From contig CAZETU010000001.1 of assembly GCA_964514585.1 (NCBI GenBank), positions 165,184 to 229,183 on the forward strand: DNA of 64,000 bases. The letters are read 5' to 3'. Within the stretch, counting starts at the first letter, position 1. Each line of letters opens with the position of its first letter. A program made the position numbers and the translations under genes. The notes beneath the pieces were generated by a model. That model was not told the DNA's origin and made no database searches. It saw only the letters and a list, made by a program, of their open reading frames with translations. Below are positions 1-64,000 of the stretch, piece after piece. This DNA is from Candidatus Woesearchaeota archaeon (GTDB lineage: Archaea; Nanobdellota; Nanobdellia; Pacearchaeales; GW2011-AR1).

Positions 1-1
1 A

Positions 2-175
2 GAAAAACGCTCAAGCAAAGAAGTCTGGGATGAAAGAATCAAAAAAATTGAGGTATTCAATCCAGCCTTCGATAAAACAAAACTCAAAAATCTTTCAGGA
101 GTAATCTCAGAATTCGGAGTATTGCCACCAAAACAATTCGTCAAAAAAGCAAAACAGAAATTAAAAAGTTTTTAG
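2..175 (+). CDS. C-terminal fragment of an unidentified protein, truncated by the window start
   Basis: Open frame 2 runs from the window edge to TAG at 173-175, translating ...EKRSSKEVWDERIKKIEVFNPAFDKTKLKNLSGVISEFGVLPPKQFVKKAKQKLKSF. No family recognised. Confidence 0.25.
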   Translation, partial: EKRSSKEVWDERIKKIEVFNPAFDKTKLKNLSGVISEFGVLPPKQFVKKAKQKLKSF

Positions 176-351
176 ATTGCCAAGTCGGCAAATTAGAATT
201 TTAGGCGCAGGTTGTCCTTTGGACGGCGCCGTTAAGAAATTTTAATTTGCATTAAATACGATATTTAGAATTAAATTTTTCATAAAAAATCTAATTCTAA
301 AGAATCGCTAACTTAAGAGGGTACACAAGCGAGGGAGATATCTCCCTGGGT

Positions 352-756
352 TTAAGCAACTTTCATAACCTTTCTAATCACAATCGAAGCAACAACGCTA
401 AATCCAATATAATACCAAATCCAAGTTGAGCCCATCAACGGCGTATAAATACTTCTAAGCCAAGCAAACAAAATCAAAAACGGAATTATCGTCACAAACA
501 TCGGCCTCATCGAAGACTTAAACATAACTCCAGTCAACTTCAGCATCTCAGCATTCAATTCCTGCAAAATTCCCGGATCCTTACACCCTCTAAGCTCCTT
601 CTGAATCTCCTTTTGTCGCTTCTTCAAATTCTGCATATGCTCCTGATTCGTCAACCACTTATGCGCCAACGTAGAAATAAAAGTCACAATAATCGACACA
701 ACTATAATTGAATAAATAGGATACGCAGTCATCACCTCAACTAATGTCATCACCAT
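352..756 (-). CDS. DUF106 / archaeal Oxa1-YidC-EMC3-like membrane protein insertase
   Basis: 134 aa with 3 TM segments and a K/E-rich coiled loop (KKRQKEIQKELRG). Sits immediately downstream of secY as in many archaea. Confidence 0.55.
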   Translation of the reverse strand: MVMTLVEVMTAYPIYSIIVVSIIVTFISTLAHKWLTNQEHMQNLKKRQKEIQKELRGCKDPGILQELNAEMLKLTGVMFKSSMRPMFVTIIPFLILFAWLRSIYTPLMGSTWIWYYIGFSVVASIVIRKVMKVA

Positions 757-892
757 AAATACAATTCACCCTATATAAATCTAATCCTAACCAAACCCAA
801 AAACCAAAAACACGTACTTTCTCCTATATAAATCTAATCATAACCCAAACCGCGCAACAAAGAACTTTCCACCAGAATTTTTTTTGATGTCT

Positions 893-2257
893 TTATGCGC
901 CAAAGAATCCTTTTAGGGCTGGATTCATATCAACCGCGTGCTGCTGTGCAATATTCTGATACAACTGATACAAAATCATGATTGCCAAAAGAATCGCAGT
1001 CCCACCAACCAAAGCTCCAAGTAAATTTGCAACACTAGCCAGGATACCAATCGCAGCTCCACCCATAACCGTCAATGGCGTAACGTACCTCTTCAAAATC
1101 GACTCCAAAACTCTCTCATCTTTCCTAAACCCAGGCATACTCATCCCAGAACTAACAATCTTTTTCGCCTGACTCCTAGCATCCATCCCAGAAGTTCCAA
1201 CCCAAAAGAAGGCAAATAGAATAGAAAATAAAGTATAAAACAAAACATGACCAACAGCTTGTAAAGCATAAACCCATCTAAAACTCCCAGTAATTATCGT
1301 CTCTAAAATAGGAGTAGAATGAATCCAGTACGCAAATCCAGAAATAGGAGTCCCACTAGAAAATCCTCCAAGGAAAGTTGGACTACCCAACCAATTCTGT
1401 AACAACGACGCAAACAACTGCAAGTTAGCAGCCAAAGCCGAAACTAAAATAACAGGAATAACACCAGCATAGAAAAACTGCAAAGGCCACTTAACCGAAT
1501 GCCCCCGAATTCTATCAAACGCCAACGGAATCTCAACCTTCAAGCTCTGAGCAAAAACAACAGCCAAAAATAAAGCAGCAGTAACCAAAATAGGAAACAA
1601 CGCCCTGGCAATCCCAGTCCCATCCCCAGCAGCAACACTGACTACCAGCGCCAAAACTTTACCACTAGCCTCAAACGTCCCTTGAGTTCCTATAAACTGA
1701 AACAACTGTGAAAATAATCTCCAACCAATACCACCAGCAATAAACAAACTAACTCCAGAACCAAAGCCCCATTTCTGGATAACTTCATCCATAAAAATAA
1801 TCAGAAAACCACCAAGGCACAACTGAAAAATCACAAGCCCAGTAAACCCAGGTTCAGCCTGAATACCCTTCATCAAAACATAAACCAATGACTCGAAAAT
1901 CACAAACGCGAATGCCAACAACTTCTGCAAAGCCTGAAAAAATTTCTTACCCTCGTCAGTATTCGTATCAATATTCAAAATCTGCGCCCCATTCAGCAAC
2001 TGCAAAATAATAGAAGCCATAACAATAGGACCAATACCAAGCGAAATAATCGAACCAAAAGAAGTCCCAAGCATAATAGCCAAATATTCAAATCGTGACA
2101 TCGCATTCCCAGAAATACCAAACAACGGAATATTAGACAAAATAAAATAAAACACCAAAATCACCAACGTCCATTTCAACTTAACATTAAAACTAACCTT
2201 CTTCTCAGTCGGCCCCCTTACCTCGGGCAAATTGTGCAACAAATCTCTCAAAGCCAT
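893..2257 (-). CDS. secY: Preprotein translocase subunit SecY
   Basis: 454 aa, 10-TM profile with typical SecY motifs. Lies at the end of the r-protein operon after L15. Confidence 0.9.
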   Translation of the reverse strand: MALRDLLHNLPEVRGPTEKKVSFNVKLKWTLVILVFYFILSNIPLFGISGNAMSRFEYLAIMLGTSFGSIISLGIGPIVMASIILQLLNGAQILNIDTNTDEGKKFFQALQKLLAFAFVIFESLVYVLMKGIQAEPGFTGLVIFQLCLGGFLIIFMDEVIQKWGFGSGVSLFIAGGIGWRLFSQLFQFIGTQGTFEASGKVLALVVSVAAGDGTGIARALFPILVTAALFLAVVFAQSLKVEIPLAFDRIRGHSVKWPLQFFYAGVIPVILVSALAANLQLFASLLQNWLGSPTFLGGFSSGTPISGFAYWIHSTPILETIITGSFRWVYALQAVGHVLFYTLFSILFAFFWVGTSGMDARSQAKKIVSSGMSMPGFRKDERVLESILKRYVTPLTVMGGAAIGILASVANLLGALVGGTAILLAIMILYQLYQNIAQQHAVDMNPALKGFFGA

Positions 2258-2358
2258 GTTTTATGAAGAAGATTTTGTTTTATAAAGATTGTTATCTAAA
2301 AAATCCCCAAATTATTTCAAACAGAAAAACTTAAAAGAAAAGTACTTGGAATCTAATT

Positions 2359-2766
2359 ATGGGTCAAGACCACCTAGAAAACACATACAGAGCAGAATTT
2401 AAAAAAATAAGAATTTATCAGCCAGAAGATTTATTAGAAATCGAAGGAGTTTTATCAGGACAAGAAGACAGCCTTATTTTATATTTAGCTTTAGATCATT
2501 GTGATGGAGAGTGTATATTAAAAGAAAAAGGGAGTACTACAGGAATAGGCTTTCGAGCCAAGGAAGCCTCCACGGAGATAACATATTTGGGAGTTCATTC
2601 AAAGATACAAGGAAAGGGAATAGGACGAGAGTTAGTAAGTTCAGTAGAAAGAATATGCAAAAAACTAGGAATAAGGAAGATATGGTCTAGAAATAATTGC
2701 TATACACCTTTTTACAGAAAAATAGGATGGAATTCAATCCCAGAAGGAATGGGAAAAATCATTTAG
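2359..2766 (+). CDS. GNAT family N-acetyltransferase
   Basis: 135 aa with acetyl-CoA-binding motif LGVHSKIQGKGIGRELV (Q/R-x-x-G-x-G/A). Sits on the opposite strand between secY and rpl15. Confidence 0.6.
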   Translation: MGQDHLENTYRAEFKKIRIYQPEDLLEIEGVLSGQEDSLILYLALDHCDGECILKEKGSTTGIGFRAKEASTEITYLGVHSKIQGKGIGRELVSSVERICKKLGIRKIWSRNNCYTPFYRKIGWNSIPEGMGKII

Positions 2767-2768
2767 CA

Positions 2769-3266
2769 TTACTCTCCCTCTTCGCTATCGTCTTCAGTCT
2801 TAGCAGGTTTCTTCTTCTCAACTTTCTTATACTGCTTAACAGCTTCTTTCTTCACAGGCAAAATAATCTTTCCACCAGCCTTTTCCATTTTCTCAATCGC
2901 CGAAGCCGATGCAGCCAAAGCAGTTATTTCAGCCTTAAACCCTTCACCAACTCCAAGAATCTTATGCTTAGGAAAGCTAATTTTGTCCCCGTCCTTCTTG
3001 AAAAAATTAGCCTTAACGTCCCTCAAATTAATATTCACAGACTTATCTCGCTTTGTCCCCTGAGAAGTAGCTCCCTGCTTTCCAAAATACTTACCCTTAA
3101 CAGATTGCTCTGCAGATTGCTTCTTATGGTCGCCCCGTTTTCCAGTTCCAGCCATACCAAAACCACCCTTATTACCATGGCCCTTATGCTTCTGCCTAAA
3201 CCCCCAACCAACAGTCCGAGCTCCTCGAATTCTAGAATTCTTTGTCCTCTTGTGAACCTTAACCAT
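2769..3266 (-). CDS. rpl15: Ribosomal protein uL15
   Basis: N-terminus MVKVHKRTKNSRIRGARTVGWG...GHGNKGG plus a K/E-rich C-terminal tail. Position is between L30 and secY. Confidence 0.85.
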   Translation of the reverse strand: MVKVHKRTKNSRIRGARTVGWGFRQKHKGHGNKGGFGMAGTGKRGDHKKQSAEQSVKGKYFGKQGATSQGTKRDKSVNINLRDVKANFFKKDGDKISFPKHKILGVGEGFKAEITALAASASAIEKMEKAGGKIILPVKKEAVKQYKKVEKKKPAKTEDDSEEGE

Positions 3267-3610
3267 TACAACATTCTCCCAACTAATTTAACGATATCTT
3301 CATGCTCGCCCAAAATTCCCTTAGGAGCCGCAACCTTACTAGATTTCTTAAACCCGCCTCGTGGAGGATGTAAAAAGTAAACTCCATCCTTATCTTTCCG
3401 AGCCGCTTTTAATTCCTTAATAAAATCTTCACCAACAGAACCATAAGCAACCATATGAGAAACAGACCTAACCATTCCCATTCTAATAACATCTTTCTCG
3501 TCAATCAAAACACAAGTAAACTTTTTCTCCATCTTCAACCGCTTCAAGGTCTCATTATCCTTAATCTTATTCTTAACTTGCCCCGCAATTCTAACTACAA
3601 CGACTACCAT
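3266..3610 (-). CDS. rpl30: Ribosomal protein uL30
   Basis: 114 aa. Operon position between S5 and L15, with L30-like core. Confidence 0.8.
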   Translation of the reverse strand: MVVVVVRIAGQVKNKIKDNETLKRLKMEKKFTCVLIDEKDVIRMGMVRSVSHMVAYGSVGEDFIKELKAARKDKDGVYFLHPPRGGFKKSSKVAAPKGILGEHEDIVKLVGRML

Positions 3611-4494
3611 TAAATCTGAACCTCGCCCAATTTATTCAAAGCTTCCATACATGCCTTAGCAGTGTTAAACGTAGTTTTAACCTTTCCCGAACACCGACTA
3701 TAAATATCCTTAATCCCAACAGCCCTCAAAATCTTCTTCATCTCATCCCCAATAACTAATCCAGTTCCCTGTGGCGCAGGCATCAACTTAACCTCAACAG
3801 AAGAACACTTCCCTTTAACGGTAAACGGAATACTATGCTCCTCATCACAAGAACAATCATACGAAGCACATCCCCTCGGAATCTTAACAACATTCAACTT
3901 AGCTTTCCTAATCGCCTTCTCCTTCGCCGGCAAAGTCTCAGCAGCCCTACCATATCCAATTCCAATATGCCCATGCCCGTCACCAACAACAGCCATAACT
4001 CCAAAAGTCAAAACGTTCCCTTCCTTAGTCTTCTTCTGTGTTTGCCTAAACGCCCTTCGCTTTCCACCACCAAACTTACCCTTAGCCTGACCAATAAACA
4101 AAGTATCAGTACGCAACCCAGGAATCAAAAGATCAACAATCTGCGGCTCCATAATCTTACGACCCGCATCAAAAACCTCACCAATATTCTTAACTTTTCC
4201 AGCCCTAACTTCCTTTCCTAACTGTGTCCGTGGAACCCAATTATCAAGCTTCTCCTTATCCTCTCGAGCAAATCTCTCTTCCCTACTCTCTCGCTTATAC
4301 TCACCACGACCCTCTTCAACTTTAGCCTTAGCATCAAATTCCTTAGAGACCTTCTCATCCTTAGCTTTCTCTTTCTCCTCGACAACTTCAACCATTTCTT
4401 TCAATTGTTCCTTAACATCTAATTCCTTTTCCATTACCTTTTCCATTACTTCTTCAGCCTGGACTTCCTTTTTAGCAACACTCGTCTCTGCCAT
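3610..4494 (-). CDS. rps5: Ribosomal protein uS5 with ~85-aa K/E-rich N-terminal extension
   Basis: Core GHGHIGIGYGRAAETLPAKEKAIRKAK...IPRG is uS5. The N-terminus is low-complexity E/K/V-rich. Confidence 0.85.
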   Translation of the reverse strand: MAETSVAKKEVQAEEVMEKVMEKELDVKEQLKEMVEVVEEKEKAKDEKVSKEFDAKAKVEEGRGEYKRESREERFAREDKEKLDNWVPRTQLGKEVRAGKVKNIGEVFDAGRKIMEPQIVDLLIPGLRTDTLFIGQAKGKFGGGKRRAFRQTQKKTKEGNVLTFGVMAVVGDGHGHIGIGYGRAAETLPAKEKAIRKAKLNVVKIPRGCASYDCSCDEEHSIPFTVKGKCSSVEVKLMPAPQGTGLVIGDEMKKILRAVGIKDIYSRCSGKVKTTFNTAKACMEALNKLGEVQI

Positions 4495-4979
4495 TATGCT
4501 AATCCTCCCTTGATTTTCCCAATCATATCCTTAACCTCTGCTTTCAAATGCTCTCCATTCAACCTGTCTTCCGAAGGGAAAACCTTTTCATTAGCACTAA
4601 TATCAAGACCACCATCAATCAATCCTTTAACAACAGCAAATACTCTAGAACCAGAAAGTGTCCTAGCCATTCCAAGATCCATAACATATTTTCCTTTGCC
4701 TAATTTCTTAGCCATTAGTATACCAGTCAAATATCCAGCAGGAATCGATTTCAAACTTCCGCCCATCTTAGCGTCCCAACCATTCTTCAAGAGTTCCTTA
4801 GAAGTAATCGTAGCAACAACCTTATCCTGAGCCTCGAAACTCTCAACAGCCTGAATAACAAAATGCTTATTTGTTCTTCGCACAACTATCCTTGGTATAC
4901 CAGATTTCAACAAGCCAGTCCTAGCTTTGTAGTCTGTCTTATTTTCTCTTCTCCGTCGCTTCATTGTTCTAAGTCCCAT
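4494..4979 (-). CDS. rpl18: Ribosomal protein uL18
   Basis: N-terminus MKRRRRENKTDYKARTGLL is uL18-like. Operon position matches. Confidence 0.85.
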   Translation of the reverse strand: MGLRTMKRRRRENKTDYKARTGLLKSGIPRIVVRRTNKHFVIQAVESFEAQDKVVATITSKELLKNGWDAKMGGSLKSIPAGYLTGILMAKKLGKGKYVMDLGMARTLSGSRVFAVVKGLIDGGLDISANEKVFPSEDRLNGEHLKAEVKDMIGKIKGGLA

Positions 4980-4980
4980 A

Positions 4981-5382
4981 TTATAATTCCTCCAAACTCT
5001 CCTTTAAGTGTCTTTTGCTCCTAAACTTTCGAGCCCGAATTTGCTTCCTAATTTCCCTATTTTTCTCCTTATCAATCTTACCAGCCCGGATAAGTCCTCT
5101 AACAAAAGTCCTAAGCTTCCTCGTAATAATCACATACTCAGCCTTCCTAGTGTTAACCTTCTTCTTAATTTTTCCAGTTCTCCTTCTATTCTTTCTCTTA
5201 ACAATCTTTTTCCGACCGCCAATTTCCTTAATTTGGATAGCTCCACTCTTATGCAAATCAGCAATATCCATCCTCGTAATCGCTTCCTTAATCTCAGGCA
5301 AATGTTCCTCCACAAAAACAATCCGATTCTTTCCGACCTTCAAAACCTTAGCCGCTAATTCTTTCTTCTTCGCTAGTTGCAT
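4981..5382 (-). CDS. rpl19e: Ribosomal protein eL19
   Basis: N-terminus MQLAKKKELAAKVLKVGKNRIVF plus a basic C-terminus. Confidence 0.85.
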   Translation of the reverse strand: MQLAKKKELAAKVLKVGKNRIVFVEEHLPEIKEAITRMDIADLHKSGAIQIKEIGGRKKIVKRKNRRRTGKIKKKVNTRKAEYVIITRKLRTFVRGLIRAGKIDKEKNREIRKQIRARKFRSKRHLKESLEEL

Positions 5383-5765
5383 TATGCTACCTTCCTATAT
5401 TTGTTTAATATCGTAACCTTCATTTCATTTGCCTTCGCAATAATTTCATTCTTTTTCTTCTTCCCAATAGAAGCAATAACAGCGCCCTGTCCTTTCTTCA
5501 CAGCTTCCATTTCCTTAACATTCTCAACCCTAATAACTTCCATACCCTCAACAAATCCTTTGGTAGTTCCTTCAGCTCCCCAGCCAATCTTCGGCCTCTG
5601 CATTCTACCCTTCCGATTAAGTCTCAATTTATTCTGCCGACCCTTAGCCCCATGCCATTTCTGATTTTTCTTAACACCCTTACCAAGCCTAATCTTTTTA
5701 TGCCAATCAGTCCTCAAAAATTTCGGCTTTTTTCTCGTTGTAGTTTTTTTCTCAGTTTCTGCCAT
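5382..5765 (-). CDS. rpl32e: Ribosomal protein eL32
   Basis: Contains KPKFLRTDWHKKIRLGKG...WHGAKGRQNK. Confidence 0.85.
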   Translation of the reverse strand: MAETEKKTTTRKKPKFLRTDWHKKIRLGKGVKKNQKWHGAKGRQNKLRLNRKGRMQRPKIGWGAEGTTKGFVEGMEVIRVENVKEMEAVKKGQGAVIASIGKKKKNEIIAKANEMKVTILNKYRKVA

Positions 5766-6325
5766 TAAATCTCCCTATAAGGTTTTTTAGTTATAAAAAT
5801 TCCATCCTGAAAAATTCGTCTATCCCGACCAGTCAACCGAGTAGCTTTCTCCAAATTAGCCGCAGTCTGTCCAGCAGCCTCGATATTATGAGACGTAACA
5901 GTAATCGCACTCCCCTTAATATCAACCTTAGCCTCAGGCATAACCCTTGCAACCCTCTGAGTTGTCTCACCCAAAAACGACTTAATCACAATCTTGTCGC
6001 CCTCAGCCTTAACATTCATAGGAAAGTGAACATTACAAACTTCCAACTCATAAACAAAATCCTCACCAGCACCCTTAATCATATTTTTCAAATGCGCCCA
6101 AATTGTCCCAATCATCTTCGATTCTCTTCGTGTAGCGCCCTTAGCAACAAAAACAACCTTGCCATCATTAACCTTAACCGAAACCTTCCCCATATCAAAA
6201 CTCCGTTTCAATTCTTTGCCATTCCCCTTAACAATTATCTCTTTATCATTAACAGCAACTTCAACTCCAGCCGGGATCTCAACAACTCTCTCCAAATCTT
6301 TGTTCATCTTAATAATAAAAAGCAA
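5765..6325 (-). CDS. rpl6: Ribosomal protein uL6
   Basis: 186 aa with two-domain L6 pattern. Operon position matches. Confidence 0.85.
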   Translation of the reverse strand: MLFIIKMNKDLERVVEIPAGVEVAVNDKEIIVKGNGKELKRSFDMGKVSVKVNDGKVVFVAKGATRRESKMIGTIWAHLKNMIKGAGEDFVYELEVCNVHFPMNVKAEGDKIVIKSFLGETTQRVARVMPEAKVDIKGSAITVTSHNIEAAGQTAANLEKATRLTGRDRRIFQDGIFITKKPYREI

Positions 6326-6686
6326 TCAAGCTTCCCCCAATTTTATTTTCAATAGCATACTTATGTCCAACCAATCCGCGGTTCGTAGAAATTACCAACT
6401 TACCAAAATTCCTAGACGGCAAAAATCTCCGAAGATATCTATCAATCCCGTCAGCTCCAACATAATACCTCGGCTTAATCGCCTTACATTCATTCAACTT
6501 AATTATCTTAACAGTTACAGTCTTCTCTTCCTCATTAACTTCATAATCAATATGACCATCTGCCTTCATTAAATCCAACATTCCAACCAAAACCTTAGAG
6601 TACCTTCTAATTACAAGCTCTCGCTTTCCGATTCTCTTCGCATTCATTATTTGGTTTAATCCATCTGATACTACATCTTGACTCAT
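6309..6686 (-). CDS. rps8: Ribosomal protein uS8
   Basis: N-terminus MSQDVVSDGLNQIMNAKRIGKRE, C-terminus ISTNRGLVGHKYAIENKIGGSLIAFYY. Confidence 0.85.
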   Translation of the reverse strand: MSQDVVSDGLNQIMNAKRIGKRELVIRRYSKVLVGMLDLMKADGHIDYEVNEEEKTVTVKIIKLNECKAIKPRYYVGADGIDRYLRRFLPSRNFGKLVISTNRGLVGHKYAIENKIGGSLIAFYY

Positions 6687-6695
6687 TTTATTCTC

Positions 6696-6932
6696 CTAGC
6701 TGTATTTCTTGAAACCGAGCTCAACTGCTAATTCTCTAAAACAGTGTCGGCACAAATTTAAATTATAAGATGATATGTGAGCGCCGTGTCTTCCACAAAC
6801 TTCACATTTCTGAGCAGCGACGCCATACTCTCGAGCCTTAGGTTTGTTGTGTTTCAAAAACTTCTTCAAAACAGCTGGCTTTCCCCTAAGCTGTCTAGTT
6901 ATTTTTCTCCAATCACTCGCTGTCATCTTCAA
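6696..6932 (-). CDS. rps14: Ribosomal protein uS14 (zinc-binding type)
   Basis: Motif CEVCGRHGAHISSYNLNLCRHCFRE. The N-terminus is slightly longer than usual, so the true start may be an internal Met. Confidence 0.8.
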   Translation of the reverse strand: MKMTASDWRKITRQLRGKPAVLKKFLKHNKPKAREYGVAAQKCEVCGRHGAHISSYNLNLCRHCFRELAVELGFKKYS

Positions 6933-7458
6933 TATTCCTTTTTTGCTTTCGCAAAATTTCTGTGTTAAATTTAGTTATAAGATAATTTTCAATTTCTTCT
7001 CGCGTTACAACAATCCTACGCGCCTTTCCCCTTTTAATCTTTTTCGTTTCAACAGACTTCCCAGCTCGACTAAAGACAGCGACGACCTCAAGCCCCATAA
7101 TTCCGACTTCCCTAATATACTCTACACCAGGAATCTCAATATACTCATGGATCCCAAACGAAAAACAATTAGGCTGAATCTGTTTTTCTTTCAAAGTATT
7201 ATCAATCGCAGGAAGCAACTTCTTCAACATCTCCATAGCATCCTCGCCCCGAATCGTAACTTTTGTTCCAACTTCCAAACCAGGTCGAACATTCCAAGTC
7301 GGAATTCTCTTAGTAGCCTTAACTTTAACAGCCTTCTTCCCGCTAAGCTTCTCAAGCAAAATAACTCCCTTCTCCAACTTCTCAGCAACGCCACCAATAT
7401 TCAAAATAACTTTCTCCAACTTAATTTCTCTCATCTTGTTTTCCATTTTCTGTTCCAT
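6913..7458 (-). CDS. rpl5: Ribosomal protein uL5
   Basis: 181 aa with L5 core, positioned between S4e and S14. Confidence 0.85.
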   Translation of the reverse strand: MEQKMENKMREIKLEKVILNIGGVAEKLEKGVILLEKLSGKKAVKVKATKRIPTWNVRPGLEVGTKVTIRGEDAMEMLKKLLPAIDNTLKEKQIQPNCFSFGIHEYIEIPGVEYIREVGIMGLEVVAVFSRAGKSVETKKIKRGKARRIVVTREEIENYLITKFNTEILRKQKRNIEDDSE

Positions 7459-8117
7459 TATGCAATCACCAAGATAGTCTTGTAAGGCAAGCTTACTTCC
7501 CTATCTTCCAATTTAATTTTATAATTTCGACCTCGAGTCAATTCCTCAAAACCAATCAACTTACCTTTCTCACCAGCATGCTTACCAACAACAACTTCAA
7601 TTCGCGCCCCTTCCTTCAATGGCAAAACTTTTTCAATTTTATCTTCCTTAGTATTCAAAACAACAGAGTCCCCAACCGAAAATTTCTCCTTAGTCACAAA
7701 ATTCTGCCCGTCATCAAGATTCATCTGAACCGTCTTCTTATCTAAAACAGTTTTCCCAGAAATTTTAACAATCTTAGTCTCAGCTTCCTTAGCTGAAATC
7801 TCAGTCAAACTATATTTCTTATTAACAATCTCCAGTCGATAATTCAACTTCGCCTTATCTAAATTCAAAACATCAAAAACCTGAACAGGAAAATTCTCAT
7901 CCTTCCGAACCTTATTATTAACCTTAACCATCCCATTCAAAGTCATATACCTAACTTCCTTCCGAGTCTTAGCAATCTTCAAAACATCCCTAAGCAAAAA
8001 CAAAACAGAAATTCCCTTACTAGTCGCATGACTAGGCACAGCTACAAATCTCTTCCCTCGACCCTTTCGCGGGATTGGCCACGACGTAGGCATTTGTGTC
8101 TTCTTAATATGTGCCAT
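7458..8117 (-). CDS. rps4e: Ribosomal protein eS4
   Basis: N-terminus MAHIKKTQMPTSWPIPRKGRGKRFVAVPSHA, followed by a KOW region. Confidence 0.85.
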   Translation of the reverse strand: MAHIKKTQMPTSWPIPRKGRGKRFVAVPSHATSKGISVLFLLRDVLKIAKTRKEVRYMTLNGMVKVNNKVRKDENFPVQVFDVLNLDKAKLNYRLEIVNKKYSLTEISAKEAETKIVKISGKTVLDKKTVQMNLDDGQNFVTKEKFSVGDSVVLNTKEDKIEKVLPLKEGARIEVVVGKHAGEKGKLIGFEELTRGRNYKIKLEDREVSLPYKTILVIA

Positions 8118-8587
8118 TATTTCTTTTTCTCCTCTGCCTTTTTAACTTCAGTCTTAACTCCTTTCTTCTCTGCAGGTTTCTCTTCAACTTTGGCCTCAAT
8201 CTTAGCCTCTATCTTCTTACCAGATTTCAACCTTCGATTATCATCAGTATCCAAAGAAATTATCTTAACATTTGACGGATTAAACCATGTCTCAAGTTTC
8301 TCTCCACCAGCCTTACTCCTCTGAACTCCATCAATCTGAAGCCGAGTATGCTTAACATCAACTATCCCAACCTTGCCCTGCTTGCCCTTAAATTTTCCTC
8401 TCATGATCTTAACCTCGTCACCTTTCCTAACTTCAATACTTCGTCTTCCATATTTCTCCCGAAGAGCTTTGTCCAAAGTCGCTCCCATAAAAGTTCTCAT
8501 AATATGATTAGGCGCGTTAGCTCTAAACTTAACTTGCTTTCTCGGTTGCTTACTCGCATTCCACGTTTTACTAAATTCCGATTTCAT
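8117..8587 (-). CDS. rpl24: Ribosomal protein uL24 (KOW) with K/E/A-rich C-terminal extension
   Basis: KOW region KGDEVKIMRGKFKGKQGKV and tail KIEAKIEAKVEEKPAEKKGVKTEVKKAEEKKK. Confidence 0.8.
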   Translation of the reverse strand: MKSEFSKTWNASKQPRKQVKFRANAPNHIMRTFMGATLDKALREKYGRRSIEVRKGDEVKIMRGKFKGKQGKVGIVDVKHTRLQIDGVQRSKAGGEKLETWFNPSNVKIISLDTDDNRRLKSGKKIEAKIEAKVEEKPAEKKGVKTEVKKAEEKKK

Positions 8588-8588
8588 C

Positions 8589-8990
8589 TTAATAAATTGT
8601 ACTCGCTATTTTAGCGACCTCCTTCCATCTTTCCTGAACTTCTCTAGCAACAGATCCCTTGATCTGCGTACCCTTAGGATTCCCCTTATCATCTTTCAAA
8701 AGTGCAACAGCATTATCCGAAAAACAAACTCGCTCTCCAGTACTCCTTCTCCAAGGCTTCCTCTGCCTAACTAAAACAGCGTCGAAAATCTCGCCCTTCA
8801 TCTTAGGATCCCCTTTTCGAACAGAAACCTTGACCTGGTCCCCAATCTTAGCATAAGTCATTCGTCCCTTGCTAGTCTTACTCCCTTTAACTCCAACAAT
8901 CTTACAAATCCGAGCCCCACTATTATCACAAGCTTCCAAAATACTTCCAATATTCAAACTCCTCGTTGGTTTACCACTTACTGCTTTCAT
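8589..8990 (-). CDS. rpl14: Ribosomal protein uL14
   Basis: Contains LNIGSILEACDNSGARICKIVGVKG. Confidence 0.9.
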   Translation of the reverse strand: MKAVSGKPTRSLNIGSILEACDNSGARICKIVGVKGSKTSKGRMTYAKIGDQVKVSVRKGDPKMKGEIFDAVLVRQRKPWRRSTGERVCFSDNAVALLKDDKGNPKGTQIKGSVAREVQERWKEVAKIASTIY

Positions 8991-9355
8991 TCTACCTTCT
9001 CCTCGACATTTACTTTCTTAATTACCCTAGAAACAACAAAATGAATCATCTTCGAAATCGGCCTTGTCTCCGCAATCAAAATTAGATCTCCGACATTAAC
9101 ATCATCTTTCATACAATCAGGCAACCTAGCGTGAATCTTTGTCTTCCTCTTCTCATATCTTTCATATTTAGGCAACTTAAGCATTCTCTCAAACTGAATA
9201 GTAACTCGTCCACTCAACTTCCTTATAACAGCACCCTCAAAAGTTCGACCTCGCATCTTCAATTTATCCTTACCATGAACAGGACAAAATCTATCTTTGC
9301 ATTCGACCTTAGCCACGGCCTTCTCTGTTTTTGTTTCTTTCTTCTTTGTAACCAT
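8987..9355 (-). CDS. rps17: Ribosomal protein uS17
   Basis: Contains RGRTFEGAVIRKLSGRVTIQFER...IHARLPDC. Confidence 0.85.
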   Translation of the reverse strand: MVTKKKETKTEKAVAKVECKDRFCPVHGKDKLKMRGRTFEGAVIRKLSGRVTIQFERMLKLPKYERYEKRKTKIHARLPDCMKDDVNVGDLILIAETRPISKMIHFVVSRVIKKVNVEEKVE

Positions 9356-9360
9356 TTTAT

Positions 9361-9660
9361 TTATTCGTTGATTTGATCTTCACTAAATCCCATAGAAACC
9401 AAAATTGGTTTTATGTGACCTTTGTGATTTCCTTGCAACTCGATGACTTTGTTTTTGACTGTACCGCCACAAGCTCGTTTCATTTTGAGCTGCTTTGCGA
9501 TATCTTTTGTGTCAACGCCGTCGTCGAATCCGCTAATCATTGTGTTAACTTTCCCAAAACGCCTTTTTTCCGTCATAACATCAATCTGTTGCTGCGTTTT
9601 AGCAATTTCACCACAAACGCAAGCCGGAACCGGCAATCCACATTTCGGGCAAATATCCAC
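9361..9660 (-). CDS. Translation initiation factor aIF1/SUI1 with N-terminal Zn ribbon
   Basis: Zn ribbon CPKCGLPVPACVCGE plus SUI1 core KRACGGTVKNKVIELQGNH. Canonical archaeal position after L29. Confidence 0.75.
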   Translation of the reverse strand: MDICPKCGLPVPACVCGEIAKTQQQIDVMTEKRRFGKVNTMISGFDDGVDTKDIAKQLKMKRACGGTVKNKVIELQGNHKGHIKPILVSMGFSEDQINE

Positions 9661-9661
9661 T

Positions 9662-9823
9662 TTATACTTTTTCTCCTAATTTAGTTTGATTCTGCATAGT
9701 TAACAACCGCGCAATTTCCTTTTTAATGCTTTTCTTTTTTGTCGGATTCTTCAATAATTCGATCTTCAAATCGACAATCTTCTTCGCTGCTTCCTTATCT
9801 GTTATATTTTTTTCTTTTGCCAT
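9662..9823 (-). CDS. rpl29: Ribosomal protein uL29 (absent from the ORF track because it is under 60 aa)
   Basis: My minus-strand translation is MAKEKNITDKEAAKKIVDLKIELLKNPTKKKSIKKEIARLLTMQNQTKLGEKV. Its ATG overlaps the upstream stop by 1 nt (TAATG). Confidence 0.7.
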   Translation of the reverse strand: MAKEKNITDKEAAKKIVDLKIELLKNPTKKKSIKKEIARLLTMQNQTKLGEKV

Positions 9824-10125
9824 TATAAGACCTCGCCGTCTACCAATTTACCTAATTTTGAAATATCAAGCCCAGTTCCTCTCTCCGCTTTATCAAATTC
9901 CTTTTGCCATGCTTCTTGCCAAATGCCATACTGTTTCATGCTTTCAACGTGAGTCTCAAAGCAACCTTTAATATACCCTCTATTATTTTCTCCTACTGCA
10001 TTGTGCATTTTTAAGATATGACGATGAGCTTCCGAAGCAACACCTTCATACAATTTTTTCAGTTCTTTTCTAGCCTCACCATCACTCAAGCCTTCAACCC
10101 TCTCGTCATAAATATTCCTTTCCAT
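9823..10125 (-). CDS. Hypothetical 100-aa, probably helical, protein embedded between rps3 and rpl29
   Basis: Overlaps the S3 stop and the L29 start by 1 nt on each side, so it is translationally coupled inside the r-protein operon. No family recognised. Confidence 0.5.
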   Translation of the reverse strand: MERNIYDERVEGLSDGEARKELKKLYEGVASEAHRHILKMHNAVGENNRGYIKGCFETHVESMKQYGIWQEAWQKEFDKAERGTGLDISKLGKLVDGEVL

Positions 10126-10811
10126 TATTTCTTTTTAACCGCCCTTTTCTTCTTTACTTTCTTAACAGTCTCTTCAATTTCCTCGAAGCTAGCATTCTTC
10201 TTAACCTGATTCATAAACTCTTCATCAATCGTAATCTGGTCATGAACCTTAACGCCAGGAGCCAAAATCGCAACCTTAATTCCAACAATTCCTTGTTTTG
10301 TCTGAGCAACCGATTCAGCTCTATCAACTACACTCGCAGCGTCACCAGTTTTTTTCAAATATCCAAAAGCAAATCTCCAACTTCGAGCCCGGTCACTTGG
10401 CAACTTGCCAGAAACTCGCAACTCAGCACCAAGAGCACCACTATTCTTAATTCTACCAAGAGCCCTATATGCAGAAGCCTTATACTTCATAGCCCCAAAT
10501 CTCTCAAGTGTCAAAGCAATATCATCAGCAACCAACTGAGCATCAAACTCAGGATGCATAATCTCCTCGATATCAACATGCGGATTTTCCATCTTAAATC
10601 TCCTCTTTAAAACTTCAGTCAACTCAGCAATCTTCTCTCCTCGCTTACCAATAATCCAACCAGGCTTATGCGTCGAAACAATAATCTTCTCACCAACAGG
10701 GGTATACTCAATCTCTACTCTCGAAACCTTACCCATACCAAACATCCGCTTCACGAACTGCTTAATATTATATTCTTCCTTCCGAACATTTACAAATTTC
10801 TTTTCTTCCAT
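10125..10811 (-). CDS. rps3: Ribosomal protein uS3 (KH domain)
   Basis: Contains GKRGEKIAELTEVLKRRF and ends in a basic tail. Confidence 0.9.
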   Translation of the reverse strand: MEEKKFVNVRKEEYNIKQFVKRMFGMGKVSRVEIEYTPVGEKIIVSTHKPGWIIGKRGEKIAELTEVLKRRFKMENPHVDIEEIMHPEFDAQLVADDIALTLERFGAMKYKASAYRALGRIKNSGALGAELRVSGKLPSDRARSWRFAFGYLKKTGDAASVVDRAESVAQTKQGIVGIKVAILAPGVKVHDQITIDEEFMNQVKKNASFEEIEETVKKVKKKRAVKKK

Positions 10812-11410
10812 TATTTCTTAGCCCCCTTTTTATTTTTCTTCTTAGTAGCCAAAGATTCCTTAGCCCTAACTTCAATATGAATATGAGCTCTCTTTGCTCT
10901 TCTTCCGCCCTTTCTAAACGGAGCAGATGCCCTATCACTTCGAGCAATCGTAATCACAGGATTCTCAATACCATTAACAACAGCGTTAGCAGCAACCTGC
11001 TTCACAATATCGATAATCGCCTTACATGCATTCTTAGGAAATTTACCACCAGCAAGACCCTTACCTTTCTTATGCCCAACTTCTAAACCAGCCATTGGCA
11101 CAGGTCTCTTCTCAGAGATAACATCTTCAAGTCTCTTGACAGCAGCCTCAGGAGATTTCCTTCTCAATAATCTACAAATAAAAACAGACTGTTTAGGCGA
11201 AATTCTCAAAGAAAATCCATTAGCAATCGCAACATCTTTCTTAACAACTTCCTTCTTCTTAGTCTCAACCTTCTTCTCATCAACTTTCCCTTCTGTCTTC
11301 TTCTCAGTGTCTTTAACTTCCTCAACTTTAGTTTCAACTTTCCCTTCTGTCTTAACTTCTTCCTTCATTTTTTTCTCTTCCACTTTAGTCTCCTTAACTT
11401 CGTCTACCAT
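10811..11410 (-). CDS. rpl22: Ribosomal protein uL22 with ~60-aa repetitive K/E/T/V-rich N-terminal extension
   Basis: Core GFSLRISPKQSVFICRLLRRKSPEAAVKRLEDV...AHIHIEV. N-terminal repeats include TEGKVETKVEE and TEGKVDEKKVE. Confidence 0.85.
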   Translation of the reverse strand: MVDEVKETKVEEKKMKEEVKTEGKVETKVEEVKDTEKKTEGKVDEKKVETKKKEVVKKDVAIANGFSLRISPKQSVFICRLLRRKSPEAAVKRLEDVISEKRPVPMAGLEVGHKKGKGLAGGKFPKNACKAIIDIVKQVAANAVVNGIENPVITIARSDRASAPFRKGGRRAKRAHIHIEVRAKESLATKKKNKKGAKK

Positions 11411-11818
11411 TTACTTCGCCTTCGATACCGTTGATTTAGTTGCGCCTATTCCGGCCTTAGTATGCTTTGCCACTTTCCTCGTCTGAGAAAACTCGCCCAA
11501 TCGATGTCCCAACATTTCCTCGACAATCTCAACCTTAAGATATTCCTTACCATTGTGAACTCCAATAGTTTTACCAACCATCCTAGGAACAATAACTAAA
11601 GACCTATCTTGAGTCTTAATCGCCTTACCCTTCGAAGTCCTCTCCTCACATTTCTTAACAAAAGCCTCAACAACATCATAATTTCTCAAAAGCGTCCTTC
11701 GTTCACGTGCCTTAACCAACTTAGCAAATTCTCGAGTGTCCACTGCTTTCAACTCATTAACATTCTTTCCTCGATAAAACTTATCTTTACTTTTCTTTGC
11801 TATTTCTTCTGATGCCAT
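11411..11818 (-). CDS. rps19: Ribosomal protein uS19
   Basis: Contains GKTIGVHNGKEYLKVEIVEEMLGHRLGEFSQTR. Confidence 0.9.
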   Translation of the reverse strand: MASEEIAKKSKDKFYRGKNVNELKAVDTREFAKLVKARERRTLLRNYDVVEAFVKKCEERTSKGKAIKTQDRSLVIVPRMVGKTIGVHNGKEYLKVEIVEEMLGHRLGEFSQTRKVAKHTKAGIGATKSTVSKAK

Positions 11819-12516
11819 TATCTTTTCTTCCTCCCAGTTCTTCTAGGTCGAATCAAACCAACCTTCTTTCCTGGTGGCGCATTTCGTTTCGCAATCTTAC
11901 TCTTAATCCTCTTCCCTCGACCACTACCGAACGGATGATCAATAGCGTTCATCTTAAGTGCAGAAACTCTTGGCCATAATTTAGATTTAGTTTTCATTAT
12001 ATAAAACTTCTTACCAGCCTTCAAAATTGGTTTAGTCATTCTACCGTCCCCAGCGGCCCTACCAATAGTCGCCCTACAATTAATATTAAATTTCTTTTCT
12101 CTCTTAGACGGCATCATAACCGAAACAACATCTCCAACCTTACCAACGATATAAGCAGCATTACCACCAGTTCTAACAAACTTTCCACCATCCTTAGGAT
12201 TATGCTCAATATTGAAAACTTCCATCCCATTCTTCAAATCTCCAAGCTTCACAATATCCCCAGGCTTATTCCCATCAGCAGAAATCGTCTGCCCAACATA
12301 CAACAAGTTCACAGCAAAATTACTAAACACCTTGCCCTCCTTATTTTTGAACTTAGCAATAGGAACCGAATGCCCAGCCGAAGCCGTCAACTTAACGCAC
12401 TCAAAATCTCCCTTCAAATCCGCAATATAACCAGGCCGAACCTCACTAGCTTTATTCCTAGTTCTATAAGTATGACTTCCCTTTCCTCGTCTCTGCTGAA
12501 TAATTCTCTTTCCCAT
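11818..12516 (-). CDS. rpl2: Ribosomal protein uL2
   Basis: 232 aa with motifs GRNAYGRI-like GGNAAYIVG and HPFGSGRG. Confidence 0.9.
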   Translation of the reverse strand: MGKRIIQQRRGKGSHTYRTRNKASEVRPGYIADLKGDFECVKLTASAGHSVPIAKFKNKEGKVFSNFAVNLLYVGQTISADGNKPGDIVKLGDLKNGMEVFNIEHNPKDGGKFVRTGGNAAYIVGKVGDVVSVMMPSKREKKFNINCRATIGRAAGDGRMTKPILKAGKKFYIMKTKSKLWPRVSALKMNAIDHPFGSGRGKRIKSKIAKRNAPPGKKVGLIRPRRTGRKKR

Positions 12517-12773
12517 TACATCATTCCCAACTTAGTCGCAACATCGACCGCCGGGTACTCCAATTTTAATTTAACATAAGCCACTTTCTTATTTTTCAAA
12601 GTATGCGTCCTAACTTTAGCAACCTTAACATCAAACAAAGCCTCAACCTCGTCCTTAACATCCTTCTTATTAATCGCTCTGTCCACAACAAAAACCAAAA
12701 TATTATCCGTTTCAATCTGCCTAACTATCTTCTCCGTCGATTTTATCTTCTCCAAAATTATTGTCTTGCTCAT
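12516..12773 (-). CDS. rpl23: Ribosomal protein uL23
   Basis: 85 aa at the operon position between L4 and L2. Confidence 0.85.
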   Translation of the reverse strand: MSKTIILEKIKSTEKIVRQIETDNILVFVVDRAINKKDVKDEVEALFDVKVAKVRTHTLKNKKVAYVKLKLEYPAVDVATKLGMM

Positions 12774-13555
12774 TTGAATCGTTCCTCAATTTCTTTAATT
12801 GCTTTTTCAGTATAACAAACCAATCGACCAGGCTCACCATTAGGCGACAAATCCTTAATATTCAAATCATTCACATTAACAACTTCAATTCCCTTCCGCT
12901 TCATCTTCTCTTCATTCCCAAGAACAAATAACATTCCAGCGTTAGACTTATACTTCCGACCCCTCATCTTTCCAATCCCAGCCCGAATAGACTTATGCTT
13001 TAAAACAGTGTAAAAAGCGTCCCCAAAAACAATCTTCATAGCCGCAATAAAGTCCTTAGTCTTAACTTCTAAAATATCATTCCCAAAAACAAATCCAGAT
13101 TCAACTTTCTTCCCATATTTCTTCTCCAAGCTCTTAGCGTCTACTGTTCCAGCCAAAGCAGAATTAAAAGCAATCAAAAGCTCCTTCTTGTTAATTTTCA
13201 AAAACGGATTCTTAGCACTTCGTGGAGCATGCGGTCTTCGTCCACCTCGAGTATTCGAAACTGTAGCACCGATCCAATTAAAACTAGCTCCGTGCCTCGA
13301 CATAACCTTTCTCGGAACTCTAGAAATTCCCTTACCATAAGTAGCCTTCCAATCGTGCCTCTTCTTCTTAGAAATACCAGAAGCAGAATACTGAGCACCA
13401 GCACCTTCCATAGCTCCGTAAGGCTGAGCAAAAACACCCTTCTGCGCCTCGAAAACCTTCGACAAAATATCCTCACGAATCTTAACGCTAAAATTCTTAG
13501 GCAAATCTACAGAACCTTTTTCCTTACCAGCTTTATCGAAAACTTTTGCCTTCAT
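12770..13555 (-). CDS. rpl4: Ribosomal protein uL4
   Basis: 261 aa with L4 core, positioned between L3 and L23. Confidence 0.85.
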   Translation of the reverse strand: MKAKVFDKAGKEKGSVDLPKNFSVKIREDILSKVFEAQKGVFAQPYGAMEGAGAQYSASGISKKKRHDWKATYGKGISRVPRKVMSRHGASFNWIGATVSNTRGGRRPHAPRSAKNPFLKINKKELLIAFNSALAGTVDAKSLEKKYGKKVESGFVFGNDILEVKTKDFIAAMKIVFGDAFYTVLKHKSIRAGIGKMRGRKYKSNAGMLFVLGNEEKMKRKGIEVVNVNDLNIKDLSPNGEPGRLVCYTEKAIKEIEERFK

Positions 13556-14487
13556 CTCAACTCAAGCACCTCAAGCTTTTTCTTCGCCATAAATTTACTT
13601 GGCTTCATTGCAGGCGTAATCACAATCCCTCTCTTCTGCGGTCCAGGAACAGAACCCTTCAAAATAATATACTCATTCTTCAAAACACCATAATGCTCAA
13701 ACCCACCTTTCTTTTCAAAATCACCCTTGCCAATCTTCAAAATTAAATTATTATAACAAATTCTACTATGATATCCAGTCTGTCCCATCTGTGGAGCCCT
13801 AAAAGTAACTCTACACGGATGCCATGGCGCCAAAGATCCCGGTCTCCTTCGACCCTTCTCCGACTTACTAGCTTTCAATGCAATACCAAATCTCTTCATC
13901 GGACCATTCGTCCCAAAACCCTTCGTAACTCCTCTAACATCAACAAGCCCCTCACTGAAAACCTCACTAACCAAAATCTCCTTACCAATCTTCTCCTTAA
14001 CAAAAGCCAACTTCTCTTCCTTCGACCCACTAACGCCAATCTCCAACATATCAGCCTTATTCTTATCAACACAAGTTCCCTTAACTCCAGAATAAACAAT
14101 CACCCTCAAATCATCAAACTCAACATCATCCTTCAACTCACCAACCTTCTTAGAAACCTTAACACTCTTTTTCAACTCCTTCCCATTAGCAACAACAATG
14201 TCCTTCGTAACCTTGCCATCCTTGTAAAATCGAACAGAATAAATCTTCATAGCCGGACATTCAATAACTGTAGCCGGAACAGCAATTCTCTTCCCCTTCG
14301 TCAAAGAAGCCTCAGTATCATCTTTAACCCAAGCAGAAATCATCCCAACCTTATATCCAACAAAACCCATAACACCAACACCATCCTTTTTCAAAGGCGC
14401 CCAATTCACACTAGGCACAACTTTCTTCGCCCGCACCCTCGGGTAAAACTGCAAACTTCCACTGTGTATTCCGTTGTTATCTGTCAT
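13552..14487 (-). CDS. rpl3: Ribosomal protein uL3 (start reassigned to the internal Met of MTDNNGIHSGSLQFYPRVRAKK)
   Basis: The archaeal uL3 N-terminus RRGSLAFSPRKRAK aligns with SGSLQFYPRVRAKK. The ORF-track start at 14565 adds 26 unlikely residues. Confidence 0.85.
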   Translation of the reverse strand: MTDNNGIHSGSLQFYPRVRAKKVVPSVNWAPLKKDGVGVMGFVGYKVGMISAWVKDDTEASLTKGKRIAVPATVIECPAMKIYSVRFYKDGKVTKDIVVANGKELKKSVKVSKKVGELKDDVEFDDLRVIVYSGVKGTCVDKNKADMLEIGVSGSKEEKLAFVKEKIGKEILVSEVFSEGLVDVRGVTKGFGTNGPMKRFGIALKASKSEKGRRRPGSLAPWHPCRVTFRAPQMGQTGYHSRICYNNLILKIGKGDFEKKGGFEHYGVLKNEYIILKGSVPGPQKRGIVITPAMKPSKFMAKKKLEVLELR

Positions 14488-14635
14488 TTTATCAATAGAG
14501 CATAAGCTCAGTAGTTTTACTACGTGATATAACCCTGGTAGCACCCAAAGCGCAATCGTGATCAACCAATCACAAAATTCTCTTCACCCGAACATTTAAG
14601 TTTCGGATGGAACCGTAAAATTACTCACAAATTCG

Positions 14636-14682
14636 GGTATATAAAGATTACTATTACGAAATTTCCACAAACCTTTATAAAA
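14636..14682. promoter_or_regulatory. Divergent promoter region between the r-protein operon and the 14703 gene
   Basis: TTTATAAA lies at 14673-14680, ~25 bp upstream of the ATG at 14703, suggesting a leaderless mRNA. A TATA-like TTTATATA is on the minus strand at ~14638-14645. Confidence 0.4.
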
Positions 14683-14702
14683 CAAAATTACGTTTTTAGC
14701 AT

Positions 14703-15353
14703 ATGGCCATCAAGACTCCAGACATTCTCCCAGGCGAAAAAGGTTATGTTTCTAAAAAAGATCGAACAGCCGTAAAAAAATCAGTCGAGAAGAAAACAAG
14801 AAGAATCACAAGAAAAAAAGAAATGACCATTGGTAAAATCAAAACTGGGTCAAAAGGTTATAGAATCGGTCGACCATCAGTAAATCCAAAAAAAGAAAAA
14901 AAATATATAATCTGGAGATACTCTCGAAAAATCGGAGAAATCGTCATTTCAAAAAGAGATACACCAGATGAAGAAATTTCTCTTAAGTTTAACAGGTTAG
15001 GAGGAATAGGGAACTACAAACATTTAATCCAGGACGCCGATTTCCAATTCCAATGGGCAGTCAAAGAACAAGAACTCCTACTAACCCAAAAAAGATGCCA
15101 CGTCTGCGGAAAACCAATTTCAAAAGCAGCAAAACCAAATCTATACCACTACAACATGTTCAAGAAACGAACAGACCTCCTCGAAGAAGCATCAAAAGTT
15201 GCTCCACAAGTCGTCTCAGGAAAACTAACAATCGAAGAAGGTTGGGAGAAATTCAATGACACCTTAGAAGAAGGAAACAGATACTACATGTCCCTAAAAG
15301 AAGCCGCACTGGTTTGCTCAAGCTGTGCTAAAAAGAAAAATCTAGAATTCTAA
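14703..15353 (+). CDS. Basic protein with C-terminal zinc-ribbon / degenerate HNH-like motif
   Basis: K-rich N-terminus. C-terminal CHVCGKPI...NLYHYNM...VCSSCAKKK gives C-x2-C ... H-x-N ... C-x2-C. Stop overlaps the next start (TAATG). Confidence 0.45.
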   Translation: MAIKTPDILPGEKGYVSKKDRTAVKKSVEKKTRRITRKKEMTIGKIKTGSKGYRIGRPSVNPKKEKKYIIWRYSRKIGEIVISKRDTPDEEISLKFNRLGGIGNYKHLIQDADFQFQWAVKEQELLLTQKRCHVCGKPISKAAKPNLYHYNMFKKRTDLLEEASKVAPQVVSGKLTIEEGWEKFNDTLEEGNRYYMSLKEAALVCSSCAKKKNLEF

Positions 15354-15601
15354 TGGAAAAAAACTGGTTCGTCTACATTCTCGAGTGCCAAGATGGCTCA
15401 TTCTACACAGGCATCACAAACGATCTCGACAAAAGGATGAAAGCTCACGCCGAAGGCAAAGGCTCCAAATATGTCCGCCATAAAAGATTCAAAAAACTTC
15501 TCCGATCAAAACAATGTGAGTCAAGATCAGACGCTCAAAAGACAGAGTGCCACATTAAGACATTACAAAAATACGACAAGTTAGATTACTTCAACCCCTA
15601 G
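15353..15601 (+). CDS. GIY-YIG nuclease domain protein (UPF0213/YhbQ-like)
   Basis: Contains WFVYILECQDGSFYTGITNDLDKRMKAH, which is the GIY-YIG signature. Confidence 0.75.
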   Translation: MEKNWFVYILECQDGSFYTGITNDLDKRMKAHAEGKGSKYVRHKRFKKLLRSKQCESRSDAQKTECHIKTLQKYDKLDYFNP

Positions 15602-15965
15602 CTTCTAAAATCGGCAAGTTAGCCTCAGTAGGAACATAAATCACTTCAGTATTCCCATCATTCAAACCCTCAACAAACTTATACCTAATGTACTCCTCAG
15701 TAATACTCCCAGCAATAATGCTATTAGCATCAGCAATCCCCTGGGCCCGTATAACCTCGGCCTCAGCTTTCAACTTAGCCGACTCCTTCAGGGCCTGAGC
15801 TTCTTGAACAGCAATTTGCCTATTCCACTCAGCCTCCCTCAACTGCGCCTTACCATTCAACTCTCGAGAATAAACCTTATATCTAGGAATCCCCCACAAC
15901 ATAAATCCAATTAACAGCATTACAAAAACAATAGCCACAACAATACCAATCACTTCTTTTTTCAT
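15591..15965 (-). CDS. SPFH/band-7-like protein with N-terminal TM, apparently lacking the SPFH core
   Basis: C-terminus VIRAQGIADANSIIAGSITEEYIRYKFVEGLNDGNTEVIYVPTEANLPIL resembles stomatin/QmcA C-terminal regions. Total length is only 124 aa. Confidence 0.4.
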   Translation of the reverse strand: MKKEVIGIVVAIVFVMLLIGFMLWGIPRYKVYSRELNGKAQLREAEWNRQIAVQEAQALKESAKLKAEAEVIRAQGIADANSIIAGSITEEYIRYKFVEGLNDGNTEVIYVPTEANLPILEARG

Positions 15966-15999
15966 ATCAAAATTAAGTTCCCAATCTATTTAAAACTTC

Positions 16000-16704
16000 T
16001 TAAGCTACAAATTCAGCTTCACTAATTTTTTCTTTCCCGTCACAAATAACCTTTCTAACAATAACACCCTTTCTCTTAGCCATCTCTCTAATCTCAGTAG
16101 GTTTCAACTCAGCCATATTACTTGGGTAAACAATATCTGTAACATTAATAGTATGATTCACTTTCACTTCCTGAAAATCTCCAACCCCAAAAAGTAACTC
16201 GTCAACAATTCCCTTATCTTCAGTCTTCAACACACAAAAATCAGCCACAGGTCCACCATCTTTTTCCTTACCAGGCTTCCCACTCGCCGGAGCTTTCGGT
16301 TTAACCTTCAGGTCAAAACCATTTCCCTTAAAAGTCAAAGCAAAAAAAGCCTTTGGATATTTATCCATTAAATCAAAAATTTGCGAAGCTTCAACATCAG
16401 CATCAATCACATGTTTTCTAACACCCTGAAAATTACTAACCTTCTTAATTTCAAACCCCATCTCGCCTTTCAAATCCAAAGTCGAAACAATAACACCCTT
16501 AATAGCAACAGGTCCATTAGTCTGCTCCAAACACCGTCTCACAAAAAGATTAGCATATTCAACACCGCCCTTAACAGCCCACTTCTTTGCCTGCCTTTTC
16601 CCGTCAAGCAAATACTTATTTTTATATTCCCCTCGACCAAATTTTAAAAACGCAATATGAACCTCATCATCAAAAACTCCCTCAAAGATTTTTTTCACAA
16701 CCAT
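16000..16704 (-). CDS. Hypothetical protein, two domains joined by a G/P/K-rich linker
   Basis: 234-aa ORF with no recognisable motifs. Confidence 0.45.
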   Translation of the reverse strand: MVVKKIFEGVFDDEVHIAFLKFGRGEYKNKYLLDGKRQAKKWAVKGGVEYANLFVRRCLEQTNGPVAIKGVIVSTLDLKGEMGFEIKKVSNFQGVRKHVIDADVEASQIFDLMDKYPKAFFALTFKGNGFDLKVKPKAPASGKPGKEKDGGPVADFCVLKTEDKGIVDELLFGVGDFQEVKVNHTINVTDIVYPSNMAELKPTEIREMAKRKGVIVRKVICDGKEKISEAEFVA

Positions 16705-16759
16705 GACTCATAAATACTAATTCTCTTTATAAATTTTCCTCATACCAAGATTTTATAAA

Positions 16760-17797
16760 TTGGCAATCCATAGTATTATCATGCTTGATCACAGCGACAT
16801 AAAAAGGGGATTAGTCGTCGCAATAATCGTCGGTATCTTCGCCCTAACCTTCTTCGTCCTAAGACCAATTATCATCTCAATAATCTTCGGATTAATGTTC
16901 GCATACTTATTCAATCCAATTCACAAAAGAATCAAAACAAAAATTCCAGGGAAAAACCTACCGGCACTTCTCTTAATGCTCGGCATACTAATTTTAATAG
17001 CAATTCCAATTTTCTACTTCACGCCAATCTTAGTAAAACAAATATTCAATACGTATGTAATGTTCCAGGGGTTTAATTTTCAAGAATTAATAGGCCAATT
17101 TATAGAAGGGGATATAGCCTCGACAATAGCAATCAACCTAGATAATATCGTAGGCAAATTTTTCTCTTCTCTTCTTAGTCAATTCACAAGTCTCGTCGTC
17201 AATTTACCTTCTCTTTTACTTCAATTAGCAGTATTCTTATTTACATTTTACTTTGCGATAAGAGACTCAGAAGAATTAAGTAAATACATAAAATCACTTT
17301 CTCCATTCTCAGAATCAACAGCAGGAAAATTCTTAAAAGAATTCCGAGGAATAACTAACGCAATCGTCTTCGGTCAAGTTCTTATAGGAATTATTCAAGG
17401 TCTTTTAGTAGGGCTAGGGCTATTCTTGCTCGGGGTCCCACAAGCATTAGTCTTAACTTTTGTAGCATGTCTCGTTTCGATAATTCCAGTCCTAGGCTCG
17501 TGGTTTATCTGGTTGCCAGCTGGTATATTCCTAATTATCGCAGGGCAAACATTTTCAGGAATATTCATGTTGCTATACGGAGCAATCTTCATTTCAACAA
17601 TCGATAATCTTCTCCGCCCATATTTCCTATCAAGACAATCAAATCTCCCAGTTGCACTAAGTGTTATTGGAACAATTGGCGGACTATACTTTTTCGGAAT
17701 CGCCGGGCTTATCTTAGGACCTTTAGTCTTAGCCTACGCATTAATCATAATTGAATTCTATCAACAAGGGAAACTAAAGGAACTATTCAATAAGTAA
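16760..17797 (+). CDS. AI-2E family transporter (UPF0118/PerM-like)
   Basis: 345 aa, 8-TM pattern with conserved IIPVLGSWFIWLPAG region. Confidence 0.75.
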   Translation: MAIHSIIMLDHSDIKRGLVVAIIVGIFALTFFVLRPIIISIIFGLMFAYLFNPIHKRIKTKIPGKNLPALLLMLGILILIAIPIFYFTPILVKQIFNTYVMFQGFNFQELIGQFIEGDIASTIAINLDNIVGKFFSSLLSQFTSLVVNLPSLLLQLAVFLFTFYFAIRDSEELSKYIKSLSPFSESTAGKFLKEFRGITNAIVFGQVLIGIIQGLLVGLGLFLLGVPQALVLTFVACLVSIIPVLGSWFIWLPAGIFLIIAGQTFSGIFMLLYGAIFISTIDNLLRPYFLSRQSNLPVALSVIGTIGGLYFFGIAGLILGPLVLAYALIIIEFYQQGKLKELFNK

Positions 17798-17800
17798 TCT

Positions 17801-19273
17801 ATGAAACTAAAAATAAAAAATTTTAATTGGCTAGCAGGAAAGCCAGTCGTAATCTTGAACGATAAAACAGCAAAAAGAATGAACGTATTCGTAGACGATA
17901 GGGTTACAATAATGGGCAAAGAAAAAGTCTACGCAATAGTAGATATCTTTCCAAAATTAGTGGGCAAAAGTCAAATAGGAATATCTAACGAATTAGGCAA
18001 AGTTCTAAAATTAAAAAACGGCACAAAAGTCGAAGTCAGCGCCTCAGAATTGTCAGATGCTACATTCTTAATCAAGAAAAAAATGGAGGGTAAGGAATTA
18101 ACAAAAGAAGAATTAAATTATTTAATTTCTGAAATAGTTCATAATGGTTTAAACGAAGCCGAAATAGCATATTTCACAGCCGCCCAAAAATTAAACAAAA
18201 TGTCATTTGAGGAAATTGTGGGATTAACAAGAGCCATGATAAAAACAGGGGCCAGGTTAGGATTTAAAGGAAAATACATCGCAGACAAACATTGCATTGG
18301 CGGAATTGCTGGAAACAGAACAAGTCCAATCGTTGTAGCAATATGTTCAGCAGCAGGACTAACAATGCCAAAAACATCTTCGCGTGCAATAACTTCAGCC
18401 TCAGGGACAGCAGATGTAATAGAAACAGTATCAAATGTAGACCTCTCTCTATCAAAAATAAAAGAAGTCGTCAAAAAAACTGGGGCTTGTTTGGCATGGG
18501 GAGGCTCCCTAGGGTTAGCACCTTCAGACGACAAAATAATCCAAGTCGAACGTCTCTTAAACCTCGACATCGAATCACAACTTTTAGCCTCAATAATGTC
18601 CAAGAAAATTTCCGCGGGATCAAAATACGTTTTAATCGACATACCATATGGAAGGGGAGCGAAAGTAAAAAACTTCAAAAAAGCAAAAGGGTTAGGAGCC
18701 CAATTTATTAAATTAGGAAAACGTTTCAAAATAAAATTAAAAGTTGTCTACACAAACGGATCACAACCAATAGGTAACGGCTTCGGACCAGTCCTGGAAA
18801 TGCTAGATGTCTTGGCGGTTTTAAAAAACAAAGGGCCAAAAGATTTGAGAGAAAAATCCCTTGAGCTCTCAATAGAATTAATGCAACTTTGTGGTATAAC
18901 TGATGCAAGAGAAAAAGCAGAAGAAATTTTATCCTCGGGGAAAGCATATAAAAAATTCAAAGAAATAATAAACGAGCAAAATGGCAAAAGAAATTTCGAT
19001 AGAAAAGTAAGGGAACTTCAACTAGCAAAATTCAAAAAAACAATCAAAGCAAAAAGAAATTCCAAAATAACAAGAATAGACAATAAGGGAATAAACTCAC
19101 TTTGCAGAATTTTAGGAACCCCAGAAACAATAACAGCCGGCGCATATATCCATAGACATTTAGGAGAAGTAAAGAAAGGCGACCCGATAATAACAGTCTA
19201 TAGCGAAAACAGAAAAAAGATGAAAGCGGCTCTGCGTTTTATAAAAGAATTTGAACCCCTAACCATCAAATAA
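17801..19273 (+). CDS. deoA: AMP phosphorylase / thymidine phosphorylase family (DeoA-like, archaeal long form)
   Basis: Motifs HCIGGIAGNRTSPIVVAI and TSSRAITSASGTADVIE. The 490-aa length with an N-terminal extension is typical of archaeal AMP phosphorylase. Confidence 0.8.
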   Translation: MKLKIKNFNWLAGKPVVILNDKTAKRMNVFVDDRVTIMGKEKVYAIVDIFPKLVGKSQIGISNELGKVLKLKNGTKVEVSASELSDATFLIKKKMEGKELTKEELNYLISEIVHNGLNEAEIAYFTAAQKLNKMSFEEIVGLTRAMIKTGARLGFKGKYIADKHCIGGIAGNRTSPIVVAICSAAGLTMPKTSSRAITSASGTADVIETVSNVDLSLSKIKEVVKKTGACLAWGGSLGLAPSDDKIIQVERLLNLDIESQLLASIMSKKISAGSKYVLIDIPYGRGAKVKNFKKAKGLGAQFIKLGKRFKIKLKVVYTNGSQPIGNGFGPVLEMLDVLAVLKNKGPKDLREKSLELSIELMQLCGITDAREKAEEILSSGKAYKKFKEIINEQNGKRNFDRKVRELQLAKFKKTIKAKRNSKITRIDNKGINSLCRILGTPETITAGAYIHRHLGEVKKGDPIITVYSENRKKMKAALRFIKEFEPLTIK

Positions 19274-19318
19274 GTCTAGTATAACAATACTTAAAAAATA
19301 TCAAAAATACGCTTTTTT

Positions 19319-20638
19319 GTGGAAGTCAAAACAAAAATTCTTACACTTTTACTTTTATTAGTTAGCTCCGTTTTATTAGTATCAGCAGAACCGTATATAT
19401 ATTGCTCAGATGGAACACCAGTCGGCTCATGTTCAACGCTAAACCCAGGACTATACTGCGACTACAACGCCTACTATAACCAAAACGGAATCTTAGTCCT
19501 CGATTCGAACAAATGCAGCGCAAACGCAGGAAAATGCTGCCAATCTACACCGGAGCCAACAACAGCAAACGAAGTCAGCACTTATTCCAAATATCTAGCC
19601 GTTAACATCCCATCAAGTGAATCCTGTTCAAACGCATACCAATATTTCGACGAAAGTTACGTCGGAACATGGGTCGATAATACATTCACCGAACAACCAG
19701 GAATTGCAAAAGTATTAGGAGGGTTCCCAACATCAATCCGTTGCATCGACTCGGGCCACAAAATCACGGCCCCAGATCAAGACCCATTTAAACCCTACGT
19801 AGGAGTCAGAGGAAAATCCGGCGCATACATGTCAGTAGAATACTCAATGGAAACTTTCCAAGACCGACAAAAACAAGCTGCCGTCCTCGACTGGACATAC
19901 TACTCAACATCCTACTTCCAACAATCAGGCTCAACCTTAGACCTATTCTTCCCAATAAATAACGTCAACATCCTAAGCTGCCAAACCTTATCAACATCAA
20001 ACATAAGATACACATTATCATCAGACTTAATCCAAAATGCCGACGAGGATTGCATCACGATAGCCGCAGAAAACATAACCTTAGATTGCCAGAATCATTC
20101 AATAATAACAACTTCATCAGCAACAATATCCGGAGTTTATTCAAATCAAAAAGCAACAGTCGTAAAAAACTGTGCAATATCAGATTTCGCTTACGGAATA
20201 AATATAGACGACACATCAAATTCCATAATTCAAGACAACACTCTAACATCAAATTCAATCACAGGAATCCGTATGTCAAACTCAGACTCAAGCCACATAT
20301 TCAGCAACAATGCCAGCAACAACCTCGAAGGAATTTATCTTTCAGGCTCAGGAAATAACATAAGTTACAACGAAATTTGCACAAATACAAACGTAGATAT
20401 CAATGCGGACAGTTCAAACTCAGGAGACGAAAATACATGCAACACGGCTCAAAATTGGAACGATGAATATTATGCAGTTTGCGCCCATCTATGTTTTTGC
20501 GAAGACGCCGATCTAGATTGTAACAATTACATAAGCAACTCAGAACTCGAAGCATACTCAACAAAATGGAAAAACGGGGCTCACGGCGTAACGAGCCTAA
20601 AACTAGCAAGACTAGCACTAAGATGGCACAATCAATAA
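19319..20638 (+). CDS. Secreted parallel beta-helix (PbH1/NosD-like) repeat protein
   Basis: Signal peptide MEVKTKILTLLLLLVSSVLLVSA. Repeats of the form NCAISDFAYGINIDDTSNSIIQDNTLTSNSITGIRMSNS. C-terminal dockerin-like DLDCNNYISNSELE. Confidence 0.6.
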   Translation: MEVKTKILTLLLLLVSSVLLVSAEPYIYCSDGTPVGSCSTLNPGLYCDYNAYYNQNGILVLDSNKCSANAGKCCQSTPEPTTANEVSTYSKYLAVNIPSSESCSNAYQYFDESYVGTWVDNTFTEQPGIAKVLGGFPTSIRCIDSGHKITAPDQDPFKPYVGVRGKSGAYMSVEYSMETFQDRQKQAAVLDWTYYSTSYFQQSGSTLDLFFPINNVNILSCQTLSTSNIRYTLSSDLIQNADEDCITIAAENITLDCQNHSIITTSSATISGVYSNQKATVVKNCAISDFAYGINIDDTSNSIIQDNTLTSNSITGIRMSNSDSSHIFSNNASNNLEGIYLSGSGNNISYNEICTNTNVDINADSSNSGDENTCNTAQNWNDEYYAVCAHLCFCEDADLDCNNYISNSELEAYSTKWKNGAHGVTSLKLARLALRWHNQ

Positions 20639-21732
20639 AAACAATACTAACAATTTTCCTAATCCTAGCTCTAGCTACACTCGCATCAGCATCGAGTATC
20701 ACAAGAAATCTTCCGACAACCCTAATAGACCAATCAGGAACAATTGATGTAGGGTTAGTAGTAGACATAACAAACACCGAAGGATTCTATCTAATCGACG
20801 AAACAATCCCAGAAGGCATGAAGGTCCTAAATCCAGGCTCAGGTTCAACCGCACAAGCAGGCCACATAAAATGGTTCATAACTTCCACAATCCAAGACAC
20901 AACACTTTACTACACGCTTCAAGACGCAACCGGCATCGAACGAGACGTCCAATTTAGCGGAACATATATTTTCGAATCAGATCCAGAAAACGAAATCTCA
21001 ATCTCAACAATATATCTAAGAATCTGCACCGCAATACCAGAACTCTGTGACGGCCAAGATAACGACTGCGACCGAGCAATCGACGAAGACTTTTCAGTCA
21101 TCAGTGAAAATTTCTCGAATGCATTAAGACTCCCATGTAGCACAGGAATCGGTGAATGTCTGTCCGTCGGAGAATACGTTTGTTCGAGTAGTCAATTAAA
21201 CACAACCTGCAGCGCAACTCCAGGAACTCCAATAACAGAAATATTCAACGGGTTAGACGATGACTGCGATGGAACAATAGATAACGGAGTAAGTGGCGGC
21301 GGCGGCGATGACGGAGGTTCTTCAGGCGGAGATGACGGCGGTTCCGGAGGAGGCTCAACAACCCCAGTCAACAACGAAACAAACCAAACAATTGAAGAAG
21401 ATAGTTCAGACGATGACGACGATGACGACAACAACGATTGCACAGAACGTTGGGAATGTGGAGATTGGCAACCAGAAGAATGCGAATATGAAGATACCCA
21501 AATCAGAACTTGTTCAGACAGAAGAGATTGCGGATCAGAAAAAGACAAACCAGAACTAACAAGAGAATGTTCAGCCCAACCCCCAAAAGACAGTTCTCTC
21601 AAAAATATTTTATTAACGGGAAACGTCGTCTCAAAAGTTTCATCACAAGGTCCATTGACAATAATCCTAATCATAGGCGTCCTAGTTATAATCGTCCTAT
21701 ATCTTTTAGTTATGTTCCCAAGAATCAAATAA
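20623..21732 (+). CDS. Secreted Cys-rich protein with MopE-like CxDxDxDCD motifs, G/D/S linker, poly-D tract and C-terminal TM anchor
   Basis: Start set at MAQSIKTILTIFLILALATLASA (signal peptide). Motifs CDGQDNDCDRAIDEDF and LDDDCDGTIDNG. GGGGDDGGSSGGDDGG linker, DDDDDDDNND tract, then C-terminal LTIILIIGVLVIIVLYLLVMFPRIK. Confidence 0.5.
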   Translation: MAQSIKTILTIFLILALATLASASSITRNLPTTLIDQSGTIDVGLVVDITNTEGFYLIDETIPEGMKVLNPGSGSTAQAGHIKWFITSTIQDTTLYYTLQDATGIERDVQFSGTYIFESDPENEISISTIYLRICTAIPELCDGQDNDCDRAIDEDFSVISENFSNALRLPCSTGIGECLSVGEYVCSSSQLNTTCSATPGTPITEIFNGLDDDCDGTIDNGVSGGGGDDGGSSGGDDGGSGGGSTTPVNNETNQTIEEDSSDDDDDDDNNDCTERWECGDWQPEECEYEDTQIRTCSDRRDCGSEKDKPELTRECSAQPPKDSSLKNILLTGNVVSKVSSQGPLTIILIIGVLVIIVLYLLVMFPRIK

Positions 21733-21766
21733 AAACAAGATTGTTCACAAGATTTTCCTATGAAAA

Positions 21767-22267
21767 TTAAGGTTCTTCAGTATACTCACCAAGTTCTTCA
21801 TTTTTATCAAGAAAATCAATAGCTGTAGTGTTATGTGAAATTATTTCTAATTTATCTTTACCACACCAATCCTTATCTTCTTCTAGTAGCCTATTATGTT
21901 GACGAAGTGAATCCGCTAAGTCTTTTCTACCGTTCACAACGGACTCACGAGGAGTGTCATACAAAGGATAAGAGGTTCTCACGCTATCGCCACAATAGCT
22001 AGGCTCATCATCATCGCTTGCATATTCAAGCAAATACTGAGTATCTTTCCGGGAAGCGGTAGTTGTAACTTGTTCAACAAGGAAAAGTCCACCAAAACCA
22101 GGAACATCATATTTCCGAATTCTTTTATTTTTTATGTTCCCTTCTATGAATCTCCCATCTCTAAAAATTACACCCTTTGAGATATCCTCAGGACCAATCC
22201 GACTTTTAATGATTCGGGCTCTATCCGGACCAGAACGACCAGCTAAAAGCTCTCTTAAATTTCCCAT
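21767..22267 (-). CDS. Hypothetical protein in a compositionally atypical (T-rich, lower GC) segment
   Basis: 166-aa ORF with no recognised family. Local composition differs from both flanks. Confidence 0.4.
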   Translation of the reverse strand: MGNLRELLAGRSGPDRARIIKSRIGPEDISKGVIFRDGRFIEGNIKNKRIRKYDVPGFGGLFLVEQVTTTASRKDTQYLLEYASDDDEPSYCGDSVRTSYPLYDTPRESVVNGRKDLADSLRQHNRLLEEDKDWCGKDKLEIISHNTTAIDFLDKNEELGEYTEEP

Positions 22268-22331
22268 AATACATCTATAACAAACTATTATTTAAAATTA
22301 TCCTCAAAAATTATCCCCCATCCAGTAGTAT

Positions 22332-22928
22332 CTAAATAACACTCGCCTTAACAATCACAACATCTTCAACAGGCTTATCCCCTCTCTCCGTCGTAACACT
22401 AGCAATCTTATCAACAACATCCATCCCTTCAACTATCTCACCAAAAACCGGATGCTTACTAGTCACCGGCTGCTTATCATAATCTAAAAAACTATTATCA
22501 ACCAAATTAATAAAAAACTGACTCCCCCCGCTATTTGGCCCAGAATTAGCCATCGAAAGCGTCCCTCGAACATTAGAATGCCCAGCAACAAACTCATCAT
22601 CAATCTTATACTCAGGTCCACCACTACCAGTCCCAGTCGGGTCCCCGCCCTGAATCATAAAGTTAGGAATAATCCTATGAAAAATCACACCGTCATAAAA
22701 TCCCTCCTCGACCAACTTCTTAAAATTCCCAGCAGTCACCGGCATATCCGAATATAACTCTATAACAATATCCCCATGGTTCGTCTCAAATTTCACTTTT
22801 GTATTCATATTACCCTCGATGTTGTCAAACATTTTCATAATAAACAACGTAAACAAAACAAGCAACACAGCTATTATAAATATTGCGACAGCCTTATTCT
22901 GTAAAATCTTCTTAATCTCTTTCTTCAT
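22332..22928 (-). CDS. Cyclophilin-type peptidyl-prolyl cis-trans isomerase with N-terminal TM/signal anchor
   Basis: Contains GGDPTGTGSGGPEYKIDDEF...SMANSGPNSGGSQFFINL...HPVFGEIVEGMDVVDKI. Start moved to MKKEIKK (22928) so it abuts the upstream gene. Confidence 0.85.
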   Translation of the reverse strand: MKKEIKKILQNKAVAIFIIAVLLVLFTLFIMKMFDNIEGNMNTKVKFETNHGDIVIELYSDMPVTAGNFKKLVEEGFYDGVIFHRIIPNFMIQGGDPTGTGSGGPEYKIDDEFVAGHSNVRGTLSMANSGPNSGGSQFFINLVDNSFLDYDKQPVTSKHPVFGEIVEGMDVVDKIASVTTERGDKPVEDVVIVKASVI

Positions 22929-22929
22929 A

Positions 22930-23568
22930 TTAAAATTCTTGCGTAGCTTCGAACCCACCCTCATCATTCAAAAGAATCAAACTACAATAGTTGGAGGTAC
23001 ATCCAATCGCACCAGTATCATATTTATCCAACTTAATTATATTCTTAACAAAATAAATCCGGTCAAACTCATTTCTAAAACCATCAATACCCAACCTACC
23101 AATAGAATAAATAGCAGTATACTGAATCGGAAAATCAGACAAATCAATAGCATTCTCCACAAACTCATTTCTCTCAGGCACCTGTCTAAACATCAAAGGA
23201 TTCCTTTCCTTCTGATTCGACATATTCAAAGCAACCAAATAAACATCAAAATCAAACTCAAACGCCGCCATCTCTTCAGAAGCCCGATACTCATTAATAT
23301 AATCAAAAGCCCCTTGAGAAATAACATCCGCCTGAGGCACCGCAGCAGGTTCATCAGTATCCTCCACATTTATCAAATGGTAATCAGTATTCGTAACAAG
23401 ATAAACTACAAGCACAATAACCAAAACAGCAACAAGCGCCACAATAAGAATTTTAGAATCCCTGAAGTCAATCTTATTAACCATCTCCACAACTTTCTTA
23501 GAACCAGTTTTCTTAGAAGCCTTCTTAGCCTCCCCTTTCTTCACTTTCTTCTTAGCCTCTCCCATCAA
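22930..23568 (-). CDS. Membrane-anchored hypothetical protein (K-rich N-terminus, single TM)
   Basis: 212-aa ORF immediately upstream of the cyclophilin gene. Confidence 0.45.
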   Translation of the reverse strand: MMGEAKKKVKKGEAKKASKKTGSKKVVEMVNKIDFRDSKILIVALVAVLVIVLVVYLVTNTDYHLINVEDTDEPAAVPQADVISQGAFDYINEYRASEEMAAFEFDFDVYLVALNMSNQKERNPLMFRQVPERNEFVENAIDLSDFPIQYTAIYSIGRLGIDGFRNEFDRIYFVKNIIKLDKYDTGAIGCTSNYCSLILLNDEGGFEATQEF

Positions 23569-23617
23569 GTATCCTCGTCAAACAAATTTAAAAACCTTCC
23601 CTTCCCAAGACTAATAT

Positions 23618-23698
23618 GCCCACATCGTATAATGGTATTGCACTGGACTTGAAATCCAGGCCTTTCGAGGCGTCCCGGTTCGATTCCGGGTGTGGGCG
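23618..23698 (+). tRNA. tRNA, class II-like (long variable arm), anticodon UGA, probably tRNA-Ser
   Basis: Acceptor GCCCACA/TGTGGGC, discriminator G, anticodon stem CTGGA/TCCAG with loop CTTGAAA, variable stem-loop GCC-TTTCGA-GGC, T-arm CCCGG-TTCGATT-CCGGG. The D-arm is short and irregular. Confidence 0.6.
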
Positions 23699-24034
23699 TT
23701 CTCACCTCTCATAAGCTCTATCTCCATCAACCCGATACTCAACTCTAGATTCAACCCCCAATCTTTTCTCAATAGAACTAATAACAGTCTCGTTAACTCT
23801 AACCCTCACCGGGCTTAATCCAAAAAAAACTCCAGCAACAAATCCAACATAAAATGATTTCTCAAACAACTTCCCCGTTCTAACCTTATTCTCAAACAAG
23901 CTTCCCATAAAATTATCCTAACACATCTAAGAAGACTTCCTTGTTCAAAAGACAAAGCTACAAAGGCCCCATCTCGATATCAAAGCAGCCAGTCTAACTA
24001 AACCCCACTGCTTCTAAATTTAAATTAATCAAAT

Positions 24035-24322
24035 TTATCCGAACAATGAAGCCAAACCTTCAGCCGCTTCAGCTTTTGGTTCTTCTTTCTTCTTTTCTTC
24101 TGGTTCTTCTGCTGCTGGTGCGCTAGCCGCTGCCGGAGCCGCTGCAATAGACGCGTTCGCAAGCTTGTCCGCGATGTCTACGCCAGATAAACTAGCAACC
24201 ATAACCTTAACCTTCGCTTCGTCAACCTCAGCGCCAGTCGCGGAAATAACTGCCTTCAAGTTATCTTCGTTGATATCCTTTCCAACCTTGTGCAACAAAA
24301 GTGCCGCATATGTGTATTCCAT
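24035..24322 (-). CDS. rpl12: Ribosomal stalk protein P1 (aL12)
   Basis: N-terminus [25 protein letters not shown]-rich hinge, C-terminus EGLASLFG. Confidence 0.85.
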
Positions 24323-24338
24323 TTTGTATTATTCAAGA

Positions 24339-25244
24339 TTAACCAAACAAGCTAGAAAGACCCGCTGCCGACTCTTCCTTTGGTTCTTCTTTTTTAGTTT
24401 CTTCTTGAGTTTGAGTTTCTGCCACAGCTTCAACAGCCACTGGCTCCGGTTCTGGTTCCCCGCTAATTATCCTACTAACAATCCCTTCCTGAACCCCAGC
24501 CTTACTTAAAATAAAATCAATAGTCGTTTCATTCATAATTCCCATCTCAACAGCAAACGGCAAAGCCCGACCAAAATCATTCATAATCATTTCGACCATC
24601 CCGTCCTTGTCAATCTTAATATCAACATAAACCTTCTTCTCATCATTATCAAAAGCAGCAATAGGCTCAATCCCAACCTCAAAAGGAATAATATCAAGCT
24701 TAGCCATAATCGACGCAACAGCCTCAGTAACTTCCTTACCTGCCTTTAAAATAACCTTATCTTTCATAACCGCAATTTTCCCATTCTCAACCTTAGGTGC
24801 AAGTCCAACAGCACTCAAAGCAGAAATATCAGGACCAGGAATCAACTCAGTAGGCCCAGCTTTAACTTCAATATCAAAAGGCGCGATCTGCCCAGCCTTA
24901 GCCTTAGCCGGACTCTTCTCATCAGCCAAAACACCAGCAATCTCAAACGCATCCTTATCCGAAAACAACATAGCCGTCGAGTCATCAACATGCTTAACCA
25001 AATCATGCAACTCTTTAATCCCACAATGACCCAAAGCAAAATTAACCAAACTCTTCTTAACAACCTGAACCTGAGCCTTGCTTCGGAGTTTCTTCTTAAT
25101 ATCCTGAAACTGCGCCGACGGCAAACCTTTAATAGAAATAACCATAACAGTTTTCTTCTTCATCAACTCAGCCAATTCCTTAACCTTAGCTTTCTTAAAA
25201 TCCGAAACATGCGTCGTAGTATCATGCTCAACAGTAACTTCCAT
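24339..25244 (-). CDS. rpl10: Ribosomal protein uL10 (P0)
   Basis: 301 aa ending in the acidic tail ...AAGLSSLFG shared with P1. Confidence 0.85.
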   Translation of the reverse strand: MEVTVEHDTTTHVSDFKKAKVKELAELMKKKTVMVISIKGLPSAQFQDIKKKLRSKAQVQVVKKSLVNFALGHCGIKELHDLVKHVDDSTAMLFSDKDAFEIAGVLADEKSPAKAKAGQIAPFDIEVKAGPTELIPGPDISALSAVGLAPKVENGKIAVMKDKVILKAGKEVTEAVASIMAKLDIIPFEVGIEPIAAFDNDEKKVYVDIKIDKDGMVEMIMNDFGRALPFAVEMGIMNETTIDFILSKAGVQEGIVSRIISGEPEPEPVAVEAVAETQTQEETKKEEPKEESAAGLSSLFG

Positions 25245-25861
25245 TACTTCTTCTCCACAATTACAACCGGCTTGGTCATAGTAAATTTAATCAAAACTTC
25301 CTTAACATTATCATTCTTCCTCGGCAAAATTTTCTCCAATCCCTTAATCGCAGCCGCAATATTCTCAACCAACTGATCATCACTCATATCTTCCTTCCCA
25401 ACAGGAATCTTAATCGCCATCTCTTTATTCTTAACCTTAATAGACTTCTTCATTTTCTCAATCATCATGTTAATCATAGCATCTTCTTCCTTAGGAATAA
25501 TTCCAGCTTGTGGCGACGGCATTTTATTCATAGGGCCAAAATATCGACCAAACTTCGTAGCAACTTTCCCCATCATCGGAGCAACCGCAATAAAAGCATC
25601 ATAACTCTTAGCCAACTTCTTAATATCCTTCCCTTCCTTATACTTCACAAAATCCTCTTCGGTAATCGTATCAATCAACTTCGACCTCTTCGTAAAAAAC
25701 CCAGCCAACTTTTTCTCACGACCATGCGGAACCATAACAAAAGTATTCAAAGCCTCTTTTCTAACATCAAAATTTTTCAAATTCACAATTAAGTCCACGG
25801 TCTGCACAAACTTCCGCTTCTTCTCTTTCCTTAACTCAACCAATGCGTCTTTAATTTCCAT
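25244..25861 (-). CDS. rpl1: Ribosomal protein uL1
   Basis: 205-aa L1 fold pattern, immediately upstream of L10. Confidence 0.85.
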   Translation of the reverse strand: MEIKDALVELRKEKKRKFVQTVDLIVNLKNFDVRKEALNTFVMVPHGREKKLAGFFTKRSKLIDTITEEDFVKYKEGKDIKKLAKSYDAFIAVAPMMGKVATKFGRYFGPMNKMPSPQAGIIPKEEDAMINMMIEKMKKSIKVKNKEMAIKIPVGKEDMSDDQLVENIAAAIKGLEKILPRKNDNVKEVLIKFTMTKPVVIVEKK

Positions 25862-26007
25862 GATACATAAACTGTTAGAATAAACGTTTTTATCCGCGCG
25901 GTATTAAACCTGCTACTAACAGTAGTAATAACCTAGCGAAATTTGCCTATATAAAACTTACTATCCACTACAACAATCCTTATATAATCCCCAAGATAAT
26001 TTTTAAT

Positions 26008-26361
26008 ATGGAACTAGTAGCATTATTATCAACAGGAAAAGGAACATGGGGCCAAATCTCAGGACTAATCCAAAAAGGCGAATGGGAAAAAGTTGTCGTA
26101 CTAGGTCCCGCTTTCGCAAAAGAATTCACAGTCCACGGCGAAGCATTCGACTTCATAGAATTCGACCCAAACAAATCCCTAATCCCACTCAAAAAAGAAC
26201 TCGAGAAAAAATTACAAGGAAAATTCGAAGGCCTAGAAGTCGCACTCTCAATCGCATCTGGAAACGGCAAAGAACACATGGCCCTCCAATCAGCCCTACT
26301 CTCACTCCCCGTCGGAATCAGATTCACAGCCCTAACCAAAGACGGCGTCGTAATGTTGTAA
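26008..26361 (+). CDS. Hypothetical protein
   Basis: 117-aa ORF. TTATATAA lies ~25 bp upstream of its ATG, suggesting a leaderless transcript. Confidence 0.4.
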   Translation: MELVALLSTGKGTWGQISGLIQKGEWEKVVVLGPAFAKEFTVHGEAFDFIEFDPNKSLIPLKKELEKKLQGKFEGLEVALSIASGNGKEHMALQSALLSLPVGIRFTALTKDGVVML

Positions 26362-26772
26362 CTATCTTCTCCAGAAAAAAACAATTAGAGCAAACAAAAA
26401 GGTTCCAAAGATATCTGAATAAAGTTCTGAATAACTAGAAATTCCTTCCTGAACAACTACTTCTGTGAATAGCATAAATATTGAAAATAAAATGGAAAGA
26501 AAAAATAAAAAGATTTTACCAAAGTAATTTTTGTTTTTAGATAATAATAATGCAAGACAAAAAATAAACAATGGAACCACAATAAAAGCAATGATATGAG
26601 AAGAAGTATCCCACAAGGGTAAGTGAAGGGGGCTCATAATGTTAATGCGATTATAAAACAAGGATCCATAACTATTTATGGAAGCAAATACTCCACCCAT
26701 AAAGCAGATTAACATTACCCATAGTTCCTTTTTATTTTCTTTAATCCATTTCATTATAACACTTCTCAACAC
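26362..26772 (-). CDS. Hypothetical polytopic membrane protein
   Basis: 136 aa with 4 predicted TM segments. Overlaps the Tyw1 start by 7 nt. Confidence 0.4.
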   Translation of the reverse strand: MLRSVIMKWIKENKKELWVMLICFMGGVFASINSYGSLFYNRINIMSPLHLPLWDTSSHIIAFIVVPLFIFCLALLLSKNKNYFGKIFLFFLSILFSIFMLFTEVVVQEGISSYSELYSDIFGTFLFALIVFFWRR

Positions 26773-27797
26773 TTCTCAATTTTTAACTTAGCACCCTTCC
26801 TAGAAATACAAACAACACAACTCCTTTCATCCTCAGCCGCAATTTCATACCCGTCCAATTTCTCAGCCAACTTCAAAGCATAATCCTTAACCGCATCAAA
26901 CCAAGGCTGATTATCATAACCCATCCGACCCCGAGCGAACCCAACAGACTTATATCCTTTCACATGAACAAAATCCGGCTCAGCCCTCCGAATCAAATCA
27001 CAATACTCACCAACATTCTCATCCAACATATTAGTTACTTTAGCAAATTCCCCCTCCTCGCCAATGTCAACCAATGTCATTCTAATCACTCTCCGAACCC
27101 GACCCTTCATCCCCCTAATCACATCCAACGTTTTCAAAAACTCATCCCAAGCATTTTTCTTAGTAGACCGATGCCAAATATCAAACAACCTCTTATTAGG
27201 AGCATTAGTAGAAACAGTAATCTGCGTAGGCAAATCCTCGTCACTAAACCCAGCAATCACTTCCGGATTCAATCCATTGGTAACCAAAAAACTAACAGCC
27301 CCCCTTCGACGAATCTCTCTAAACATCTCCCCAAGACGTGGGTATAAAGTCGGCTCTCCAGATAAACTAGTTGTATAAAGTTTAGGCTCCATAGCCGCCT
27401 CCAACTTTTCAATGTCAATTCCCTCACGTCCCCTAAACCCTTCCAATAACTTTTTCCGAGCCTCAACAATCCCATCCAAAATCTCAACCGGGTCATCAAC
27501 ACGAGGCAACTCCGTCCCAAGATTCATTTCAATCGGCCGCCAACAATGCAAACACTGATTTTCACACCACATAACACTAGGCGTCATCTGACAACACCCA
27601 GCACAACTAATCCCATAAAACTTCTCCTTCCAACACTCGCCATTCCCACGCAAAGAATTCTTAGTCCAACGACAAATCTGCACCGCACTAGTTTCCCCAA
27701 CAAGCGCATAATTCATTTTCTCCAACCTAGATCGAACATCGTCTTCACAAATTTTCCGCTTAGGATTTTTTCTAACCATATCAAAACCAAATTTCAA
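26766..27797 (-). CDS. taw1: tRNA 4-demethylwyosine synthase (Tyw1/Taw1), radical SAM
   Basis: N-terminal Cys cluster CAGCCQMTPSVMWCENQCLHCWRP plus Tyw1-type core. Confidence 0.65.
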   Translation of the reverse strand: MKFGFDMVRKNPKRKICEDDVRSRLEKMNYALVGETSAVQICRWTKNSLRGNGECWKEKFYGISCAGCCQMTPSVMWCENQCLHCWRPIEMNLGTELPRVDDPVEILDGIVEARKKLLEGFRGREGIDIEKLEAAMEPKLYTTSLSGEPTLYPRLGEMFREIRRRGAVSFLVTNGLNPEVIAGFSDEDLPTQITVSTNAPNKRLFDIWHRSTKKNAWDEFLKTLDVIRGMKGRVRRVIRMTLVDIGEEGEFAKVTNMLDENVGEYCDLIRRAEPDFVHVKGYKSVGFARGRMGYDNQPWFDAVKDYALKLAEKLDGYEIAAEDERSCVVCISRKGAKLKIEKC

Positions 27798-27809
27798 AGA
27801 TTTATAATT

Positions 27810-28070
27810 CTATTTGCGACCATTTAAATTTTCTCCAGACAAAATAAGTGAGTCGTACAATTCGCTCATCACATCACCCCAAGAGTCTCTAGTAATAGCA
27901 ATATACCTATCTTTAGAATAAGGAACCCATCTATCATTTATTACAACGCCACCCCTAAAAGAATATTTTATTCTACCAAAAAAAACAACCTCTGGTCTCG
28001 TTACAGTATTCTCAATCATGACGTCAGCCCATCTTCCCTTAAGACCATTATAGTTTCCAAATCTCATCAA
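27810..28070 (-). CDS. Hypothetical small protein
   Basis: 86-aa ORF. Confidence 0.35.
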   Translation of the reverse strand: MMRFGNYNGLKGRWADVMIENTVTRPEVVFFGRIKYSFRGGVVINDRWVPYSKDRYIAITRDSWGDVMSELYDSLILSGENLNGRK

Positions 28071-28108
28071 TCCCTATCCCAACATTAACATTTTATATAT
28101 TCTTCCAA

Positions 28109-28351
28109 TCACCCTTCCAAAATTTTTTTACAATCAGTTTTTATAGATTCAATATTTTTTGAAGTAAACCCAGTCTCGTCTCTCCAACCCTTTGAAAAAG
28201 TTTCATACCTTGCCACAATTTGTAAATATAACCGAGCATATATTCTTTTTTCTTCCGGCCCATACTGAGGAAAATCACGATTTAATGCCCACCCCATATT
28301 TTTGCAAGAACGTTCAAACTCTACAGACTTACTAAAATAATCATCCATCAT
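28109..28351 (-). CDS. Hypothetical small protein
   Basis: 80-aa ORF. Confidence 0.35.
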   Translation of the reverse strand: MMDDYFSKSVEFERSCKNMGWALNRDFPQYGPEEKRIYARLYLQIVARYETFSKGWRDETGFTSKNIESIKTDCKKILEG

Positions 28352-28383
28352 TTCACCTAGTCAGCCTCAATCTTTAAAAAAAT

Positions 28384-29820
28384 TTAGATAACCTCAAACA
28401 ACCAAAAAGCCATCAATATCAAGAACGATAACAATATCAAATATCCCGCAATCTTATACGCCCACTTTGCAGTTTTCTCATGTCTCGTAATACTTAAAAC
28501 AGTCAAATAGAAAAATCGTCCACCGTCCAACATCCCAAGCGGCATCATATTAAACAAAGCCACAAGCAAATTAATTATCATAACCCACCAAAGCAAATGA
28601 TAAATAAAAATAACAAAATTCTCATTCCGAATCGGCTTGTAGTAAATTGAACCGTCCTTAAACGACATAAATTTAGCAAAAACCGTCTGAATAACTCCAC
28701 GAGGACTAACCTCATTGTGCCCAACTCCAAGATAAGCACGACCAGCCTCATTAGGATGTTCACTTAAAGTCAAACTATATTCCTGAGTTTCCATCGTAGT
28801 TTTATCCTCAGTAACAAAATTAACAACATCCCCAGGATTCTTCGTTATCAAAAACAACATTAAATCATTCTGATTTTTTATCTTCACATCATTAGCCTGA
28901 ATAATCGCCCCCCTTATCTGAGACCTAACTGCATCAGTGTCCTCAACTACAACCATAGTCAAATTAGAAAATGCAGGATTTAAAACAGCCCCCTTAAACT
29001 CAGAGCCCATTAAATAACTCCTGCCATCAACCATTAATTCAGTCAAATTAGTGTCCGCAATCTGCCCTCCTAAAAGCATAGAAAGCGTCCCAACATCAGC
29101 GCCAACACTGTCAATTGAACTCACATTTACTTCAGCAAGCCCATAGCTATTAAAAGCATAGCCCGAAGCCGTAAACGAAGTAGAGAAAAACAAAACATAC
29201 AACCCATAAAAAATCAAAGCAAAAACAATATTCGCAAAAACCCCAGCAGCCAAAACAGTCATCTGCTCCAACTTCTTCTTCTTATGGAAACCCTTCTTTT
29301 CTTCCTCAACAAACGCCCCTAAAATCGGTCCAAGAAAAACCAACCCAGTCGACTTAATCTTAACCCCAAACAGCTTCATGAAAATCCCATGACTAAATTC
29401 ATGAACAATCGCAACAACTCCCAAAGCCACAATAAAATAAGTAAAATAAAATGGAGGGAAAAACGATTCCATTCCAAACAGCTTAGGAAAATACGGAATC
29501 AACGGAGCAATCGGAGGCGCCGCAACCATTTCTACAATCTCCTTCGAATGTAAAACATATATAAGAACAGTCTTTCCCAGCATCCAAATCATACCACCCA
29601 TCAAAACAAACCCAACTCCAACAATCAAATATTTCAAAGCATGAAGAGTTTTCTTACAATGAGTACCAACCCAATTTATGGCATCCACACCAACCTGCGT
29701 CCGATACATAAAAATAATCCCCTCACGACTCAATTGCTTCTTTCGCGAACTAAGAAACCAAATTACAAATGCAGTAAACAAAATCAAAAAACCAATATCA
29801 TACACCAAAAAGCTCACCAT
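28384..29820 (-). CDS. Site-2 protease family (M50) zinc metalloprotease with PDZ-like region
   Basis: HEFSHGIFMKLFG (HExxH) inside a TM segment, multiple TMs, and a central soluble domain. Confidence 0.7.
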   Translation of the reverse strand: MVSFLVYDIGFLILFTAFVIWFLSSRKKQLSREGIIFMYRTQVGVDAINWVGTHCKKTLHALKYLIVGVGFVLMGGMIWMLGKTVLIYVLHSKEIVEMVAAPPIAPLIPYFPKLFGMESFFPPFYFTYFIVALGVVAIVHEFSHGIFMKLFGVKIKSTGLVFLGPILGAFVEEEKKGFHKKKKLEQMTVLAAGVFANIVFALIFYGLYVLFFSTSFTASGYAFNSYGLAEVNVSSIDSVGADVGTLSMLLGGQIADTNLTELMVDGRSYLMGSEFKGAVLNPAFSNLTMVVVEDTDAVRSQIRGAIIQANDVKIKNQNDLMLFLITKNPGDVVNFVTEDKTTMETQEYSLTLSEHPNEAGRAYLGVGHNEVSPRGVIQTVFAKFMSFKDGSIYYKPIRNENFVIFIYHLLWWVMIINLLVALFNMMPLGMLDGGRFFYLTVLSITRHEKTAKWAYKIAGYLILLSFLILMAFWLFEVI

Positions 29821-29850
29821 CTTATTAAATATAAAAAAGAGTTTAAAAAA

Positions 29851-30015
29851 CTACTTCTTTCGCACAGGTCGAAAATCAGTTCCACCACACTTTCGACATC
29901 TAGCTTTCCCGCCCAAAATTTTCAAAGGTTCAAGCTTCATCTTATGCTTACACACCTTACAAACAAAAGCATTCTTATACAATCGATTTTGCGCCGCTGG
30001 AATTTTTGTTGCCAT
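29851..30015 (-). CDS. rpl40e: Ribosomal protein eL40 (absent from the ORF track because it is under 60 aa)
   Basis: My translation is MATKIPAAQNRLYKNAFVCKVCKHKMKLEPLKILGGKARCRKCGGTDFRPVRKK. It has the C-x2-C ... CRKCG...RP signature. Confidence 0.6.
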   Translation of the reverse strand: MATKIPAAQNRLYKNAFVCKVCKHKMKLEPLKILGGKARCRKCGGTDFRPVRKK

Positions 30016-30076
30016 GTTAATTCATCAGAATTTTAGTTTTTAAAGTTGTCGATAGGTTGTTAAAATATTTAAGAAA

Positions 30077-30475
30077 TTAAACAACTTTTTTAATTAATTT
30101 ATCGCCTTCAACATCCCAATATTCAACCACAACACCGTCAGTAACAGTGCCCTGCAAATCTTCAGGAATTGTCAAATCCAAATTCTCAAAACTCTCACTA
30201 TCCATAATGCTAGCAGTATCTCCACTCACCGATAGAACCTGAGCCTGCCTCTTGTCAATCATAGGAACCTCAAACTTATCATGTCCAGGAATAACCATAA
30301 CTTTCTTCTTCCCAGTCATAATCGAAACAGCCTCAAACCGAACCTTAGCGTGACCATGCTTTCCAGTTTTAGAAATATCCATTTTCTTAACCTGATGTGC
30401 TACGTTGTCAATCAATAAATAAGTTCCAACACGCATCTCCGTCGCTTCAATAACTCTTGCTACCATATTTAACAA
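30077..30475 (-). CDS. eif5a: Translation initiation factor 5A (aIF5A)
   Basis: Hypusine loop SKTGKHGHAKV. Confidence 0.85.
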   Translation of the reverse strand: MLNMVARVIEATEMRVGTYLLIDNVAHQVKKMDISKTGKHGHAKVRFEAVSIMTGKKKVMVIPGHDKFEVPMIDKRQAQVLSVSGDTASIMDSESFENLDLTIPEDLQGTVTDGVVVEYWDVEGDKLIKKVV

Positions 30476-30543
30476 AACAAAAAGTTCATTTATAAAAGTT
30501 TGCTAAACCCAACTCTTAAAAACCCATCATTCTCAATTTAATC

Positions 30544-31206
30544 ATGACAATCAAAAAAAACGACTTCGTTGAGGTTGAATTCACAGGAAAAATTACAAAC
30601 ACAGACGAGATTTTCGATACAAATATAAAAGCACAAGCCGAAAAAGCAAATCTCAACGCCAAAGACATCAAGCCATTCGTTCTAGCAGTCGGACACAAGA
30701 TGTTACCAAAAGGTTTCGACGATGACATCGAAGGAAAAGAATTAGAAAAAGAATACACACTCGACCTAAAACCAGAAGACGCTTTCGGAAAACGAAACCC
30801 TCAAATGGTTAGAATGATCCCAACAAAGCTTTTCCATGAACAAAAAATCGACCCACAAAGAGGAATGCAACTTTCCCTTGATGGTCAACTCGTAAAAATC
30901 TTATCATCCGACCGAGGCCGAACACTAGTCGACTTCAACAACCCACTCGCAGGAAAACCAGTCACCTATACATACAAGCTAAACAAGCAAATCACAGATG
31001 ACAAAGAAAAAATCAATGCAATGCAAGAATTCCTATTCCGAAAACAATTTGAATTCGACCTCAAAGACAAAACAGTAACCTTCAAAATCACAAAAGAATT
31101 CGAGCCATTCATCAAAATGTTCGCCCCAAAATTCGAAGAAATCTTGGGTTTTAAAGTCGAAAGTAAAATAGTTGAAGAAAAGAAACCCGAAGATAAAAAA
31201 GAATAA
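30544..31206 (+). CDS. FKBP-type peptidyl-prolyl cis-trans isomerase (long archaeal type with insert-in-flap and C-terminal domain)
   Basis: Contains DFVEVEFTGKITNTDEIFDT...LAGKPVTYTYKL. Confidence 0.8.
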   Translation: MTIKKNDFVEVEFTGKITNTDEIFDTNIKAQAEKANLNAKDIKPFVLAVGHKMLPKGFDDDIEGKELEKEYTLDLKPEDAFGKRNPQMVRMIPTKLFHEQKIDPQRGMQLSLDGQLVKILSSDRGRTLVDFNNPLAGKPVTYTYKLNKQITDDKEKINAMQEFLFRKQFEFDLKDKTVTFKITKEFEPFIKMFAPKFEEILGFKVESKIVEEKKPEDKKE

Positions 31207-31701
31207 CTATTTGCGACTATGCTTCAATTCTAAATTATTAACCAATCTCTCAATCTCACCAATTTCTGGAGCAAAATCAGGTTCACTCTCTCCAAAATAA
31301 GTAAAGCTAGGAAAAGAATCTTCATCAGCAATCAATCCATGATAAAGTACTTCAAGAATTTCTTTTTGTTCAACCCAATATTTCAAACATTCAATATGAC
31401 CGTCACCACCTCTTAATCTCACGACATTAATGAAATTAACCCCATTACAAACAAGCTCCCAATATGCCCTAAAATTAGCAGATTTAGAATGATCTTTATC
31501 GACAAAGGGCACCCCCGCCTCCACCTTATCACCTCCAAATCTTTTCTCTTTCTGTCTTTGGTTTTTCTCACGTCTCTTTTTCCAATATTCCCTTCTACTT
31601 GATATTACCATAAGAGCTCCAATCCCAATCCCTTTAATAATTTTTATATACACAATTATCCACTCAACCCCACAAATTATTATAAACTCAAATTTCCCCA
31701 A
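31207..31701 (-). CDS. Hypothetical protein; true start probably internal (MVISSRR, ~31611)
   Basis: The ORF as drawn would abut the ftsZ start with only a 6-nt gap. The N-terminal 30 aa are hydrophobic and unlikely to be coding. Confidence 0.35.
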   Translation of the reverse strand: MGKFEFIIICGVEWIIVYIKIIKGIGIGALMVISSRREYWKKRREKNQRQKEKRFGGDKVEAGVPFVDKDHSKSANFRAYWELVCNGVNFINVVRLRGGDGHIECLKYWVEQKEILEVLYHGLIADEDSFPSFTYFGESEPDFAPEIGEIERLVNNLELKHSRK

Positions 31702-31707
31702 TCACTC

Positions 31708-32823
31708 ATGGATGATATACTAGAAAGAGATGATATTTCAGAACTACAGCCGTTTCCTCAAGCCAACGCAAATTCTGAAATAGATAGAGAGTTAGAGGAA
31801 ATTCTAAAACGACAATCCGCAAGAATAAAAGTTGTCGGTGTCGGAGGTGGAGGCGGAAATACAACATCAAGAATGAGAGAAATCGGAATAAAGGGCGGCG
31901 AAATTATAGCAATAAACACCGATGCCCAAGATCTACTTTACGCGAACGCAGACCAAAAAATTCTAATCGGACGTGAAATCTCAAAAGGATTAGGCGCAGG
32001 AAGTAATCCTCGAATCGGAGCAGAAGCAGCAAAAGAACAACAGCAAGATATCAAGAAAAAATTAGCACACTCAGATTTAGTTTTCGTAACATGCGGACTC
32101 GGCGGTGGAACAGGTACGGGAGCAGCCCCAGTTGTAGCCGAAATCGCGAAAAAACAAGGAGCCCTGGTAATCGGAGTCGTAACTCTACCTTTCACAGTTG
32201 AAGGAGCAAAGCGAATCGAAAACGCAATGGAAGGCCTCGAAAGAATGGAAGGAATCGTCGACACACTAATTGTAATCCCAAACGACAAGCTACTAGACCT
32301 AGCCCCAGACTTACCCCTCCCAACAGCATTCAAAGTCGCAGACGAAATACTAACAAACGCAGTAAAAGGAATAACAGAACTAGTAACAAGTTCAGGATTA
32401 GTAAACCTAGACTTCGCAGACATCAAAGCAGTAATGGCAAACGGTGGAGTTTCCCTTATCGGAATGGGCGAATCAGACTCATCCGACCGAGCAATGGAGG
32501 CAGTCGACAAAGCCCTGAACAACCCACTTCTAGACGTCGACATCAAAAATGCCCAAGGCGCACTAGTCAACGTCATCGGAGGAAATGATTTAGCACTAGA
32601 CGAATACAAAAAAGTCGTCCAAAAAATCGGCGAACAATTATCTCCAGATGCAAAACTAATCTCAGGAGCCCAAATCTCAAAAGACATGGAAAAATCCCTA
32701 AAGGTCATGGTAATAATCACAGGCGTAAAATCCCCGCAAATTTCAGGAGAAAGACTCCCACCAGAAGTCGCAAGAAGAAAAGACATGGAAGGAGAATTAG
32801 GAATAGAATTCTTCGATGAGTAA
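31708..32823 (+). CDS. ftsZ: Cell division GTPase FtsZ
   Basis: Tubulin signature GGGTGTG (GLGGGTGTGAAPVVAEIAK) and N-terminal VGVGGGGGN. Confidence 0.9.
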   Translation: MDDILERDDISELQPFPQANANSEIDRELEEILKRQSARIKVVGVGGGGGNTTSRMREIGIKGGEIIAINTDAQDLLYANADQKILIGREISKGLGAGSNPRIGAEAAKEQQQDIKKKLAHSDLVFVTCGLGGGTGTGAAPVVAEIAKKQGALVIGVVTLPFTVEGAKRIENAMEGLERMEGIVDTLIVIPNDKLLDLAPDLPLPTAFKVADEILTNAVKGITELVTSSGLVNLDFADIKAVMANGGVSLIGMGESDSSDRAMEAVDKALNNPLLDVDIKNAQGALVNVIGGNDLALDEYKKVVQKIGEQLSPDAKLISGAQISKDMEKSLKVMVIITGVKSPQISGERLPPEVARRKDMEGELGIEFFDE

Positions 32824-32860
32824 TCAACAATCTTAAAAACCCAAAACTTCTATAATCAAC

Positions 32861-33043
32861 ATGGCAAGCAAAATATCAAGAAAAATTTCGTCGCAATATC
32901 ACAAATATCTAAGAGTTTGGCGACTTCTAAAAAAGCCAACAATGATGGAATTCAAAACCGTCTCAAAAGTCTCAGCAATCGGTCTTTTAGTCATCGGAGC
33001 AATAGGATTCGCAATCTCAATCGTTATGAAGATGATGTTTTAA
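32861..33043 (+). CDS. secE: Protein translocase subunit SecE/Sec61-gamma
   Basis: 60 aa with a single C-terminal TM (EFKTVSKVSAIGLLVIGAIGFAISIV). Canonical position before spt5. Confidence 0.6.
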   Translation: MASKISRKISSQYHKYLRVWRLLKKPTMMEFKTVSKVSAIGLLVIGAIGFAISIVMKMMF

Positions 33044-33324
33044 TATATCACGTCTTTCTCTAAAATTAGAATAATCATTCACAAAATAAGACATTAATTC
33101 AACGGCATAATGAGAAACCATAGCAGACCCAAGCGTAATAGCTCCAATCATGGCAGCACCCTCCATAATTTCCCAACCAGTAAGATTTTCCAAGGCCATA
33201 CCTCAATTAAAGAATTAAGCTTTATATTTACTTCCAACCTCAATCACCAAAATCTTTTTAAACCAACATTTTCTAATTTAAATATCTAATTCTTAGATTT
33301 TTAAGAATTAGCTGGAGCAAAATA

Positions 33325-34041
33325 ATGGCAATTGGTTATGATGACGAATTTGACTATCTCGATGAAGAGAAAGATAGCAACGCAACCGAAGACGCTTTCG
33401 CCCCAAAAATCAAGGGATCAAAAAAACAATCCTTAATGCCAGAAGAATCAGCAAACGAAGAATCAGTTGAAGAACCAGAAGAAGAAAAGAAGTCCGAAAA
33501 AGATTTAACCGAAAGAGGGAAAGCCTTAGCTAGAGAAGAAGCTAAAGCAACAGAAGCCGCAAAACCAAAAAGAGAATTTGAAAATGTGATTTTTGTAGTA
33601 AAGGTTACAACAAACAAGGAAGACAAAGCCCTTGAAATGATCGCTGACAAAGTTAAGAAGAAAAAAGTCGGAGTCTACGCACTTGCACGACCACACGGAC
33701 TTCGAGGTTACGTATTCTTAGAATCCCCTGACCGAGAACACGCAGAAGAAGCAGTCTTCAACTTACCCTACGTCAAAGGAATCATCGGCAAGACAGTAAC
33801 CTACGAAGAAATCAGACAAATGCTCGAGCCAGTCGCAGCAGACATAAAAATCGAAAAGAACGACATCATCGAAATCATCTCAGAACCTTTCAAGAACGAA
33901 AAAGCAAAAGTCGTCAGAATAGATAAAGCAAAGAACGAATGTGTAGTCTCTCTACTTGGAGCAGCAGTCCCAATCCCAGTTACAGTAAAACTAGATAATA
34001 TAAGAGTAATCAGAAGGGAGGAACTCGAAGACGAGGAATAG
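33325..34041 (+). CDS. spt5: Transcription elongation factor Spt5/NusG with ~95-aa acidic/K-rich N-terminal extension
   Basis: NGN region VIFVVKVTTNKEDKA and KOW region KAKVVRIDKAKNECVVSLLG. Confidence 0.8.
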   Translation: MAIGYDDEFDYLDEEKDSNATEDAFAPKIKGSKKQSLMPEESANEESVEEPEEEKKSEKDLTERGKALAREEAKATEAAKPKREFENVIFVVKVTTNKEDKALEMIADKVKKKKVGVYALARPHGLRGYVFLESPDREHAEEAVFNLPYVKGIIGKTVTYEEIRQMLEPVAADIKIEKNDIIEIISEPFKNEKAKVVRIDKAKNECVVSLLGAAVPIPVTVKLDNIRVIRREELEDEE

Positions 34042-34083
34042 TTTTAGCTAAAAGCTTAAAAACTAACCTTTCAAAAAAATACA

Positions 34084-34737
34084 ATGGCATTAATCAAACT
34101 TTTAGTTGAAGGCGGAAATATGACCCCAGGACCAGCGGTCGCTCAACAGCTAGGACCAATGGGAATCAACATGGGACAAGTTATTTCCGACGTAAACACA
34201 GCAACATCAGGGTTTAAAGGCGTCACAGTTCCAGTCCACTTAAACGTAGATCCAGCAACAAAGGAAGTCTCAATCAAAGTATTATCCCCACCAACTTCAG
34301 AATTAATCAAAAAAGAATTAGGAATCGAAAAAGCCTCCGGCGCAAGATTAAAACAACGAGTAGGAAATTTCGCAATTGAACAAGTAATCGGTGTATCAAA
34401 AGCAAAACACGCCAGCATGCTTTCAAACGAGTTCGTCTCAACTGTAAAATCAGTCATCGGAACTTGCCAAGCTCTAGGTGTATTAGTTGAAAGCAAAGAA
34501 GCCCCAGAAGTATTACAAGAAATCGAAGAAGGAAAATATAAAGAAGAAATCGAAGCCCAGAAAACTGATATTGATCCAGAAAAACAAAAAGAATTAGATT
34601 CATACTTTGCAGGAATTGCAGAGGAACAAGAAGCAGTAAAGAAGGCCGAGGAAGCTGAAAAGGCAGCCGAAGAAGAAAAGAAAGCCGAAGAAGCAACAGC
34701 AACCCCAGAAGCCGAAACAGAAGAAAAGAAAGAATAA
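34084..34737 (+). CDS. rpl11: Ribosomal protein uL11 with ~70-aa E/K/A-rich C-terminal extension
   Basis: Contains MTPGPAVAQQLGPMGINMGQVISDVN plus the tail EEAEKAAEEEKKAEEATATPEAETEEKKE. Confidence 0.85.
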   Translation: MALIKLLVEGGNMTPGPAVAQQLGPMGINMGQVISDVNTATSGFKGVTVPVHLNVDPATKEVSIKVLSPPTSELIKKELGIEKASGARLKQRVGNFAIEQVIGVSKAKHASMLSNEFVSTVKSVIGTCQALGVLVESKEAPEVLQEIEEGKYKEEIEAQKTDIDPEKQKELDSYFAGIAEEQEAVKKAEEAEKAAEEEKKAEEATATPEAETEEKKE

Positions 34738-34769
34738 CTTTATTAATTAAACAATCACCTCATAATCGT

Positions 34770-34842
34770 GGGGCCATGGTCTAGCCTGGTATGATTCGAG
34801 GTTTGGGACTTCGCGACCGCAGTTCAAATCTGCGTGGCCCCA
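34770..34842 (+). tRNA. tRNA-Pro (anticodon UGG)
   Basis: Acceptor GGGGCCA/TGGCCCC, D-loop TAGCCTGG, anticodon stem CGAGG/CTTCG with loop TTTGGGA, T-arm CGCAG-TTCAAAT-CTGCG, discriminator A. Closely resembles archaeal tRNA-Pro(UGG). Confidence 0.7.
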
Positions 34843-34888
34843 TTCAAATTCAGAGAAAAGCCCCATTCACTAAAATAACAAAACAAAA

Positions 34889-35104
34889 ATGGCAGTAAAG
34901 AAGAAGAAAATCGGAAGCGCAGGAAGATTCGGCGCAGGATATGGTAAGGTAAAAACCAAACTTATAGCTGTAGAAGCAAAACAGCGAACAAAACAAGATT
35001 GCCCATTCTGTAAAGGCAGAGCGAAAAGACAAGCTAGGTCAATTTGGCTATGCTCAAAATGCGGAAAGAAATTTGCAGGAGGAACCTTCCACCTAAAGGA
35101 CTAA
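34889..35104 (+). CDS. rpl37ae: Ribosomal protein eL43 (L37Ae), zinc ribbon
   Basis: Contains RFGAGYGKVKTKLIAVEAKQRTKQDCPFCKGRAKRQARSIWLCSKCGKKFAGGTF. Confidence 0.8.
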   Translation: MAVKKKKIGSAGRFGAGYGKVKTKLIAVEAKQRTKQDCPFCKGRAKRQARSIWLCSKCGKKFAGGTFHLKD

Positions 35105-35128
35105 AAACCCTTCTGGATATAAAATAAT

Positions 35129-35266
35129 ATGGCAGGATACAAATGTTTTCATTGTGGAAAAAAACTCAAGTCGGACGACTTAAACAAACGTTTTGTCTGT
35201 CCAGATTGCGGCTCAAGAATTTTCTACAAACCACGAACTAAAATGAAAACAGTAAAATCAGATTAA
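35129..35266 (+). CDS. rpoP: RNA polymerase subunit P (RpoP/Rpc10), absent from the ORF track because it is under 60 aa
   Basis: My translation is MAGYKCFHCGKKLKSDDLNKRFVCPDCGSRIFYKPRTKMKTVKSD. Matches the C-x2-C...RCPxCGS+I.YKPR signature, and its stop overlaps the next ATG (TAATG). Confidence 0.75.
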   Translation: MAGYKCFHCGKKLKSDDLNKRFVCPDCGSRIFYKPRTKMKTVKSD

Positions 35267-35637
35267 TGGCAGAAGAACCAACGCAACCAGCAAATCCATT
35301 AGCAAACCTAGATGAGGCAACTCAAGCCAAAATCCAGGAATTGCAAATGATGGAACAAGGCTTTCAGCAACTTTTAATGCAAAAGAATGCATTTTCTATG
35401 GAATCAAACGAAACAGATTTCATAATCAAAGAAGTTGAAAAAACATCTGGCGAAGTTTCAAGGATCATCGGAAACCAAGTTGTTATCAAAACAACAAAGG
35501 AAGAAATTCTAGAAGACATGAAAAACAAGAAAAAGCTAATCGATACAAGAATGAAGCAAATCGACGAGCAAGAAAAAGAATTTTCCGAAAAGATCGAAAA
35601 AGTTCGTGAAGAAGTAATGAAAGCAATCCAGGGATAA
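35266..35637 (+). CDS. pfdB: Prefoldin beta subunit
   Basis: 123-aa coiled-coil/beta-hairpin/coiled-coil pattern. Sits in the conserved archaeal neighbourhood L37ae-rpoP-pfdB. Confidence 0.75.
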   Translation: MAEEPTQPANPLANLDEATQAKIQELQMMEQGFQQLLMQKNAFSMESNETDFIIKEVEKTSGEVSRIIGNQVVIKTTKEEILEDMKNKKKLIDTRMKQIDEQEKEFSEKIEKVREEVMKAIQG

Positions 35638-35763
35638 TCCCACTTTTTATTATTACTTAATTTTCTTTATTTTTAACACGACGAGAGTCTATTCTTCCTC
35701 GATAAATCAACACAATTACTTCACTACATAAATATTTAAATACTGACAATCTAAAAGATACAT

Positions 35764-36159
35764 ATGGCATTCAACCTATTCAAAAAAATTCGAGGCGGCG
35801 AAGAGGAATTCTCCCCAGAGTTCATAGAAATTGACTTAGAGAAAGAAAAATCCAATTCAAAGGTCTTAGTAAAAACATTCGTTCTAAAAGTCTATGAAGA
35901 CATCAACCCAATCTTAAACGCTCTTCGAGAAGGCTACACAATCGCAGTTATAGACATCAAAACATTAAAATCAAAAGACGTTGTCGAGTTAAAAAGAGCA
36001 ATTTCAAAAATTAAGAAAACAGTAGAAGCACTTGAAGGAAAAATCGCAGGATTCGGAGAAAACGTTGTAATCGCAACACCTTCAAAAGTTTTCGACATTC
36101 AAAAAGGCGAAGCAGAATTCGTAGAAACCCCAAGATCTGACGAACTCGAAAGATACTAA
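35764..36159 (+). CDS. sepF: SepF-like (DUF552) cell-division protein
   Basis: Contains KVLVKTFVLKVYEDINPILNALREGYTIAVIDIKTL...VVIATPSKVFDI, which matches the SepF C-domain pattern. Confidence 0.55.
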   Translation: MAFNLFKKIRGGEEEFSPEFIEIDLEKEKSNSKVLVKTFVLKVYEDINPILNALREGYTIAVIDIKTLKSKDVVELKRAISKIKKTVEALEGKIAGFGENVVIATPSKVFDIQKGEAEFVETPRSDELERY

Positions 36160-36200
36160 TTCTCCCTCAATTTTAAAAAGCATTCTTATCTAATATACCT

Positions 36201-36854
36201 ATGAAAACCCTATTCATAGAAACAAAACGAAAATTCAAAGATTCAGATATAAATCTATCCTTATTAGATAATCTAAAAGGCAAAACAATCTCGCTAGCAG
36301 CCACTATCCAATATATAGACCTCATCCCAAAAGTAAAATCCTACTTAGAATCCAAGAACAAAAAAGTCATAATCAAAAAAGGAGCACATTACAAAGCCCA
36401 CATCCTAGGCTGCAATTCATCAGCACTAGATAAATCAGCCGACACCCTTCTCGTAATCACCGACGGAAAATTCCACGCAATAAATAACGCAATCCAACTC
36501 CAAAAACCAATCCTAGTTTTCTCTGGCAAAACCCTAGAAAGAATCACCCAAAAAGAAATCGACGACCACAACAAAAAAACACTAACAAAAAAGAAAAAAT
36601 TCCTAACAGCCGATAAAGTAGGATTATTAGTCTCATCAAAACACGGCCAACACGCTAAAAACATTAAAGCAATAAAAAAACAAATAGAAAAATTCGGCAA
36701 AAAAGCCTACATCTTTGAATCAAACAATATAGACACGTCAGAATTCGAGAACTTCCCCCAAATCAAAATGTGGATAAACACAGCATGCTTCGGTCTAGCA
36801 AGAGACGACATGCGAATCATAAACCTTTCAGATATATTAGAATTTATAAATTAA
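36201..36854 (+). CDS. dph2: Dph2-family diphthamide synthesis radical-SAM enzyme, N-terminally truncated (domains 2+3 only)
   Basis: HILGCNSSALD...LLVITDGKFHAINNAIQLQKPILVF and VGLLVSSKHGQ...INTACFGLARDD align with Dph2 domains 2 and 3 including two of the three cluster Cys. No in-frame upstream extension exists (TAA 3 codons upstream). TATA at -26. Confidence 0.5.
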   Translation: MKTLFIETKRKFKDSDINLSLLDNLKGKTISLAATIQYIDLIPKVKSYLESKNKKVIIKKGAHYKAHILGCNSSALDKSADTLLVITDGKFHAINNAIQLQKPILVFSGKTLERITQKEIDDHNKKTLTKKKKFLTADKVGLLVSSKHGQHAKNIKAIKKQIEKFGKKAYIFESNNIDTSEFENFPQIKMWINTACFGLARDDMRIINLSDILEFIN

Positions 36855-36910
36855 GAAACGCCACAGCCATTTTGACTGGAAGTTTGTGTCTTTGGTGGGT
36901 GGATATTGAC

Positions 36911-37591
36911 TTAAGGAAGGTTAGACAATTCAACCCATAAAATTACGTCTGCAAGAATTCTGGAATCTTTAATTTGTAAGCCCGAAGCCTTTGCTATCTT
37001 TTTCATATCCTCAAGGCTATATGATTTTGATTTTAATCCACTTTCTGAATAAAATATCTCATCAACTTCATTAATTTTAAAAATTTTAATTCCTACAGTT
37101 TTATACCAATTCTTTCTGTCCTCTAGGGTTCCTTTTAGATATACACTTATGAAAATACTTTTCTTGGTCACTTGTGAAATTTGTTTTAAAGTTTGAACTT
37201 CGTCCTTAACATTCCCTAGGGTATTCCAAACACAAAGGCTAAAATCAAAATATTTTAAAGGAAACATTTTACTTATATCTTCCAAATCTCCTTGGAGAAT
37301 TTTAACATTAGAAAAATTCTTTGCAACTCTTCTTGACTCTTTTAGCATAAGATGTGCATTATCTATTCCTATGAATTCCTTTACAAATGGAGCAATTTTT
37401 GGAATTAATCTTCCGATCCCAACTCCTGCCTCAAGAATTTGAGATTTTATATTTAGCTTAGTTCTTAACAGCCTCATTTCATCATTTATATATTTTTGAT
37501 ATTTTTTGGGATAATATTTAGGAATCAGTGCTTTGAATTCTCCTTGTTCAAAATCTTCTCCTTCAAAAAACTTTTCTTTCATTACTCCCAC
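36911..37591 (-). CDS. Class I SAM-dependent methyltransferase (low-GC, T-rich locus)
   Basis: Motif I ILEAGVGIGRLIPKI and post-I acidic GIDNAHLML. Confidence 0.6.
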   Translation of the reverse strand: MGVMKEKFFEGEDFEQGEFKALIPKYYPKKYQKYINDEMRLLRTKLNIKSQILEAGVGIGRLIPKIAPFVKEFIGIDNAHLMLKESRRVAKNFSNVKILQGDLEDISKMFPLKYFDFSLCVWNTLGNVKDEVQTLKQISQVTKKSIFISVYLKGTLEDRKNWYKTVGIKIFKINEVDEIFYSESGLKSKSYSLEDMKKIAKASGLQIKDSRILADVILWVELSNLP

Positions 37592-37722
37592 AAGCTTTCT
37601 AATTATAAAAAACTTATCCCCCTATCTATCACAAGTACGTGGTCGACAACACTTAAAACGTTCACCCATGGAAGTCACAAAAGTCATGGACGCCCCAACC
37701 GACTCCCAGTAAAAGTACACAA

Positions 37723-37803
37723 GATAACGTACGAGATTCACTCTCGGGAGTTATCCCTAAAAATTCTGCAGAATTTTCCCAACGATTTTTTCACCAGAAA
37801 AAA
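37723..37803. repeat. Copy A of a ~85-nt three-hairpin element (candidate structured ncRNA / bidirectional terminator / protein-binding site)
   Basis: Hairpin 0 is GATAAC-GTA-CGAG-ATTCACT-CTCG-GGA-GTTATC. Hairpin 1 is AAAATTC-TGCA-GAATTTT, an 18-bp perfect palindrome. Hairpin 2 is TTTTTTC-ACCA-GAAAAAA. Copy B is at 45526-45607. Confidence 0.6.
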
Positions 37804-37812
37804 TGTTGATGT

Positions 37813-38181
37813 TTACACCTTCGCCATCGAGAACACAGTTTTCAGCGCAACAATAATCGTAGCAGGTACAAATAACACCAATAGCGATGTCAAAACATTC
37901 CTAAGAGCAGTCACAACATAATTATTCAAAGCAACATATTTCAAAGGCTCAACTCCAAGCGCCCCAACAATAACCAAAGAAAGACTCGCTAACAAAAAAG
38001 TTTGAGAATTTTTATCGCCAACATTCATAAAACCAACGATAAGACCAATAAGAACCAAAGCAGAATAAAACAGCCCACCAGCCTGCTCAAGCGATTTATT
38101 GAATAATCCAAAAACAATAGCCAAAACAACACCTGTCAAGAACGCATATGCCCCCAGCAAATTCTCTCTCGATTTCACCAT
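37813..38181 (-). CDS. Hypothetical membrane protein (4 TM)
   Basis: 122-aa hydrophobic ORF. Confidence 0.45.
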   Translation of the reverse strand: MVKSRENLLGAYAFLTGVVLAIVFGLFNKSLEQAGGLFYSALVLIGLIVGFMNVGDKNSQTFLLASLSLVIVGALGVEPLKYVALNNYVVTALRNVLTSLLVLFVPATIIVALKTVFSMAKV

Positions 38182-38290
38182 AATATTACATAATTCATAA
38201 ATTTATAAACTTTCTCTTAACTAGCTCAAATCAATATTATCCAAAAAGTATCGAAAAGTTTATAAAGTGACGTAATTCAATAATTACAAC

Positions 38291-40042
38291 ATGAAACAAA
38301 ACAAATTCACAATTTTGGGGATTTTCGCAGTTTTACTTCTAACTTTAGGTTTGGTTAGCGCAACGACAAGTAGCGTTATGTCAATCGACAATTTAATTAC
38401 CCCAACAAGTGTAGCAGAGAACGCAGGTTCTTTCACGTTCACTTTTAATATAACTTACACAGGAGCATCTTCAGACGCAAACATTTCTTTCGCAGATTCA
38501 ATTGTTTCAACTTTCGGGACATTAGTAATCCCAAACGCAGAAAATATGGATGGTGTTGCATCTGAAACAAAAACAATTACAGGAACAGTATCAAACTTCG
38601 CAGATAAAGGCGGACAGGACTTAATAGTTACAATAAACGCAACAAAAGATTCAGCAAGAGACGATGAAACAAATTTCACAGTTTCAATTACTGACGTAAC
38701 AACAGACGTATACGGATGTATGGACTCAAGCGCAAACAACTACGACTCATCTGCAACAGTAGATGACGGATCGTGTACATACGACGACCCGAACTACAAC
38801 TTCTGTGAAATTAACGGAAATGTAGGAGACTTAGAAATAGCAGACTTTGTAATAAACAACCTTGGAAGAGGAGAAGATGAAGAGTGGGAATTACTTGATG
38901 AAGTAGAAATCGAAGTAGAAATCGAAAACACACACAATACAGACGATGTAGATGATGTATTAGTAGAAATCAAAATCATGCACAACGGAGAAGACGTTAC
39001 AAGCGACTTCGATCTTGACAACGAAGAAGTAGACTTAGGAAGAATCAAAGACGACGAATCAGAAATAGCAATCTTCACAATTGACGAGGTCCCAGCAGAT
39101 CTTGACGAAGGCGATTATAAATTATATATTAAAGCATACTCAGAAAATGACGAAGATACGCAGTGTATAGCAGAATCAAATGACATGGACAAAGACACAT
39201 ATCAAGAAATCAAGATAAACAGAGAACACGATCCAGCAGTTGTTGTTAAAGAAGATATCTTAAAAGTCTCAGCTTCATGTGGAGACGAAAACGTAATGTT
39301 AGCTCTAAACGTATATAACTTAGGTTCAGATAAGGAAGAAAAGGTTTTGGTAACACTATCTAACTCACTCCTTGGAATAGATGAAAAGATAGTTATCGAT
39401 GACTTAAAGTCAGGAAAAAGGAAAGAAGTAACATTCTTCTTCGACGTCCCAGCAGACTTAACAAAAGAAATCTATGACTTAGAAGTTATGACCTATTTCG
39501 ACTACGACGATGACGAAGACGAAATGGACCTATTAGCTTATGATGAAGATTCAGACGAAATTGACGAAGACTACTCAGTAAGATTAGAAGTTTTATCTTG
39601 CCAAGGTCCTTCACCAACAATTAACGTAGCTTTAGAATCTGAAATGACTCTAGGCGAAGAATTAGTAGTAAAAGCTAGGATAACAAACAACGGAGCAGAA
39701 AACGATTTCGCGTTCACTATTGTAAACTACGAATCATGGGCAGAACTTGTAAGTGTGAGCACACAGTCTACATCAATCAATAAAGGAGAATTCGAAGAAA
39801 TCACAGTAACACTTATACCAAAAGAAGAAGGAGTCCATTCTTTCAATATCAACACGATATCTGACGGAGAAACATACACTCAGCCGGTATCAGTAAACGT
39901 CGCAGGAAGCCCAACAATCATCGAAGGAATCAGCGACCCAATCTTCTACATAATCATAGCAATCGTGGTAGTCTTAGTATTAATCCTTTTAACTTTGATT
40001 ATAAGAGTTGCATCTAGAGGAAGCAAATCTTCAGCTTATTAA
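38291..40042 (+). CDS. Acidic secreted surface protein with signal peptide and C-terminal TM anchor plus basic tail
   Basis: Signal peptide MKQNKFTILGIFAVLLLTLGLVSA. Long D/E-rich body. C-terminus ISDPIFYIIIAIVVVLVLILLTLIIRVASRGSKSSAY. TTTATAAA at -25. Confidence 0.55.
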   Translation: MKQNKFTILGIFAVLLLTLGLVSATTSSVMSIDNLITPTSVAENAGSFTFTFNITYTGASSDANISFADSIVSTFGTLVIPNAENMDGVASETKTITGTVSNFADKGGQDLIVTINATKDSARDDETNFTVSITDVTTDVYGCMDSSANNYDSSATVDDGSCTYDDPNYNFCEINGNVGDLEIADFVINNLGRGEDEEWELLDEVEIEVEIENTHNTDDVDDVLVEIKIMHNGEDVTSDFDLDNEEVDLGRIKDDESEIAIFTIDEVPADLDEGDYKLYIKAYSENDEDTQCIAESNDMDKDTYQEIKINREHDPAVVVKEDILKVSASCGDENVMLALNVYNLGSDKEEKVLVTLSNSLLGIDEKIVIDDLKSGKRKEVTFFFDVPADLTKEIYDLEVMTYFDYDDDEDEMDLLAYDEDSDEIDEDYSVRLEVLSCQGPSPTINVALESEMTLGEELVVKARITNNGAENDFAFTIVNYESWAELVSVSTQSTSINKGEFEEITVTLIPKEEGVHSFNINTISDGETYTQPVSVNVAGSPTIIEGISDPIFYIIIAIVVVLVLILLTLIIRVASRGSKSSAY

Positions 40043-40095
40043 TTCTCAAAAATCAAAGCACTAAAGTTTTTTAAACAACCTTTCAATGTAATTAT

Positions 40096-40653
40096 ATGGA
40101 CAAAGAATCCAAAAAAATCATAGGATTATTCTCGAGATACATCGTTATAATATTAGCAGGGCTCGGCAATTTATATTTGTTCTACAAAATTCTAACTCCA
40201 ATCACAATAGTAGTTCTAAGATGGGCGATATCCATCTTCACAACCCCCGTGTTCACAAATAATTTTATTTTCATCAAAGGTATAGCCATAATAGAAATCG
40301 TTCCAGCATGCATCGCAGGAGCCGCATTCTATCTATTGTTTATATTGATATTCTCAAGCGCAGATATAGAACCCATAAAAAGACTTTACGCAGCAATCAC
40401 AGCATTTGCAATACTATTCGTGCTAAACATCCTAAGAATACTGCTACTAATCCCCATGATCAGACTCTCATATTTCGCAGTACTTCATTGGACATTCTGG
40501 CACCTTCTATCAACAGTATTCGTACTAGCAGCATGGTTCGCTGTCGTAAAAATATACAAGATCAAATCAATACCAGGTTACTCAGATTTGAAATATATGA
40601 AAAGCCTAATGCAATCCGGAAAAAAGACCAAACGAAAGAAAAAGAATAAGTAA
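40096..40653 (+). CDS. Miniature exosortase/archaeosortase-family membrane protein (candidate sorting transpeptidase)
   Basis: 185 aa, 5 TM. Cys in VPACIAGAAFY (compare exosortase CSG), and N-x-x-R in VLNILRILLLIPM (compare the exosortase Asn/Arg motif). Sits immediately downstream of a C-terminally anchored surface protein. Confidence 0.4.
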   Translation: MDKESKKIIGLFSRYIVIILAGLGNLYLFYKILTPITIVVLRWAISIFTTPVFTNNFIFIKGIAIIEIVPACIAGAAFYLLFILIFSSADIEPIKRLYAAITAFAILFVLNILRILLLIPMIRLSYFAVLHWTFWHLLSTVFVLAAWFAVVKIYKIKSIPGYSDLKYMKSLMQSGKKTKRKKKNK

Positions 40654-41085
40654 TCCTGCAATCAATATTCCCAAAGCAATAGCAACAAAACTTCTAAACC
40701 TGTCCAACTCCATCATCCACGCCACAGCTGCCCCAGTCCAAGCCCCAGTCCCCGGAAGTGGAATCGCAACGAAAAACATCAACGCAAGATAACCCCAATC
40801 ATTCATCTTGAGTTTAATCTTCTCAGACTTATGATGAACTTTGTTTAAGAATCGTCCAACGACAGCTCGATAAATCCTGTTTTTCATCAATAACTCATGC
40901 AAGAAATCTAAAAACAAAAAAACAAAAAATATCAATAAAATATTTAATATCAACACAATAAGAAAATAAGGCCAAACAGAAATCTGATTCCTAACACAAT
41001 ATTCAACAATAACAGGAAGCCCACCTCTCAATTCAAAAATCGGCAATATAGTCAGAAGAAGCCCAATTAAAATTTGAGTATCCAT
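40606..41085 (-). CDS. Small membrane protein, Sm_multidrug_ex-like (COG2426-type)
   Basis: LPIFELRGGLPV motif near the N-terminus, 4 TM. Confidence 0.4.
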   Translation of the reverse strand: MDTQILIGLLLTILPIFELRGGLPVIVEYCVRNQISVWPYFLIVLILNILLIFFVFLFLDFLHELLMKNRIYRAVVGRFLNKVHHKSEKIKLKMNDWGYLALMFFVAIPLPGTGAWTGAAVAWMMELDRFRSFVAIALGILIAGLLILFLSFGLFSGLH

Positions 41086-41771
41086 TATTTCTTTCCGCCA
41101 AAATCATCAAGAGTCTCAATCAAAAACTTCTCAACAGAGCTAATATCATTACAGTCATCAATATAAATTGTATAGCAATAAAGATTTTTTTCGTCTTGAG
41201 TTATTTTTGATTCATCACCTCTGTCCACAACAACCAAAGTCCTATCAGCAACAATCTCACACGTCGCATAAAGCCTCTCATTCTCTACAGCAACAAACTT
41301 ATCAGTCGAAGCAACTTCCAAGGCTCCAACCCCAACACCTTCTCTCAAAAAAGCACCCAAATCAATCATCGCCCTAGATATTTCACCTCGACACTCATCA
41401 ACTTCAGGGCTTATCGAAACAATTCCTCCATGCTTAAACATGTCAAAATTTCCCTCAACAGCAACGTCATTCTTTCTCGGATCTCCCCTCAAATAAATGT
41501 TATAGTTAAGGTTTGAACCATCTAATGCCGCAAATCTCCCGTGATAAATTCTCAAATTTTCATAATCCTCAATTCTCCAATCAGCGCCAACATATTCAAA
41601 ACTCTTAAGGCTCCCCATATAAAAATACGGAACAAAAAAGCTAGCAAAAAGAATAATAACAATTACAAAAAACCAAAGAGCCTGCCTATTCTCGTTCTTT
41701 TTCACAGACTCTTTAACATCAGCATCACCTTCAGTAACATTCTCTTTTTCAACTACTTCTTTCTTTGCCAT
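41085..41771 (-). CDS. Hypothetical N-terminally anchored extracellular protein
   Basis: 228-aa ORF with a single N-terminal TM. Translationally adjacent to neighbours downstream of the S-layer gene. Confidence 0.4.
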   Translation of the reverse strand: MAKKEVVEKENVTEGDADVKESVKKNENRQALWFFVIVIILFASFFVPYFYMGSLKSFEYVGADWRIEDYENLRIYHGRFAALDGSNLNYNIYLRGDPRKNDVAVEGNFDMFKHGGIVSISPEVDECRGEISRAMIDLGAFLREGVGVGALEVASTDKFVAVENERLYATCEIVADRTLVVVDRGDESKITQDEKNLYCYTIYIDDCNDISSVEKFLIETLDDFGGKK

Positions 41772-41780
41772 ATTCTAAAA

Positions 41781-42371
41781 TTAAAAATGTAAAACCTCAT
41801 ATAAAAATGCATCGGCTCCCTTTATATAATCACCGACGATATAAACACAGTTACCATTCTGATAGACCATATCTTCATCACCCTCCTCAAAAATTATCAA
41901 ATTACTATTGCAGTCCTTCACGGGCAAATCTCCGTTACAAAAACTCTCATTCAAATCCTCATCACTCCCATTAAACCCCTCTGGCATCACGCAGGCCTCC
42001 TGATACCTCAAAACATAATCAGCAATATTACTCAAAATTTCACTAACAGCTTGATTCGACCCAACAAAATAAATCGGTTGCCCAGTATATTGCCCGATAT
42101 CATAAACTCCTTCAATCGAAACATTCTCAACTTCTGAAGGCAAATTTTGAAAACCAAAAACTCGTCCATCAAGAGCAGCCTTCCAAAGTCCATTTTCTCT
42201 ATAAAAATCAATATCACCTTCAGTCACCTTCGATTTATCATCATCATCGCCATTAAATAAAGAATATCCTAACGGAGCTATCACCAATAACCCAATCATA
42301 ACGACTCCAATAATAATTTGATTCCGATGCCTTTTTTTATCAATTTCCGCCTGCGTTTGAATTTTTCTCAT
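41781..42371 (-). CDS. Hypothetical N-terminally anchored extracellular protein
   Basis: 196-aa ORF with a single N-terminal TM followed by a poly-D stretch. Confidence 0.4.
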   Translation of the reverse strand: MRKIQTQAEIDKKRHRNQIIIGVVMIGLLVIAPLGYSLFNGDDDDKSKVTEGDIDFYRENGLWKAALDGRVFGFQNLPSEVENVSIEGVYDIGQYTGQPIYFVGSNQAVSEILSNIADYVLRYQEACVMPEGFNGSDEDLNESFCNGDLPVKDCNSNLIIFEEGDEDMVYQNGNCVYIVGDYIKGADAFLYEVLHF

Positions 42372-42433
42372 GAATAACCATCGAAAAAAGACTTTAAAAA
42401 ACTAACCTCAGCAAGAAATTCATAAGTCTAAAA

Positions 42434-42480
42434 TAAAAAAAGCCCTTCAGGATCTTCCTTGCGGAAGACCCCGAAGGGCG
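42434..42480 (-). terminator. Intrinsic-terminator-like GC hairpin plus T7 tract in the 3' UTR of the S-layer gene
   Basis: Minus strand reads GCCCTTCGGGGTCTTCCGCAAGGAAGATCCTGAAGGGC followed by TTTTTTT. It is a nested 7-bp + 6-bp stem with a TTGC tetraloop. Confidence 0.5.
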
Positions 42481-42517
42481 AGTAAAAATAAAAAATAATA
42501 ATTTTCTATGTATTGAT

Positions 42518-44679
42518 TTATGCAGTAACTATAGTTCCTTCAGTAGCAGATGTGCCTTTTATCTTAGTTCCGACAGTTGTATCAACGTCTTCATTAATCA
42601 AATAAGTAACACCCTTTTCTGTATCAGGAGCATTGTAACCAGCAACTAATAGAGCAGTCTTTCCAGATCTACTAAAAGATTGGATCAAAAACTCACCAGC
42701 AGCGATACCTGTAGCAGATGTAAATGCAGCTTCACTGTATGCACCACCAAGTAACTCAGCAGCAACAGCGTTGATAGCAGAACCACCAACAACAATCAAG
42801 TTCTTTCCAGCAACAGTAGCAACAGCGTTGTCCATTACCGTCATAACACCAGCCTCTGTAGATGTACTAGCGTCACCGCCAGCAACAACAGAAACACGTG
42901 CATAAACTCGATCACTTGGAACACTAAAGACAATCTCATCGTTATCCAAGTTAGCCTCTGGAGTCTGGATAATCTGACCGTTTGTAGTCATGATATCGTT
43001 ATCATAAGTACCAACAGCAGTACCGCCAACAGTTAAGTCACCAGCAAGACCATCCTCTTTATCAGTAGTTTCACTGTCTCCACCGAACCACTTCAATTTA
43101 CCAGCAGTACCTGTCAAATTAACACCACCAACATCAATAGTAAATGGTTGAGCAGCCTCACCGTCAACGAAAGTTATCATCAAGTTACCATTTGTAACAG
43201 AAACATTCATTGCAACAGTAGTATCACCAGAAATCAAATCACCAATATCTTGACTAACAATATCTGCAGTAGCAGTATTATTACTGTCTGAAGTATGTGC
43301 TACAGAGAACCTTGGTCTGATAGAATCTTGAATAGTTCCATCAACGTCACTATAGAACACTTCTAACGAAGAGTTAACTTGAGTTCCTTGTGTCGCATCT
43401 GTAGAACTAGCCCATCTAAGATAAATCTTAGAAGTTTCTTGACTAAGTGTCTTTAATACGATAGAGTCCTTAACTCCATCAGTAGACTCAATAATCAAAA
43501 CAGGAGCATCTAATGTATTAGCAGTAGATGTCAAATCAGTATTGTTCCATAAGTCTTCTGTATCATCGAAGTAGATCTTGAAGTCTTCGTAAGTCACATC
43601 AGTTGTGCCTAAGAATTTAACTTCACCGAAGTTTTCTGGAAGCAAGTAACTTCCACCTTCGTAAACTACATCGTCAGTATCTCTAGTCTCCTTTTGGTTG
43701 TATTTCACACCAACGTAACCATTAACAGAGCTTAGGTCAGCCATAGTCCAAACCCAAGTTGGGTCGTCCTCGTCTTCGCCAATATATTCTTCTCCATCAC
43801 TATAAGTCTTGGAAATTTCTTTACCAGCCTTTATAATGATTTTGCTAAGTTCAGGAGCATTAGAATGATATCCTACAGTGTCAACCTTAACCTTTATGCC
43901 ACCAATCTTCTTAGTTGAACCTGCTGTGATAATCTCTCCATTAATTTGTGCTTTCCCCTCGAAAACATCATCAACTGTAAGAGTCACACCGTCAACGGTA
44001 GTACTCTCTCCAATTGCAAGAGAAATTTCATCAGAAGTAACAACTGTAATAGTAGTATTGGTCATAGAATCAATCTCATATTGCTTTCCAAGAAGAGTCA
44101 AGTAAAGAACGTCAGCAGTACCGCCAGCGGCAGCCCAATCTGCAGTTACATTAAAAGCATCGTCAAATACATATCTGTATTCAAGAGCTTTATCATTAGT
44201 CATAGCAAGAAGTTCACTAAAATCATTATCATCTAATGTAGTTTTAATGGCCATCGTACCAACTCTAATCTCTTCATGAATGTTATAATCATCAGCACCA
44301 GAAGCACCACCGTCATCCCAGTTGAGTTTTGTGTCAAGTAGAGAATCGATCTTACTATCTGTAAGTGTAGATGTTATTTTAGAAGCAGCACTAGACGTAG
44401 TTAAATTAATATAACCACCAAGAGCAACTTCATCTTCTGTAACTCCAGTAGCACCTGTTAAAGTTGTAACAGAACCACCTGCAGTTGCAGCATCCAAATT
44501 AGAAGCAATACTAGAAGCAGCAATATTGTCTGAAGGAGCTGCGTTAGCACCAACAACAATTGCAGTGTTACTTGTAAAAGGAGCCGGGTAAGAAGCAGCA
44601 ACAGCTGTACCTACAGTAGCACCTATTAAAGCAGCACTTCCTAATACTGTAATAGCTTTTCTAAATATTTTTTTCATTA
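42518..44679 (-). CDS. S-layer-like secreted protein (T/G/A/V/D-rich, Cys-free), start reassigned to MKKIFRK
   Basis: Strong Shine-Dalgarno AAAGGAGGT lies 11 nt upstream of the ATG at 44677-44679. Signal peptide MKKIFRKAITVLGSAALIGATVGTAVAAS. 720 aa. Confidence 0.6.
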
Positions 44680-44884
44680 TTATTAAACCTCCTTTCAGTA
44701 CCATTAGCTTAGCCGCCTTGTTCAAGGCCGTGGTAACCCACGTTCAACGTTTCTAATAGTCTGGCAGGATCTTATAACTAGGGAGCGTTATAAGTTGTCA
44801 TCTCTAGGGTGTCCCTATATGTACACTGACTAGTCAATGCATTATTGATAAACAATAACGCCTGACTATAACATCCATTTTTCC

Positions 44885-44963
44885 CTTATAAAGCTTTCCC
44901 CAGACATATTAGAAAATATTCGGTTTTTACACCCATTTTCACTGGTTTACTTATAAAGCTTTC
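44885..44963. promoter_or_regulatory. Duplicated 14-bp BRE/TATA-like motif CTTATAAAGCTTTC (2 copies 65 bp apart) upstream of the S-layer gene
   Basis: Copies lie at 44885-44898 and 44950-44963. The minus strand reads GAAAGCTTTATAAG, a purine BRE followed by a TATA box. Confidence 0.35.
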
Positions 44964-45126
44964 GTTGTCACGATAAAATATAACACATTTCAACATAGTT
45001 TTACATTCGATAAAATTATTTTTTCAAAATATGGGGTATAAAACACCACCTATACCTAAAGCATAAGGCTTATATATCTAAGTAGTTTTACCATATATAC
45101 AAAATTAGCCCAAAATCACACAAAAA

Positions 45127-45483
45127 ATGCCCCAAAAAAAGAAAACAAAAATAAGATATGTTGATGTAAATGTTAACAAAGGAAACTTCGTCTCAAAGTT
45201 AATGGGCGGCAAAAAAACCCACGATTTCTCAGATGTAAAACTCCTCAGAAGTCTACTGAGCAACGAAAAAGCACGAATTCTTTATGCCATAAAAACCCAA
45301 AAACCAAGATCAATTTACGGGTTAGCCAAACTCCTGGGTCGAGATTTCAAATCGGTCAGAGAAGATATTAAAGTCCTAGAAAGATTCGGCTTCATCGATT
45401 TTCATTCAGAAAAAGTCGGCAAAAGAGAATCCCTAATGCCAGTTCTGGTAGCAGACAGACTCCAAATAATCATAGATATCTAA
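45127..45483 (+). CDS. Winged-helix (ArsR/MarR/TrmB-like) transcriptional regulator
   Basis: Contains LLRSLLSNEKARILYAIKTQKPRSIYGLAKLLGRDFKSVREDIKVLERFGFIDF. TATA CATATATAC at -26. Confidence 0.5.
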   Translation: MPQKKKTKIRYVDVNVNKGNFVSKLMGGKKTHDFSDVKLLRSLLSNEKARILYAIKTQKPRSIYGLAKLLGRDFKSVREDIKVLERFGFIDFHSEKVGKRESLMPVLVADRLQIIIDI

Positions 45484-45525
45484 ATATACACAAGCGCCGA
45501 AAAGCGGCGCAACAAAAACACATAA

Positions 45526-45607
45526 GATATCGTACAAGATTCACTCTTGGAAGATATCCAAAGGAATTCTGCAGAATTCCCCCAAAGAATTTTGCACCAG
45601 CAAAATT
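45526..45607. repeat. Copy B of the three-hairpin element, preceded by GC hairpin GCGCCG-AAAA-CGGCGC (45494-45510)
   Basis: Hairpin 0 is GATATC-GTA-CAAG-ATTCACT-CTTG-GAA-GATATC. Hairpin 1 is GGAATTC-TGCA-GAATTCC. Hairpin 2 is AATTTTGC-ACCA-GCAAAATT. All three stems show compensatory changes relative to copy A. Confidence 0.6.
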
Positions 45608-45615
45608 TTTAACGT

Positions 45616-46113
45616 CTAAAAGACCTTACAAACCTTCATTCGAATTACTAAACTATCACTACCAGAAACAATACTTCTCTGCGAAGCCAAAACATTCCCC
45701 GTGCAATTCCCCTCATCTATCCTCAAAAGCCCCTGCGTCCCATCATCTTCCTTAACAAAAAAATCAAGCTGATAAGCATTCACACTTGCCTCACTTTCCA
45801 TCAAATCCCCCAAAATATCACTCAGACTCTCATTTAGATAATCACACGCAGAAACCCCCAAATTGCTGCACCGATCACCCTCATAACAACTCTTAAACAA
45901 ATCCTCAACAGCATCATAATCCGGCTCGTAAACAATCGCACAATCAGTCGTATATTTCATCAAAGCACTCAATATATGACTCGTCTCTAAACTATCGCTC
46001 TCATCCGGCCCATCTCTAAGCGAAATCACCAAAAAAACCATCAACCCAACAACAACCAACACAACTATCAAAACAAACCCAACCATCTCCTGCTGCCCCT
46101 TATTGTTCCTCAT
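45616..46113 (-). CDS. Class III signal peptide (archaeal type IV pilin-like) protein
   Basis: N-terminus MRNNKGQQEMVGFVLIVVLVVVGLMVFLV has the KG/Q prepilin-like cleavage motif followed by a hydrophobic helix. Confidence 0.5.
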   Translation of the reverse strand: MRNNKGQQEMVGFVLIVVLVVVGLMVFLVISLRDGPDESDSLETSHILSALMKYTTDCAIVYEPDYDAVEDLFKSCYEGDRCSNLGVSACDYLNESLSDILGDLMESEASVNAYQLDFFVKEDDGTQGLLRIDEGNCTGNVLASQRSIVSGSDSLVIRMKVCKVF

Positions 46114-46624
46114 GAATCTTCACCCCCACAACTAATTTTCCAATCTCACACCTCGGCTCACCACCCAATTCCTTCATATTCTTACAAATCGACACATAAC
46201 TCGAATATTCCTTCACATTACTCTGCCCAGAATCATAAATCTCATAATAATTACAATTAAACCCAGGACATTTCTTAACCTCATCAAACGCAGGATAAAC
46301 CAAATAAACCTTCACAGAAGCAACAGGCCAAAACACCTCATAAGCAGCACTAAAATCTCCAGTCATAATCCGAAGCTTATCCTCATCTAAAGTCATACTC
46401 TCACTAGAATCATAATTCAACTCAGGCATATCTGCAATAACCCGCAAAGAAGAAATCGCCTTATCTCTCTGAAGCGAAGCAGCCCCACCCTGAATATCAC
46501 CAACCCAAATCCCAAGAAAAAACAACCCAACTAAAACAAAAAAGAACATTACAGCAACTATCATAAACGCCATCTGCATAATTTTCATCTGCCCTCGCGC
46601 GCGACATTTCACCATAATCCACAC
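46100..46624 (-). CDS. Class III signal peptide (pilin-like) protein
   Basis: N-terminus ...RARGQMKIMQMAFMIVAVMFFFVLVG. Exact start is uncertain. Confidence 0.45.
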   Translation of the reverse strand: MWIMVKCRARGQMKIMQMAFMIVAVMFFFVLVGLFFLGIWVGDIQGGAASLQRDKAISSLRVIADMPELNYDSSESMTLDEDKLRIMTGDFSAAYEVFWPVASVKVYLVYPAFDEVKKCPGFNCNYYEIYDSGQSNVKEYSSYVSICKNMKELGGEPRCEIGKLVVGVKIHEEQ

Positions 46625-47577
46625 AACTCCATATCATTTCTCCTCTCAAGAGTATCACCTAAAGGCCGCAAATTCATCAAATCTTCAGTAGTAGCATTAC
46701 CAACCAAGCCACTCCAAACAAACAAATCCCCTTTCAAATTCGTATTACAGCCTCGAGCATCCATCAAATCAGCCTTCTCAACAAACATCTCCCCAATCTT
46801 CCCAGCTCGATACATCAACCGCTCAACATTACACTCATAAATATTCTCATCCGAAAAAATCGCAGCATACATCAAACTCCCAACATAATTCATGTCCTCA
46901 CCCTTCTTCACAACAATTCCCTCATCATAAACCGAATCACACTTAGACAAACACGATCCATAAACCGAAATATCACAATCACTCCCCTGTCCAAAACAAA
47001 CATTAACAGCCTCAGGAAAATCACAGCCAACATTTTTCCCAATCGAAATATCATACTCTGAAACCCCAACATTAGGCATCCCAAAACTCAAAACCTCATC
47101 AGCAATCTCATCAGGTGCATCCATAAAACAATAATTCTCACTCGTCAAAAAAATCAAATCCGAAACCTTATACGGAAAATCAAAAGGCTTAGAAAAAACA
47201 TAATAATCCTTACCGGTATTCTTCTCCGAAGAGAAAATATACTTATTATAAACGGAAGTAGCCCCGCCAAAATCGCCCCACTCACCATTCATCCCAGTTT
47301 CCGTCGCAACCGCAATATCATTTTTCCCGAAACCACCAGTGAAACAAATATTCCTAATCTTAGTTTCCTGTCTAAAAGCTATCTGACCAAAAGAACCCTC
47401 GCTAAAACCGGCTTGCAACGGATCAGTAATTATCGAAATACTTTTTCCAATTTCAGTATTTGACCCATAAACTTGAGTATCTCCCGTATTCATAGCCCCA
47501 AAAATCGCCAAGAATAAAATCGCTCCACCAACGATAATCGCAAATAACCACGCAAAATTAAATTGCCCCTTTTTCAT
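46609..47577 (-). CDS. Class III signal peptide (pilin-like) protein, large
   Basis: N-terminus MKKGQFNFAWLFAIIVGGAILFLAIFGA. 322 aa. Confidence 0.5.
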   Translation of the reverse strand: MKKGQFNFAWLFAIIVGGAILFLAIFGAMNTGDTQVYGSNTEIGKSISIITDPLQAGFSEGSFGQIAFRQETKIRNICFTGGFGKNDIAVATETGMNGEWGDFGGATSVYNKYIFSSEKNTGKDYYVFSKPFDFPYKVSDLIFLTSENYCFMDAPDEIADEVLSFGMPNVGVSEYDISIGKNVGCDFPEAVNVCFGQGSDCDISVYGSCLSKCDSVYDEGIVVKKGEDMNYVGSLMYAAIFSDENIYECNVERLMYRAGKIGEMFVEKADLMDARGCNTNLKGDLFVWSGLVGNATTEDLMNLRPLGDTLERRNDMELCGLW

Positions 47578-47615
47578 AAAAATACAATGCCAATACTTTT
47601 TTTAAAATCTCCTAA

Positions 47616-48107
47616 TCAGCTTATCATAACCAACTTATCATAAAAATCCTTCTCGATCCTCAACCCCTTCGAAACCTCGACACAATAAGGATTCCCCTGC
47701 GCAGTAATCTTCTCCAAATTAATATGTTCAATCAATTTCCACTGCATATTTTCAGCTTTCTCCGGCGGAACCAAAAAAGTATTAGCCCTATAAACATCAT
47801 AATTCCGAATCTGATCATAATCCGCCCCAGGCCTAGTTATCGTCGCCGACAAATTAGCAAAACAAACCTTCTCAATCCCCGACGGCAAATCAATATCAAA
47901 ATTAACAGCACTCGACTGACCACTAAGCGCATCATTCACACCCCCCTGCAACTCACGATAAAACAACCCAACACTCGATGCATCTCCAATATCCAAAAAA
48001 TAATCAACCGCAATAAATGCCACAACAACAAAAACAACTATCAACAAAATCGCAAAAATCATACCAAAAGGCATTCCCATCGTCTGCTGTCCCCTCTTCA
48101 ACCTCAT
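47616..48107 (-). CDS. Class III signal peptide (pilin-like) protein
   Basis: N-terminus MRLKRGQQTMGMPFGMIFAILLIVVFVVVAF. Confidence 0.5.
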   Translation of the reverse strand: MRLKRGQQTMGMPFGMIFAILLIVVFVVVAFIAVDYFLDIGDASSVGLFYRELQGGVNDALSGQSSAVNFDIDLPSGIEKVCFANLSATITRPGADYDQIRNYDVYRANTFLVPPEKAENMQWKLIEHINLEKITAQGNPYCVEVSKGLRIEKDFYDKLVMIS

Positions 48108-48221
48108 AATAATTACATAGCAACCGATTTTATAAAACTATAGCTAAAACTATACAATCTCCAACAACACCATTTTGCCGTTGGTAAAATTAATAAAAAA
48201 ATAAAAAAATAATTTTTATAT

Positions 48222-49499
48222 TCAGTAGAGGATGTTCAAACCTGCAATATCTCCAAAGTTAAGAGTTCTTTTCCCAATATCTCCTTCCCAAGAATAGCCA
48301 AACATTGTTTGTTCTCCACATTCAGAATTATACAAATCTCCTAAACCAATTGCATGTCCAAGTTCATGTGTTAAGATATTTTGTAAATCCATTTTCAAAG
48401 GATCTCCATCTCCCCAAGCGAAATCTGTATCCAACATTACGTCAAACTCTGTAATTTGCCTCTTTTTTGGCGGTCCTCCGAAATAACCCCAAACTGAACA
48501 AACTGCGATTACACCATCTTGATCATAGTCGCCAAAAGAGATTACATTTGTCCCATCTCCATTAATTCCGGTTGGATAACTAGAATCAAGAGTTTGAACT
48601 CCAAAGTTAATAAAATCCGTGTCAGCCCAATCTACCGGCTCATTCCATTCACCTATCGATTTATCAACCGCAGCTACAAATTGCTCTGCCGTAACGCCTT
48701 CTTCTCCTTCCGTTACACTTATTAGATAATTAGGCGATGTCCACCATTCCATATCTCTCGATATGAAACTATAACAAGCATCATCTTTTACAGGCTTAGC
48801 TTTCTTAATCAATTTAGACCCACCAATCTGTTCATGTCTGCCATCCGCATAATGAATAAACGTGATTTTTTCTTTATATTGTCCAAGTCCTGCTCCTGCA
48901 GGCGAAACATATTGCATTCCATTTAATCCAGCACAATGGTCGTTTTCAATTTGTTGTATTATTGCAAAGGCACCCCAAATTTCAGGTCCGATTTCTGTTC
49001 CATCAGCAGTCTGCCAAATCTCATCAACCAAAACAGCGTCCGTAGGTGCAGCAACTATCTTAACAAAATAGTTCCATTTACAAATCTCTCCTTTAACCTC
49101 ATATTCGCCACTTTGATGATTAGTCAACCAAGCTCCAGAACCAATATAACTCTCATGTCCATAGTGTCTATCAAGTAACCCATCGTCATCACAATCTTTA
49201 TTACTTAACCATGCATCGTTCCATTTCATAGATAATTTAATATCCCTATAATCGTGGCACCATTCCGCATCTCTGTAGGAATCACAATACCCGCCATTAA
49301 AAAATCTTCCTTGATAATTATAGCCCCATTCGTCAAAACCAGTCGTTATAGTTTCTCCTTCAGAATTAACCAATTCTCCACTTTGAATTGTCATACATTG
49401 ACCAGAAGTCTTCTCCTTATTTTCACTCCCAGCAAAAACCAAACCAATAGTTGAAAACATCATCAGCAGAATTAAACTAAATGTTATTATTTTTTTCAT
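48222..49499 (-). CDS. Secreted metzincin-like zinc metalloprotease (HExxHxxGxxD)
   Basis: Signal peptide MKKIITFSLILLMMFSTIGLVFA. Active-site motif HELGHAIGLGDLY. Strong SD AGGAGGT lies 8 nt upstream of the ATG. Confidence 0.7.
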   Translation of the reverse strand: MKKIITFSLILLMMFSTIGLVFAGSENKEKTSGQCMTIQSGELVNSEGETITTGFDEWGYNYQGRFFNGGYCDSYRDAEWCHDYRDIKLSMKWNDAWLSNKDCDDDGLLDRHYGHESYIGSGAWLTNHQSGEYEVKGEICKWNYFVKIVAAPTDAVLVDEIWQTADGTEIGPEIWGAFAIIQQIENDHCAGLNGMQYVSPAGAGLGQYKEKITFIHYADGRHEQIGGSKLIKKAKPVKDDACYSFISRDMEWWTSPNYLISVTEGEEGVTAEQFVAAVDKSIGEWNEPVDWADTDFINFGVQTLDSSYPTGINGDGTNVISFGDYDQDGVIAVCSVWGYFGGPPKKRQITEFDVMLDTDFAWGDGDPLKMDLQNILTHELGHAIGLGDLYNSECGEQTMFGYSWEGDIGKRTLNFGDIAGLNILY

Positions 49500-49593
49500 A
49501 TTTTTATACCTCCTATAATTTAGTTAAGTATATGTAATCAACGTCGACAAAGTATTTAAATTTTTATACCCCAGCAGATTATACATTATTATC

Positions 49594-52026
49594 TTACAAA
49601 AAATCCTGAGTCGGTCTCACAACAACCGAACAATCAGCGTCCTCATTTCTAAAGGCATCACGACACTTAATATAATAAGTCTCCTGATCATTCCACTCAG
49701 CAACGTGAACACTAGAATTAGAATAAGGCATCTCAACTCCCTCATCAAAACTAAAGTCACAATTATTAAACGAATAAGCACACTCACTATCCCGAACAGT
49801 CACAAGCTTCAACATCTGATCTTCCTCATAAATCCTCGCAACAACCGGCGCATTAGTATCAACATCCAAAGTAAAACTCGCAATATCTAAAGCTAAATTC
49901 CCACCCTCATCGATACACTTAACATAATAATCATGCTCACCACCAACCAAATCTAACCTCTGCGTATGAATTCCATCATCAGTATTCGTATCATAAAACA
50001 TAATGTAGTCATTCTCATTACCAGTCTCAGAATAATAACAAACCGACCGACCATTATTACAACCATAAATCGTCTCAGCATATAACTCAACAGGCGCAGG
50101 ACTAACAGCCCCAAAAATGGTCCCATTAGGCATCAATCTTCTCAACTTCAAACCAGTGCTCCCTCTGAGGCTAAACTTAAAACTCTCTTTATTCTCATTC
50201 CTATCATTCTCTTCAACTCCAGGCTGATCCTTACATCTTACATAAAAGTCAGCTCCATCCCTAGGAATCCCACTAAGCTCACCTTGACAAGTAAACAACT
50301 GCGCCGCATTCATTTGATAAAGCTCACTCGAACAACTCATCTCATTTTGCATATTATCATAATCCTGATCCTGAGTACTCCACCTACAAGTCGACGGCTC
50401 ATTAACATAAAACTCAACCATAGCAGTATCCTGTTCCTCAGCAACACACCCACCATTAACAACCGAAGTAGCCTTAACCTGCGGAGCAGTCACGTCTGGC
50501 GACGGATCAATACAAAACCGAATAGCATACTCAGCCGAATTCTCATTCCCATTCTTATCCTTACACCTCAAATAAAACGTCAAATCCTTCCCATTCTCCA
50601 AAACAAGACCAGTCCCCTCAATCTCAGCAGCCCCAGGCAAACTAAACTTCTCCGAATGATTATAAGAATACAAATTACTCGACCCCACATAACTAATCAT
50701 CTCATCAAATGTCTCAGTATGATTAAAATCAATCTTACACTGCGCTGGCTCATTAACAGTAATCCCAAACTCCAACGGTGTAAACGCTTTTAAGCACCCA
50801 TCACTAGATTCTAAATTAACAATCTTAAATCCAGGACCAGGCGGCGAAATCTTAACATCAGTATACTTATGCCCCAAACTAAGCTCATTATAATTCGGCT
50901 TAATCACAGGCATATCAACATCCCGAGGATTAATATTCACACACTTCTCATCCACTGTTCCCTCATTAACAATCTCACAATTCTGTCCCAAAGATTTACA
51001 CCTATACTCAGAACAAGGCAAAGAGTCATCATTACAAATCTCACAATCATTCCCTCCCGACGGAGCCTGCCACGGCATACACTCAAAAGTCACAACCTCA
51101 GTATCCATCTTCTGATACATAGCAACAAAAACAACAGCCCCAATCCCAACACCAACCAAAGGATTAGAAAGCCACTTCCAAGACTGCGACTCAAGAATTT
51201 TACTATAAGTAGAAAAAAACCTATAAGATCCAGCTCCAGCGGCCAAAGCCGTAGACAAAGCCTCAGTATTTTGTTCCTCCATCCCAAACAAACTTCCAAT
51301 CATCTGACCAGCAAAATAAGCAATTCCTGCCCAAACCAAACCAGAGACAGCTGCATCAGCAAAAGTTCCTTTAATAAGTCCAAGATGAGAAGATCCAAAT
51401 TTAGTACTAGTTTGGCCAGCACTAGTAACCGGAGTCTTAGCAACAACGGAAGAAGTTCCTTCAACAGTTTTTGTAACACCATTAGAATTAGTAACGACCA
51501 TATCATAAGTACCTTTTTCAGCACCAGCAGTAACAGTGGCAGTTGTTCCGTCACCTAAAGCTGCAGTTTCAATACCTTTCTCTCCCATGTATTGTAAGGT
51601 TCCACCATTATAAGTTCCAGCAGGAAGTTGGGTTGTTAAGTCAGCAGCATAAGTAGTGGTTCCAGACCAAGAGCCCGTATTGCCCGAGGCGTAATTCGTA
51701 ACATCAACCTTAGGAGCATTAGAAGGAGGAGTTGGAAGTTTTGAAGTTTCCCCAGCCCCAGCGGATCCCTTAAGTCCCCCAGCACCACCAGTCTCAACAG
51801 TAGAGGTTCCTGCTTCTGCAGCATGTTGAGATGTAATAACACTACCATCGCCAATTATACCATCACCATTAATATCATATTGAAGGTCAACTTCACTAGG
51901 AGTGCCAGCACTAACAAATTCAATATTCCCAATCATAAATGCAAACGCAAAAACAGACAAAATAAACAAGCCTAATTCAAAACTAGCAACGGATTTTTTA
52001 ACAAATAAATCAGACCCTTTTTTCAT
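49594..52026 (-). CDS. Large Cys-rich surface protein, 'module B' paralog (signal peptide, G/A/S-rich TM region, Cys-rich C-terminal domains)
   Basis: 810 aa. After the TM region, FECMPWQAPSGGNDCEICNDDSLPCSEYRCKSLGQNCEI is paralogous to FECKPWQAPSGADDCEKCNGDPLKPCSEYRCASLGAACEI in the 1262-aa protein. Confidence 0.55.
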   Translation of the reverse strand: MKKGSDLFVKKSVASFELGLFILSVFAFAFMIGNIEFVSAGTPSEVDLQYDINGDGIIGDGSVITSQHAAEAGTSTVETGGAGGLKGSAGAGETSKLPTPPSNAPKVDVTNYASGNTGSWSGTTTYAADLTTQLPAGTYNGGTLQYMGEKGIETAALGDGTTATVTAGAEKGTYDMVVTNSNGVTKTVEGTSSVVAKTPVTSAGQTSTKFGSSHLGLIKGTFADAAVSGLVWAGIAYFAGQMIGSLFGMEEQNTEALSTALAAGAGSYRFFSTYSKILESQSWKWLSNPLVGVGIGAVVFVAMYQKMDTEVVTFECMPWQAPSGGNDCEICNDDSLPCSEYRCKSLGQNCEIVNEGTVDEKCVNINPRDVDMPVIKPNYNELSLGHKYTDVKISPPGPGFKIVNLESSDGCLKAFTPLEFGITVNEPAQCKIDFNHTETFDEMISYVGSSNLYSYNHSEKFSLPGAAEIEGTGLVLENGKDLTFYLRCKDKNGNENSAEYAIRFCIDPSPDVTAPQVKATSVVNGGCVAEEQDTAMVEFYVNEPSTCRWSTQDQDYDNMQNEMSCSSELYQMNAAQLFTCQGELSGIPRDGADFYVRCKDQPGVEENDRNENKESFKFSLRGSTGLKLRRLMPNGTIFGAVSPAPVELYAETIYGCNNGRSVCYYSETGNENDYIMFYDTNTDDGIHTQRLDLVGGEHDYYVKCIDEGGNLALDIASFTLDVDTNAPVVARIYEEDQMLKLVTVRDSECAYSFNNCDFSFDEGVEMPYSNSSVHVAEWNDQETYYIKCRDAFRNEDADCSVVVRPTQDFL

Positions 52027-52060
52027 AAATACTACAACAATCAGTTATTTATAAATTCTA

Positions 52061-52576
52061 TTATTCGATAACCCTAAATTTTCTTACATCCGCAGCTCCA
52101 CTTTCTGCTCTAGCAATTACAACATATTCTCCTGGAAGTAAGGAGTCTTTTCTAACAATACATGCTTTCCCCGGCAATGCGTTATACCGATCAAAAGACT
52201 TACCATTTTTGTCTCTAAATTCATAAGAAACACGCTCTCTTTCACTATAAGCCCCTAAATCAATATATATTCCAATGTTTCTATTGTCAATAACATTTCC
52301 AGCATCATTACCCAATTCTGAAATCTCAATATTCCCATTTTCATCCTTATCATCACATTCTCTAAAATTCATTCTGGGATCAGGACTCTTATTAGTACGA
52401 GTTGGGAAATACTGTTCTGATAAAGTTTTAGCATTGGCCTGCCTATCCCTATTCCTCTGAACATGCTTCCCTGCTTCATATGTAGCAATAGGCATACATC
52501 CATTAACAGCAACAGCAGCCAAGCCAGCAAGACCAACTCCTAAAAAACCACGTCTAGTAATATTACCTTTTCTCAT
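52061..52576 (-). CDS. Secreted protein with twin-arginine (Tat)-like signal and lipobox-like Cys
   Basis: N-terminus MRKGNITRRGFLGVGLAGLAAVAVNGCM, giving an RRxFLG motif and AVNGC. Confidence 0.45.
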   Translation of the reverse strand: MRKGNITRRGFLGVGLAGLAAVAVNGCMPIATYEAGKHVQRNRDRQANAKTLSEQYFPTRTNKSPDPRMNFRECDDKDENGNIEISELGNDAGNVIDNRNIGIYIDLGAYSERERVSYEFRDKNGKSFDRYNALPGKACIVRKDSLLPGEYVVIARAESGAADVRKFRVIE

Positions 52577-52705
52577 ACAAACTACAAGAATTCAAACTTT
52601 AAAAGCTTTTCGATTTGTCATCACTCTTAAGAGACAAAGAAAGAAATTATTTAATTCTAATTAATCCATAGGTAAATTTTTATAACACTATTCTCTATTA
52701 AATAT

Positions 52706-53722
52706 ATGGATCTCATTAAACCAAAAAACTTGGAAAGGGGAGACACTATAGGAATTATTTCTCCTTCGGGAGGCCTAGCTCCGTTCGCTCCTCACAGACT
52801 AGATAATGCAATTAAATTCTTAGAAAATCAAGGGTATAAAGTAAAAGAGTTTTCTTGCACGAGGAAAAATAATGGATGGGAATCAGCTCCAGCAGAGGAA
52901 AGAGCCAAAGATATAATGGCCGCATTTTTAGACGAAGAAGTAAAGGCAATTATATGTTCAATAGGTGGGAACACTCTAAATAAAGTATTAAAATATCTAG
53001 ATTTCGGAAAAATCGGAGAAAACCCAAAAATATTATGTGGGTATTCAGATATAAGCGTTCTTCATTATGCAATATTAAAAAAGACAGGGCTATCAACTTT
53101 TTACGGTCCATGTATGATGACCCAGTTTGGAGAGTATCCAAGTCCTCTGAGCTATACTATAGAATATTTTAACAAAGCAATTGTAAATGGGAACATTGGA
53201 GAAGTAGAATCATCAGAAGAATGGACTGGAGAAACCCTAGATTGGTTTGCAAAAAAAGATCTAGAAAGACCTAGAAAATTATCAAAAAACCCGGGCTATA
53301 AATGGCTAAAAGAGGGTAAAGCTAACGGAGAATTAATCGGCGGGTGTCTCCATTCCATAGCACACTTAATAGGAACAGAATATTGGCCAAATCATAATGA
53401 AAAAATTTTATTTATAGAAACACCAGAAGGGGAAGACTTCAAGAAAAGCGAATCACTGGCCGAAATTGATGCTCAGTTAGCAGACCTCGAAATTGCAGGG
53501 ATTTTTAAACAAATAAAAGGCTTGGTGATAGGAAGACCTTTTGGCCAATCAGAAAAAGAAGTCGAAAAATTCAAAGAAGCAATTCTTGATAACACTAAAG
53601 ATTACAGTTTCCCAATTTTATTCGGGATAGATATAGGACATACTGATCCCCAAATAACAATTCCTTTAGGAGCAAATGCAGATTTAGATTCCGAGAAAAA
53701 TTTATTTATGATAAACAAATAA
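52706..53722 (+). CDS. Peptidase S66 family (LD-carboxypeptidase LdcA / microcin C7 immunity MccF-like)
   Basis: Contains IISPSGG, IICSIGGNTLNKVL, nucleophile motif GYSDISVLH and C-terminal His region GIDIGHTDPQ. Confidence 0.75.
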   Translation: MDLIKPKNLERGDTIGIISPSGGLAPFAPHRLDNAIKFLENQGYKVKEFSCTRKNNGWESAPAEERAKDIMAAFLDEEVKAIICSIGGNTLNKVLKYLDFGKIGENPKILCGYSDISVLHYAILKKTGLSTFYGPCMMTQFGEYPSPLSYTIEYFNKAIVNGNIGEVESSEEWTGETLDWFAKKDLERPRKLSKNPGYKWLKEGKANGELIGGCLHSIAHLIGTEYWPNHNEKILFIETPEGEDFKKSESLAEIDAQLADLEIAGIFKQIKGLVIGRPFGQSEKEVEKFKEAILDNTKDYSFPILFGIDIGHTDPQITIPLGANADLDSEKNLFMINK

Positions 53723-53726
53723 TCTA

Positions 53727-54830
53727 CTAATTAACTTCATCTCTCCCAACTTCTCGAACCCCAGCGCTTGAAACAATAATTTTTTTTGGAACTCCAATAT
53801 AGTCTGAAAATTTTGCCTTCGTTGTTCTTCTTGTTCTACGGTCATCAAGTAAAACACGCCCGCCTTCAGATCTTATTTTTTCATAAACTTCTCTAGTTCT
53901 AGCATAAACATCTTCTGAATCACCAAACATTAAAACAGAAGTATCAAATGGTCTTATCTCTTCAGGCAAGTCAAACCCCCTACTGTCTCTCGAAGCATCA
54001 AATGCAGAGTAAAGCATTCTTTCAATACCCATAGAAAATGATCCCAAAACAGGAAAAACATTTTCATTTTTATCGTTAGTGAATTTCAAAGATCTAACTC
54101 TTGGAACGTATTCATATCCCATGGCTAAACTTAATGCCTTATTTTGCTGATCATCCCAATTAACATTATCTCCCTCGGGGCATTTATAGAAATATTCCAA
54201 ATCAAAATCTAAATGAGGCCCTCTTCTAACGTTTTCACCTCTCTTTCTTTTTGTTGCTTTGATCCCCAATCTATCAAAAAGACCTTCACAGGCTGATTCA
54301 TATTGATTAAGTGAAAGGCCAAATCTTCTTCTATCCTCATCAAGAGATAGCATTGCACAAACCTCAAACTCTCGCAATTTTAAAATTCCTCGAGGATCTT
54401 TTATAGGTCTTAGTAGACTCTTATAAAAAAATAATCTCAATGGCAAAGTTCTATAAGAGACAGTATCTCTGTTTAGCCAATCGACAATTTCCATTTCATG
54501 GGTTGTAAGCCCTATATACTTTTCCATTGGGCTAGGCAAAGTAACAAACTTTCTCTCGAAAGTATCTTGGATTTCTGTTCCATCGTTTAAAACTTCACGT
54601 TTCATATAACTAGGAATTTCAATATGTAACGCGTCCATTCCTTCATGGCTTTCTCTAACTAATCTAGTAAGATTATCTCGTACCATAGATCCAATTGGAA
54701 GAGAAAAAGGCAATCCAGGATTCTTAAAAGAGAAAAAAACTCCCCGCTCTAAAAGATCAGATGTTCTAAAATCTTGAAAATTATTAGGAATTTTAAATGA
54801 ATTTGGAAAAGGCAACTTACTTATTCTCAT
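53727..54830 (-). CDS. Class IIa aminoacyl-tRNA-synthetase-like paralog (minimal catalytic core + anticodon-binding domain; ProRS/ThrRS/GlyRS-like)
   Basis: Motif-2-like RGILKLREFEVCAM (REF hallmark). Motif-3-like GSFSMGIERMLYSA. C-terminal class-II anticodon-binding-domain pattern VLMFGDSEDVYARTREVYEKIRSEGGRVLLDDRRTRRTTKAKFSDYIGVPKKIIV. Only 367 aa. Confidence 0.55.
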   Translation of the reverse strand: MRISKLPFPNSFKIPNNFQDFRTSDLLERGVFFSFKNPGLPFSLPIGSMVRDNLTRLVRESHEGMDALHIEIPSYMKREVLNDGTEIQDTFERKFVTLPSPMEKYIGLTTHEMEIVDWLNRDTVSYRTLPLRLFFYKSLLRPIKDPRGILKLREFEVCAMLSLDEDRRRFGLSLNQYESACEGLFDRLGIKATKRKRGENVRRGPHLDFDLEYFYKCPEGDNVNWDDQQNKALSLAMGYEYVPRVRSLKFTNDKNENVFPVLGSFSMGIERMLYSAFDASRDSRGFDLPEEIRPFDTSVLMFGDSEDVYARTREVYEKIRSEGGRVLLDDRRTRRTTKAKFSDYIGVPKKIIVSSAGVREVGRDEVN

Positions 54831-55657
54831 TTTATTCTTTTAGAAGTATAAAGCTCCGAATCTTCCCAAGCCATTTTATTAGAGAGTATCATTATGTCAT
54901 ATCCCATCTTTGATAAATTTTCTCTAAATAAAAACATGTATTCCTTGTAGTTTTTCATTAATTTTTCTAAAGTTTCTGGGAGTAAATCATTAAGGTGTTT
55001 TCTGTTTAATATATCCTCGACAAATCCACTTACAACACCATCCTTAATATAATCAAATTTAAAACTAAGTTCAACATATTTTTCTAAACCAGGCAAATCA
55101 AAAAACTTAATCCAATCTTTCTTATAGAGTGGTGTTATATCTACATGTATTGCTTTTGAAACATCTTCAATTAGTTTTTTAGATGGAACCTCCATATAAT
55201 ACATAGGAACTGCTACAATAAATCCAGATTTTTTGCAAACTCGTCTACATTCCTCAAACGCTTTTTCTCTATTGGACATTAAAGAAAGCACATTGCCAAC
55301 TATTACCAAATCAAATGTTTCATCTTCAAAGGGAAGAGAATTAACATCTGCTTTTTTAAATCTAATATTGTCCAATTTCTCCACATTAGCTCTTTTTGCC
55401 GCCTCTTTTAGACTCATTTCGTTTATATCTATAGAAATTAATTTGCAGGGAATCAGTTTGCTTAATTCAATCGCGGTAAATCCAGTACTGGTCCCAATTT
55501 CTAAAACCTTACTGTATCTATCTATACAAGTTCTATTTGCAATTTCAAAAACAGTATTTCTCCCACCCGGGATCCTGTTTGTTTCTTTAGTTAAGCCAAT
55601 TAATTGATTGTAATCCATTTTATCAATATCATCCGCTGTTAATTCTTCAATTTTCAT
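54827..55657 (-). CDS. Class I SAM-dependent methyltransferase
   Basis: Motif I VLEIGTSTGFTAIELS and motif IV-like DLVIVGNVL. ATGA overlap with the downstream gene. Confidence 0.65.
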   Translation of the reverse strand: MKIEELTADDIDKMDYNQLIGLTKETNRIPGGRNTVFEIANRTCIDRYSKVLEIGTSTGFTAIELSKLIPCKLISIDINEMSLKEAAKRANVEKLDNIRFKKADVNSLPFEDETFDLVIVGNVLSLMSNREKAFEECRRVCKKSGFIVAVPMYYMEVPSKKLIEDVSKAIHVDITPLYKKDWIKFFDLPGLEKYVELSFKFDYIKDGVVSGFVEDILNRKHLNDLLPETLEKLMKNYKEYMFLFRENLSKMGYDIMILSNKMAWEDSELYTSKRIK

Positions 55658-55658
55658 T

Positions 55659-56816
55659 TTAAGGTTTTAAAGTTCCATCAACTCTTGGGAATTGATTAGC
55701 GCTCCAAATAAATGGCATTTCTAAAAGACCCTGTAAAAATCTCTCCCATCCAAGTCCAAATCCAGACGTTTCTTTATAATTATTTAATTTACGAGTTTGA
55801 AGGTATGGTTCATAATCTTCTTTTGGAAGATTAAATATCTCAGATTTTTCTTCGAGCTCTTCTCTAGACCTAACCCTATGTCCACTTCCAATAGTTTCTC
55901 TATATCCTGGCCAAATAATATCTGAATTATTAGCCACTTTTGGGATTTTACCATCTATCATAGAATGATAAAAAGGAACCTCTAAGAGAGGGAATTCTCT
56001 GATTAAAACCATATTCCCCATTATTTCTGTAATTTTAATTTCTTCCCAAGATCCAAAATGCTTAAGTGTAAATTCTTTATATTTCTCTTCGCCCGTTTCT
56101 TTGTATAAAATTTCTAGCGCCTCCTTAAATGTAATTTTCGGTATCTCTAATATGTTCTCGGCAAATTCGCCAAGTTCTCCTAGCTTCTCTTTAGATAAAA
56201 AATATGCTAAGTCCTCATTATTTTTTACCAACAAATCTTCTATTATTTTTTTAAGCAAATTAAGAGCAATAAATTCATTCTCCTTTTGATTAACTTTCCC
56301 TTCATATTCTATATGGTGGAATTCAGACAAGTGAGTTGCATCAGATATCTCTTTCCTGAATGAATTATAAATTGAATAAACATGATTCACACCACTTTGC
56401 ATCATTGCAAGCTCCAAATAAATTTGTGAAGATTCTGACAGAAAAGCTTTTTTGGGCAAGTTAAACCAATCAAGAGTTATTGGACATGTATCTGTTGTGT
56501 AATTCAAAGCCTCTTTGCCATAAACCGCTCCAGGAGAAGATATCATTCTTGTAGTCATTGGAAGTGCAGTAAAAAGGGCATTTAAGTTATCGAAATATTC
56601 ATTTGCAGAAAGATTTATCCTATGATTAATTTTAGCTATATGTCCCCACATTTCATCTTCATTAAATTGATTAACTCTTTCTTTAAACTTTTCAATGGGA
56701 GGAACTACAGATAAAACATTATCAATTTTTGAGAATACCTTATTCCCTTTATAGGAAATTGTCCCATCTTTATTTGCAGTATATGGACCTAACATAAGAA
56801 AAGAACAAATTCTCAA
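55659..56816 (-). CDS. Class IIb aaRS catalytic-core paralog (AsnA / AsnRS-AspRS-like, no anticodon-binding OB domain)
   Basis: Motif 2 SFRKEISDATHLSEFHHIEYEG and motif 3 SGFGLGWERFLQGLL. 385 aa with a ~55-aa N-terminal leader and no OB-fold. Confidence 0.65.
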   Translation of the reverse strand: MRICSFLMLGPYTANKDGTISYKGNKVFSKIDNVLSVVPPIEKFKERVNQFNEDEMWGHIAKINHRINLSANEYFDNLNALFTALPMTTRMISSPGAVYGKEALNYTTDTCPITLDWFNLPKKAFLSESSQIYLELAMMQSGVNHVYSIYNSFRKEISDATHLSEFHHIEYEGKVNQKENEFIALNLLKKIIEDLLVKNNEDLAYFLSKEKLGELGEFAENILEIPKITFKEALEILYKETGEEKYKEFTLKHFGSWEEIKITEIMGNMVLIREFPLLEVPFYHSMIDGKIPKVANNSDIIWPGYRETIGSGHRVRSREELEEKSEIFNLPKEDYEPYLQTRKLNNYKETSGFGLGWERFLQGLLEMPFIWSANQFPRVDGTLKP

Positions 56817-56871
56817 TTTAAAAACATTACTATAGAATAGTTACAGTCAATTCTATACAATTTTATCTTTT

Positions 56872-58653
56872 CTATACCCGACCACTAATAGCCGCAATCA
56901 CTCTTCCAGAAAACCCACCACTAACAATATTCACAGTATTCGGAGCAAACTCTTCCTCGCTCCCATCAACAGTCCAGACATATCCATCATCAGTATATTC
57001 TCCCTGATAATTAACATAACCACCACAGTCACCTAGAGCAGTACAAATCCTATTAGCCCCAAGAGCCCATTCCTCTTCCAAACACTCACATCCCTCAACA
57101 CACTTCCAATTATCATCAAGCAAGCCCTTTTCATAAGTCACAATACATTTAGCACTAGCCTGCCCACAAATCTGCGACGCACTTCCCTCTTCCCAAAAAG
57201 CAAGTCCAGGCGGAAAATTAGGCAAACAAACCCCGCTAGCTCTATTAGTCACAGTTTTCTCAACTACTTCTTCATCATCATCTCCACCAAAAATAGACTT
57301 CCCAGTTATCGGAGCAACAACATTCCCAGTATAAGTCGGATTGCTAAACGATCCAGTCGAAGTAGGATTAGAATAAGTCGAACTACCAACTCCACCACCA
57401 TCACTACTTCCAGCCCCAATTAAAAGCCCAGCAATCGAAGGCTCCCAAATACAATCCCTCCTATCAATATTCAAACAATCATCCTCATCCTCTTGAGCCG
57501 TACAATCCTGCCACCTATTAACTCTACATCCAGAAGTCCCAAAATCCCCAGCGCTCGTCTCAATATAACTCCACAAACAAATCTCATTCCTATAATCAGC
57601 ACAAGGCTCAACCCTCACCTCACCATCAACACAAGTTTCCCTAAAATACCTCGACCCAACCTGGTCGTTCCCCTCGCCAACATTATCATCATAAACACAC
57701 CACGCTTCCCCATTAATTCTTTTCTCACCATCAGCATCCACACACTCAGTCCTCTGACAATAATAATCACTATCCGCAGGCCCACCAAAAACCCCTTCCC
57801 ACTCAGCACACCGCGACCCTAACATATAATCACAGTTCCCACAATTCTTATTCGACCCATCATTAGGATCACAAATATCGTCAGCCTCGGCAACCTTCCC
57901 ATTATTCCAACTCCTAACCTTATCCGAAGAATAAATATTCTCCCTATTCCCACAAGAATCAATCCAATAAACCTGACCCCGATAACACGAAGTAGAAGTC
58001 TGCTTAGCACAAGACGTACTTAATTCCTCAGCCGAACAAAGAAAGTCCTCATAAAAAGTCCTCTGCTCCGACAAGGCAACTTCAGTACCATTCACCGTCT
58101 CAACTCTCTCCCCAGCCCCACAATCAGCCCGAGTCGTAAATTCACAAACCCTATCAAAATCCTTCTCATAAACACAAGCACCCATATCCTGAGCCTGTGC
58201 CGTTGCAATACAACTAACCTCATTAGTTATATCAGACCTATAATCATTCTCAACTCCAAACAGCGTCGACAGTCTCTTACATCGAACCAACGGAACAAAC
58301 GCAGCCTGATCAGCAATTATACAACATCCCAACTGACACTGCGGCACCTCTTCAACACTTCGAGAATCCCACGTCCCACCAGCGTCCGAACAAACTCTCT
58401 GCGGCGTATTCCCCATACAAATTCCTTCCTCACTATCATAACAAGTCCCAAGCTTACAATAAGAAGTAGTCTCACAAGACGTCGGCGAACTCTTAAATCC
58501 AGAATCACAAGTTTCCTCAGGAGCATTAATACACCATCCACCACTCTCAGTCTTTTCACAACAAAAACTCGGGTCAGACATCACAGTCTCAGCAGCAACA
58601 CTAAAAGTAAAACAAACCACAAACACACTCATCAACAAACTCAACTTATTCAT
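56872..58653 (-). CDS. Secreted Cys-rich surface protein, 'module A' paralog
   Basis: Signal peptide MNKLSLLMSVFVVCFTFSVAA. Motifs CGNC, VYWIDSCGNRENIYSSDK, EPCADYRNEIC and LGDCGGYVNYQGEY are shared with the N-terminal half of the 1262-aa protein. Confidence 0.55.
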   Translation of the reverse strand: MNKLSLLMSVFVVCFTFSVAAETVMSDPSFCCEKTESGGWCINAPEETCDSGFKSSPTSCETTSYCKLGTCYDSEEGICMGNTPQRVCSDAGGTWDSRSVEEVPQCQLGCCIIADQAAFVPLVRCKRLSTLFGVENDYRSDITNEVSCIATAQAQDMGACVYEKDFDRVCEFTTRADCGAGERVETVNGTEVALSEQRTFYEDFLCSAEELSTSCAKQTSTSCYRGQVYWIDSCGNRENIYSSDKVRSWNNGKVAEADDICDPNDGSNKNCGNCDYMLGSRCAEWEGVFGGPADSDYYCQRTECVDADGEKRINGEAWCVYDDNVGEGNDQVGSRYFRETCVDGEVRVEPCADYRNEICLWSYIETSAGDFGTSGCRVNRWQDCTAQEDEDDCLNIDRRDCIWEPSIAGLLIGAGSSDGGGVGSSTYSNPTSTGSFSNPTYTGNVVAPITGKSIFGGDDDEEVVEKTVTNRASGVCLPNFPPGLAFWEEGSASQICGQASAKCIVTYEKGLLDDNWKCVEGCECLEEEWALGANRICTALGDCGGYVNYQGEYTDDGYVWTVDGSEEEFAPNTVNIVSGGFSGRVIAAISGRV

Positions 58654-58970
58654 TTTAATTCCCCCTTTATTTTTACAATTACTTTCTTTAAGGATGGCAA
58701 TTCGTTAATCAGTTCCATAATTACTTCCATAGGTACATCATTATATACATGACTTATTAAATTTCTACAGGCATAAAACTTTTTCCAATTAATCTCATTA
58801 TGTTTCTTTATAATCTCACGAGGCAATTTATCAATATTTTCTCCTATAACCTGAAATCTCATAAGCATAGCATCCCAAACCGTCTTATCCTCCAATGATT
58901 TATTCAAATCTCCCTCAATCCTTCCAATCATCTCCTTAATCAAATTTAAATTTAAACTATATTTTAACAT
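58650..58970 (-). CDS. hepT: HepT-like HEPN/DUF86 toxin
   Basis: R-x4-H-x-Y motif CRNLISHVY. 106 aa, overlapping the upstream MNT gene and the downstream gene. Confidence 0.65.
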   Translation of the reverse strand: MLKYSLNLNLIKEMIGRIEGDLNKSLEDKTVWDAMLMRFQVIGENIDKLPREIIKKHNEINWKKFYACRNLISHVYNDVPMEVIMELINELPSLKKVIVKIKGELK

Positions 58971-59250
58971 AAACCACCTCTTTCTTTATATAATTTAATT
59001 CAGGTCTCAACGATTGAGAAGAAACCAAGTCAATTTTTCTCTTAAACAAATTTTCTAAATAAAATAAAACCTCAAAATAATTTTTACCCAAATTCTCTTT
59101 TTCAAGAGTAACCAAAAAATCAATATCACTTCCTCTCTTCTGTGTTCCTTTTAGATATGAACCAAATAACCCAATTTTTTTTACACCCCTCGCTTTCAAC
59201 TTTTCTTTTCTTTTCTCAATCTCACTAATTATTTTTTTCTTATTCATCAT
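58957..59250 (-). CDS. mntA: MntA-like minimal nucleotidyltransferase antitoxin
   Basis: Contains GLFGSYLKGTQKRGSDIDFLV (GS...D-x-D). Start reassigned to the ATG at 59250-59248, which overlaps the upstream TGA (ATGA). Confidence 0.7.
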   Translation of the reverse strand: MMNKKKIISEIEKRKEKLKARGVKKIGLFGSYLKGTQKRGSDIDFLVTLEKENLGKNYFEVLFYLENLFKRKIDLVSSQSLRPELNYIKKEVVYVKI

Positions 59251-60008
59251 GCATACCCCGGAGGCCAAGCCAAACTTCGACTAGCAAATTTAAATTTATT
59301 TCCATAAACCTTATTCTCCAACATGTAAACAGTAGTGCCATCTCCACGCTTAATTTTATCAATCACATAATCAGGATAAAAGCCCATCATACTCGTCACA
59401 TCACTATCCCCATACTTAACTTCAAATTGTAAAATCGAAGTCGCAATCATCAAAGTTTCATAAAGCGCAGAATTTATTCGAACATTAAACTTCGTAAATC
59501 TCTGACTACCAACGGTAGTAGGAGCATTAACCTCAACCCTAATCACACCAGGCTCAATCACAACATCATAATTAATTTCCCCACTCACAACATCATAACC
59601 CTGAGACTTCAGTTCATTAATCGAATTACTATAACAAGTATCCATACTATCCCGAATAGAAATCTCCAACTGATCATCAAAAGTCTGCTTCAAAAACGGC
59701 CTCTGCACAGTACAAGTCTTATAATATTCACTAGTATAGCAAAGATAAGTCAAGTCCTCTCCCTTATACGCATAAGTAAACTCAGGATCAATCAACCCAG
59801 CCTTCGCCTCAAGATCCTCCATCACCTGCTCAACTGCATCCTCAATACAAGATTCAAACCCAAGCTTCTTCCCTTCTTGAGAAAAATAAGTCGGCCGCGC
59901 CCACAAAAAGAAAACCAAAATAGCCGAAACAATAACAATCGCCACTAAAATAAACATAGTCACCTGACCCTTTTTGCCACTGCCCCTTTCCATGCTCATT
60001 ATAGCCAT
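59247..60008 (-). CDS. Class III signal peptide (pilin-like) protein
   Basis: N-terminus MERGSGKKGQVTMFILVAIVIVSAILVFFLW. Confidence 0.45.
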   Translation of the reverse strand: MAIMSMERGSGKKGQVTMFILVAIVIVSAILVFFLWARPTYFSQEGKKLGFESCIEDAVEQVMEDLEAKAGLIDPEFTYAYKGEDLTYLCYTSEYYKTCTVQRPFLKQTFDDQLEISIRDSMDTCYSNSINELKSQGYDVVSGEINYDVVIEPGVIRVEVNAPTTVGSQRFTKFNVRINSALYETLMIATSILQFEVKYGDSDVTSMMGFYPDYVIDKIKRGDGTTVYMLENKVYGNKFKFASRSLAWPPGYA

Positions 60009-60027
60009 CCCTTATTTATAAATTCTA

Positions 60028-63000
60028 TCATAATGCACGAGCAGTAATAGAGCATTCCCTAGGAATATTTCCAAACTCGTCCTCGCACTTAATATAATAA
60101 GTATCCCCCCGAGTCGTAGAAAATGAATGCGTCTCCCCTACACCAAGCATTTCACCACTGTCCCAATCAAACCTACAAGTGCTAGTTGAATACCGACAAT
60201 CCGCATCTTCATTCGTCACAATATACATCGTCCCACCATTCTGCCAAACCCGAGCAACCTGCGGCGTCGAAGTATCATGAATAATCCTAAACTCAGTCTC
60301 GCCCCTCACAAAATCCCCAGTCTCATCCGTACACTCAATATAAATATGATTAGTCACAGCCGGCCGATTCAACATCTGCTCATGACTATTACTCTCGCCA
60401 GTCTCAAACATCTGAATCATATTCTCATATCCCGAAAACGAATAAGAACACCAATGATACTCGGCCCCACCAGAAGTATCAACTTCAACATAAATCGTCG
60501 TCACAGTCGTATTAACCTCAAAGTCTTCACTCGGTTCAATTGAATCAATCGCAATCTTTCTCTCAGGCTTCCGAAGCTCATAAACAAAACTCTCAACATT
60601 AGCATTCCTCTCAGTCTCATCAACAACCCACGGCTGATCCATACACTTCACATAATATGTATTCGTCCCATTAGAAACCGGTAAAATATCACTACAAGTA
60701 TATCCCAAAGGATTCGACGGCCGCGCCAAAGTATCATTACAAATCATAGAGTTAGCCATGGCTCCATAATCAACATCCGTAGAACTCCACTTACAAGTCG
60801 ACAACTCATTCGTCACAATACTAACATCCTGCGAAGTTTTCTCAAACCCAATAATCAAATCATTCTTTGGCTCACTCCCACGAATCATCGGCGCAGTCAC
60901 ATCATCACCCTCGACAACACAAAGATCAACCGTATAAAATCCAGGACTCTCATGCCCCTTAACATCTCTACATTTCACATACAGCGTCATATCCCCATTC
61001 CAATCAGCACCCTGACTCTGCCCATGACTAGGATCAGGCAAAAGAAAACTAGTCGTATGATTCCGAATATAAGAATTCCCACCAAGGTCAAATTCCATAT
61101 TCTCAAACTCATTCATAGCAATATCAAACTTACACTGCGCCGGCTCATCAGTCGTAATCCCAAAAACCAACTGAGTATAAGCATCAATGCAACCCCCTCC
61201 AGAAGTAATACTAAAACCGCTTTCACTAATACTAGTATATTCCTCATCTTCAGAAATCATACTTATCGAAGGCCCCAAAACAGGCGGATTAACATCATCA
61301 GGACTCCCATCAACACACATCTCATCCTCAGTCCCCTTATTGATAATCTCACACGCAGCCCCCAAGCTCGCACAACGATATTCAGAGCACGGTTTCAACG
61401 GGTCACCATTACACTTCTCACAATCATCAGCCCCACTCGGAGCCTGCCACGGCTTACACTCAAACTGAACCTCAATCGGGTCACAATCATCCCCTCCAAA
61501 AAATAAAGAAACAATAACCAAGACAACACCTATTATAAATAAAGCAAGACCAAGCACAGGGATGCCCAAAAGAGGAGCGCTATTAGTCAAAAGAGCATAC
61601 CCAGCAATTCCACCTATAAGCCCGCCACCAATAGACATAAGTAAAGATCCGCCGGGACTAAGACCCAAAGATTTCGCAATCATAGCTCCAGCAATCATTC
61701 CAATTCCAAGTCCAATAGCAAATCCAGCGAAAGGAGCCAAGCTTCCAGCCGCCCCAAGTACACTCGTGGACTGAGAAATTGTAGCAACTGCAGAAATTCC
61801 CTCGAGCGCAAGGGCTCCACTCAAAGAACCAATAGTAGAAACAAGTGAAATAAATCCTGCAGCATACCCAATACCAACAGCCCCCATTCCAATATTATTC
61901 ATTAAAGTATCCTCCCCCAATTCCCCAACAGGAGTTTCCAAATCCCCAATCAATCCAGCAGCCTCCAAAAATTCTGTATAATCTTCGACTTCAGCAATTT
62001 GTCCAGGAACAGGCGCAGACATTTTAATCAAATCAGAAATATATTTAGTGCTTAAATCTGGAGAGTTCCTAAGTTTATAATTATCATTATATTCCCCCAA
62101 AATATTTACAGAGCCCCCACAATCCCCAATACCTCTACACATATCATTCATCTCCTCAACAAATCCCGCTCCCAAACATCCTTTATTCGCAACAATCTCG
62201 CATCCTCCCCATGTCTTAGGCTTATACACAACCGTACACGTCTGACTCGCAATCCCACAAAGTTGTTTAGCTGTCATCTCATACCTCTCGTCCCGAAGAT
62301 TAAATCCGCCAGGATATCTAGGCATACAAACATCAAAACTAAACTTATCAGCAATTTTAACTTCCTCAACTCGACAATTCAAAGTATCCGCACATTCTTC
62401 CATCACATCTTTATCCCCATTCATATCAAGACACTTCCTCCAATTATTAGCAATACAAGCCGCATTCCTAAATTCAACTTCATTCCCCTGGACATCAAAA
62501 GTATTAGTCTGCACACAAATCTGATTTCTATAATCAGCACAAGGCTCTATTTGGACAACACCTTGAGAACAAACATATTTCCAATGCCGACTCCCAACAA
62601 CATCATCTCCATCATCAATCTTCCCATCATACTCACACCATGATTCACCATTCCCATAAATCTCACCCTTAAACTCACAAGACGTTGACCGACAATAAAA
62701 ATTTCCATTATCTACATTAAAATTATCTTCCGAGGCAGATGCACAAATCCCCCCAATAAATCGATTACAATTCCCGCAACTTTCAGAATTAGCATTGCCA
62801 GTTTTGCTAAAATCCCCACAAACATCTTCAGGCTCAGCAACCCTCTCCCAATAATTATAATCATTTAACTTCGACGAATCATAAATATTAGCATAATTCC
62901 CACAAGAATCCAAAAAATAAACCTCATCCTTGCCATCAACACAAGTCGTTTGATCAGTCTTCTCACAAGACGTATTCAAAACCTTAGCTGTACATAAATA

Positions 63001-63816
63001 CCCCTCATTAAACTCACCATTATAACTAAAACAATCGCTCTCCGTAATAAACTTACAATTACCCCCGGCCAAAACACAAGCTCCCTCAGTCTGAATCGAA
63101 GACATCGCCGCACATTGCCCCTCATTAACCTCAGGCCTCCAATCAGTTACAGAATTAGGCCCAAGTGCCAACTGCGTCGTATCAACCTCACATTGTCCCC
63201 GTGTTTCAAAAATAGTTTCAGTTCCAAGAATACAACAGCCAAGTCGCGCCTCAAGCATATTACAATTAGGATCAGCTACCCAACTCGTCGGACAATCACC
63301 CTCTAAAACACTCCTATCATAAATTCCCAAACTCTCATCATAGCAACACCCCTTCTTACAAAAAGAAGTAGAAGCGCACAGACTCCCCTCGGCAAAAGGG
63401 GACGTCTCTACGCAACTCAACGGAGCAGAAGTGGCGCATTTCTCTCCATTCTTAGCTAAAAAGCAACACCCGACATTAGCGGCATTGGACGAGATTGAGA
63501 AAGATTCCACAGTAACTTCCTCAGTTAAAATATAACCGGTTTCGAGTGTCAAATTTATTTCTCTTGCCGAAGCCAACGGCAAGATTGGTTCTTTCAAACC
63601 CTCCACAATTGCATCTGAAAGTTTCCTAAAAATCGACTTCGCCGGCTTAATATCCAACGTAGCCATTCTTTCCGCTATCTGTCTATCTCTCTCTTCATAC
63701 TGCTTATCCAATTCTTCAAAAACTCCATCCGTTGCAGCAATCCCATAAGAAAATGCAAACATAGCCAAAAGCATCAAGGTCAATTCAAAACTCGCAACTA
63801 TCTTTTTACCTTCCAT
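60028..63816 (-). CDS. Giant (1262 aa) Cys-rich surface protein: module A + Gly-zipper multi-TM region + module B in one polypeptide
   Basis: The N-terminal half is paralogous to the 593-aa protein, sharing the motifs CGNC, EPCADYRNQIC and GDCGGSVNILGEY. The central region is G/A/S/I/L-rich and hydrophobic. The C-terminal half is paralogous to the 810-aa protein from FECKPWQAPSG onward. Confidence 0.6.
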   Translation of the reverse strand: MEGKKIVASFELTLMLLAMFAFSYGIAATDGVFEELDKQYEERDRQIAERMATLDIKPAKSIFRKLSDAIVEGLKEPILPLASAREINLTLETGYILTEEVTVESFSISSNAANVGCCFLAKNGEKCATSAPLSCVETSPFAEGSLCASTSFCKKGCCYDESLGIYDRSVLEGDCPTSWVADPNCNMLEARLGCCILGTETIFETRGQCEVDTTQLALGPNSVTDWRPEVNEGQCAAMSSIQTEGACVLAGGNCKFITESDCFSYNGEFNEGYLCTAKVLNTSCEKTDQTTCVDGKDEVYFLDSCGNYANIYDSSKLNDYNYWERVAEPEDVCGDFSKTGNANSESCGNCNRFIGGICASASEDNFNVDNGNFYCRSTSCEFKGEIYGNGESWCEYDGKIDDGDDVVGSRHWKYVCSQGVVQIEPCADYRNQICVQTNTFDVQGNEVEFRNAACIANNWRKCLDMNGDKDVMEECADTLNCRVEEVKIADKFSFDVCMPRYPGGFNLRDERYEMTAKQLCGIASQTCTVVYKPKTWGGCEIVANKGCLGAGFVEEMNDMCRGIGDCGGSVNILGEYNDNYKLRNSPDLSTKYISDLIKMSAPVPGQIAEVEDYTEFLEAAGLIGDLETPVGELGEDTLMNNIGMGAVGIGYAAGFISLVSTIGSLSGALALEGISAVATISQSTSVLGAAGSLAPFAGFAIGLGIGMIAGAMIAKSLGLSPGGSLLMSIGGGLIGGIAGYALLTNSAPLLGIPVLGLALFIIGVVLVIVSLFFGGDDCDPIEVQFECKPWQAPSGADDCEKCNGDPLKPCSEYRCASLGAACEIINKGTEDEMCVDGSPDDVNPPVLGPSISMISEDEEYTSISESGFSITSGGGCIDAYTQLVFGITTDEPAQCKFDIAMNEFENMEFDLGGNSYIRNHTTSFLLPDPSHGQSQGADWNGDMTLYVKCRDVKGHESPGFYTVDLCVVEGDDVTAPMIRGSEPKNDLIIGFEKTSQDVSIVTNELSTCKWSSTDVDYGAMANSMICNDTLARPSNPLGYTCSDILPVSNGTNTYYVKCMDQPWVVDETERNANVESFVYELRKPERKIAIDSIEPSEDFEVNTTVTTIYVEVDTSGGAEYHWCSYSFSGYENMIQMFETGESNSHEQMLNRPAVTNHIYIECTDETGDFVRGETEFRIIHDTSTPQVARVWQNGGTMYIVTNEDADCRYSTSTCRFDWDSGEMLGVGETHSFSTTRGDTYYIKCEDEFGNIPRECSITARAL

Positions 63817-64000
63817 TAAATCCCAGGCGCAAACGCACAGCTCCTCACAGCAAATTTAAACTCAATCCCACTCCGACGGTCAATCAATCGATACAACTTA
63901 CTATCACTATAATCAACCCTCCGAATATCAAACTCAGGATACAACAACATATACCCATTATACTCAAAGTGGCAATACTGCGACTCACTATTCACAACGT
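63816..64000 (-). CDS. 3' end of a further upstream gene (truncated by the window), translationally coupled to the 1262-aa gene
   Basis: My minus-strand translation of the open frame ends ...YCHFEYNGYMLLYPEFDIRRVDYSDSKLYRLIDRRSGIEFKFAVRSCAFAPGI*. Its TAA overlaps the ATG at 63814-63816 (TAATG). Confidence 0.35.
   Translation of the reverse strand, partial: VVNSESQYCHFEYNGYMLLYPEFDIRRVDYSDSKLYRLIDRRSGIEFKFAVRSCAFAPGI

Follow-up and report, generated by a model that had tools for sequence, protein, structure and literature searches.

A 100-residue orphan gene, here called ORFX, lies between rps3 and rpl29 in the S10-spc operon of a Candidatus Woesearchaeota archaeon and is a real, syntenic protein-coding gene under protein-level selection. 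It represents a new orphan protein family that is rare and patchy in its distribution, and its product is probably not a ribosomal protein. The reading we favor, to which we give about an even chance of being correct, is that ORFX is a lineage-restricted, fast-evolving accessory passenger that is translationally coupled within the operon and is no structural ribosomal protein. Orphan families are common in DPANN genomes, and the family taken alone holds modest interest. More notable is the pattern across the operon as a whole: in Pacearchaeota this operon carries a class of passenger ORFs of which ORFX is typical.

Apart from ORFX, the operon in the window (the whole 64,000-nucleotide stretch of DNA that was analyzed) is canonical and tightly packed from L3 to L15. 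The features surrounding ORFX are listed in the direction of transcription.

10125..10811, minus strand: rps3 (uS3), 228 aa, upstream of ORFX (Pfam KH_2 and Ribosomal_S3_C)
10123..10127, minus strand: TAATG stop/start overlap from S3 into ORFX, a putative termination-reinitiation junction (read from the sequence)
9823..10125, minus strand: ORFX, 100-aa orphan gene encoding an acidic protein predicted to be all-helical (ORF, syntenic homologs, selection, AlphaFold2, pI)
9830..9834, minus strand: Shine-Dalgarno (SD)-like GAGGT for L29, within the last codons of ORFX and 6 nt before the L29 ATG
9821..9825, minus strand: TAATG stop/start overlap from ORFX into L29 (read from the sequence)
9662..9823, minus strand: rpl29 (uL29), 53 aa, downstream of ORFX (Pfam Ribosomal_L29)
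9361..9660, minus strand: SUI1/aIF1, 99 aa, the anchor for the size of the S3-to-SUI1 interval (Pfam SUI1)

The S3 stop codon TAA (10125..10127) shares a single nucleotide with the ORFX ATG (10123..10125; ...AAA TAATG GAA), and the ORFX TAA (9823..9825) likewise shares one with the L29 ATG (9821..9823; ...CTT ATAATG GCA). Past ORFX, the gene order is L29, then SUI1, then uS17 (Pfam). The SD-like motif upstream of ORFX is weak in the window (AAGGGCGG) and strong upstream of the homologs at loci L079 and L082 (GGAGGGTG, AGGAGGATG). The motif that precedes L29 lies inside all three homologs, as GAGGT in the window and as GGAGGT or GGAGGGT in L079 and L082. ORFX has a GC content of 0.390 and a GC3 of 0.33, with neighboring genes at 0.31-0.43 and 0.37-0.40, respectively. 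The earlier note had described an ORF with 1-nt TAATG overlaps on both sides, which is confirmed at 9823..10125 of the minus strand with an identical translation; the match in composition that it claimed between ORFX and its neighbors is borne out by GC and GC3. Coexpression with the ribosomal proteins, which it also asserted, is a reasonable inference from the stop/start overlaps on both sides.

Homologs were sought exhaustively with phmmer among 1.84 billion representative proteins. Two full-length small homologs were recovered, P0002 (103 aa, 36% identity to ORFX, E 2.6e-11) and P0005 (103 aa, 31% identity, E 2.3e-6), together with ORFX itself in fragmentary form. Both homologs (X) occupy the S3-X-L29 slot of independent Pacearchaeota contigs, with the order S3 (87% identical)-X-L29-SUI1 (88%)-S17-L14 in L079 and S3 tail-X-L29 in L082. 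At these two loci the S3 stop overlaps the start of X and the end of X overlaps the start of L29, through TGATG or TAATG junctions or an 11-nt overlap. No further members turned up when 5.8 billion proteins were searched with a profile or when metagenome contigs and IMG/VR were scanned, and the family totals three sequence clusters across all searches. No ORFX paralogs occur within the window. Five other database hits (P0003, P0004, and P0006-P0008) are long repeat proteins in which several stretches match a short W-rich motif, and these were judged spurious; the designed repeat proteins SAKe and dPPR10 from the PDB were dismissed for matches to the same motif. By eye, the spurious repeat-protein matches look ankyrin-like or propeller-like.

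Orphan status by itself invites the suspicion of a spurious ORF or an assembly artefact. We regard this as next to impossible, given that several independent ENA and JGI assemblies together contain 21 contigs on which the identical ORFX protein is predicted and that the diverged homologs keep frame, length, and position. The identical ORFX is flanked by S3 and L29 in 6 of the 6 places listed, out of 21 contigs. Since the contigs that carry it are 99.9-100% identical, variation within the population is uninformative.

Length within the family is kept at 100-103 aa; conserved are an NIYD motif in the N-terminal part and, toward the C terminus, the block (G/S)IWQxxWxxEFxxAxxG...KLxKxxxG. In pairwise comparisons, dN amounts to 0.58-0.72 and dS, which is saturated, to at least 1.0-2.1; omega is accordingly roughly 0.35-0.58, versus about 0.32 for the adjacent L29. 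Among the invariant degenerate codons of the family, 7 of 18 show synonymous differences, although codon usage is strongly biased toward AT. The AlphaFold2 pLDDT of ORFX rises from 58 with a single sequence to 79.6 with the three-sequence alignment, in a model of five helices. Omega, the synonymous changes at invariant residues, and the improvement of the model together argue that selection acts at least partly on the protein.

These data bear directly on a different explanation, in which ORFX is a translational bridge or young proto-gene, that is, inserted DNA kept as an open frame from S3 to L29 with little or no function in the protein. Several features are what such a bridge would produce: both junctions are seamless, conservation is strongest at the two ends of ORFX, the SD motif of L29 is embedded in its 3' end, and the gene evolves fast and has no homologs elsewhere. 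Junctions in related genomes, moreover, hold many seamless, unrelated singleton ORFs and even mini-ORFs of ~30 codons. However, dN falls well below the saturated dS with an omega similar to that of L29, invariant residues show synonymous differences, and a length of 100-103 aa has been retained across three lineages. The C-terminal conserved block, at about 30 aa, also far exceeds the length required for an SD signal, and the model reaches fair confidence, with conserved aromatics that are core-like. On this evidence, we consider a bridge of little or no protein function decidedly unlikely.

We next consider what the ORFX protein might be. No Pfam or NCBIfam match was obtained up to E=1-10, and PDB sequence and profile searches returned no ribosomal match, which bears out the statement in the earlier note that ORFX belongs to no ribosomal protein family it recognized. 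One of the checks it had proposed, AlphaFold plus Foldseek, gave an all-helical model with nothing below E=1 in PDB or BFVD. With the ORFX family, PHROGs produced only matches at E >= 0.009, to a different family for each homolog; PADLOC gave nothing significant, and tblastn of ORFX against phages and plasmids found no match. Similarity to ribosomal, assembly, or chaperone families was found neither in sequence nor in fold.

Another reading is that ORFX is a highly diverged version of a known small archaeal protein: the RNA polymerase subunit Rpo4, the stalk protein aP1, a duplicate of L29, or a subunit of RNase P. ORFX is small and helical, as are Rpo4, aP1, and L29. A weak profile match to Pyrococcus Rpo4 (E 0.044) points in the same direction. 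That match, however, spans only the variable middle of Rpo4/RpoF (profile 15-66) and misses both conserved motifs, and Pfam reported no match to RNA_pol_Rpb4. For the aP1 stalk protein (Ribosomal_60s), ORFX has no PF00428 match, and the window has a canonical aP1 gene at a different site, 24035..24322 (PF00428, E 7e-12), adjoining L10 and L1. Rpp29 is a beta-barrel; ORFX is predicted to be all-helical and has no PF01868 match. In L066 and six other deeper Pacearchaeota, Pfam detects genuine Rpp29 at the SUI1/S17 junction. A duplicated uL29 was rejected because hhalign, run against an alignment of 32 L29 sequences, gave a probability of 1.9%, and the bacterial S20 chains returned by Foldseek from the PDB (E 3-8, TM 0.3-0.46) were not significant. 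Essential proteins of this kind would also not be absent from 73 of 74 relatives, and we judge a diverged known protein highly improbable. Nor is ORFX the relocated RNase P or ribosomal protein subunit that the earlier note had allowed for.

To place ORFX among relatives, we searched GTDB species representatives with S3 and obtained 78 loci, in which S3 identity reaches 90%. All but L078 are labeled Pacearchaeota, Woesearchaeota, Nanoarchaeota/Nanoarchaeia, or "archaeon", i.e., DPANN-type MAGs. A tblastn search with ORFX found no match in any of these 78 related loci. The S3-SUI1 interval is 120-281 nt, a size that fits L29 alone, in 73 of the 74 loci containing both genes, and it is 464 nt in the window. 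Loci without ORFX usually have S3 joined straight to L29 by a TAATG 1-nt overlap (21 loci), and the context upstream of ORFX (AAGGGCGGTTAAAAAGAAATAATG) is the same S3-tail context that precedes L29 at empty sites, e.g., in L009. ORFX therefore sits at exactly the ancestrally coupled junction, with the overlap recreated on both sides.

The closest relatives of the window, L023 (88%) and L012 and L008 (both 86%), all lack ORFX, and the carrier L079, at 82% to the window, is placed among non-carriers in a neighbor-joining tree built from 434 aligned residues of S3c+SUI1+S17+L14, a tree whose resolution does not extend to counting independent losses or transfers. As a test of horizontal origin, base composition was compared with that of the host, which ORFX matches in both GC and GC3, and carriers are confined to three known lineages. 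Protein, metagenome, IMG/VR, phage, and plasmid searches found no donor or relative outside those three lineages. The ATAATGG repeat flanking ORFX was considered as a target-site duplication and rejected; it is no evidence of transposition because the same coupling motif is already present at empty sites.

The earlier note proposed that ORFX could be a lineage-specific ribosome-associated factor, a proposal against which absence from close relatives at the S3/L29 junction would count. Such absence is largely what we found, in L023, L012, and L008. Sequence properties add to it. The pI of ORFX is 5.8, and those of the homologs are 4.9 and 5.0, with net charges of -3 to -6; 12 ribosomal proteins of the operon, including S3, L29, S17, L14, L24, S4e, L5, L22, S19, L2, and L23, have a pI of 9.6-10.9. 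In comparison with the dN of ORFX given above, values elsewhere are 0.07 for SUI1, 0.11 for the S3 tail, and 0.17 for S17, such that ORFX evolves at 5-8 times the dN of the S3 tail or SUI1 and 3.5 times that of S17. An acidic gene product that is absent in 73 of 74 relatives and changes at this pace leaves the proposal unsupported. Of the earlier interpretation as a whole, the genuine, coupled, and unrecognized gene stands, and the ribosome-associated role is without support.

A broader form of the same idea is that ORFX is an accessory ribosome-associated factor or ribosomal protein chaperone that shields basic S3 or L29 or the assembling subunit and thereby aids assembly or modulates translation. 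With S3 on one side and L29 on the other, ORFX is coupled to each of them and has kept this position in three diverged lineages; several cluster genes that do not encode ribosomal proteins are translation-related (SUI1, Rpp29). Acidic proteins can be ribosome-associated, as the P-stalk and dedicated ribosomal protein chaperones illustrate, and ORFX is acidic and helical, like the eukaryotic chaperones dedicated to basic ribosomal proteins. Among the latter, Yar1, an ankyrin-repeat protein, is the dedicated chaperone of uS3. Chaperones of the Yar1 type are acidic, non-ribosomal proteins that act on basic ribosomal proteins, and ORFX directly follows uS3; yet Yar1 and ORFX share no sequence or structural similarity, so the resemblance is purely conceptual. 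Against an accessory ribosomal role are the absence of ORFX from nearly all related species despite 80-90% S3 identity, its elevated dN relative to S3 and SUI1, its lack of sequence or fold similarity to the relevant families, and the poor predictive value of operon position in Pacearchaeota described below. Taken together, such a role appears unlikely, although it keeps some weight.

Two observations run counter to a passenger gene. Residents of the cluster that are not ribosomal proteins (SUI1, Rpp29, and SecY) are linked to translation or protein biogenesis, so that position retains some weight, and the slot has been kept in three lineages at about 35% identity, which could mean a functional link to S3 or L29 and not just inheritance.

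For an accessory passenger, we propose the following course of expression. ORFX would have no signals of its own and would be transcribed on the operon mRNA. Ribosomes that end S3 translation at UAA would reinitiate on the overlapping AUG and translate ORFX; at the ORFX UAA, reinitiation on the overlapping L29 AUG would follow, aided by GAGGU in the last codons of ORFX. L29 and later genes would thus receive ribosomes through an ORFX relay. If L29 translation is relayed in this way, ORFX must stay open and in register, and the relay could entrench ORFX even though nearly all relatives manage without its protein. This requirement may help explain both the seamless junctions and the persistence of such inserts. 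The flanking ATAATGG repeats could in turn permit clean, microhomology-mediated loss that restores the ancestral S3-TAATG-L29 junction, a route that fits the patchy distribution of ORFX. The product itself is modeled as a soluble, acidic protein whose roughly five helices form a bundle, with a conserved aromatic stripe (I68-W69-Q70...W73...F77) and the N-terminal NIYD. It most likely acts by binding proteins and not rRNA; any particular molecular partner is speculative.

Beyond the S3/L29 junction, we scanned every junction from L4 to S8 in 79 loci for stand-alone ORFs of at least 55 aa. Phylogeny and binning make use of the S10-spc cluster, which is regarded as almost unchanging. Across the 79 loci, outlier gaps were observed at 11 junctions. 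After removal of L29, divergent L22, and Rpp29, a total of 74 extra ORFs of 55 aa or more remained, spread over 38 of 79 loci, with a median length of about 100 aa and a pI below 7 in 41 of 74. All-against-all clustering left 61 singletons and a few junction-specific pairs. Relative to the upstream stop, most extra ORFs begin at -4, -1, or +1, and 69 of 73 have a downstream ORF (at least 45 aa) that starts within -20 to +15 nt of the insert stop, with modes at -4, +1, and -1. The identifiable inserts are non-ribosomal: an RNase T-type exonuclease (RNase_T) at L4/L23 in L049, an HD_3/YfbR-like hydrolase at L23/L2 in L043, and a PNPOx-like protein at L23/L2 in L057. The S3/L29 junction of L025 holds two further coupled ORFs that are unrelated. 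ORFX showed no kinship with the L025 inserts or with inserts at other junctions (hhalign probability at most 1.7%).

Most of these inserts are unrelated to one another and some are plainly non-ribosomal enzymes, which makes operon position a poor predictor of ribosomal function in Pacearchaeota. The premise that membership in the operon implies a ribosomal role consequently fails here, with about half of the loci carrying unrelated extra ORFs. A wider interpretation, which we offer tentatively and consider less likely than not, is that Pacearchaeota S10-spc junctions are a cradle for unrelated, fast-evolving small genes and mini-ORFs that are inserted seamlessly and kept open as ribosome relays, some of which, possibly ORFX, may then have been co-opted as lineage-specific ribosome modulators. 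If so, inserted or repeat-derived DNA would be forcibly translated at a high level and could mature into new proteins, amounting to de novo or cassette-like gene birth within the most conserved operon in biology.

Should the operon-wide pattern hold, guilt-by-association annotation in ribosomal protein operons would need caution in DPANN, and very small genomes may express accessory genes through translational coupling, without promoters dedicated to them. Whether forcing the DNA between coupled genes to be translated favors the birth of genes could also be tested naturally in this system. Binding of ORFX to S3, L29, or the ribosome, if it occurs, would point to strain-level ribosome heterogeneity in archaea.

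Precedents exist for individual aspects of ORFX. Among the non-Asgard archaea surveyed, the S10-spc cluster was unbroken in every case except one, and an Hsp20 gene within the cluster of some Thor- and Odinarchaeota was read as unusual HGT (PMC10833476). Like ORFX, Hsp20 is a non-ribosomal gene with a sporadic distribution in an otherwise invariant S10-spc cluster (PMC10833476). Hsp20 belongs to a known, widespread family, whereas ORFX is an orphan of three clusters with overlaps on both sides and no fold relative found; inserts are also frequent and diverse in Pacearchaeota, in contrast to the exceptional Hsp20 case.

With respect to coupling, overlapping gene pairs were strictly coupled experimentally in 13 of 14 cases, nine of them archaeal (Huber et al. 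2019, PMC6728339). These pairs resemble ORFX in their co-directional stop/start overlap and in the SD-like motif inside the upstream gene (PMC6728339). Their overlaps are ATGA and TGATG, whereas that of ORFX is TAATG and its coupling is predicted from sequence. The published cases are, moreover, gene pairs, whereas ORFX is a third gene between two ancestrally coupled genes.

Small, lineage-restricted, and unannotated proteins have proven ribosomal before. L45 and L47, once hypothetical like ORFX, are lineage-specific archaeal ribosomal proteins identified by proteomics, according to Marquez et al. 2011 as cited in PMC6393860. By that account they were found physically in ribosomes, whereas ORFX is acidic, occurs in three known lineages, and is missing in its nearest relatives. 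ORFX also resembles prokaryotic species-specific orphan genes (PMC11293555) in being short, fast-evolving, taxonomically restricted, and devoid of detectable homologs. It differs from such orphans in lying inside the most conserved operon and not in a genomic island or prophage, with no viral or plasmid relative detected.

The S3/L29 spacer of the close relatives L016 and L023 (84-93 nt) begins like the ORFX homologs (ATGGTAAATAA). It was examined as a possible ORFX remnant, and the candidate was rejected when local DNA alignments to each of the three ORFX genes proved no better than shuffles (p 0.09-0.85). The junction in both L016 and L023 holds a ~30-codon mini-ORF built on a short repeat, and this repeat recurs at S19/L22 in L023.

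Extra small open reading frames (ORFs) are widespread in the S10-spc ribosomal operon of Pacearchaeota and Nanoarchaeota. Scanning the stretch from L4 to S8 in 79 loci (L001-L079) with a length cut-off of at least 55 aa, we retrieved 74 such ORFs from 38 loci, distributed over 11 different r-protein gene junctions. Their median length is ~100 aa, 41 of the 74 are acidic, most are unrelated to one another, and the majority are joined stop-to-start to both neighbors. Given the comparison with a survey reporting Hsp20 insertion in the cluster of some Asgard archaea (PMC10833476), such frequent occupancy of operon junctions appears unusual among archaea. The S3/L29 junction that holds the 100-aa orphan ORFX in the window is occupied in L025, a different species, by two further ORFs that are unrelated to ORFX. 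Coupling extends from S3 to the pair, between its members, and on to L29; neither ORF has a match in Pfam, PHROG, or PADLOC. Other loci carry recognizable non-ribosomal enzymes flanked by r-protein genes, one per locus.

L025:4678-5345, two ORFs at S3/L29 (112 and 109 aa, pI 6.1 and 4.8)
L049:1474, RNase_T/Rv2179c-like 3'-5' exonuclease at L4/L23
L043:1186, HD_3/YfbR-like hydrolase at L23/L2
L057:2022, PNPOx-like protein at L23/L2

The SUI1/S17 junction is occupied by the RNase P subunit Rpp29 in deeper-branching Pacearchaeota loci (L066, L067, L070, L072, L073, L075, and L076). Rpp29 is missing from this junction in the window (8987-9660) and its close relatives, where 5 nt separate SUI1 from S17. 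Within the window's clade, uL29 measures 53 aa (window 9662-9823) versus 62-85 aa in deeper relatives, and just its C-terminal half aligns with the Pfam L29 model (model positions 34-56 of 57). Among the r-proteins compared, uL29 evolves fastest (58% identity, dN 0.33).

Junctions also host shorter recurrent sequences. A short repeat (~50-95 nt, 88-94% identity) lies at S3/L29 in L016 and L023, relatives lacking ORFX, with a further copy at S19/L22 in L023; it is absent from the window. A mini-ORF of ~30 codons (M[IV]NKLLKQ..) lies within the repeat, as does a hairpin with arms GUUUUUCC/GGAAAAAC; in L023, the second copy shows a compensatory change to GUUUUCCC/GGGAAAAC. Folding z-scores are no stronger than -0.6 to -1.8. 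One possible reading of the repeat is a small element with a mobile or regulatory role. Elsewhere, short pseudo-ORFs of similar appearance, with the sequences ..KLKIFPWG.EK..SRGYGFAM.IDASR.. and ..YPH[RK]YKG[EK]T.WG.., are repeated among differing junctions and genomes, and this recurrence suggests that operon junctions harbor more small repeated or structured elements.

L023:4685-4780, L023:2817-2883, and L016:4673-4722, short repeat
L020:6218 and L079:2074, pseudo-ORFs at L14/L24
L018:5587, pseudo-ORF at S17/L14
L004:5200, pseudo-ORF at SUI1/S17

The co-directional cluster of the window is broken by a GNAT acetyltransferase gene, opposite in strand to its neighbors L15 (2769..3266) and SecY (893..2257). 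Directly upstream of the operon, the genes for a 216-aa protein with no Pfam match and a stand-alone GIY-YIG nuclease-domain protein share a 1-nt overlap. Farther out, ~7.5 kb lie between the L1-L10-aP1 and Spt5-L11 genes, and L11, with 217 aa, is longer than usual.

352..756, EMC3/TMCO1 (YidC-like) gene, next after SecY
2359-2766, plus strand, GNAT acetyltransferase gene
14703-15601, opposite strand to the operon, 216-aa protein and 82-aa GIY-YIG protein
24035-25861, minus strand, L1-L10-aP1 genes
33325-34737, plus strand, Spt5-L11 genes

Follow-up and report, generated by a model that had tools for sequence, protein, structure and literature searches.

DPANN archaea have tiny, tightly packed genomes, and to our knowledge little is known of their mobile DNA. 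We focus here on a 64,000-nt stretch of such a genome (the window), in which a short sequence that folds into three hairpins occurs twice, as copies A and B, with every stem preserved although the letters of the stems differ. The question is why two copies of a sequence at gene ends should keep their pairing and not their bases, and whether the structure serves the genes beside it or the element itself. A sequence-only reading of the locus had explained the pattern by selection on secondary structure or on a dimer-binding palindrome, and had framed the copies as a regulatory RNA or an operator within an accessory region.

The element and its two copies

Ungapped alignment of 37715-37810 with 45518-45613 gives 74 identical positions out of 96 (77%), and a repeat finder carries the similarity to about 37711-37815 versus 45514-45618, with 78% identity over 105 nt (Table 1). 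The sequence-only reading had thus located the element correctly, every sequence it quoted is found in its place, and its figure of about 80% identity is reproduced over the 81 nt that it considered; only its limits were drawn too narrowly, as the similarity runs slightly further. Neither the ~96-nt core nor the 130-nt insertion that contains copy B holds a plausible ORF.

A covariance model built from A and B and run with filters off over the 64-kb window returns only these two copies, at 118 and 116 bits, and the next non-self match in the window scores 14 bits. The copy number of two refers to the window and to the identical strain contigs. Motif scans with mismatches allowed found no further copies in the ~0.6 Mb of fetched DNA. 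Loop-anchored pattern scans gave one match in GTDB genomes, two in IMG/VR and 40 in JGI metagenome contigs, all of which fail the covariance model; we regard these as chance matches, and the negative is a weak one, since the collections evidently lack the source organism.

The two copies are placed alike relative to the minus-strand genes on their right, the right end of copy A lying 1 nt from the stop codon (37813-37815) of a 122-aa gene. That both copies lie between gene ends, as had been proposed, is correct for copy B, which sits between the convergent stops of an HTH gene and a 165-aa gene, and incorrect for copy A, which has a gene 3' end on one side and the promoter side of the next gene on the other. 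The T-run described after copy B is present there, while copy A has none.

Table 1. Coordinates of the element, its parts and associated features (window positions unless a contig is named)
Feature	Position	Strand	Description
Copy A	~37715-37811	+	TACACAAG...GTTGATG; three tandem hairpins; covariance model 116.5 bits
A hairpin 0	37723-37755	+	6-bp outer stem GATAAC/GTTATC, 3x3 internal loop GTA/GGA, 5-bp inner stem (CGAG/CTCG), loop TTCAC
A hairpin 1	37760-37777	+	18-nt perfect palindrome AAAATTCTGCAGAATTTT
A hairpin 2	37781-37807, core 37785-37804	+	TTTTTTC-ACCA-GAAAAAA plus 3-4 further closing pairs
Copy B	45518-45613	+	within the 130-nt insertion 45485-45614
B hairpin 0	45526-45558	+	GATATC/GATATC, internal loop GTA/GAA, inner stem CAAGA/TCTTG
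B hairpin 1	45563-45580	+	18-nt perfect palindrome GGAATTCTGCAGAATTCC
B hairpin 2	45588-45607	+	AATTTTGC-ACCA-GCAAAATT, then TTT (T5 run 45606-45610)
Element ends			TATACACAAG... at one, ...TTTTTAACG at the other
B insertion	45485-45614	+	130 nt, absent from sister strain contig L010
Left target-site duplication	45479-45484	+	TCTAAA; holds the HTH stop TAA
Right target-site duplication	45615-45620	+	TCTAAA; holds CTA (= TAG), stop of the minus-strand 165-aa gene
Extra GC-rich hairpin	45494-45510	+	GCGCCG-AAAAG-CGGCGC; left part of the B insertion; absent from copy A
SAM-dependent methyltransferase gene	36911-37582	-	Pfam assignment; lineage-specific addition; copy A ~140 nt upstream of gene start
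Nested-stem elements	L067 4975-5095, 5925-6060; L068 60-175, 1003-1140; L070 ~270-400, 1222-1305		beside methyltransferase homologs 73-74% identical

Structure and compensatory changes

In the stems, pairing and not primary sequence is conserved. The structure common to A and B has 29 pairs, and all 58 of its 58 cells are Watson-Crick; the counts were taken from A and B themselves, and a MAFFT alignment that was out of structural register was not used for them. Seven of the 29 pairs have changed on both sides, none has changed on one side only and none is broken, and pairing falls to 28-55% when the 3' partners are slid by 1-3 columns. The confinement of all 14 stem differences to seven complete pairs has a placement chance of 1.5e-7, or ~1e-8 to 1e-10 when complementarity is also required, and the pattern is thus far beyond chance. 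The constraint on loops and spacers is no weaker than that on the stems, with 3 of 29 unpaired columns differing between A and B versus 14 of 58 paired ones (p = 0.16, not significant alone). Each stem difference had been said to be matched on the other arm, the loops and spacers to be conserved, and the structure to be under selection; the compensatory pattern is real, with seven double changes and 29 of 29 pairs retained in both copies. Perfect covariation of two copies alone does not amount to a functional RNA gene.

The pairing suggests hairpins formed at the level of DNA, because no G-T pair occurs among the 58 pairs of the two copies and because hairpin 1 is a spacer-free palindrome. The stems are all perfectly palindromic on either strand, which is what hairpins in DNA would show. 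DNA folding gives a picture similar to that of RNA, with the same three hairpins on either strand, and RNA folding gives z scores against dinucleotide shuffles of -4.1 and -7.4 on the plus strand and of -3.7 and -4.3 on the minus strand. The 64 kb contain 23 perfect hairpins of at least 7 bp, four of them in copies A and B.

Genomic setting and relatives

The surroundings of the element, taken earlier for an accessory region, are core chromosome. The window carries the S10/spc ribosomal-protein cluster, SecY, L1/L10, FtsZ, Spt5-L11, tRNA-Pro, prefoldin, SepF and Dph2, followed by cell-surface genes, and the gene order from Spt5 to past the pilin-like genes is the same in five Pacearchaeota relatives. 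The HTH protein next to copy B belongs to Pfam family HVO_A0114 and has hundreds of homologs at 75-86% identity, several of which are labelled Pacearchaeota or Nanoarchaeota; the source is therefore a DPANN archaeon of Pacearchaeota-like type. In relatives (L012-L018, L022) the HTH gene and a convergent 160-183-aa gene have overlapping or nearly abutting stop codons, and at the other junction the gap from Dph2 to the convergent 122-aa gene is 8 nt, with the methyltransferase absent.

The covariance model detects no copy in 135 kb of syntenic DNA from relatives, and in those reached via the HTH gene (L012-L022) synteny is kept and the element is absent. A covariance-model search of the rest of the genome and of related genomes had been suggested as a check; over the window and the syntenic DNA of relatives it recovers A and B only. 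With neither space for the element nor a model match at either junction in the relatives, both copies are, on this comparison, lineage-specific insertions at convergent gene junctions. The proposed link to the adjacent HTH gene is not supported either: in every relative in which the junction was read, the HTH gene abuts or overlaps the next gene and the element is absent. The adjacency reflects the place where the copy landed, because the HTH gene is kept in relatives that lack the element. Scanning of ~40 window ORFs revealed no transposase, HUH enzyme or integrase, and no RAYT, TnpA or TnpB genes were seen in the window.

Filled and empty sites at copy B

Of 20 contigs retrieved by exact-protein look-ups, 19 match the window at 100% or 99.9% identity. 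The remaining one, L010, comes from a sister strain with the same HTH protein; it lacks 45485-45614 exactly and is 95% identical upstream and 88% identical downstream. The empty site in L010 reads ...ATAGACA[TCTAAA]AAACCTTACAAAC, and the filled site in the window reads ...ATAGATA[TCTAAA]TATACAC...TTAACG[TCTAAA]AGACCTTACAAAC, the hexamer TCTAAA occurring twice around the insertion in the window and once in L010. The HTH and 165-aa genes stay intact because the duplicated hexamer holds both of their overlapping stops. At the level of these sequences, copy B is thereby shown to be a recent insertion, made after the split from the sister strain, with a 6-bp target duplication. An insertion is more parsimonious than a precise deletion, because the empty state matches distant relatives. 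The duplication could come from repair-mediated or templated insertion instead of transposition. No terminal inverted repeats stand out, a comparison of the first and last 30 nt of the B insertion in seven phases giving best values of 4-5 against a shuffle mean of 4.3-4.8, and BLAST of the insertion against phage and plasmid collections gave nothing meaningful.

Copy B probably does not derive from the copy A that we see today. The host lineages of the window and L010 have diverged by 5-11%, with 15 synonymous changes over 357 nt and 94.8% identity in the non-coding flank, versus a difference of 23% between A and B, from which we infer that B was not copied from the present A after the split. 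The donor of B would instead be a third family member, either in the source genome or elsewhere.

In the left part of the insertion, the segment 45486-45525 reads ACACAAG[CGCCGAAAAGCGGCGCAACAAAA]ACACATAAG, with the extra GC-rich hairpin set between near-identical repeats of 7-9 nt (ACACAAG / ACACATAAG), and it looks like a nested secondary insertion or duplication. Other contigs stop at 45487, 45525 and 45598, which are positions within the B insertion or at its edge. At the same HTH/165-aa junction, contig L019 (1585-1691), together with L020 and L021, carries an unrelated, hairpin-rich insertion of 86 nt next to an HTH gene 84% identical to that of the window; on its two sides stands a duplicated 21-nt stretch from the end of the HTH gene, ACAAATAGTCATAGATAT(C/T)TA. 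The junction appears to be a recurrent landing site.

Readings as RNA structure, small RNA or operator

Given the insertion of copy B and its target duplication, a mobile repeat defined by structure becomes a better reading than a regulatory RNA or an operator, and the readings that assign the element a function in place have to be weighed against it. The most substantial of these takes the element as the 3' UTR of the minus-strand 122-aa and 165-aa genes, selected where it stands because it terminates transcription as a compound structure, protects the RNA from 3' exonucleases or insulates packed transcription units, for copy B in both directions; we consider it rather unlikely, and it is compatible with a mobile origin. 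Both copies start 1-9 nt past a minus-strand stop codon in the same orientation, as expected of such a 3' UTR, and on the minus strand a conserved TGTGT..TTTT(T) follows each of them, so placed that runs of T4-5 come after the whole element in A and B. On either strand hairpin 2 includes a T-run, T6 in A and T4 in B, the AT-rich hairpin 2 of copy B is followed on the plus strand by T5, and the source genome has a hairpin with T7 downstream of the S-layer gene. Archaeal termination, on the other hand, needs oligo-T and not hairpins, whereas an intrinsic terminator is a GC-rich hairpin with a T-run directly behind it. A terminator scan is negative at copy A, and three different hairpins with conserved loops are more than a terminator needs; the lack of any G-U among 58 pairs also speaks against this reading. 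Relatives, furthermore, run the same junctions with overlapping stops and no structure, so that the element is not needed there, and the pattern of presence and absence is left unexplained.

A two-gene family of trans-acting small RNAs of ~90 nt, read from the plus strand, is very improbable. The plus strand does fold more strongly by the z scores given above, its unpaired positions are A/C-rich, and it is only on this strand that the internal loop of hairpin 0 reads G.A / U-G or U-A / A.G; the conserved loops and this tandem G.A / U-R / A.G arrangement look RNA-like. Copy B also has a TATA-like TAAATATA ~30 nt upstream and a T5 at its end, but this TATA-like sequence was made by the insertion junction, and copy A has neither an upstream TATA-like sequence nor a terminal T-run. 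No promoter-like sequence is common to A and B on either strand. Rfam at the gathering threshold finds two tRNAs only in the whole window, and in E-value mode it finds nothing at A and at B noise only (14-15 bits, E = 3-7). With no Rfam match, no shared promoter-like sequence and a T-run at B alone, an independent RNA gene is not borne out, and the absence of G-U pairs and of the element itself from all relatives, including the sister strain, likewise tells against it.

The operator reading, in which the palindromes are bound by dimeric proteins such as the adjacent HVO_A0114-type HTH protein, is scarcely credible. It draws on hairpin 1, a perfect palindrome of 18 bp without spacer in both copies, and on the position of copy B, 43 nt downstream of the HTH gene. 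Downstream, however, is not at the promoter, and the sister strain has the identical HTH protein without the palindromes, the HTH gene being conserved in relatives as well. The outer two base pairs of hairpin 1 differ between A and B, and a dimer-binding palindrome, as had been proposed, would require concerted change in three unrelated palindromes, of which two have loops that are not palindromic.

Three further identities were tried and rejected. A tRNA or split tRNA is contradicted by a negative ARAGORN result and by the 7-nt loop AUUCACU, which has C at anticodon-loop position 37. The differences between A and B are not adenine-specific, as they would be for the template and variable repeats of a DGR, and A and B are not att sites bounding an island of 7.8 kb, because the genes between them are syntenic in relatives without the repeats.

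Copy A and the methyltransferase gene

Copy A is part of a larger gain. Relative to other Pacearchaeota, the junction between Dph2 and the 122-aa gene has acquired the block 36855-37812, which comprises the minus-strand methyltransferase gene, a stretch of ~120 nt in which a TATA-like TTTTTATAAT lies near the gene start, and copy A. No convincing target duplication was found for copy A or for the whole block; copy A has only TACAC (5 nt), which is at chance level. All ten fetched contigs that carry the exact methyltransferase are identical at the copy A locus. Three of them, contigs from independent assemblies (L078, L080, L084), end at 36807-36813, inside the 3' end of Dph2, and these ends, together with those around the B insertion, suggest strain-variable boundaries or repeats at both blocks. 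Inside the methyltransferase gene, at 37296-37320, there is an 8-bp inverted repeat AGAATTTT..AAAATTCT; AAAATTCT is also an arm of A hairpin 1, which is probably a coincidence.

Homologs of the methyltransferase, at 56-74% identity, are found in DPANN and CPR contigs in unrelated contexts, and none were found in IMG/VR. In L068, an unrelated metagenome contig, a structured element adjoins a methyltransferase 74% identical to the neighbour of copy A, and its positions 1076-1122 align with copy A over hairpins 2 and 1 and the CCCAA spacer, 40 of 48 aligned nucleotides being identical. The local score is 43 against 18.7 +/- 2.3 for shuffles, the covariance model gives 18.1 bits, and in hairpin 1 a T-A pair of one sequence is matched by C-G in the other, a compensatory difference. 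An A-run, TTTGGG and then a hairpin with a TGCA(A) loop recur in several further elements that flank these genes. The hairpin module is thus present beyond the source genome and travels with the methyltransferase family.

The elements that flank the closest group of methyltransferase homologs, in L067-L074, are 85-140 nt long and built of nested stems. They start with ..AAC-ATC-GG and end with CC-T-GTT..AAC, and fold into an outer stem of 7 bp that leads through a bulge of 2 nt to a long stem whose top is branched; in L067, L068 and L070 the methyltransferase ORF is bracketed by the inverted repeat AGTTGGCGACA / TGTCGCCAATT. The methyltransferase units of L067, L068 and L070 may be integron-type cassettes in DPANN or CPR contigs.

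This raises the possibility that the element is itself a recombination site of the attC type, or what is left of one. In integrons, attC sites lie 3' of cassette ORFs in arrays, with the integron integrase nearby or elsewhere, and they have paired R'' (RYYYAAC) and R' (GTTRRRY) end boxes, an imperfect hairpin with extrahelical bases, and an unpaired central spacer. On such a reading the methyltransferase gene would form an integron-like cassette with copy A as the site next to it, copy B would be a cassette without an ORF, and the plus strand would correspond to the folded 'bottom' strand. The attC-like elements beside the methyltransferase homologs, one of which holds at its top a module homologous to A hairpins 1 and 2, and the GATAAC...GTTATC of A hairpin 0 are in line with it. 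Integrons and clusters of attC sites have been reported in Nanoarchaeota (Ghaly et al. 2022, PMC9668308).

We nevertheless find this reading quite improbable. First of all, the window copies consist of three side-by-side hairpins with unpaired ends, not of a single long end-to-end hairpin. Second, conserved R''/R' (AAC/GTT) boxes are lacking: in copy B GATATC/GATATC replaces AAC/GTT, so that the triplets are not conserved, and the flanks of copy B are TCTAAA and not GTT. Third, the stems have no extrahelical bases, their sole interruption being the symmetric 3x3 internal loop of hairpin 0. Fourth, the 64-kb window contains no attC array, and no integrase among the ORFs scanned. Finally, the homology between L067 and L070 upstream of the methyltransferase starts elsewhere than at the putative GTT boundary. 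As to its location, copy A does adjoin a mobile-looking gene, the methyltransferase, though on the upstream side of that gene. What the element does share with attC sites is a conserved structure with variable sequence, an association with a mobile accessory gene, the methyltransferase, a partial homology to the branched top of the attC-like elements, and stems that are perfect palindromes at the DNA level.

Comparison with other known elements

Prokaryotic MITE-like elements are small AT-rich, hairpin-forming repeats in intergenic regions or 3' UTRs, with flanking direct repeats (PMC10969869). MITEs are shorter than ~300-500 bp, carry terminal inverted repeats and occur in several copies per genome that are related to an autonomous IS. 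The element resembles those of Coxiella (QMITE2) and of pneumococci (SPRITE/RUP/BOX) in being ~100-130 nt long, non-coding, AT-rich, intergenic or in a 3' UTR, and rich in stable stem-loops, as well as in its flanking direct repeats from target duplication (6 bp at copy B) and in its presence or absence between strains. Unlike a MITE, however, it has no terminal inverted repeats, and no parent IS or transposase is identifiable. Its two copies differ by 23% and every stem change is compensated, while MITEs that have amplified recently tend to be almost identical to one another.

REP sequences are imperfect palindromes of 20-40 nt with a conserved 5' tetranucleotide, present in tens to hundreds of copies and accompanied by a RAYT gene, and the PATEs derived from IS200/IS605 have subterminal hairpins and insert 3' of a fixed short target without target duplication. 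The element is likewise defined by hairpins, lacks terminal inverted repeats and stands at gene 3' ends in a fixed orientation, and as in REP/BIME and PATEs its folded single-stranded DNA might be recognised by an HUH enzyme in trans. It differs in that two copies define no guide tetranucleotide and in that copy B, although it has hairpins near both ends, is flanked by a 6-bp duplication. The best reading is thus of an element akin to MITE, REP or attC and a member of none, and it is best placed, as a variant, among the small structured insertion repeats that bacteria and some archaea are known to have, here in a DPANN archaeon and with an empty site and a target duplication documented.

A probable mobile, structure-defined repeat

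The structural inference from which this analysis started holds, whereas the function given with it, that of a regulatory RNA or an operator within accessory DNA, is not upheld. We hold it moderately probable, on sequence evidence, that A and B are small, non-autonomous, structure-defined insertion elements of ~95 nt (130 nt in B). An enzyme acting in trans to copy or move the element would recognise it by its hairpins and conserved loops, and the structure would have been selected in the lineage of the element, for its propagation, more than at these two loci, because relatives, including the sister strain, do without it. Copies would persist only at 3' gene ends, as the sole dispensable DNA in a compact genome; this fits the view that convergent 3' ends are the only spots that can take ~100 nt without a promoter or ORF being hit. 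After insertion, transcripts of the 122-aa and 165-aa genes on the minus strand would carry the element at their 3' end, and it would be at most a spacer, insulator or terminator between neighbouring transcription units. It probably doubles as 3' spacer or terminator DNA, a role that the T-runs make plausible and that the proposal does not need.

A bolder form of this proposal is that DPANN harbour a hitherto undescribed type of mobile DNA defined by hairpins, to which the element belongs and which duplicates its target without terminal inverted repeats and is linked in evolution to attC-like sites that carry the methyltransferase between DPANN and CPR genomes. We regard this as unlikely. It would allow for a new mechanism based on single strands or on a recombinase, and retro-insertion of a structured RNA would account for variable lengths of duplication (6 nt here, 21 nt in L019), with the overlapping stop codons of convergent genes as favoured landing sites.

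For an element defined by structure, in a DPANN archaeon, the case provides the occupied site together with its empty counterpart and the 6 bp of duplicated target, and ties the element to a methyltransferase gene present in many DPANN and CPR contexts. The element is also a marker of strain-level variation. If the family is multi-copy, it would offer a handle on the entry of genes and non-coding DNA into DPANN genomes, as well as on the enzyme that recognises the hairpins.

Other features of the window

Two further sets of observations concern the cell-surface genes and the window as a whole. The minus-strand genes at 49594-52026 and 60028-63816 encode secreted or surface proteins of 810 aa and 1262 aa that share several segments of 46-84 nt, 72-81% identical and in the same order (repeat families D4, D9, D11 and D20), and are paralogs ~10.4 kb apart. 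Throughout the window (1-64000), the plus strand has a very strong C-over-G skew (GC skew to -0.5) wherever genes lie on the minus strand and a strong A-over-T skew where they lie on the plus strand, the coding strands being markedly purine-rich. The hairpin downstream of the S-layer gene, at 42445-42480 on the minus strand, is GC-rich and nested (GCCCTTCGGGGTCTTCCGCAAGGAAGATCCTGAAGGGC), is followed directly by T7 and lies ~40 nt downstream of the stop codon (42518) of that gene; for an archaeon, it resembles an intrinsic terminator of the bacterial style.

Follow-up and report, generated by a model that had tools for sequence, protein, structure and literature searches.

A pacearchaeosortase and one adjoining PACE-CTERM target protein in a DPANN archaeon

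The window, i.e., the whole 64-kb stretch of DNA that was analyzed, contains several archaeal markers (L37ae, prefoldin, SepF, Dph2, and Spt5). An earlier note on this DNA had singled out two consecutive open reading frames and described them as a dedicated sortase-substrate pair, one coding for a 583-aa surface protein and the other for a 185-aa membrane protein. Both reading frames were found as described, on the same strand, with 53 nt between the stop codon of the substrate gene and the start codon of the sortase gene. The genes and intergenic features of the locus are as follows.

37813..38181, minus strand: divergent neighbor, a 122-aa protein with multiple transmembrane (TM) helices, found in 55 of 66 related loci
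38259..38266, plus strand: archaeal TATA-like box TTTATAAA, read from the sequence, ending 24 nt upstream of the substrate ATG
38291..40042, plus strand: PACE-CTERM target protein, 583 aa (NF033506 match, AF2 model, Foldseek)
40043..40095, plus strand: 53-nt spacer, read from the sequence, containing a TATA-like TTTTAAA (40069-40075) and an overlapping run of six T (40067-40072)
40096..40653, plus strand: pacearchaeosortase, 185 aa (NF033505 match, invariant residues, AF2 model, charge distribution)
41085..41771, minus strand: 228-aa protein with an N-terminal TM anchor, found in 58 of 59 loci
41781..42371, minus strand: 196-aa protein with an N-terminal TM anchor, found in 58 of 59 loci
42518..44725, minus strand: 735-aa secreted S-layer-family protein without a C-terminal anchor (PF05124)

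The box TTTATAAA is only suggestive as a promoter of the substrate gene. In the spacer, TTTTAAA lies about 20 nt ahead of the sortase ATG, and the sequence would allow transcription to read through, to start anew at a weak promoter, or both. A scan for bacterial (sigma-70) promoters and terminators found none above chance, with sigma-70 sites at or below expectation, which was expected because the host is an archaeon.

The 185-aa protein matched the NCBIfam model NF033505, "pacearchaeosortase," with 138.9 bits (cutoff, 80 bits; E = 1.7e-40) over profile positions 2 to 162 of 167. The search against exosortase and archaeosortase models that the earlier note had called for was thus positive, with weaker matches to ArtD and TIGR04178. 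On the TIGR04178 signature model, the window sortase alone scored 18.5 bits versus a cutoff of 23 (E = 0.0019), and the Pfam search returned no PF09721 (Exosortase_EpsH) match for it. All 26 of its relatives matched TIGR04178 at E <= 0.01 (best, 1.5e-7), with the T2/T3 relatives scoring 23 to 33 bits. The ArtD model was matched by 25 of the 26 and was the best non-self match for 25 of 26; PF09721 was matched by 14 of 26. Foldseek comparison of the sortase model with the PDB gave nothing significant (best E = 1.7), and a sequence search of the PDB gave zero matches; therefore, a solved relative is absent for a comparison of active-site geometry. Both window proteins occur as exact sequences in NCBI, JGI, ENA, and Logan, with a name recorded in none.

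The cysteine within P-A-C-I-A-G (residues 70-75) and the N-I-L-R motif (residues 111-114), to which the earlier note had drawn attention, are indeed present. Cys72 (codon 40309-40311), Asn111 (40426-40428), Arg114 (40435-40437), and also His131 (40486-40488) are invariant in 26 aligned sortase homologs with 48 to 65% identity, and the same positions are at least 90% conserved among 84 homologs down to approximately 30% identity. Five TM helices had been counted previously. The termini of the protein are both strongly basic, and its AlphaFold (AF2) model (pLDDT, 78.5) contains four long helices and an external beta-hairpin. Because of these two properties, the number of TM helices is predicted to be even, namely four, with both the N and C termini inside. 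The AF2 model and the positive-inside rule place Cys72, Asn111, Arg114, and His131 near the predicted outer face of the membrane.

The 583-aa protein matched NF033506, "PACE-CTERM-PROT, putative S-layer protein," with 295.5 bits (NCBIfam cutoff, 110 bits; E = 9.2e-88), aligning to profile positions 169 to 623 of 627 only. Its signal peptide comprises residues 1 to 24; the h-region and V-S-A24 fit the alignment consensus, in which Ala24 is at least 90% conserved. Four Ig-like beta-sandwich domains follow (approximately residues 30-134, 181-310, 317-434, and 443-538). With the AF2 model (pLDDT, 86.7) as a query, Foldseek retrieved tandem Ig-like arrays, including the Haloferax volcanii S-layer protein 7PTP (E = 2.6e-9). 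The acidic character assigned to this protein earlier is evident in the ectodomain, which consists of 23% Asp plus Glu (window median, 13%) and has a pI of 4.05. The S-layer role implied by the product name of NF033506 is uncertain, because the predicted fold is only generically tandem Ig-like and the Pfam S-layer match belongs to the 735-aa protein.

The C terminus of the 583-aa protein is divided into three parts.

39926..39949, plus strand: signature motif G-I-S-D-P-I-F-Y, residues 546-553, abutting the TM helix (family consensus, 46-sequence alignment A3)
39950..40003, plus strand: TM segment of the sorting signal, residues 554-571, 18 hydrophobic residues (homolog geometry, AF2)
40004..40039, plus strand: basic cytoplasmic tail R-V-A-S-R-G-S-K-S-S-A-Y, residues 572-583 (homolog geometry)

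The tripartite signal reported in the earlier note, built on ISDPIFY, is real, but the proline is specific to the window protein; the family has a consensus threonine there. The family motif reads F-x-G-[ILV]-[SDN]-[ND]-T-x-L-Y or, in summary form, G-[ILV]-[SDN]-[ND]-x-x-[LF]-Y. Its tyrosine is the best-conserved residue and is invariant in alignment A3. The distance from this tyrosine to the first Lys or Arg is exactly 18 residues in 80 of 90 substrate homologs, and AF2 places a helix at residues 549 to 575 of the window protein. The tail is 11 to 12 residues long in 60 of 90 homologs, with a mean net charge of +3.4, and ends in Phe in 65 of 90 and in Tyr in 4 of 90, the window protein being among the latter. 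When a profile of the C-terminal signal was run against the window open reading frames, the 583-aa protein scored 45 bits (E = 1.6e-13) and the next-best frame had E > 2. The signal is thus far beyond chance, and the upstream protein is its sole carrier in the window. The earlier note would have taken a lack of other carriers as evidence against the pair; this argument does not apply, since dedicated one-to-one systems have one target (10.1101/2023.06.07.544157). A search of a 5.8-billion-protein collection with the 41-residue signal profile returned two short fragments and missed known full-length members, i.e., its positive control failed.

A relative was found in 113 GTDB species representatives. 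Among the 80 loci listed, nearly all carried the label Pacearchaeota, Woesearchaeota, Nanoarchaeota, or just "archaeon." In 65 of 66 related loci, the sortase gene is preceded by the substrate gene, and more than one signal-bearing frame was found in 0 of 87 loci, a count that covers the 64-kb window and 4 to 6 kb on either side of the related loci. For two substrate homologs at the edge of the family (P0224 and P0240), the contigs are too short to judge whether a sortase is present. The adjacency, the limit of one carrier per locus, and the NF033506 match fit the proposal of a dedicated pair with a signal that is neither PGF nor PEP.

Three flavors of the signal follow the sortase subclades: L-Y...K-P-Q-F, W...N...R-x-S-R-R, and N-W-F-I-Y...N. 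The window pair belongs to the G-I-S-N-T-x-L-Y...K-P-Q-F sub-branch, the flavor more distant from the curated NCBIfam models; the other two branches score higher (163 to 192 bits for the sortase and 390 to 568 bits for the substrate). An Asn inside the substrate helix and an Asn in TM2 of the sortase co-occur in 70 of 75 loci, with five loci discordant. Both the Asn/Asn and the flavor co-variation are confounded by common ancestry. Co-variation of the cytoplasmic I-P-x-Y-S-D region of the sortase with the K-P-Q-F tail of the substrate was also considered and was rejected, because I-P-x-Y-S-D is kept in all three flavors.

The pair is part of a conserved island of about six genes, which includes a second, anchorless S-layer-family protein. 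This 735-aa protein matched PF05124 (S_layer_C) with 34 bits (cutoff, 23.9 bits; E = 2.8e-8) and was found in at least 43 of 83 loci, being detectable where the 4-kb flank is long enough. The 228-aa gene lies downstream of the sortase across all levels of divergence. Neither the 122-aa nor the 228-aa protein had any Pfam or NCBIfam match, and no similarity was found between the 196-aa and 228-aa proteins. In 12 of 83 related loci, the substrate and sortase genes are separated by an inserted PAP2 lipid phosphatase gene. In the 64-kb window, which is a part of the genome, we found neither PAP2 nor lipid-headgroup enzymes (PssA-type motif).

The best explanation is that this archaeon, a DPANN member of Pacearchaeota/Woesearchaeota type, encodes a pacearchaeosortase (NF033505) together with its single dedicated PACE-CTERM target (NF033506), and that the sortase probably removes the C-terminal membrane anchor of the adjoining acidic surface protein. 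We assign this reading, the mechanism below included, a probability of roughly 0.75. The 583-aa precursor would be exported via its Sec-type signal peptide, and its C-terminal helix would hold it in the membrane, leaving the four acidic Ig-like domains outside and the basic tail on the cytoplasmic side. The sortase, acting as a four-helix intramembrane cysteine protease with Cys72, Arg114 (with Asn111), and His131 at the outer face, would recognize both G-I-S-D-x-x-F-Y and the helix next to it and cleave at that site through a thioacyl intermediate, the helix and the tail being discarded. The intermediate would then be passed to the amine of a membrane lipid headgroup, yielding a lipid-anchored envelope protein as proposed for Haloferax ArtA, or to water, releasing the protein. 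The export step is shown at the level of the sequence, as is the conservation of residues, motif, and gene order; cleavage and lipid anchoring of the 583-aa protein we infer by homology with one system, ArtA. Transfer to a lipid is the least certain part of the mechanism. The predicted position of the sortase residues at the outer face matches the place where the substrate motif abuts its helix, which we counted in favor of the pair.

Alternatively, the pair could be real and the sortase could only hydrolyze, acting as a sheddase that frees the Ig-domain protein from its TM anchor into an outer layer or the medium with no reattachment to lipid. Even ArtA has yet to be proven a one-step transpeptidase (10.1101/2023.06.07.544157), the window lacks PAP2 and the headgroup biosynthesis motif, and the anchorless 735-aa protein of the island indicates that anchor-free envelope proteins exist here. 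However, the Cys/Arg/His arrangement resembles that of transpeptidase sortases, processing by Haloferax ArtA is coupled to lipid attachment (PMC9263693), and the PAP2 gene inserted in some of the related loci hints at a lipid connection. We consider pure shedding unlikely. Still less likely is the possibility that the 185-aa protein belongs to an unrelated class of intramembrane proteases, CPBP/Rce1 (myxosortase) or rhomboid, and resembles archaeosortases only superficially. One-to-one systems with CPBP-type enzymes do exist, e.g., JDVT-CTERM/MrtJ (10.1101/2023.06.07.544157), but every significant match was to an exosortase or archaeosortase model. The CPBP alternative raised in the earlier note, like the rhomboid one, was ruled out by zero Pfam and NCBIfam matches to such families at E <= 1, and its probability is close to nil.

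The helix of the 583-aa protein might instead be a permanent, uncleaved anchor, with the small protein acting on something else or serving as a noncatalytic membrane partner; their adjacency would then be no more than gene order passed down within a compact and syntenic DPANN genome. Synteny among relatives does extend over the entire region from L37ae through the S-layer-like gene, and adjacency alone does not single out the substrate because the linkage of the 228-aa and 196-aa genes to the sortase is just as tight. Strong conservation of the tail length and of the terminal Phe is also odd for a segment that is merely discarded; it suggests a lasting function of the tail and counts against cleavage. 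On the other hand, the upstream gene is the sole frame with a tripartite signal in the window and in every locus examined, and its signal flavor shifts along with the sortase clade. Sm_multidrug_ex, which lies between conserved genes, has been lost from more than half of the loci, yet the adjacency of substrate and sortase was kept. The invariant Cys, Arg, and His argue for catalysis. A permanent anchor appears very unlikely.

A broader reading treats the island as a conserved two-component envelope module of DPANN archaea, arranged as the 122-aa TM protein, the PACE-CTERM protein with its sortase, the two anchored proteins, and the anchorless S_layer_C-family protein. The PACE-CTERM protein, processed by the sortase and possibly lipid-linked, would form the stalk or anchor as the membrane-anchoring half of the module, with the lattice made of the S_layer_C protein. 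Diversification of the enzyme in step with the signal would have given rise to three or more specificity flavors, with an Asn in the substrate helix matched by an Asn in TM2 of the sortase, both within the membrane. We offer this scheme tentatively and regard it as unlikely.

The enzyme-target pair itself is already known. Since the NCBI annotation pipeline already names both proteins, the pair amounts to a correct rediscovery of a curated and named system, to which we add the true signal consensus, the three flavors, and the larger conserved gene island. We found no mention of the pacearchaeosortase family in the literature searched. Reviews from 2017-2018 called DPANN S-layers unstudied and gave archaeosortases for a subset of Euryarchaeota only. 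A minimal four-helix archaeosortase with one adjoining target would be a handy reduced system in which to ask whether archaeosortases carry out transpeptidation in one step and onto which acceptor. Pacearchaeota and Woesearchaeota are generally considered to lack full lipid biosynthesis, which makes this question sharper here.

The closest known system is NF033505/NF033506 itself. The scores of the two window proteins exceed the curated cutoffs, with full-length coverage for the sortase; gene order and the DPANN taxonomic range are the same, and GenBank relatives of the window proteins already bear these names. The window pair differs in belonging to a lower-scoring sub-branch.

ArtA/PGF-CTERM of H. 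volcanii belongs to the same superfamily, with a Cys-to-Arg spacing of 41 residues versus 42 here, and Cys173 and Arg214 of ArtA are experimentally essential (PMC9263693). ArtA is also the only member of the superfamily with experimental support for endopeptidase/transpeptidase activity on a C-terminal signal (PMC9263693). The triad inferred for the family is Cys/Arg/His (10.1101/2023.06.07.544157); in the window sortase, too, these three residues are nearly invariant across homologs and are predicted to lie at the outer ends of successive TM helices. Shared features further include the tripartite signal with a motif abutting the helix (10.1101/2023.06.07.544157) and a tandem Ig-like surface substrate, like the ArtA-processed S-layer glycoprotein (7PTP). 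In contrast, the ArtA model TIGR04125 was not matched by the window sortase, and only weakly by 3 of 26 relatives, and the window target carries G-I-S-D-P-I-F-Y in place of PGF. ArtA is about 300 aa long and has more TM helices, compared with 185 aa and four helices here. Each locus here has one target, whereas ArtA can have as many as 52 in a genome (PMC6098224).

The earlier note had called the sortase miniature. Short it is, but not unusually so, since the curated models of several subfamilies are no longer than this: ArtD (TIGR04175) has 150 positions, ArtE (TIGR04124) 153, XrtH 158, and XrtX and XrtY 168, versus 167 for NF033505. These subfamilies differ in their sorting signals and taxa, and the window sortase scores far under their cutoffs (for ArtD, 19.7 versus 125 bits). 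JDVT-CTERM/MrtJ follows the same logic, with a single target per genome beside its processing enzyme and conserved residues within the target TM helix (10.1101/2023.06.07.544157). Its enzyme is a glutamic protease of the CPBP/Rce1 type, whereas the window enzyme is a Cys-based archaeosortase. The S-layers of Sulfolobales consist of two components, SlaA and SlaB. The island likewise encodes two large secreted envelope proteins, the 583-aa one anchored and the 735-aa one anchorless, a likeness of architecture only, with no homology claimed; unlike in SlaA/SlaB, the anchor here is predicted to be sortase-processed.

Both open reading frames of the pair were found with exactly the positions and lengths that the earlier note had assigned to them, separated by a spacer of 53 nt:

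38291-40042 (+), substrate gene, 583 aa
40096-40653 (+), sortase gene, 185 aa

In an NCBIfam scan, the 185-aa protein reached 138.9 bits with NF033505, "pacearchaeosortase," whose curated cutoff is 80; the match spans positions 2 to 162 of a model with 167 positions. For the 583-aa protein, the match was NF033506, "PACE-CTERM-PROT, putative S-layer protein," which gave 295.5 bits where 110 are required. These scores support the earlier reading of the two genes as a sortase-substrate pair. Pfam alone gave no match for the 185-aa protein, a likely reason for the impression of novelty that its raw sequence gave. The names "pacearchaeosortase" and "putative S-layer protein" are already attached to some GenBank relatives, and our literature search found no paper using the former; the only archaeosortases named in reviews from 2017-2018 are ArtA-E, found in some of the Euryarchaeota, and the same reviews call DPANN S-layers unstudied. 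Thus, the pair is curated and routinely annotated, yet undescribed in the open literature. The earlier note thus correctly rediscovered a predicted DPANN sorting system that had already been curated; what is new is modest, namely, the true signal consensus, its three covarying flavours, a larger island in which a further protein of the S-layer family is encoded, and a PAP2 insertion in relatives.

The exosortase/archaeosortase signature TIGR04178 scored the 185-aa protein alone at 18.5 bits, just below its cutoff of 23. Among 26 aligned relatives at 48 to 65% identity, all matched TIGR04178 (best E value, 1.5e-7), 25 matched ArtD, 11 matched ArtE, and 14 matched Pfam Exosortase_EpsH. Together with the NF033505 match, this supports membership of the protein in the superfamily that the earlier note had proposed. 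The P-A-C-I-A-G and N-I-L-R motifs singled out there occupy residues 70 to 75 and 111 to 114, and their Cys72, Asn111, and Arg114, along with His131, are invariant in the 26-sequence alignment. Across 84 sortases from 113 GTDB species, with identities falling to about 30%, conservation of each of the four residues stays at 90% or above.

In the AlphaFold model of the sortase (pLDDT 78.5), four long helices are accompanied by an external beta-hairpin (residues 51 to 67) and, at the C terminus, a short helix of amphipathic character. The two ends of the chain are strongly basic, which by the positive-inside rule would place both in the cytoplasm. The protein is thus predicted to have four TM helices rather than the five originally counted, with the conserved polar residues all modelled near the outer face. 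Its description as "miniature" is a relative one. Nearly all of 335 homolog clusters span 175 to 200 aa, and several other subfamilies have curated models just as short (ArtD, 150 positions; ArtE, 153; XrtH, 158; XrtX/Y, 168).

The substrate begins with a typical signal peptide, and Asp and Glu make up 23% of its ectodomain (pI 4.05), where long ORFs in the window have a median of 13%, as befits the acidic secreted protein first described. Its AlphaFold model (pLDDT 86.7) starts with the helix of the signal peptide; four domains of beta-sandwich fold follow, and a short linker leads to a single TM helix at 549 to 575. A Foldseek search of the PDB returned tandem Ig-like arrays (HYDIN/ASH-type, alpha-2-macroglobulin MG domains, and PrgB), and the matches included the ArtA-processed S-layer glycoprotein of H. 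volcanii, 7PTP (E value, 2.6e-9), through the same tandem Ig-like architecture. The modelled fold is compatible with a surface-layer component without being diagnostic of one. Between Ig-like domains 1 and 2 lies a Cys-bounded module that is not part of the substrate family consensus:

38714-38782 (+), residues 142-164, G-C-M-D-S-S-A-N-N-Y-D-S-S-A-T-V-D-D-G-S-C-T-Y

Model confidence falls at about residues 161 to 180, just past this module, which may resemble a small disulfide module that many surface proteins of marine Bacteroidota contain.

The C terminus of the substrate has the claimed tripartite form: G-I-S-D-P-I-F-Y, 18 hydrophobic residues, and then R-V-A-S-R-G-S-K-S-S-A-Y. The TM helix was found in 118 of 120 listed homologs, including all full-length ones; the two exceptions are truncated sequences, one marked partial by NCBI. 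Most of the 120 also carry the preceding motif and the basic tail. In the window's branch, 90 sequences could be lined up at the conserved Tyr and gave the consensus F-x-G-[ILV]-[SDN]-[ND]-T-x-L-Y-x-I-x-G-I, a hydrophobic stretch, and [KR]-[VI]-S-R-R-x-x-K-P-Q-F. In 80 of these sequences, the Tyr is separated from the first basic residue by exactly 18 residues; the tail is 11 to 12 residues long in 60, and the last residue is Phe in 65 (Tyr in the window protein). The Tyr, the key residue of the motif, is invariant in a 46-sequence alignment; of the proposed motif DPIFY, the Tyr stands and the Pro, which is not conserved, does not.

We searched every six-frame ORF of the window and of six related loci with an HMM of the signal. 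The 583-aa protein matched at 45 bits (E value, 1.6e-13), the next-best ORF in the 64 kb had an E value above 2, and in each of the six loci the sole match was the gene that immediately precedes the sortase gene. The scan suggested by the earlier note thus recovered the substrate and no second carrier in the window. Within 64 kb and short flanks, the results are consistent with a one-to-one enzyme-target system. The earlier note had counted a lack of other carriers against the pair; by Haft's criteria it does not refute a dedicated system (10.1101/2023.06.07.544157). Only one other window protein has a C-terminal TM helix and short basic tail (...LVMFPRIK); it has no PACE-type motif and gave a subthreshold MopE-type metal-binding match:

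20524-21732 (+), ORF of 402 aa stop to stop, or 388 aa from the first ATG at 20566

The comparative set consisted of 83 related loci. Of the 66 loci in which 2.5 kb or more of sequence was available upstream of the sortase, 65 have the substrate gene there. Signal HMMs found exactly one carrier adjoining the sortase in 65 of 87 loci (a count that takes in the window and near-identical copies) and two carriers in none; loci with no match mostly had no upstream DNA or carried a third flavour overlooked by the HMMs. The three signal flavours follow sortase divergence:

T1, L-Y ... K-P-Q-F, 34 loci, the window among them
T2, [LY]-[IL]-W-x-I-G-x-x-N-[IV]-[IL]-L ... V-A-V-R-x-S-R-R, 30 loci
T3, N-W-F-I-Y ... 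N-I-I-L-I-I-A, 9 loci

T2 and T3 pairs outscore the window pair on the NCBIfam models (sortase, 163 to 192 bits; substrate, 390 to 568 bits). The models therefore appear to be centred on T2/T3, with the window pair a divergent but included sub-branch. An Asn in the T2/T3 substrate helix and an Asn in sortase TM2 were both present in 39 loci, both absent in 31, and discordant in 5, a co-occurrence that is suggestive of a helix-helix contact and is confounded by shared ancestry. Among the discordant loci, L005, L037, L043, and L046 have only the sortase Asn and L047 only the substrate Asn; the signals of L005, L043, and L046 are atypical, with neither Tyr nor Trp landmark. These five may be transitional lineages. 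For three typical pacearchaeosortase loci on short contigs (L011, L060, and L082), the label of the source MAG is Patescibacteria, "bacterium," or Dojkabacteria; misbinning is the most likely cause, as opposed to a true presence in bacteria.

In some relatives, other genes adjoin the sortase. In 12 of 83 loci, the place directly upstream is taken by a gene of the other strand that encodes a lipid phosphate phosphatase of the PAP2 superfamily (PF01569; E value, ~4e-19). It lies between substrate and sortase wherever the substrate gene was found; it may link the anchoring pathway to lipid metabolism. The 64-kb window contains no PAP2 homolog and no CDP-alcohol phosphatidyltransferase motif. In another subset, the gap holds a conserved same-strand protein of ~110 to 130 aa with no Pfam family:

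PAP2: L031, L035 (3335-3952, -), L044, L046, L049, L055, L057, L060, L065, L068, L072, L082
Small gap protein (+): L041, 2856-3251; L048, 3624-3959; L062, 3613-3963; L081, 3348-3749

Judged by gene conservation, the pair is part of a conserved putative envelope island of about six genes. Downstream of the sortase gene in the window lie:

40606-41085 (-), Sm_multidrug_ex (PF06695; E value, 7.5e-31)
41085-41771 (-), 228-aa protein, N-terminal TM anchor, Cys-containing ectodomain
41781-42371 (-), 196-aa protein, N-terminal TM anchor, Cys-containing ectodomain
42518-44725 (-), 735-aa secreted protein, Pfam S_layer_C (E value, 2.8e-8), no C-terminal anchor

The 228- and 196-aa genes are each present in 58 of 59 loci, a linkage to the sortase as tight as the substrate's that holds at all divergence levels. 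Their products, which match neither Pfam nor NCBIfam nor each other, are candidate accessory envelope or assembly factors. The intervening Sm_multidrug_ex gene is kept in 27 of 59 loci and missing in 32. It is convergent with the sortase gene, and their 3' ends overlap by 48 nt (40606-40653), the Phe/Leu-rich end of its product being antisense to the sortase's Lys-rich tail; L001 and L004-L006 share the overlap. A 122-aa protein occurs in 55 of 66 loci, and the 735-aa protein ends the island in at least 43. Because the S-layer lattice may in fact be formed by this anchorless neighbour, the product name of NF033506, "putative S-layer protein," is in doubt.

At the sequence level, the pair combines an export signal, C-terminal anchor topology, catalytic-type residues predicted at the outer face, fixed signal geometry, adjacency, and codiversification. 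In relatives, synteny extends over the entire region (L37ae, prefoldin, SepF, Dph2, and others), so gene order alone is weak evidence. Such synteny would also be seen if the C-terminal helix were a permanent anchor and the gene order merely inherited, a reading that we consider quite improbable. That the 185-aa protein belongs to an unrelated protease class is scarcely credible, as neither a CPBP nor a rhomboid match was found in Pfam or NCBIfam.

Under the sorting reading, and by homology to ArtA, the Cys would cleave at or near the motif, and the helix and tail would be removed. Transfer to the amine of a lipid headgroup would follow as the least certain step; one-step lipid transfer is unproven even for ArtA (10.1101/2023.06.07.544157). 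A sortase that only hydrolyses its target, which would be shed with no lipid re-attachment, is unlikely. The conserved residues of the 185-aa protein match the superfamily's inferred Cys/Arg/His triad (Haft preprint, 10.1101/2023.06.07.544157). In H. volcanii ArtA, Cys173 and Arg214 are essential (PMC9263693), and the Cys-to-Arg spacing is 41 residues, compared with 42 in the window sortase.
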